Shown: positions 1 to 19,743, counted from the stretch's first letter. The stretch is DNA of 19,743 bases from Vulcanimicrobiales bacterium (GCA_038231455.1 JBBRLI010000036.1:1-19743), one strand, 5' to 3'. Notes: a model not told the origin generated them from the letters alone. Numbers and translations are program-made.

Positions 1-12
1 CGGCGATCCCTC

Positions 13-21
13 TGATATACT
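13..21 (+). promoter_or_regulatory. Putative extended -10 promoter element (TG-a-TATACT) for rpmA
   Basis: TG at 13-14 and TATACT at 16-21 match TGnTATAAT with one mismatch, 9 nt upstream of the ATG at 31. Any -35 element would lie outside the window. Confidence 0.55.
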
Positions 22-30
22 TCCGTGGCT

Positions 31-312
31 ATGTTTAACTTCGATCTGCAGCTGTTCGCATCCAAAAAGGGCGGCGGCTCCACGCGTAACGGCCGCGACT
101 CTAACGCTCAGCGCCTGGGCGTGAAGCGCTACGGCGGCGAGCTCGTCCTCGCGGGCAACGTCATCATTCGTCAGCGCGGAACGAAGTTCTACCCGGGCGT
201 CAACATGGGCATGGGCAAAGACCACACCCTCTTCGCGCTCGTCGAAGGGCACGTGCAGTTCAGCACGCGGCGGAATCGCCAATTCGTGAACATCGTTCCG
301 GCGGCGGAGTAA
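31..312 (+). CDS. rpmA: 50S ribosomal protein L27 (bL27) with N-terminal Prp-type extension
   Basis: [35 protein letters not shown] and GKDHTLFAL are diagnostic L27 motifs. ATG at 31 is preferred over GTG at 25. The gene lies directly upstream of obg. Confidence 0.98.
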
Positions 313-343
313 CGCTCCGCCCGCCTTCGTGCTCACGGAGTTC

Positions 344-366
344 AAAGAGCCTGCGGGCTCTTTTTT
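344..366 (+). terminator. Rho-independent terminator-like hairpin between rpmA and obgE
   Basis: Stem AAAGAGCC / GGCTCTTT with loop TGCG, running into a T6 tract (361-366). Confidence 0.75.
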
Positions 367-371
367 GATGT

Positions 372-1649
372 ATGCAATTCATTGATGAAGCGTCCATTGG
401 GATCGCTGCCGGCAGCGGCGGCGCCGGCAAAGTCGCCTGGCGCAAAGAGAAATACGTTCCGAAAGGCGGCCCCGCGGGCGGCGATGGCGGTCGCGGTGGC
501 AGCGTCTATCTCGAAGCGACCCCCAATTTAGGCACGCTCGTCGACTTTCGGTTCAAAAAGCAGTTCGCGGCGGAATCCGGCGAGGGCGGCTCGACGACCA
601 ACAAGTCCGGCAAGAGCGGCGAGGATCTCATCATCCCCGTCCCGGTCGGCACCTTGGTCTATCGGGCAGAAATCGACGCAGAGAACAAAACGGGCCAAGA
701 GCGGCTCTTCGCCGATCTGAGCGAGCCCTTCGAGCGCGCCCTCGTCGCCAAAGGCGGACGCGGCGGTCTCGGCAACCAGCACTTTGCCACGAGCGCCCGC
801 CAGGCGCCGACGTTTGCGGAAAAAGGTCAGCCGGGCGAAAAGTGCGCGCTGCGCCTAGAACTCAAATTGCTCGCCGATTGCGGTCTCGTCGGCTTGCCGA
901 ACGCCGGCAAATCAACCTTACTCTCTGTCGTTTCGGCAGCGCGCCCGAAGATCGCGGATTATCCGTTTACGACGCTCGAACCGCAGCTCGGCGTCATCCG
1001 CATCGATGTCGACGAGTCGTTCGTCATGGTCGACGTCCCCGGCTTGATCGAAGGCGCGCATGAAGGTGCGGGCCTCGGCGATCGCTTCCTGCGCCACGTG
1101 GAACGCACGCGCGTGCTCTTGCATTTGATGGACGGCGCAAAGCCGATCGACGAACTGCTCGCCGATAAGGCGACGATCGAACACGAACTCGCGTCGTGGA
1201 ATCCCGCACTCGTCGAGCGGCCAACGATTCCCGTGATCACCAAACTCGATTTGCCCGACGCGCAAGAAACCTTCGCGCAGCTGCGCGAACAATTGCCGAA
1301 TCTGGTCGGGATTTCAGCGGCAACCGGAGCCGGCATCAAAGAACTTCTCACGCTTGCGTGGCGGACGATCCAAGAAACACCGCTGCCGGCCGTTGCAACG
1401 CCGGAACCCGCGCAGATCGTTCTCGCTGCGGACGAGCCCTTCGAAGTTCGCGTCGAATCGGGCGTCTTCGTCGTGAGCGGCGAGCGCATCGAGCGGCTCG
1501 CACAGATGACCGACTTCGATTCGGACGAAGCGCTCGGGCGATTCGAACAAGTGCTGGCAAAACTCGGCGTCGAGAAACGCTTACGCGAACTTGGCGTCGC
1601 CGAAGGCGATACCGTGCGGATCGCCGGCAACGAGTTTTTGTACAGCTAA
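372..1649 (+). CDS. obgE: GTPase ObgE/CgtA with C-terminal OCT (DUF1967-like) domain
   Basis: Gly-rich N-terminal Obg fold (GGPAGGDGGRGG), G1 GLPNAGKS, G2 YPFTT, G3 DVPGLIEG, G4 TKLD, and C-terminal LRELGVAEGDTVRI..EF typical of the OCT domain. Confidence 0.98.
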   Translation: MQFIDEASIGIAAGSGGAGKVAWRKEKYVPKGGPAGGDGGRGGSVYLEATPNLGTLVDFRFKKQFAAESGEGGSTTNKSGKSGEDLIIPVPVGTLVYRAEIDAENKTGQERLFADLSEPFERALVAKGGRGGLGNQHFATSARQAPTFAEKGQPGEKCALRLELKLLADCGLVGLPNAGKSTLLSVVSAARPKIADYPFTTLEPQLGVIRIDVDESFVMVDVPGLIEGAHEGAGLGDRFLRHVERTRVLLHLMDGAKPIDELLADKATIEHELASWNPALVERPTIPVITKLDLPDAQETFAQLREQLPNLVGISAATGAGIKELLTLAWRTIQETPLPAVATPEPAQIVLAADEPFEVRVESGVFVVSGERIERLAQMTDFDSDEALGRFEQVLAKLGVEKRLRELGVAEGDTVRIAGNEFLYS

Positions 1650-1652
1650 GAC

Positions 1653-2273
1653 ATGCGCATCGGGATATTCGGCGGCGGTTTCGATCCGATACACAACGGA
1701 CATCTCTTCGTTGCCGAAGCCGTGCGCGAAGAGTGCGGTCTGGACCGCGTCGTATTCGTTCCCACGCGCTCGGGGCAGCATCGCTCGCGCATCGTTGCCT
1801 CGGGCGACGATCGCTCGCAGATGATTCGCCTCGCAATTGCAGCGAACGTCGCATTCGCCTTTGATGACGCGGATTTAGCGCCGGAAGCCAGCGGTTATAC
1901 CGCCGACCTTTTGCCGCGTTTGCACGCGCGCTATCCGGGTGACGAACTGACGTTTATCGTCGGCGGCGATTCGCTCGTGCGTTCGCGCTGGCAACGTCTC
2001 GACGAAATTCTCGCCGCGCTCGCCGCATTCGTCGTCGCACCGCGCGGCGATATTACCGTCAGCGAACTCGAAGCGGCGCTTGCCGATTTACCCGCTCCAT
2101 TGCGCGAGAAAGTGCGCCTGCTCGACCTTCCGGTTGTTGCCGAATCCGCTACGCTCGTCCGCACGCTGCTTGCCGCGGGCCGCAGCGCGCGCTATCTCAT
2201 CCCGGAGCCGGTATATCGCTACATCGTCGACCACGAATTGTATCGCGAACCGGCCGAGGAGGCCGCGTCGTGA
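1653..2273 (+). CDS. nadD: Nicotinate-nucleotide adenylyltransferase
   Basis: MRIGIFGGGFDPIHNGH (HxGH motif), YT..L, FIVGGDS, W, SAT.VR and RYLIPEPVYRYI..H.LY. Typical position after obg. Confidence 0.93.
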   Translation: MRIGIFGGGFDPIHNGHLFVAEAVREECGLDRVVFVPTRSGQHRSRIVASGDDRSQMIRLAIAANVAFAFDDADLAPEASGYTADLLPRLHARYPGDELTFIVGGDSLVRSRWQRLDEILAALAAFVVAPRGDITVSELEAALADLPAPLREKVRLLDLPVVAESATLVRTLLAAGRSARYLIPEPVYRYIVDHELYREPAEEAAS

Positions 2274-3577
2274 TCGACACGCGTGACGATTGGCGCACGG
2301 CGACGGCAGCCGGTCACACGCGCGCGAGCGATGGCGAATTGCTAATCGGCGGCGTTCGTGCGAGCAATCTTGCAAGCACGTATGGAACGCCCGCGTTCAT
2401 CATCGACCTTGAGGTCGTCGATCGCGCGATCGATGCGTTCGTTGCGGCATGTGCGCCGCACGACATCGGGATCGCGTACGCCGGAAAAGCGTTTCTCTGC
2501 ACGGCCTTCGCACGTCACCTTGCCGCGCGCGGCCTCGACCTTGATGTCTGTTCGCTTGGGGAACTGCTCACCGCGGAACGCGCGGGATTTCCGCCCGAGC
2601 GGCTCGCTTTTCACGGTTGCGGCAAATCCGATGTCGAACTCGACGCAGCGGCCGCCGGGCGCGTCGGCATCACGATCGTCGACGGCCACGAAGAGCTCGA
2701 GCGGCTTGCGCGACGCGCAAATCCCGCATCGCCGCTGACGATTTTGCTACGCATCAACGTCGGGATCGAAGCGCACACGCACGACTTCATTCGCACGAGC
2801 GGCGAGAACACGAAGTTCGGCTTTGCGCTCGACGAAGTCGATTCGGCCTTCACTCGGCTTCGCGAGCTTCCGGCACTGCGATGTCTTGGATTGCACGCCC
2901 ACATCGGCTCGCAGATCGCCGAGGCCGACCCGTACCACGCGAACCTGCGGACGCTTATGGAGACCGCAGCCCGCGCACGGGCGCACGGAATCGCCATCGA
3001 ACGGCTCATCATCGGCGGCGGCTACGGGGTCGAAGAAGCGCCCGGCGAGCGTGCCCCAATCGACATGGAAGCGCTCTTCGCGGGACTGGCGGGCGATGCC
3101 AAGCGCTTCGCCGCCGACCTGCACATCCCAATGCCGCACCTTGCGATCGAGCCGGGACGGGCGATCGTCGCCCGCGCCGGCACATCGCTCTATTCGGTCA
3201 TGGCGGTCAAACGCCAGGGCCGCCGCCGGTTCGTGGTCGCCGACGGCGGAATCGCCGACAACCCGCGGCCCGCGCTCTACGGAGCGTACCATCATCCACT
3301 TGTTGCACGCTCCGCGGCCGATGTGGCCGTAAGCGAGGCGACCATCTGCGGCCGGTCGTGCGAGAACGACGTTCTCGTCACCGCTGCGCTTCCCAATTCG
3401 CTCGCGAGCGGCGACTTGATCGCCCTGTGCACCACCGGCGCCTACACGTATGCGATGGCCAGCAACTACAACCGGTTCGGCAAGCCGCCGGTCGTCTTCG
3501 TCGGCGGCGCCGCGCATCGACTTGCGGTGCGCGGCGAACGACCGGACGACGTCCTGCGCAACGACCTTGACGCGTAA
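2270..3577 (+). CDS. lysA: Diaminopimelate decarboxylase
   Basis: YGTP, YAGKAF (PLP Lys), DVCSLGEL, KFG, HAHIGSQI, IEPGRAIV, DGGIADNPRPALY, CEND and TGAY.YAMASNYNR. The GTG start overlaps the nadD stop (GTGA). Confidence 0.95.
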   Translation: MIDTRDDWRTATAAGHTRASDGELLIGGVRASNLASTYGTPAFIIDLEVVDRAIDAFVAACAPHDIGIAYAGKAFLCTAFARHLAARGLDLDVCSLGELLTAERAGFPPERLAFHGCGKSDVELDAAAAGRVGITIVDGHEELERLARRANPASPLTILLRINVGIEAHTHDFIRTSGENTKFGFALDEVDSAFTRLRELPALRCLGLHAHIGSQIAEADPYHANLRTLMETAARARAHGIAIERLIIGGGYGVEEAPGERAPIDMEALFAGLAGDAKRFAADLHIPMPHLAIEPGRAIVARAGTSLYSVMAVKRQGRRRFVVADGGIADNPRPALYGAYHHPLVARSAADVAVSEATICGRSCENDVLVTAALPNSLASGDLIALCTTGAYTYAMASNYNRFGKPPVVFVGGAAHRLAVRGERPDDVLRNDLDA

Positions 3578-3983
3578 GGCGGCGCTCCTCCTCGGCCTGA
3601 TCCTCGCCGGATGCACGGCCGCACCGTCCGCAAACGACGGAAACGCGGCCGTTTTCGATGCATGGCGCGCGCAGCGTTCGCACATCGAAGTGACCGCAAG
3701 GGGCGTGATCGCCCGCGATTTGGGCACACGCGCCGGCGTTTCGGCGGCGCATGAGGGCTTTCTGCTCCACCTCGCCGGAGCAAGCGGGCGCGGCCTCACG
3801 GTCCGGGTTGAGGCCAATGTGGATTTCACCGGACCGATGCCGATCGCGGCGGGCGAAAGCGTCATCGTACGCGGCGAATATGAGTTCGATGCGCGCGGCG
3901 GCGTGATCCATTGGACGCATCGCGACCCGCGCGGCCGACATCCGGGTGGGTACATCGAAATTCAAAACAAGAGATACGGATAA
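3567..3983 (+). CDS. Small lipoprotein, DUF3465-like (OB-fold-like)
   Basis: A TTG at 3567, overlapping the lysA end, gives MTRKAALLLGLILAG-C (lipobox LAGC). HEGFLL, GEYE and GGVIHWTHRDPRGRHPGGYI resemble the DUF3465 family. The ORF-track start at 3450 is probably too far upstream. Confidence 0.75.
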   Translation: MTRKAALLLGLILAGCTAAPSANDGNAAVFDAWRAQRSHIEVTARGVIARDLGTRAGVSAAHEGFLLHLAGASGRGLTVRVEANVDFTGPMPIAAGESVIVRGEYEFDARGGVIHWTHRDPRGRHPGGYIEIQNKRYG

Positions 3984-3996
3984 CAATTTTGTCATT

Positions 3997-4031
3997 CGCG
4001 CTAGTAATTTGTAGCGCGCACACTTTATAAT
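3997..4031 (+). promoter_or_regulatory. Putative promoter of the maf-mreBCD-mrdA operon with an upstream inverted repeat
   Basis: AT-rich intergenic gap with a perfect TATAAT at 4026-4031 and CGCGCTA-N8-TAGCGCG at 3997-4018. No canonical -35 at 17-bp spacing. Confidence 0.5.
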
Positions 4032-4067
4032 CGTTCTATCATACGTTCAGGGCGAATTCTGCGTGCC

Positions 4068-4646
4068 GTGACCCTTGCAAGTGCGTCTCCACGACGACGC
4101 GAGTTGCTTGCATCACTCGGAATCACCGTGAATGTTGTCCCCAGCGACTATCTCGAGGTTGATCTCGCCGGCGTCACGCCGACGGAACTCGCTATGATCC
4201 ACGCCCAGGGAAAAGCTACCGGTGCCACGTGCGATCGCTCTCTCGAGAGCGTCATCATTGGCGCGGATACCGTGGTCGATGTGGACGGCGAAGCGCTCGG
4301 AAAGCCGCGCGACCGCGCGCAATCGCGTGCGATGATCGAGCGTTTGTCGGGACGGGAGCATCTGGTGCACACCGCCGTTGCATTGCGCGATGCGACGAGC
4401 GAACGTTCGTTCGATTTTCTTTCGACGACGCGCGTGCGATTTTACGATTTGAGCACCGCTGAGCTCGAGCGCTACGTCGCAAGCGATGACGGCATGGATA
4501 AAGCCGGTGCTTACGGCATTCAGGGCCGCGGCGCGACGCTGGTCGAGGCAATCGATGGCGACTTTTATACGGTGATGGGATTTCCGCTTGGCGCCTTTAC
4601 GCGCGCCATCTCAACCATCGGTTGGACCTTGGGAGCCCCGGCATGA
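4068..4646 (+). CDS. maf: Maf family nucleoside triphosphate pyrophosphatase
   Basis: LASASPRRRELL, IIGADTVV, LGKP, LSGREHLVHTAV, DKAGAYGIQG and GDFYTVMGFP. Typical position upstream of mreB. Confidence 0.95.
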   Translation: MTLASASPRRRELLASLGITVNVVPSDYLEVDLAGVTPTELAMIHAQGKATGATCDRSLESVIIGADTVVDVDGEALGKPRDRAQSRAMIERLSGREHLVHTAVALRDATSERSFDFLSTTRVRFYDLSTAELERYVASDDGMDKAGAYGIQGRGATLVEAIDGDFYTVMGFPLGAFTRAISTIGWTLGAPA

Positions 4647-5716
4647 GCATGATGTCGTTTCGTCCGGACATTGGCATCGATCTTGGCACCGCGAACACGG
4701 TCGTCTACGAGCGCAACGAGGGGATCCTCGTCTCCGAGCCCTCCGTCGTCGCCTACCGGACGTCGGATGATTCCATTTTGGCTGTCGGCCACGCCGCAAA
4801 AGCAATGGACGGACGTGCGCCCGGCCGCATTCGCGTCGTCCGCCCACTGCGCGGCGGGACGATCTCCGATTTTCGCGGTGCGCACGCACTGATCTCAACG
4901 ATGGTCGACCGGGCGCTCCGTTCGAAAACACGGATCGCTCCGCGGGTGATCGCCTGCGTCCCGGGTTGTGCCACCGACATCGAGTGCAAAGCGGTCGAAG
5001 AAGCCGTCCGCTCGGCGGGTGCGCGCAACCTCACGTTCGTCCCGCAGGCCGTTGCGGCGGCCGTCGGCGCGGGCCTCGACATCACGACTAACCGCGGCAT
5101 GATGGTCGTGGATATCGGGGGCGGCACGACGGAAGTCGCCGTCCTTTCGCTCACCGGGGTCGTGGCGCTCAAGTCGATCAAGGTCGGCGGCGACTACTTC
5201 GATACCGCGATTGCCAACCGCATGCGGAACGACCGGTTTATCATTGGGCCGCTCACCGCCGAGCAACTCAAGGTCGAACTCGGCTTTGCGGGACGCGCGC
5301 CGGGGCGCGCGGCGTTCACCGTGAGCGGCTCGGATCTTGCGGCGATGTCGCCGCGCAGCCGCGCGATCGACGAACAGATCATCGGTGATGCCATGGCCGA
5401 GGGGATCAACCAAATCGCGCGTGCGATCTGGAGCGTCCTCGAATCGACCCCGCCGGACCTCGCGGCCGACCTGCTGGAAACCGGCATCGTGCTCACCGGC
5501 GGCGGGGCGCTTATCCCCGGTCTCGCAGGCGAACTTGCCGTGCGTTCGAACGTGCCGACCACGGTCGCAATCGACCCGCTCACTTGCGTTGCACGTGGCG
5601 CGGGGGTGATTCTGGCAACACCCTCGCTGCTCGAAAAATTACGTCCGTCGGCCGATCGCCTGACGAGGTGGTACCAATCTTTACGTATCGGGATGAACGA
5701 AAGCTATTCGCGTTAA
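4643..5716 (+). CDS. mreB: Rod shape-determining actin-like protein MreB (divergent)
   Basis: DIGIDLGTANT, EPSVVA, VRPL, MVVDIGGGTTEVAVLSL, TAEQLK, TPP.LAAD, GIVLTGGGAL and DPLTCVARG. ATG at 4643 overlaps the maf stop (ATGA). Followed by mreC and mreD. Confidence 0.92.
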   Translation: MSMMSFRPDIGIDLGTANTVVYERNEGILVSEPSVVAYRTSDDSILAVGHAAKAMDGRAPGRIRVVRPLRGGTISDFRGAHALISTMVDRALRSKTRIAPRVIACVPGCATDIECKAVEEAVRSAGARNLTFVPQAVAAAVGAGLDITTNRGMMVVDIGGGTTEVAVLSLTGVVALKSIKVGGDYFDTAIANRMRNDRFIIGPLTAEQLKVELGFAGRAPGRAAFTVSGSDLAAMSPRSRAIDEQIIGDAMAEGINQIARAIWSVLESTPPDLAADLLETGIVLTGGGALIPGLAGELAVRSNVPTTVAIDPLTCVARGAGVILATPSLLEKLRPSADRLTRWYQSLRIGMNESYSR

Positions 5717-6486
5717 TCGGCGTCGTCATCGTCGCCGCTTTAGTCGCACTGCTTCAAGTTAGCTTCGCCCGCCAGGGACGTACCAGTCCCCTCACCACAC
5801 TCGTCACAACAACGGCTACGTATTTTGAGATCGTCATCTCCGCGATTCGCGACGGAACGCGCGGCGGCTTCGACACGGTCGTCCGGACGCCGGGCCTCGC
5901 GCGCGAGAACGCCGCGCTGCGCGAAGAGAACCTGCGCCTGCGCGATGAGAACGTCGCCTTTACCGAGGAACTCGCGCGGGTGCCGGCCGAGCGCGACATG
6001 ATCGCCGCGCAAGCACGCTACCCGCACGCCGTCGCCGCGAACGTGATCGGCTTCGATCCCGAGAATACGATTCACGAAGTGACCATCGACCGCGGCAGCA
6101 AAGACGGCGTCAAACGCGACGACGGCGTCGTTACGAGCGACGGGGTCGTTGGCCGGATTGTCGAGGTCACGCTGCTCTCGAGCAAAGTGCTGCTCGTCAG
6201 CGACGTCACCAGCCGCATTCCCGCCGTCGTCCAACGCGGGCGCTGGTGGTCGATCGCTGTCGGCACGCAAACGCGCGTAAAGCTGCAGTACGTCCCGCAA
6301 GACGCGCACCTCGTTCCGGGCGACGCCGTCATCACCGGCGAGGGTCGCAGTTTCCACGCCGGGATTTTAATCGGGCGCATCGCCTCCGTCACTCCATCCG
6401 CCGCCGGCGCGCTCGATCAGAGTGCGATCGTCGAACCCGCCGTTTCATTCGGCCGCTTACATCGTGTCCTCGTCTTACAAAAATAA
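5668..6486 (+). CDS. mreC: Rod shape-determining protein MreC
   Basis: N-terminal TM helix, coiled coil (LARENAALREENLRLRDEN), IDRGSKDGVK, GVVGRIVEV, SKVLLVSD, GD.VITG and EPAVSF..L..VLV. The start is uncertain: GTG 5668 chosen, while the ORF is open from 5584. Confidence 0.92.
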   Translation: MVPIFTYRDERKLFALIGVVIVAALVALLQVSFARQGRTSPLTTLVTTTATYFEIVISAIRDGTRGGFDTVVRTPGLARENAALREENLRLRDENVAFTEELARVPAERDMIAAQARYPHAVAANVIGFDPENTIHEVTIDRGSKDGVKRDDGVVTSDGVVGRIVEVTLLSSKVLLVSDVTSRIPAVVQRGRWWSIAVGTQTRVKLQYVPQDAHLVPGDAVITGEGRSFHAGILIGRIASVTPSAAGALDQSAIVEPAVSFGRLHRVLVLQK

Positions 6487-7012
6487 ATACCGCTCGGTCG
6501 AAATCGTGCGCGGCCCGGGCGTCTGGGCGACGCTCGGTTTCGTCGCGCTCGCCGCACTCGTGCAGACGACGCTCGGCCCGGTCTTTGCGGTGCGCGGCAT
6601 CGTGCCGTCGTTCATCACGATCGCCGTCGTGCTCTTTGCGCTTCGTACCGGCATCACGCGCGGCGTGATCGTGGGCCTCGTCGCCGGAATCCTCGAAGAT
6701 GCACTCGCGAGCGGTACCGGCGGCGCGTGGACGATTGCAACGGTCCTCGTCGCACTTGGCGCCGGCCGAATCGCGCGCTCGTTCTTCAGCGACGGCTTCA
6801 CGATCTTGAGCGCGATTGTCGCGGGCGGTGTGCTCGTGCGCGACTTGATTTTTTGGCTCGTCATGCGCCTTGAGGGATACCCGCCGGGACTCGCCGTCGC
6901 GCACGCGCACGCCGCCGTGTATCAGGCCATCGCAACCGGGATCGCCGCGTTCCTCTACCTCGTTATTCGGACACGGTTCGTCGTCGACGCGACGAGCGTG
7001 CAGAGGATCTGA
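6464..7012 (+). CDS. mreD: Rod shape-determining protein MreD
   Basis: Polytopic hydrophobic protein with GIVPS and GLVAGILEDAL motifs, between mreC and PBP2. The start is uncertain (in-frame GTGs at 6422, 6464 and 6506). Confidence 0.85.
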   Translation: MSSSYKNKYRSVEIVRGPGVWATLGFVALAALVQTTLGPVFAVRGIVPSFITIAVVLFALRTGITRGVIVGLVAGILEDALASGTGGAWTIATVLVALGAGRIARSFFSDGFTILSAIVAGGVLVRDLIFWLVMRLEGYPPGLAVAHAHAAVYQAIATGIAAFLYLVIRTRFVVDATSVQRI

Positions 7013-8853
7013 TGCCGCTTCGTTCGCCGCTCCGCATTTTCGGTTTCATCGTGGCGCTTGCGATTGCGCTCGTCGCGATCGTCATTCGCCTCACGCAAGT
7101 CCAGATCGTGCAGGGCGAAACGTTTGCGGCCGCAGCACGTGCGAATCAAATTCAAAAGATTCCGGTCGTTGCGCCGCGCGGTCTCATCGTGGATCGTCAC
7201 GGAACGATCATGGTGCGCAGCCGACCGTCGTTCGTCTGCGCGCTCATCCCCTCACTCGTCAAAGATATCAACGCCGAGATTAAAGGCGTCGCGCGCGTCC
7301 TTGGCGTTCCCGAGGCGAAGCTTTGGAAACAGTTGCTTCACCATCACGGTGTCAACTACAAAGACTTCGATGAAGTCGCGATCTACGAGCCGTACGGGCC
7401 CGTGATCTTGGTGAGCGACCTCTCGACCGCGCAAATGGCGCGACTGGTCGAAGCGGAAAACGAACTGCCGGGCGTCGACGTCGAAGAACCCGCGGTGCGC
7501 AACTATCCGTATCACGGGTGGGGCTCGCATTTGGTCGGCCAAGTCGGCGCGATCACCGAAGATGAGTATGCAAAGCTCCGACGTTTGGGCTATTCATCGA
7601 ATGACGTCATCGGCAAAGCCGGGCTCGAAGAGAGTTACGACGGGTACTTGCGCGGCAAAAACGGCGGCGAGCAGGTCGAGGTGAACGCCTCGGGCGGTGT
7701 CGTGCGCAAGCTTCGCTCGGTCGACCCGATTCCCGGTAACACGCTGGTGACCGCCGTCGATTGGCGTTTGCAACGCATCGTCGAGAAGAATCTGATTACG
7801 CAACTGAAAAAGTGGAGCGTCATCCGGCATCATAAGTTGGCAGGCGCCGTCGTCATCATCGATCCGTCCGACGGCGGCGTTTTGGCGATGGCGTCGTACC
7901 CCGAGTTCGATCCCAACGACTTCGCAACGCCAATTAGTCAGACAAAGTTCTCACGTTACATGACCGACTCGCTGCGGCCGCTGTACAACCGCGCGATCGG
8001 CGCCGCCTCGCCGACCGGCTCGACGTTCAAGATGGTGACCGGCTCCGGCGCGATCAGCTCCGGCGTTATCAAGCCAAATCAGGTCCTGTACGATTCAGGC
8101 GCTTGGAACTGCCACGGTTTTACGTTCCGCGATATTGCCGCCGGCGGACTCGGTTCAACGAACTTCGTGCACGCGCTCGCCGCATCGAGCGACGGCTACT
8201 TTTATCAGCTCGGCGACCGACTCGGCCACGAACGCTTACGCTACTACGCGCTGCAATATGGGCTCGATCAAAAACTCGGTATCGACATCCCCGGTGAATT
8301 CGAAGGCAACTGGCCAACGAACGCATGGTCGATGCGCGTGTACAAACTACCGCTCGAGCCAAGCGACGTCTGCCAACTCGCGATCGGTCAAGGCGCGATG
8401 GAAGCTACGCCGTTGCAAATGGCCAACGTCACCGCGACCGTCGTGAACGGCGGCATCCTGTATCGCCCGCATCTCGTCGAGGCGATCCGCAATCCGAGCG
8501 GCCGTATCATCAAACGGTTCGATCACGAAGTGATTCGCAAAGTGAACGTCACCGCTGAAGCACTCAAAGAAGTGCGTGCGGGGATGGACAAAGTCACCGA
8601 TCCCGGCGGAACCGCCTACGGACTCAAAGTCGATGGCATTCCGTTCGGCGGAAAGACCGGCACGGCCGAAATCGGCGTCAACGGCGCCGGTTCGAACACG
8701 ACGTGGTTTGTCGCCTACGCGCCAAGCGATCATCCCAAGATCGCGATGGCCGTCTACATGGAAGGCAGCGGCAGTTACGGTGCGACCGTTGCAGCGCCGG
8801 TCGCGCAACATATCATCGCCGAATACTTCGGCAAGAAAATCCCACCGCTCTAA
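7012..8853 (+). CDS. mrdA: Penicillin-binding protein 2 (class B, elongasome transpeptidase)
   Basis: N-terminal TM, APRGLIVDRHG, RNYPY, GKAGLEESYD and LAMASYPEFDPN. Active-site motifs are STFK (SxxK), SSD (SxD, as in PBP2) and KTGT. TGATG coupling to mreD. Confidence 0.95.
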   Translation: MPLRSPLRIFGFIVALAIALVAIVIRLTQVQIVQGETFAAAARANQIQKIPVVAPRGLIVDRHGTIMVRSRPSFVCALIPSLVKDINAEIKGVARVLGVPEAKLWKQLLHHHGVNYKDFDEVAIYEPYGPVILVSDLSTAQMARLVEAENELPGVDVEEPAVRNYPYHGWGSHLVGQVGAITEDEYAKLRRLGYSSNDVIGKAGLEESYDGYLRGKNGGEQVEVNASGGVVRKLRSVDPIPGNTLVTAVDWRLQRIVEKNLITQLKKWSVIRHHKLAGAVVIIDPSDGGVLAMASYPEFDPNDFATPISQTKFSRYMTDSLRPLYNRAIGAASPTGSTFKMVTGSGAISSGVIKPNQVLYDSGAWNCHGFTFRDIAAGGLGSTNFVHALAASSDGYFYQLGDRLGHERLRYYALQYGLDQKLGIDIPGEFEGNWPTNAWSMRVYKLPLEPSDVCQLAIGQGAMEATPLQMANVTATVVNGGILYRPHLVEAIRNPSGRIIKRFDHEVIRKVNVTAEALKEVRAGMDKVTDPGGTAYGLKVDGIPFGGKTGTAEIGVNGAGSNTTWFVAYAPSDHPKIAMAVYMEGSGSYGATVAAPVAQHIIAEYFGKKIPPL

Positions 8854-8858
8854 TCCCG

Positions 8859-9377
8859 CTAGTCACTGCGATGTTCGACTCCGTCGGCCGTGCGCGTCCA
8901 GTGCACGTGGTCGGTCGAGACTTCCTGACGGAACTCGATCGTTCGCGGCGATCGGAACGTATTGACGATGCGCACGTCGAGTTGTTTGCCACGATCGTCG
9001 CGATCGCGCCACGGGTACGTCCACGTCTGACCTGCAATTCGAAGGTCGCCGGCCGGAGCCGGGGCCGAACCACCAACAATCACGTGCGTATGGTAAAGCG
9101 CGATCTTCGGGTCGTACGTATAAACGATTAGCGCGGCAGACGCTCCATTGACGAATTGATGGCACGTATAGTATTCGGCACTGCGCCAGCAATCGTTCCG
9201 CACGCGACTCGTCTCGGTTCGCGCACGGCTGTAGGCGGTTTTATGATGCACGATCGTCGTCGTCCAGGTGCCCCGGTACGCCGCGATGCGGGCGATTGGT
9301 GAATCGTCCATTGCCCCCGCAGCAGCGGCTCCGAGCGCAAAGGCGATAGCGATGAACGTCATGAGGCGAAAGCGCAC
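8859..9377 (-). CDS. Secreted/periplasmic hypothetical protein, predicted beta-rich
   Basis: Signal-peptide-like N-terminus (MRFRLMTFIAIAFALGAAAAGA), an early G.W motif (YRGTW), one Cys pair and alternating beta-strand patterns. Starts 2 nt after the receptor stop. Confidence 0.75.
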   Translation of the reverse strand: MRFRLMTFIAIAFALGAAAAGAMDDSPIARIAAYRGTWTTTIVHHKTAYSRARTETSRVRNDCWRSAEYYTCHQFVNGASAALIVYTYDPKIALYHTHVIVGGSAPAPAGDLRIAGQTWTYPWRDRDDRGKQLDVRIVNTFRSPRTIEFRQEVSTDHVHWTRTADGVEHRSD

Positions 9378-9379
9378 GA

Positions 9380-12300
9380 TCAGAACCCCAACTGGTAGTA
9401 AAACCGCAGCGAGCGCGGAGCGCGATTGGGTGCAATGATATACGGACCGGTGCCGCCGTTCAACTGTCCGCTAAAATTCGGCGCGATCCCAATACCCGGA
9501 AAGGCGAGGGCGTTGGTGGAGTAACCGGTTTTCGGTCCGCTGATCCCCGTCGCAACGACCTGGTACCGATTGCTCAACTGAGGTTGATTGTAGAGCTGGT
9601 TGAAGACGTTGCCCACGAGCACCCCAAAGGTCTGCTTACCGGATGCGGGCGGGGTGAATTCGAGCGATAGATTTGCAACGATACGCGGGGCACTCAGAAA
9701 TCCGCCGGCGCTTGCCGCCTCCGTCGTCCCGCGCGTCGCCGAAATATTCGGCTTGAGAAACGTGCCGGGATTTTGCGGATCGACGTAACGGTCAGCCGTC
9801 GCCGCGCCCGCTGCATTGGTGATGTTCGTGTTCGCAACATTGCGCGGTATGCCGTTCACGAAGGTCGCCGTATAGAGACCATCACCGATCGGAAAACCAC
9901 TATTAAAAAACGCAATCGGATTGATGCGAAACCCGCTTCGCGTCTTGTACGAAGCGGCAAGCGTGATGTTCAGTGGTGAGAGAAAGCCGACGCGATACTG
10001 ATTCCCGAGCAAGAGCGACGCGGTCGGGATAGCCGGAAAGAAATCTTCGTTTCCGGATTTCGGCACGACGTTGGTGAACTCGTTGAGATAGGTCGCCGAG
10101 AGTTGCCCGGAGAGCCCGACATTTGCTTCTTTGGTGAGATAGAATTCCACGCCCGTGGTGCGTGAGATTCCGAGGTTCGTAGTCGTCGGGGGGTTGAAGA
10201 TGACCGCGCCGGTATTCGGATCGGTTAGGATCGCGCCGTTGACGATGCGCGGCGATGCGACTTGCGCGAGTCCGTCGTAGCCTCGACGATAGAACGGCGA
10301 GATCTTGAACGCCACGTTCTTTGGGAACTGATGCGAATACGAGCCGTCGATATTCGTAAAGGTCGCGGCCTTCGCCGGCTGAATCGGCGTGCCGTTATAG
10401 TTGTTCGCATTTTCCCAATAGAGCTGGTCGGCATAGTCTTTACACGGGCGATCGCCGGTGGTGCCGCAGAACGTTGCCGGACCGCCGCCGTTCAAAGCAT
10501 TGTTTGACGGAATGCCTGCGAATGCGCGAAAGACGCTGGCTTGCGGCGTGAGGTCGATGAAGGCGAGCGATGGAATCTCGACCGATCGCCCGTACGAGAC
10601 GCGCAGCGCATCGGACTTGGTCAACTGGTAGGCGACTCCGACGCGCGGTTCCAGCACGCGTACGTGGCGCGTTTCATCGGAATAGTTGAATTGATCGAGA
10701 GCGGGATTTGGCGTTCCGATGAGCGCCGGATTGGCGCCCGCCGTCCCCGCCGTGTAGAGCCCCGTCGCGGTCGGCAAGCACGTTGCAATGGAACACGTGG
10801 GGAGGCGGAGTTGCGATCCATCCAAACGCAGGCCGGCGTTGATCTTCAGTTTGTCGGATGCCGTGAACGTGTCGTTGAGATAGAGCGCAAAATCGTTCCG
10901 ATTGGTGGCGGTCCCTTCATCGGTCGGCGGAACCGGTGGAAGGCCACTCGGAAAAAACTTCTGCCCATTTGCATAGTTGCCGTAGAGATAACCGCAGCCA
11001 CCCGCACCGAGCGGGCAATTGGGATCCGTCGGTGAGACGAAATCATAGGCTTCACCCGCATTGCCGAAGGCGCTGAAGAGCAAGAAGCCATCGGTGCCGG
11101 CCGGTTGACTGTACACCGGATGCAAGAATTCGTATTTGCCGCCGAACGTCAGTAAATGCTTCGATCCGATCTGCCGCGTGAGATCGAGCGCAAACCCCGT
11201 CCGCTCGCCGCCTTGCAGCGCCGTGAAATCTGACGCGCCGAAAAACGCGGTTGCGTCGTACGGAAAATCAAACGTGACGACCGACCCGACGCGGTAGAAC
11301 TTCGCCGTCAAGTATGTTGCCGCATCGAGGTTGTTCGAATACTGCACTTTGAATGTGTCATTCGGCTGATGCGTACCCGTCGGCGTACGATTGAGCTTCT
11401 GCGTTGCGGATTGCTGGTACTGGTCGAGCGTAATCAGCGACTGGATTTGCGTCGTCGTCAGGCCGGTAACGGCACGCGCGTTTGCAAGCCAGAATGGATC
11501 GTTCGATTTAAAATACAGATTGCTGAACCCGCCGTATCCTTGTGCGAACTCATTGGCTTGGTTTTGATAGAAGAATTGCAGCTGTTGGCTGTTGTCGCGA
11601 CCGAACTTGTAGATGGAATTCGTGACGAAATCCGCTGCGTTGTACGTCGAGCCACCGTAGAACGCACCGATCAGCGTGGCATCGCTATTGCGAGCGCCAA
11701 ACTGCGAGCCGGTGCGTTGTCCGATGAACGAAACATAGTTCGAGAAGCGACCGTTTGGCGTTGCAAAACCATACTCGCTGCGGAAGTAGTGGTTGTACGC
11801 AGGCGACGCAGCGTCGACTTCCACCGTACCGAACGGCGGGCGCGTCCCTTTGTTGGAGACGAGATTGATGACGCCGGTGCCGGAATTCCCAACCGACGCA
11901 TCGCCCGCACCCGGCGTGAGCTGGAGCGAGCCGACGCCATTGATGGAGAGCGTGTTGACGAATTGGCTCGTGAACGCATCGGTGTAGTCGATGCCCTCGA
12001 ACTGGAAGCCCTCTTCGTTTTCGCGGCCGCCCCGTAAGACGGGATACCCGCTCGAATCAAGTGACGCGCCCGGAAGTGCAACCAGCAGATTCGTTTCGCT
12101 CGTCCCGCCTTTCTTGCCGAGCACCGTGTCGATTTGGGCGGCGGTCACGGTGTACGTGTCAACGGTCTGGCCCGGCTGAAAGGCCCCGCCTTGGCTGCGC
12201 GCCGTCGTGCGGCCAATCGTCTGAAGTTGCTTTGAGAGTTGGATCGAGACGCTCGCTGACTGATCGGCAAACACGCTCACGCCTTGCTGTGTCTGTCGTT

Positions 12301-12556
12301 CGTACCCCGCGCCTTGAAAGGTGAGTGTGTACGTATCGGGCGAGACCCCGAGAAAGACGTAGTACCCTTGCGCGCCGGTCTTGGTCTCGTAGCGCCCGGT
12401 CGGCGATTGGGCGGTGACGGCCACGCCCGCGAGCGGAACACCGCCAGCGGTCACGGTCCCGGCGATTTGGCCGGTCGTGCCGGCGATGCCGCGCACGGGT
12501 ACGGACAAGAGCAAGACGATCGCCAGCGTAAGTGCGGCGCGCAAAAATTTTGACAC
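9380..12556 (-). CDS. TonB-dependent receptor-like outer-membrane protein with N-terminal carboxypeptidase-regulatory-like domain (Oar-like)
   Basis: Signal peptide, then GTTGQIAGTV...G.YVFLGVSPDTYTLTF (CarboxypepD_reg-like). Plug-like LLVALPG...LRGG...FEGID...GVINLV. Barrel strands ALYLNDTF..SDKLKINAGLRLD and EPRVGVAYQL. C-terminal FYYQLGF beta-signal. SD-like GAGGT upstream of the GTG start. Confidence 0.9.
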   Translation of the reverse strand: MSKFLRAALTLAIVLLLSVPVRGIAGTTGQIAGTVTAGGVPLAGVAVTAQSPTGRYETKTGAQGYYVFLGVSPDTYTLTFQGAGYERQTQQGVSVFADQSASVSIQLSKQLQTIGRTTARSQGGAFQPGQTVDTYTVTAAQIDTVLGKKGGTSETNLLVALPGASLDSSGYPVLRGGRENEEGFQFEGIDYTDAFTSQFVNTLSINGVGSLQLTPGAGDASVGNSGTGVINLVSNKGTRPPFGTVEVDAASPAYNHYFRSEYGFATPNGRFSNYVSFIGQRTGSQFGARNSDATLIGAFYGGSTYNAADFVTNSIYKFGRDNSQQLQFFYQNQANEFAQGYGGFSNLYFKSNDPFWLANARAVTGLTTTQIQSLITLDQYQQSATQKLNRTPTGTHQPNDTFKVQYSNNLDAATYLTAKFYRVGSVVTFDFPYDATAFFGASDFTALQGGERTGFALDLTRQIGSKHLLTFGGKYEFLHPVYSQPAGTDGFLLFSAFGNAGEAYDFVSPTDPNCPLGAGGCGYLYGNYANGQKFFPSGLPPVPPTDEGTATNRNDFALYLNDTFTASDKLKINAGLRLDGSQLRLPTCSIATCLPTATGLYTAGTAGANPALIGTPNPALDQFNYSDETRHVRVLEPRVGVAYQLTKSDALRVSYGRSVEIPSLAFIDLTPQASVFRAFAGIPSNNALNGGGPATFCGTTGDRPCKDYADQLYWENANNYNGTPIQPAKAATFTNIDGSYSHQFPKNVAFKISPFYRRGYDGLAQVASPRIVNGAILTDPNTGAVIFNPPTTTNLGISRTTGVEFYLTKEANVGLSGQLSATYLNEFTNVVPKSGNEDFFPAIPTASLLLGNQYRVGFLSPLNITLAASYKTRSGFRINPIAFFNSGFPIGDGLYTATFVNGIPRNVANTNITNAAGAATADRYVDPQNPGTFLKPNISATRGTTEAASAGGFLSAPRIVANLSLEFTPPASGKQTFGVLVGNVFNQLYNQPQLSNRYQVVATGISGPKTGYSTNALAFPGIGIAPNFSGQLNGGTGPYIIAPNRAPRSLRFYYQLGF

Positions 12557-12621
12557 AGGGGACTACCTCGCGGTCGGAGAGGGCTAGGTGCCCTCGATTT
12601 TCGCCCGCCGGGACCATCCGC

Positions 12622-12643
12622 GTCCTAAAAAAGTCCTCAAGAA
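12622..12643. repeat. Tandem 11-bp direct repeat (GTCCTAAAAAA / GTCCTCAAGAA), candidate wHTH operator
   Basis: Two adjacent 11-mers with 9 of 11 positions identical, in the 91-bp gap between the regulator stop and the receptor start. Confidence 0.6.
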
Positions 12644-12647
12644 ACGC

Positions 12648-14060
12648 TCAATCTTCGACCCAGGTCCGAAAGCGCGACGTGCGTGCGAGCGCGCTGAAGC
12701 GCGGATCGTGCGCGATCTGCCGACGCTCGCCCGGGCTCACCCGCGCCAGCCACACGTACGCAGCGCGCGCATCGCCGAGCGCAACATATGCCGCGGCCAT
12801 CGCCGATGCGTCCCAGTCATCGGTGGAATCGACGTCCGTCGTTCGTTCGGCCCGCGCGAGCCCGCCGATCGCGGCTCGCGAACGGCCGCGCAAGGCGTCG
12901 AGCCGCGCGGCAAGCGATGAAGCTTGCAGGCGCGTTCCGCGGTGCGCGGCGAGATCGACAATAACGGCCTCGGCCGCCACAAAATCGCGTCGCTCGATGA
13001 ACGCGTTTGCGAGCGTCAAACGGGCGATGGGCACGAGCGCATGCGCGCGCAGCATCTGCTCGGAGAAGGCGATCGCCTCACCATAGTCGCCGAGCAGATA
13101 ATCCGTCCAGGCAAGCGACGCGCGGGTCCCGGGCACGTCGGGCGCAAGCGATACCGCGCGCGCGAAGAGCCGCCGTGCTTCGGCGATGCGGCCCCGATTG
13201 AGAAGCAACGACCCTTGCCAGGCAAGTGCGCTCAACTCGTCGGGATTGCGCGCGAGGGCGCGAGCGAACGAGCGGCTCGCAGCGGCATCGTCGTGTTGTA
13301 TCGACATCTGGACCGCACCGAGCGCCGTGTCGGTCGCCGCAGACTGCGAATCGCGTCGCTGCGCGGCATCGGCATAGGCGGTCGCAAGACCCTGCATCTG
13401 CGTGCGATCGCTTGCAGAGCCCGCGTAGAACACGAGACTCGCGGCGACCTGCGAGCGACCCGCAAATCCGAGCGCGCTCTGCGGGTATGCGGCGGCGACT
13501 TGCGCGTAAAGCGCATCGCTGCGTTGCAAACTTGCAAGAGAGCCGCGCATTTGATATTGCTTGGCGAGCAGATACGCCGACATGGTGTTCGCATCGAGCG
13601 TTCCCGGTGCACGGTGGGTCACGGCGAAGAACGCCATCGCCACCACGACAACCGCAACTGCCGCACTCGCAAGCGTTGCGACCGTGCGCACGCCGCCAAC
13701 ACGCGCGCGCACAACCGGTTCACTTGCGCGCGCTAGTACGGACGGCACGTCCGGCAGCGTGCCGTTTACACGCAGCGCGTAGCCGCGTTTGGGGACGTTT
13801 TCGATGGCAAGACCGCACGACTGTTCTTTGAGAAACGCGCGCAGCACGTAGATCGTCTGGGTAAGATTCGCTTCGTCGACGTAACTCTCAGGCCACACGC
13901 GATCGAGCAGCGTGCGCTTATCGACGACTTCGCCGACGTGTTCGACGAGTTCGATAAGCACATCGACCGCTTTGGGTGCGAGCGGCACGGCGGTACCCGC
14001 GCGCCGAACGACGCGCTCATCCGGCGAGAGCTCGAGTAACCCAAACCGATACGGAGCCAT
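12648..14060 (-). CDS. OmpR/PhoB-type winged-helix transcriptional regulator with TM segment and TPR domain (ToxR/CadC-like)
   Basis: YRFG..., VPLAPKAVDVLIELVEH.GEVV, LLDRVWPESYVDEANLTQTIYVLR and IENVPKRGY (Trans_reg_C), with no receiver domain. Hydrophobic VATLASAAVAVVVVAMAFFAV follows, then TPR-like repeats (FARALARNP, FARAVSLAP). Confidence 0.9.
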   Translation of the reverse strand: MAPYRFGLLELSPDERVVRRAGTAVPLAPKAVDVLIELVEHVGEVVDKRTLLDRVWPESYVDEANLTQTIYVLRAFLKEQSCGLAIENVPKRGYALRVNGTLPDVPSVLARASEPVVRARVGGVRTVATLASAAVAVVVVAMAFFAVTHRAPGTLDANTMSAYLLAKQYQMRGSLASLQRSDALYAQVAAAYPQSALGFAGRSQVAASLVFYAGSASDRTQMQGLATAYADAAQRRDSQSAATDTALGAVQMSIQHDDAAASRSFARALARNPDELSALAWQGSLLLNRGRIAEARRLFARAVSLAPDVPGTRASLAWTDYLLGDYGEAIAFSEQMLRAHALVPIARLTLANAFIERRDFVAAEAVIVDLAAHRGTRLQASSLAARLDALRGRSRAAIGGLARAERTTDVDSTDDWDASAMAAAYVALGDARAAYVWLARVSPGERRQIAHDPRFSALARTSRFRTWVED

Positions 14061-14124
14061 AGGCGCTTGCCCTTACGCGCCCGCGCGAGCGCTCCTTCCG
14101 CTCGAGTCGGCGGTCTGCGAACCC

Positions 14125-14745
14125 TTATGCAGCGCCGAGCAGCGCGAGCACCGCGCGCATCGACTGCACGCGCGCCGGAACGGTGCAGTCGGCAAGGTAC
14201 GCATCGACGCGCACCATTTCTCCCGCCCGAGCGAGCTCGACGGCGGCGACGAGAGCAACGGATTCTTCGTCATCGCCAAGTCCCGCATCGAGCATTTCCA
14301 TATTGTGACGGCGCGCGAATGCCTCGAGCGCCAGCAGTCGTTGACCCGCCTTCGGTGAACGCATCGCAAGCGAAAGCGTGGGATCGACCGTACCGGCGCA
14401 CGTGCCGATCGCACCAACGATCACCTCGCGCATGTCGTCGAATTCTTCTTGATAGGCAAGCGCGAGTGCATCGGCGCACCACGGTTCTCCAACGAAGCCC
14501 AGTCCCTCAGCAAGACGACGACGCTCGTTCAGATCGAGTTTAGGCGGCAAATCGGCATCGACCAGATGAATCCACGTGAACGGCACGTGCACGGTGGCTG
14601 GGCCGGTCAGTTCGGCCGCGCCGCTGAGCGATGTCACGCCCGCGCGGGATTGCGATTGAATCGGCACGGCCGTGCGCGGCCAAAACCGTGCGACCGCGAT
14701 CAGGACGATTCCGAGAACCGCGAAGATGAGCGCCGGAACGAGCAC
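14125..14745 (-). CDS. Membrane-anchored hypothetical protein with HEAT-like helical repeats
   Basis: N-terminal TM (MLVPALIFAVLGIVLIAVARFW) and HEAT-like segments (RLLALEAF; LGDDEESVALVAAVELARAG). The GTG start directly follows the upstream TAA. Confidence 0.75.
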   Translation of the reverse strand: MLVPALIFAVLGIVLIAVARFWPRTAVPIQSQSRAGVTSLSGAAELTGPATVHVPFTWIHLVDADLPPKLDLNERRRLAEGLGFVGEPWCADALALAYQEEFDDMREVIVGAIGTCAGTVDPTLSLAMRSPKAGQRLLALEAFARRHNMEMLDAGLGDDEESVALVAAVELARAGEMVRVDAYLADCTVPARVQSMRAVLALLGAA

Positions 14746-17700
14746 TTAGCGTGCGTCGGAGGTGGTTGCTGTCGCTTCGAGTGACGCGCGCAGCGCCGCT
14801 TTGACATCCGCGAGCTTCGCATCGAGCCCCGGATTCGAACTCTCGGCGAGCACGCGATGAAATTCTTCGAGCGGGAGAGCGCTCACGTTTGCAAACGCCG
14901 CGATCAGTGCGCTGCGATACGAGCCGAGCACTTCGCTCGTCGCGCCGTCGACCGTGATTGTGGTGCCGAGGAATTCCGCGAGCACGAGCCACGGCAGAGC
15001 GGAGCCGAGCGCTTCGCTTTCGAGCGACGTGAGACGTGAAACAATGCGGTCGCGATCGATCGGCCCGCTGATGCGCACGGTCGCGGCTTGCGGCGGAATC
15101 GCGCCTTCGGTCATCGAGCGCGCGCTGCGCATCGCACCGATGAGTTCCATCAGCGCATTGCGCGAAGCACGGTCTTCGAGGTCTTTTGCCGTAAGCGAAT
15201 AGCGCGGTAACCGCAGCTTGATGAACAGGCGATCGAGCACGCTGCGCAGCGCATCGCGCTCGGCGCCGAACTTGGGCGTGACTTCACCGTCGAGACCGAA
15301 CACGCCCTCCGGGAAGAAACTGCGCACGACGAAGAGGTGCGAGACGAGTCCACCGTAGTCGGCTTGATCGATGAAAGCCAAGGCGCGCTCGACGGCGTCG
15401 CGCGAGAGATCCAAGTGCGAGACGAAGACGGGCGCGGGGATCGGCGGAAGCGGTGCGGGCGGCGCTAGTGATTCGACGGGTGCATCGGGTTCGACGACGA
15501 TCGCTTGCGGCATCGCAGCCGGGGAGACCGAAGAATCGACCGGTGTTTCCGGTGCGTGGGCAGGCGCAAACCGTGCATCTTCCGCATCGACCGGTGCGTT
15601 CGGCGGCGGCGACGCGGCATCGGGGCGCGCCGCGACCGGGAGCGGTCGCGGAAGCGCGATCGGCGCGGCCGGGAGCGTTCCGGGCTGGTGCTCGGCTTCG
15701 CGAACAAAGTCGCTTGCGCGCGGGGCGACGCCCGCAACGGAGAACGGCAGACCGCTCGCACGGACGGCGAACTGCGGCGTCGAGCGAACGCGCACGGCGG
15801 GCGAACTGACTTGCGTCGCGCCGGTACCGTCCCATGCCAGGTCGGCGTGCGCAGCGATCAGCGTTCCCGCGACAAGCGGCGTATTGACGATCGCGCACCA
15901 GCGCACGAGAACTTCGACGCCGGGACCGACATCTTCAAGCGCGAGGCCCGCTTTCGACCACAGCACCGAACCACCGGACGCATCGAGGAGCGGCACGTCA
16001 TTGACGGCCGTGGAGCCGGGAACGTAGGCGGTATGTTCGGGGAGCGCGACGCGAATCGTCGCGCGTGCGGCCGGACCGTCACCCGTATTGCGCACGGCAA
16101 GCACGAAATACATCGGTTCGCCCGCATCGACCGTTTCAATCGGCTGTGTACGCAGCGATGCGTTATGCGCGAAGTCGGCTTCGGCAAGCGTCGGGATCGT
16201 GAGCGGATCGAGCGCGAACGGCAAGAGACCGACGCCGCTTACGCGACCGCCGACGGCGATCGCCGATCCGCGCGGAACAAAGCGTGCGAGTCGAACGCGC
16301 AGCGTTGCATCGGCGCGCGCTCCGGCGGGCACATCGCCAAAGAGAATCGTATCGCCCGAACGCGTTGCACCATCGACACTTTCGATCCGCACGTCGGCGG
16401 GCAGATCGAGTGCGAGTCGCACGTCGCGTGCGAGGTCCGTGCCTTCGTTCTCGATGACAACGGCGATATCGGTCGAGCGGTTCGGACGCAGCGCCTCGCT
16501 TGAGACGAGCGCGAGACGCGAACTTTGCGGCGAGAAACGCGGACGCGAACGCGTCACGAGCGTTACCGCACCGAGATTGAGCGTGCCGGTTTCGCGCGTG
16601 CGCAGTTCCGCACTCACGCGCAGTTCGGCGCGATCCGCAATCGGCGATGCGACGGTTGCGAGCAGCACGATTTCGCGCGGCACGTTCGGCGCAAGATCGC
16701 CGAGGTCGAGCGTGTTGTTCTGCACGCGCGACTCTTCACCATCGACGCCGATGAAACGCAAAACGCCCAGACCCGCATCGGCAGTCAGGACGACTTGCGA
16801 GCCCATCGCTAGGGTCGTTCCGTCGTTGACGAGCGCGAGCAGAAAGCGCGCAATCGAACCCGGTGCAACGGACGCCGAACCATCGAGCGTCAGGGTATTA
16901 CGTGCGGGAGCAAAGCGCGGTTCTGCACGCACCGTGAACGTGCGCTCGAAGCGACGCGTGCCGCCGCCGTACCCAAGCGAAGAAACGACGCGAAGGTGCG
17001 CACCGTCCACGGCCGGCGAGACGACGTAGGCATCGAGCGCGACTTCAACGCGTTCGCCTGCGGGGACACGTTCGAAAGAAAAGAGTCCGGCCGTTTCCGC
17101 TTCACCGACGGACCGTCCGTCGATCGCGCGCGAGCCCGGCGCATACTGCAGCCCATCGGGCAAGTCGATGCGCAGCTTCACATCATCAGCAGCACACGTT
17201 CCGGCGTTGTATCCCGCAAGCGCAAGGCGGATTCGGCGACCCGGTTCGACGTCGCCTTCGGCATCGGCGAAGAGCGAGGTGCGTTCGTCATCGAACCGCG
17301 GCGCGGAATGCACCGGAAGTTCGGCGCGGTCGAGTTCGAATTCCGGAATCTCTTCGGCGGCGACGGCGCCGTAGACGAAGACCTTCGTTTCGTTGTCGAG
17401 CGGCGAATCGATCGTCGCACGATATTCGATGGTCAGCGTTGCGCCGGGTGCAAGCGCCTGAGCCGCGATCGGCGCGTGCGCAAAACCGAACGGGTCGCCG
17501 CGGTCGTCGGTGACAATCGGGCGGCCATCGATGCGTGCGCTGCCCGCGACGTAGCGCGTGCGGTCGGGGATCGGCAAGACGACGGTGACGTTATGGGCGC
17601 TGGATTGGCCCGCATTATAGATGCGCGCCGCAACGCGCAGATCTTCACCCGGTTCGGCAACGCGGACGGCTTCGATGGAAGCGACGGTTGCCGGATTTCC

Positions 17701-18150
17701 AAGGTCGGGCCGACTGCGAGCCGTGAGCGTGACGACATTGGACCCGATGACATCGGTCTCGTAGGAGGCAAGAGCCGCCTGCAGTTGGATCGTGCGACCG
17801 TTCTCGATCGTGGGCGCAACGACAAATGAAAGCGAAATGCGGCGTTCGACGCCCGGCGGGACTTCGCCGATATCGGCACCGTTCGCCGAGAGCAACGTTG
17901 CTTCGTCGCGCGGCTCATCGAGCGGCTGGTCGTCGATCTTCGTGCTGCCGGCAAGATAGCGCAGACCTTCGGGGTGCGTAAAACGCACGCGTAAGCCGGT
18001 CGCCGCGGCCCCGCCCATGTTATAGAACGCAAACGATGCGCGCACCGTAACTCCAGGTTCGACAATGCGATCCGGAGAAACGACGAGCGTTCGAAGGCCC
18101 TCAGGTAATGTTGGTTCGCCCGGCGCGAAAACTTCCGTCAGGGTCCGCAT
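14746..18150 (-). CDS. Large protein with six DUF11-like Ig repeats, a Pro-rich linker and a helical C-terminal domain
   Basis: Six copies of a PG-x..N.G...A..V....P motif, four of them with Y(V/L/A)(A/P)GS. Start is either ATG 18150 or GTG 18171. No signal peptide is evident from either start. Confidence 0.85.
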   Translation of the reverse strand: MRTLTEVFAPGEPTLPEGLRTLVVSPDRIVEPGVTVRASFAFYNMGGAAATGLRVRFTHPEGLRYLAGSTKIDDQPLDEPRDEATLLSANGADIGEVPPGVERRISLSFVVAPTIENGRTIQLQAALASYETDVIGSNVVTLTARSRPDLGNPATVASIEAVRVAEPGEDLRVAARIYNAGQSSAHNVTVVLPIPDRTRYVAGSARIDGRPIVTDDRGDPFGFAHAPIAAQALAPGATLTIEYRATIDSPLDNETKVFVYGAVAAEEIPEFELDRAELPVHSAPRFDDERTSLFADAEGDVEPGRRIRLALAGYNAGTCAADDVKLRIDLPDGLQYAPGSRAIDGRSVGEAETAGLFSFERVPAGERVEVALDAYVVSPAVDGAHLRVVSSLGYGGGTRRFERTFTVRAEPRFAPARNTLTLDGSASVAPGSIARFLLALVNDGTTLAMGSQVVLTADAGLGVLRFIGVDGEESRVQNNTLDLGDLAPNVPREIVLLATVASPIADRAELRVSAELRTRETGTLNLGAVTLVTRSRPRFSPQSSRLALVSSEALRPNRSTDIAVVIENEGTDLARDVRLALDLPADVRIESVDGATRSGDTILFGDVPAGARADATLRVRLARFVPRGSAIAVGGRVSGVGLLPFALDPLTIPTLAEADFAHNASLRTQPIETVDAGEPMYFVLAVRNTGDGPAARATIRVALPEHTAYVPGSTAVNDVPLLDASGGSVLWSKAGLALEDVGPGVEVLVRWCAIVNTPLVAGTLIAAHADLAWDGTGATQVSSPAVRVRSTPQFAVRASGLPFSVAGVAPRASDFVREAEHQPGTLPAAPIALPRPLPVAARPDAASPPPNAPVDAEDARFAPAHAPETPVDSSVSPAAMPQAIVVEPDAPVESLAPPAPLPPIPAPVFVSHLDLSRDAVERALAFIDQADYGGLVSHLFVVRSFFPEGVFGLDGEVTPKFGAERDALRSVLDRLFIKLRLPRYSLTAKDLEDRASRNALMELIGAMRSARSMTEGAIPPQAATVRISGPIDRDRIVSRLTSLESEALGSALPWLVLAEFLGTTITVDGATSEVLGSYRSALIAAFANVSALPLEEFHRVLAESSNPGLDAKLADVKAALRASLEATATTSDAR

Positions 18151-18212
18151 AACAGCAACGCGTCGTTCCACGGAACCAAGCGCCCGACCTTGACTGAAAA
18201 GGGGCCCATTTT

Positions 18213-19409
18213 ATGATCGCAACGCACCACGCCGACTTGCTCGCGGAGTCCGTCTCCCGCCTGGGCAGCGAAAAGGCATTCGAAGTTCTGGCGCGCGCGC
18301 GCCAGCTCGAGGCCGAGGGTCGCACGATCGTCCATATGGAGGTCGGCGAGCCCGATTTCGACACACCCGCGCACATCAAGCGCGCCGGGATCGAAGCGAT
18401 CGAACACAACTTCTCGCACTACACACCCTCCGCCGGCATCGTCGAGCTGCGGGACGTGATCGCGGAGTACGCGGGCACGTTCCGTGGGATCGCTCCGTTC
18501 CACCGCGATGAGGTTGTGGTCTCCCCCGGCGCCAAACCCGTGATCTGGAACATACTCTCCGCGCTGCTCGATCCGGGCGATGAAATGGTCTACGCCGACC
18601 CCGCCTATCCGGCGTACGCCTCGTGCGCGAGCTACCTCCGGGCGAAGGCCGTGCCGGTGCCGCTCCTGGAGTCGCGCAACTGGCAGCTCGACCTCGACGT
18701 GCTCGCAAAGACCGTCAGCGATAAGACCAAAGTGCTCGTCATCAACTCGCCGCACAACCCAACGGGCGGCGTGCTTTCTATTGAAGACCTGCGCGTCATC
18801 GCGGACCTCGCGATCAAGCACGACATCCTGGTGATCTCGGATGAGATTTACAGCCGCAACATCTATGATGCGGAATTCGTCTCGATCACGACGTTACCCG
18901 GAATGCGCGAACGAACGATCATCGTCGATGGCTTCTCAAAAGCCTATGCGATGACGGGCTGGCGCCTCGGCTATGCGATCATGCCGGCGCGCCTTGCGAA
19001 GACCGTCACGCTGTTTGCCAACAACACGTACTCGTGCGTTGCAACATTCGTGCAGCGCGCGGGCATCGCGGCAATCACGGGCGACGACGCGCCGATCCAA
19101 GAAATGAACGCGATCTTCCACCAGCGTCGCGACCGCATCGTCAAAGGCCTCAACGCAATCGAGCACGTGTCGTGCACGACGCCGGCCGGCGCATTCTACG
19201 CCTTCCCGAACTTCTCGAAGATCACCAGCGACGATATGCACCTCGCGCACTTCCTACTCGAAGAAGGCGGCGTCGCAGCGCTCGGCGGCTCGTGCTTCGG
19301 CAAAGCCGGCACCGGCTATCTGCGCTTCAGCTACGCAGCGTCATTCGAAAACATCGACCTCGCACTCGAACGCGTCGCGACGGCGTTAAAGAAATACCGG
19401 TCGGCGTAG
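18213..19409 (+). CDS. PLP-dependent class I/II aminotransferase (aspartate aminotransferase-like)
   Basis: GEPDFDTP, YTPSAGIVELR, GAK, INSPHNPTG, ISDEIY, GFSKAYAMTGWRLGY (PLP Lys), GAFYAFP and GYLRFSYA. SD-like AAGGGG at 18199-18204. Confidence 0.95.
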   Translation: MIATHHADLLAESVSRLGSEKAFEVLARARQLEAEGRTIVHMEVGEPDFDTPAHIKRAGIEAIEHNFSHYTPSAGIVELRDVIAEYAGTFRGIAPFHRDEVVVSPGAKPVIWNILSALLDPGDEMVYADPAYPAYASCASYLRAKAVPVPLLESRNWQLDLDVLAKTVSDKTKVLVINSPHNPTGGVLSIEDLRVIADLAIKHDILVISDEIYSRNIYDAEFVSITTLPGMRERTIIVDGFSKAYAMTGWRLGYAIMPARLAKTVTLFANNTYSCVATFVQRAGIAAITGDDAPIQEMNAIFHQRRDRIVKGLNAIEHVSCTTPAGAFYAFPNFSKITSDDMHLAHFLLEEGGVAALGGSCFGKAGTGYLRFSYAASFENIDLALERVATALKKYRSA

Positions 19410-19418
19410 CACCCTAAA

Positions 19419-19742
19419 TTACGACAGCAGTGTGGGTTCAGCCCATATTTCTGATGTGGCCTCCGTGTCGAAGGCGTATCCCGGTTCAAGAGCGAGGTAT
19501 TTCGCCAAGTCGGGACGCCTATGCAGCACGTGAAATGTATGGGTCGGCTGCATCGACTTGAATCCATCGATACTACCGTCATATTCGGGCGTCATCAAAA
19601 ACCAACCGGACATGTTGCCCGACGGAGCATAACGACAACCTTCAACGCGATCGGTCCGGCTTAACAGGCCCGGAGAGACCGCAATTTTTGCTCCAAAACG
19701 ACATTCGATCGATTCAGATCCGACGCGTTCGCAAGTATAGGA
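19419..19742 (-). CDS. Partial CDS (5' end outside the window), Imm33/DUF2185-like domain protein
   Basis: The frame stays open from 19613 to the window edge. Manual translation gives ...VEGCRYAPSGNMSGWFLMT...HTFHVLHRRPDLAKYLALEPGYAF, resembling the G.R....SGW...H...P...YL.L.PG..F pattern of Imm33-like proteins. Confidence 0.65.
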   Translation of the reverse strand, partial: SYTCERVGSESIECRFGAKIAVSPGLLSRTDRVEGCRYAPSGNMSGWFLMTPEYDGSIDGFKSMQPTHTFHVLHRRPDLAKYLALEPGYAFDTEATSEIWAEPTLLS

Positions 19743-19743
19743 C

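Follow-up and report, generated by a model that had tools for sequence, protein, structure and literature searches.

A ToxR/CadC-like membrane regulator gene with a candidate downstream operator and a replaceable cargo gene in an uncultured soil Vulcanimicrobiota bacterium

What do a membrane-bound regulator, a TonB-dependent receptor and a small secreted protein do together when their genes lie side by side, and does the receptor signal to the regulator? The locus belongs to a metagenome-assembled genome of an uncultured soil member of the Vulcanimicrobiota/Eremiobacterota. It lies on one complete 19.7-kb contig, which is the whole stretch of DNA analysed here (19,743 nt; hereafter the window). 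Three co-oriented ORFs were confirmed on the minus strand, namely the regulator REG (12648..14060), the receptor (9380..12556) and, as final gene of the unit, SMALL (8859..9377). An earlier note, made from the sequence alone, had read them as a candidate trans-envelope sensing/uptake module. Its account of the gene layout is borne out, including the start of SMALL 2 nt past the receptor stop (TGA-TC-GTG). It had also seen no kinase or ECF sigma/anti-sigma pair in the window, and a family scan of the 15 other ORFs on the contig agrees, with no kinase, sigma or anti-sigma families found. Its functional interpretation fared less well, and we favour an ordinary local regulator whose cargo gene can be exchanged, rather than a new signalling loop.

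REG is 470 aa long. Pfam places Trans_reg_C (PF00486) on aa 22-96 (E 1.4e-12; 47.9 bits, cut-off 26.2) and several TPR families on aa 241-387, and neither Pfam nor NCBIfam returned a receiver domain (Response_reg) or kinase family in this protein. The sequence contains one hydrophobic segment, whose top 19-residue Kyte-Doolittle window is aa 130-148 (score 2.51). The AlphaFold2 model (mean pLDDT 86.3) consists of a winged helix-turn-helix (wHTH; 1-98), a low-confidence linker (101-127), a single long helix (128-148) and an all-helical repeat (157-469), and Foldseek matched the model to generic TPR superhelices. Pfam, hydropathy and the model thus agree with the proposed wHTH-TM-TPR regulator lacking a receiver, the hydrophobic peak coinciding with the model helix as the one predicted transmembrane (TM) segment. 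Since the wHTH must reach DNA and an Arg-rich segment precedes the TM helix, we infer that the C-terminal TPR solenoid (aa ~157-470, ~310 residues) is periplasmic.

REG is best read as a ToxR/CadC-like transmembrane one-component regulator, an ordinary local one with replaceable cargo. With the ToxR/CadC-like regulators (TTRs) it shares an N-terminal OmpR/PhoB-type wHTH, a single TM helix, a presumed extracytoplasmic C-terminal sensor, the lack of a receiver or kinase and, likely, control of an adjacent envelope-protein gene. However, as sensor it has a TPR solenoid of ~310 residues in place of the periplasmic fold of CadC or ToxR, and it scores 52 bits against the CadC NCBIfam equivalog, where the cut-off is 400. 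Its best NCBIfam match is HilA/EilA/YgeH (67.4 bits, E 7.8e-19, below the cut-off of 589 bits), which likewise combines a ToxR-type wHTH with TPR repeats. The match is strongest over the wHTH (aa 22-97), and REG, unlike the cytoplasmic HilA, carries a TM helix between wHTH and TPR region. A term search of the main text of a TTR survey (PMC10269533) found no occurrence of 'TPR' or 'tetratricopeptide'.

The receptor is a protein of 1058 aa with a signal peptide and a C-terminal Phe. CarboxypepD_reg (PF13620; aa 30-108, E 1.5e-13) forms its N-terminal extension and TonB_dep_Rec (PF00593; aa 416-874, E 4.4e-13) its barrel, which upholds its identification as a TonB-dependent receptor and places it in the Oar class. 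The Plug HMM (PF07715) went undetected, even with aa 110-260 alone at E <= 10; for aa 110-420, 30/30 of the nearest named ESM-Atlas clusters carry PF07715 (score 0.96). A search of the PDB at E <= 0.001 gave no sequence relative. The stretch DTYTVTA (aa 133-139; window 12140-12160) resembles the TonB-box consensus, and the genome has seven TonB_C matches above cut-off. Myxococcus xanthus Oar, as described in PMC6434023, shares with the receptor a length of ~1,060 aa, a PF13620 extension ahead of a plug-like region, a barrel of the PF00593 family and the lack of STN. The N-terminal extension had been put forward as a signalling part. This is not supported, as the extension is the Oar-type PF13620, which the same paper treats as distinct from STN, and no STN signalling domain (PF07660) was found in the receptor at E <= 0.1. 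The locus resembles FecA/FecR/FecI signalling in that a receptor gene would be under an inner-membrane-spanning regulator. It differs in having no STN, no adjacent sigma or FecR-type anti-sigma among the window ORFs and a regulator that is predicted to bind DNA itself.

The receptor is 75% identical to a paralogue in its own genome and 83% identical to the copy on the metagenome contig L131. A receptor tree pairs the window copy with that of L131 and places the own-genome paralogue as sister to this pair (100/100). A homologous lipoprotein of ~340-357 aa follows the nearest receptor homologues in 9/9 loci. The window receptor arose by duplication of one that is normally paired with this lipoprotein, and was copied without that partner; where its closest homologues have the lipoprotein, it has REG upstream and SMALL downstream instead.

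The idea of a dedicated three-gene module is not supported by a comparison of neighbourhoods, in which REG orthologues mostly lie beside a BD-FAE esterase gene or directly beside SMALL, not beside a receptor. REG is upstream of SMALL on the same strand at 4/16 SMALL loci of relatives, with ORFs called by a GC3 heuristic rather than a gene finder, and at 6/77 SMALL loci among genome contigs, all Vulcanimicrobiota. The order REG-esterase-SMALL was seen at five loci, REG-SMALL with the middle gene absent at L020/L056, REG-receptor-SMALL in the window and on two metagenome contigs with other flanks (L131 and L132), and REG-remnant-SMALL at L018/L054. REG, a repeat after the REG stop and SMALL in last place are the constant parts of the unit. 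The middle gene varies, and its gap to SMALL is 2 nt in the window, 10 nt in L131 and 7-26 nt at the esterase loci. In the sister species the receptor has been cut to an 83-codon in-frame remnant while REG and SMALL are intact, both being under purifying selection (dN/dS 0.09 for REG, at 93.6% aa identity over aligned residues, and 0.11 for SMALL). With paralogues as root, the REG tree gathers the receptor-type rows into a single nested clade (99/99) inside paraphyletic esterase-type rows, and the BD-FAE esterase was probably the ancestral cargo.

The repeat that accompanies these units is a tandem direct repeat (12620..12647, minus strand) reading TTTCTTGAGGAC / TTTTTTAGGAC in the window. The family consensus is TCTTTGA with a period of 11 nt, giving a direct repeat of ~24 nt. 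Sites of OmpR/PhoB/ToxR-type wHTH proteins are usually direct repeats at about one helical turn, and this element is a candidate operator that REG may bind. It could also serve another protein or an RNA-level role. The repeat is alignable in 9/9 REG-(X)-SMALL loci irrespective of cargo, a set that includes close relatives (the G000/G001 pair) and in which some loci may duplicate genomes. It starts at base one past the REG stop in eight of the nine; in the ninth, which lacks the usual stop, it falls within the end of the ORF. No repeat was seen right after the REG stop at three REG-alone loci. REG can act on other targets too, as both the repeat and SMALL are missing downstream of three of its orthologues (L034, L133 and L134). 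A matrix built from six other-cargo loci only, with receptor-type sites excluded, ranks the window repeat 64 of 7,416,830 genome positions. This matrix is weak, because 63 other positions score equally well or better and the four best, which were inspected, lie in unrelated contexts. Within the ~9 kb scanned, the window repeat provides the only two same-strand half-site matches.

We hypothesise that REG holds its wHTH in the cytoplasm, crosses the inner membrane with one helix and exposes its ~310-residue TPR solenoid, the presumed sensor of some signal, to the periplasm. It would bind the tandem repeat just past its own stop codon and from there activate a promoter for the next genes, the cargo (if present) and then SMALL. 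A secreted BD-FAE esterase would have been the ancestral cargo. In the window lineage a duplicate of an Oar-class TonB-dependent transporter, lacking the usual lipoprotein partner, took the place of the esterase in a single exchange, and because of this exchange the same REG, operator and SMALL would now drive a receptor. SMALL itself would be a secreted barrel that binds a small molecule (or is catalytic), with most of its homologues working alone. To this reading, in which a one-component regulator activates an adjacent cargo-SMALL operon from the repeat and the cargo has changed from esterase to receptor, we assign a probability of roughly 55%.

SMALL (172 aa, GTG start) begins with a hydrophobic signal-like segment, and its family shares an invariant NDCWRS...C..Q motif with cysteines C63 and C72 (alignment A1). 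Its AlphaFold2 model (pLDDT 87.6) has 10 strands. Foldseek and VIA-align matched the model to Ycf58 (Z 15.0 over 134 residues, rmsd 3.0), CpeS (13.8), OlmO (13.7) and nitrobindins (Z ~10), all at 5-12% sequence identity. DUF1579 (PF07617) is weakly matched by 9/21 family members (best E 1.7e-4), and the window SMALL itself has no Pfam match at E <= 0.1. By its model, SMALL is a secreted nitrobindin/FABP/CpcS-like 10-stranded barrel. It would share this fold with the nitrobindin, FABP-like Ycf58-CpcS and OlmO barrels, and differs from them in being secreted and in its own NDCWRS motif and cysteine pair.

This fold raises the possibility that REG and SMALL act as a co-component sensor like ToxR/ToxS or VtrA/VtrC, in which the SMALL barrel would bind the ligand, dock on the TPR domain and, being inducibly expressed, provide feedback. 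We regard this as improbable. REG and SMALL alone stay the same in the unit whatever the cargo, and the barrel modelled for SMALL is of calycin type, with a cavity the size of a ligand. According to Kinch et al. 2022 (PMC9214523), the partners VtrC and ToxS are lipocalin-like and their genes lie downstream of the regulator genes, so a membrane wHTH regulator followed by a co-oriented gene for an exported calycin-type barrel is common to both. However, the partner described there is a TM-anchored eight-stranded barrel, whereas SMALL has a signal-peptide-like N-terminus and, in its model, 10 strands with nitrobindin/FABP-like neighbours. Calycin-type proteins are present among the structural matches listed for SMALL, and VtrC and ToxS are absent from them. 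The periplasmic part of REG also differs, being a large TPR solenoid in place of the small alpha-beta domain of VtrA/ToxR. Moreover, REG and SMALL are not the obligate pair that those systems form. At 71/77 genome loci, in Acidobacteriota and Gammaproteobacteria and among varied neighbours, SMALL homologues occur without a REG match, and three REG orthologues lack SMALL downstream. Partner genes of the VtrC/ToxS kind lie directly downstream, often overlapping the regulator gene in one operon; REG and SMALL are directly adjacent only in L020/L056, an esterase or receptor gene usually lying between them, and they never overlap.

Equally improbable is a working pair of the captured receptor and SMALL, in which SMALL would be a haemophore-like scavenger bringing a ligand to the receptor for uptake, or an Oar-exported substrate like PopC. 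The two genes are close (2 nt in the window, 10 nt in L131), and SMALL sits where the lipoprotein, here lost, follows the closest receptor homologues. The SMALL model also aligns with a Riemerella haemophore (8xjc) at Z 12.9 over 148 residues, beside the nitrobindin matches. This likeness to haemophores is one of modelled fold only and does not give the ligand; bilin lyases and polyketide spirocyclases score better. SMALL has no sequence similarity to the lipoprotein partner. Haemophore-receptor pairs show conserved adjacency, but none of the 77 genome loci has a full receptor adjoining SMALL, an arrangement found in the window, L131 and L132 alone, and the sister species retains SMALL after loss of its receptor.

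Less likely again is the proposal of the earlier note, a sigma-independent surface-signalling loop in which REG induces the receptor once its periplasmic TPR domain has sensed SMALL, the imported ligand or the N-terminal extension of the receptor. TPR domains are binders of peptides or proteins, and an operator-like repeat does precede the receptor. The trio has been kept for some time, since it recurs on the two metagenome contigs with different flanks at 63% (REG), 83% (receptor) and 59% (SMALL) identity. To that extent the predicted co-occurrence of regulator and receptor was found. However, it stops there: tblastn found a receptor or SMALL at 0/20 further REG-homologue loci, no TonB family was present among the 122 neighbours scanned at those loci, and a weak receptor-like match lies nearby in only 3 further of 80 metagenome REG relatives. 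At most loci it is the esterase or SMALL alone that follows the same regulator clade and operator. A loop from receptor to regulator is further disfavoured by the sister species, where REG and SMALL persist under dN/dS of ~0.1 beside the receptor remnant, and by the absence of STN. What stands of the proposal is that REG probably acts on a promoter just downstream without a sigma/anti-sigma pair, as the conserved repeat suggests; the route through the receptor is not supported.

No better placed is the view that REG controls distant genes and is linked to its downstream genes and repeat by descent only, for which the better-scoring matrix sites elsewhere in the genome and the different downstream genes of three REG orthologues can be cited, but against which a non-coding element keeps a constant base offset while REG identity drops to 42-55% and the cargo changes, and the REG-(X)-SMALL unit turns up as one block in different genomic contexts.

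Lastly, under the favoured reading of a local regulator with replaceable cargo, the promoter would lie between the repeat and the next gene. The repeat is 32-35 nt from the next start codon in the five esterase or direct loci read, and the whole REG-receptor spacer in the window is 91 nt. A sigma-70 consensus scan of this spacer returned no promoter. Judged by eye, the part beyond the repeat (12557..12619, minus strand) possibly holds a promoter and leader: an A-rich hexamer GAAAAT lies at about 12597-12602, ~21 nt past the repeat, and GAGG stands 11 nt ahead of the receptor GTG. L131 has GACAAT at the position matching the window GAAAAT.

The region 8859-14060 is filled by three co-oriented minus-strand ORFs: the wHTH-TM-TPR regulator (REG; 12648-14060, 470 aa), an Oar-class TonB-dependent receptor (9380-12556, 1058 aa) and a secreted barrel protein (SMALL; 8859-9377, 172 aa), the last starting 2 nt past the receptor stop, exactly as the earlier note had described. 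The window is the entire contig C36 (19,743 bases) of a 3.7 Mb genome that is 93.7% complete in 106 contigs. By its named relatives the genome belongs to Vulcanimicrobiota/Eremiobacterota. The reported absence of kinase, sigma and anti-sigma genes was likewise borne out, with none of these families found among the other window ORFs scanned, which are obg, nadD-like, lysA-like, DUF3465, maf, mreBCD, PBP2, a DUF11/CARDB protein, an aminotransferase and an Imm33-like ORF. Called from its first start codon, the DUF3465 ORF (3450-3983, +) overlaps the lysA-like gene at that gene's end, and the Imm33-like immunity-type domain ORF (19419-19742, -) is cut by the end of the contig. At 14746-18171 (-) lies a 1141-aa protein whose repeats are of the DUF11, CARDB and NPCBM_assoc types; it is probably a large surface protein and is 92% identical in the sister species of the same genus (G001). 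Between it and REG lies a 206-aa ORF (14125-14745, -) that has the codon bias of a gene, matches no Pfam family and is kept in the sister species at 87% identity and a dN/dS of 0.15. A run search found no RNA sequencing runs carrying the locus, and one DNA run, possibly the source sample, contained 0.97 of its words.

The locus provides clear evidence that a putatively regulated gene was exchanged while the regulator, candidate operator and last gene stayed. A signal-bearing BD-FAE/Abhydrolase_3 esterase of ~280 aa stands between REG and SMALL at L019, L022, L057, L058 and L059, the receptor in the window, L131 and L132, and an ORF of 83 codons in G001 (L018) and L054. REG and SMALL are directly adjacent at L020 and L056, an arrangement resting partly on G029, a genome flagged unpublished, and REG stands alone at L034, L133 and L134. 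These are arrangements and not genomes, some loci from different sources possibly being the same genomes. The 83-codon ORF of G001 (L018:7780-8031) keeps the reading frame and links aa 1-65 of the receptor to its aa 1042-1058; relative to window 9380-12556, ~2.9 kb have been deleted, and the two ends of the deletion meet where they share a short ACCGG/TA similarity. REG is 93.6% identical between the two genomes (dN/dS 0.09) and SMALL 90.7% (dN/dS 0.11). These ratios resemble those of the flanking genes (PBP2 0.04, DUF11 0.06) and therefore both genes appear to have stayed under constraint in a receptor-less genome. Moreover, the protein database contains eight REG proteins of ~90% identity, and each is of the sister-species type (seven of 456 aa, the sister length, and one of 461 aa), and therefore the receptor-less allele may be the commoner one. 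In a maximum likelihood tree of 12 REG orthologues rooted on three paralogues, the three REG-alone rows are sister to a 9-row clade (support 93/90). Within this clade the esterase rows are paraphyletic, the directly adjacent row falls among them, and the receptor-type rows (L131, the window's genome and G001) group together as a single nested clade (99/99) whose neighbour is the esterase-type G017. The simplest history suggested by the tree would be an esterase ancestor, one receptor replacement, one esterase loss and one later receptor deletion. The module esterase, used as a query, found only 37%-identical relatives and no orthologue in the window's genome. The three REG-alone loci, which have no SMALL, carry a co-oriented ORF of ~395-433 aa directly upstream of the REG orthologue (L133:4753-5943, L134:4754-5941, L034:9036-10337), with a signal-like N-terminus in L133 and L134 and no Pfam family in the L034 copy; it may represent a further kind of cargo, located on the opposite flank of REG.

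Conservation of the complete trio, which the earlier note proposed to check, held only in part. SMALL is present in 16 of 61 related genomes, the window's own counted, and in 4/16 fetched loci (L018, L019, L020, L022) it has a same-strand REG orthologue just upstream, none of the four having a whole receptor in between. Across 77 SMALL loci from species-representative genomes, spanning Vulcanimicrobiota, Acidobacteriota and Gammaproteobacteria, REG lies upstream in six, all Vulcanimicrobiota, and a full receptor adjoins SMALL in none. The trio does recur on L131 and L132, two near-identical metagenome contigs with flanks unlike the window's (identities to the window: REG 63%, receptor 83%, SMALL 59%), with an 85-nt REG-receptor spacer and a 10-nt receptor-SMALL gap. 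Three more of 80 metagenome loci contain weak receptor-like matches within 6 kb, downstream on the same strand in L140 and upstream on the opposite strand in L151 and L197. SMALL neighbours outside the REG-linked group were varied (22 annotatable loci in a sample of 25). The REG family itself occurs in 35/61 related genomes. At 20 further REG-homologue loci (one orthologue and 19 paralogues of 28-34% identity) tblastn found neither receptor nor SMALL nearby, and none of 122 neighbouring proteins matched a TonB family. All relatives are MAGs or metagenome contigs with ORFs called by a GC3 heuristic, and claims using G029, G048 and G020 depend on genomes that are marked as unpublished, G029 having been used for the direct arrangement, rows of alignment A4, the repeat matrix and the REG tree.

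The Oar class to which the receptor belongs is already described. Its Pfam domains are CarboxypepD_reg (aa 30-108) and the TonB barrel (aa 416-874), the C-terminal residue is Phe, and DTYTVTA at aa 133-139 is a TonB-box-like motif. The Plug HMM matched neither the whole receptor nor aa 110-260 alone; for aa 110-420, Plug is carried by 30/30 of the nearest named ESM-Atlas clusters. At E <= 0.001, phmmer matched the receptor to no PDB sequence. In the receptor tree the window and L131 copies are joined (100/99), and their sister is a paralogue from the window's own genome, located at C11:40389-43556 (100/100). The window receptor and this paralogue share 75% protein and 71% DNA identity, the DNA similarity being confined to the coding region (window 9382-12491). 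Moreover, a homologous lipoprotein of ~340-357 aa directly follows the C11 paralogue and its eight closest homologues in other genomes (9/9 loci). Therefore, given the tree and these loci, the window receptor derives by duplication from the receptor member of a receptor-lipoprotein pair and is set between REG and SMALL. The lipoprotein loci are G000:C11:39312-40385 and L211-L218, the C11 copy having an LTAC lipobox and starting 3 nt past the stop of the receptor paralogue. A Pfam scan of three such lipoproteins found no family, and BLASTP found no similarity between SMALL and the lipoprotein (best E 6.5). We flag this unnamed conserved partner of the Oar-like receptor clade for study.

Membrane-bound wHTH regulators are well known, and most of what is known of membrane-bound one-component regulators comes from a handful of enteric pathogens. 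REG matches Trans_reg_C at aa 22-96 (E 1.4e-12) and several TPR families at aa 241-387 (Pfam). Its top NCBIfam matches, HilA/EilA (67 bits, cut-off 589) and CadC (52 bits, cut-off 400), both fall below cut-off, and the best HilA/EilA-matching stretch is the wHTH only. Hydropathy gives a single hydrophobic stretch (best 19-residue window aa 130-148, score 2.51). The AlphaFold2 model, from an alignment of 20 orthologues (mean pLDDT 86.3), starts with a wHTH (1-98), which a low-confidence linker joins to a helix (128-148), and continues as an all-helical repeat (157-469); Foldseek returned generic TPR superhelices only, namely consensus TPR proteins, OGT and PilF. A survey describes membrane-bound wHTH regulators as widespread, and a term search found no mention of TPR in the available part of its text (PMC10269533). 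REG would represent a TPR-sensor variant of the membrane-bound one-component regulator, from a nearly uncultured phylum.

An element of ~24 nt begins at the first base past the REG stop codon in all nine aligned loci with REG and SMALL, G028 (L022) excepted in position: there the usual stop is lost and the ORF continues ~11 codons through the element, which sits inside the ORF end. The consensus GGCTTCTTTGAGCGATCTTTGAAG contains TCTTTGA twice with an 11-nt period. The window copy, GCGTTTCTTGAGGACTTTTTTAGGACGC, runs from 12647 down to 12620, and L058:6014-6065 has about four tandem copies (periods 11-13 nt) compared with two in the other loci. The remaining spacer is not alignable between cargo types, and no such element was seen right after the stop in the three REG-alone loci. 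When the whole genome was scanned on both strands with a matrix built from the six esterase or direct loci only, the window site scored 12.8 bits and ranked 64 of 7,416,830 positions. The four best other matches inspected (on contigs C14, C26, C8 and C3) lie in unrelated contexts, none before an obviously related gene. A strict half-site regex missed several of the true sites, and its use was confined to the window. The usual sites of OmpR/PhoB/ToxR-type domains are direct repeats at about one helical turn, and therefore the repeat is the best candidate for a REG operator, one that could be read from comparative data alone. It is older than the arrival of the receptor at the locus. In five esterase or direct loci the repeat, as read from the sequences, ends 32-35 nt before the next start codon. 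A putative TAnnnT-like hexamer (TACGAT, TATCCT, TACGCT or TATCGT; CAGCAT in G017) lies 20 nt past TGAAG and 6-9 nt before the start. In the receptor loci the hexamer would be GAAAAT or GACAAT, ~21 nt on, and a leader of ~40 nt containing GAGG would come after it. Between 8600 and 14900, a scan for sigma-70 and terminator consensus sequences gave no hit in the REG-receptor spacer, and its counts were near shuffle expectation (promoter-like 3 versus 1.5, terminator-like 9 versus 6.5).

We therefore favour, with a probability of roughly 55%, a reading in which REG is a membrane sensor that activates the adjacent cargo-SMALL operon from the repeat. We infer that REG sits in the inner membrane, where its TPR solenoid would sense something in the periplasm, and that, bound at the repeat, it would activate the promoter following its own gene. 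This would switch on the cargo and SMALL together, the cargo in this genome being an Oar-class transporter. Of this scheme, the data show the parts, how they are conserved and the change of cargo, and we infer the topology, DNA binding, activation and signal. The locus is a simple, testable case of a local regulatory cassette gaining new cargo, for which the sister species without the receptor is a natural control.

Calycin barrels are common, and the model of SMALL (pLDDT 87.6) has an N-terminal helix followed by ten strands. The best VIA-align matches were the FABP-like Ycf58 (Z 15.0; 134 residues aligned, rmsd 3.0), the bilin lyase CpeS (Z 13.8), the spirocyclase OlmO (Z 13.7), a Riemerella haemophore (8xjc; Z 12.9), the anti-sigma factor RsfG (Z 11.5) and nitrobindins (Z ~10). 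Foldseek agrees with these and therefore SMALL is best described as a secreted calycin-type barrel of the 10-strand kind. Such barrels usually bind tetrapyrroles, lipids or polyketides, and the predicted fold does not give the ligand of SMALL. A search at E <= 1e-26 gave twenty homologues, for none of which a Pfam domain is recorded, and DUF1579 was weakly matched by 9/21 family members (best E 1.7e-4). N61-D-C-W-R-S66, C72 and Q74 are invariant in the alignment, and we flag this unnamed NDCWRS family of three phyla for study. Gammaproteobacteria MAGs contain tandem arrays of two or three diverged SMALL copies (L087, L095, L096, L101, L110, L123, L125), the extra copies having 27-34% identity to the query.

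REG and SMALL are the constants of the unit, which would suit a co-component sensor such as Kinch et al. describe in the available part of their paper (PMC9214523). However, each gene is found without the other and their folds are unlike those of VtrA/VtrC, making this reading unlikely. VtrC and ToxS were not among the matches listed for SMALL by Foldseek or VIA-align, which is no evidence either way. That the receptor and SMALL form a working pair, in haemophore-like uptake or Oar/PopC-like export, is similarly doubtful and could hold only as a lineage-specific novelty. There is a slim chance that REG and SMALL are a co-component sensor of a new kind, not belonging to the enteric VtrA/VtrC superfamily. 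Here a secreted nitrobindin-like barrel would capture a small hydrophobic or tetrapyrrole ligand and present it to the periplasmic TPR solenoid, switching the membrane wHTH on the adjacent operator, with an Oar-class TonB transporter captured in this lineage. If so, sensing, a binder and outer-membrane transport of one compound would be induced together without a sigma factor. The earlier note's surface-signalling loop centred on REG and the receptor, a grouping that does recur under other flanks in L131 and L132, is now very improbable. The receptor has no STN domain, most REG orthologues have no receptor and the sister species keeps a remnant only. The available part of one source sets the PF13620 extension of Oar apart from the STN domain of signalling transporters (PMC6434023). 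Regulator-receptor adjacency should not, by itself, be read as a signalling loop. A mere neighbourhood without regulation is just as improbable, since the repeat speaks against it, as does the fact that the unit moves as a block. These readings are not all mutually exclusive.

We found neither the regulator-repeat-barrel unit, its cargo exchange nor a study of the SMALL family in print, and no literature on DUF1579; a search for Eremiobacterota with TonB-dependent gave nothing on this topic by title or abstract.

Lastly, the REG-paralogue loci (28-34% identity) have neighbours of their own. In 10/20 of them (L036, L037, L040, L043, L044, L046, L047, L048, L051, L052) a protein of ~720-790 aa lies head-to-head with the regulator, with weak DUF5916 matches in all six scanned (E 4e-6 to 1e-3) and weak CBM9_1 in three of these. 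M48-RDD peptidase and aldo-keto reductase genes are also frequent neighbours.
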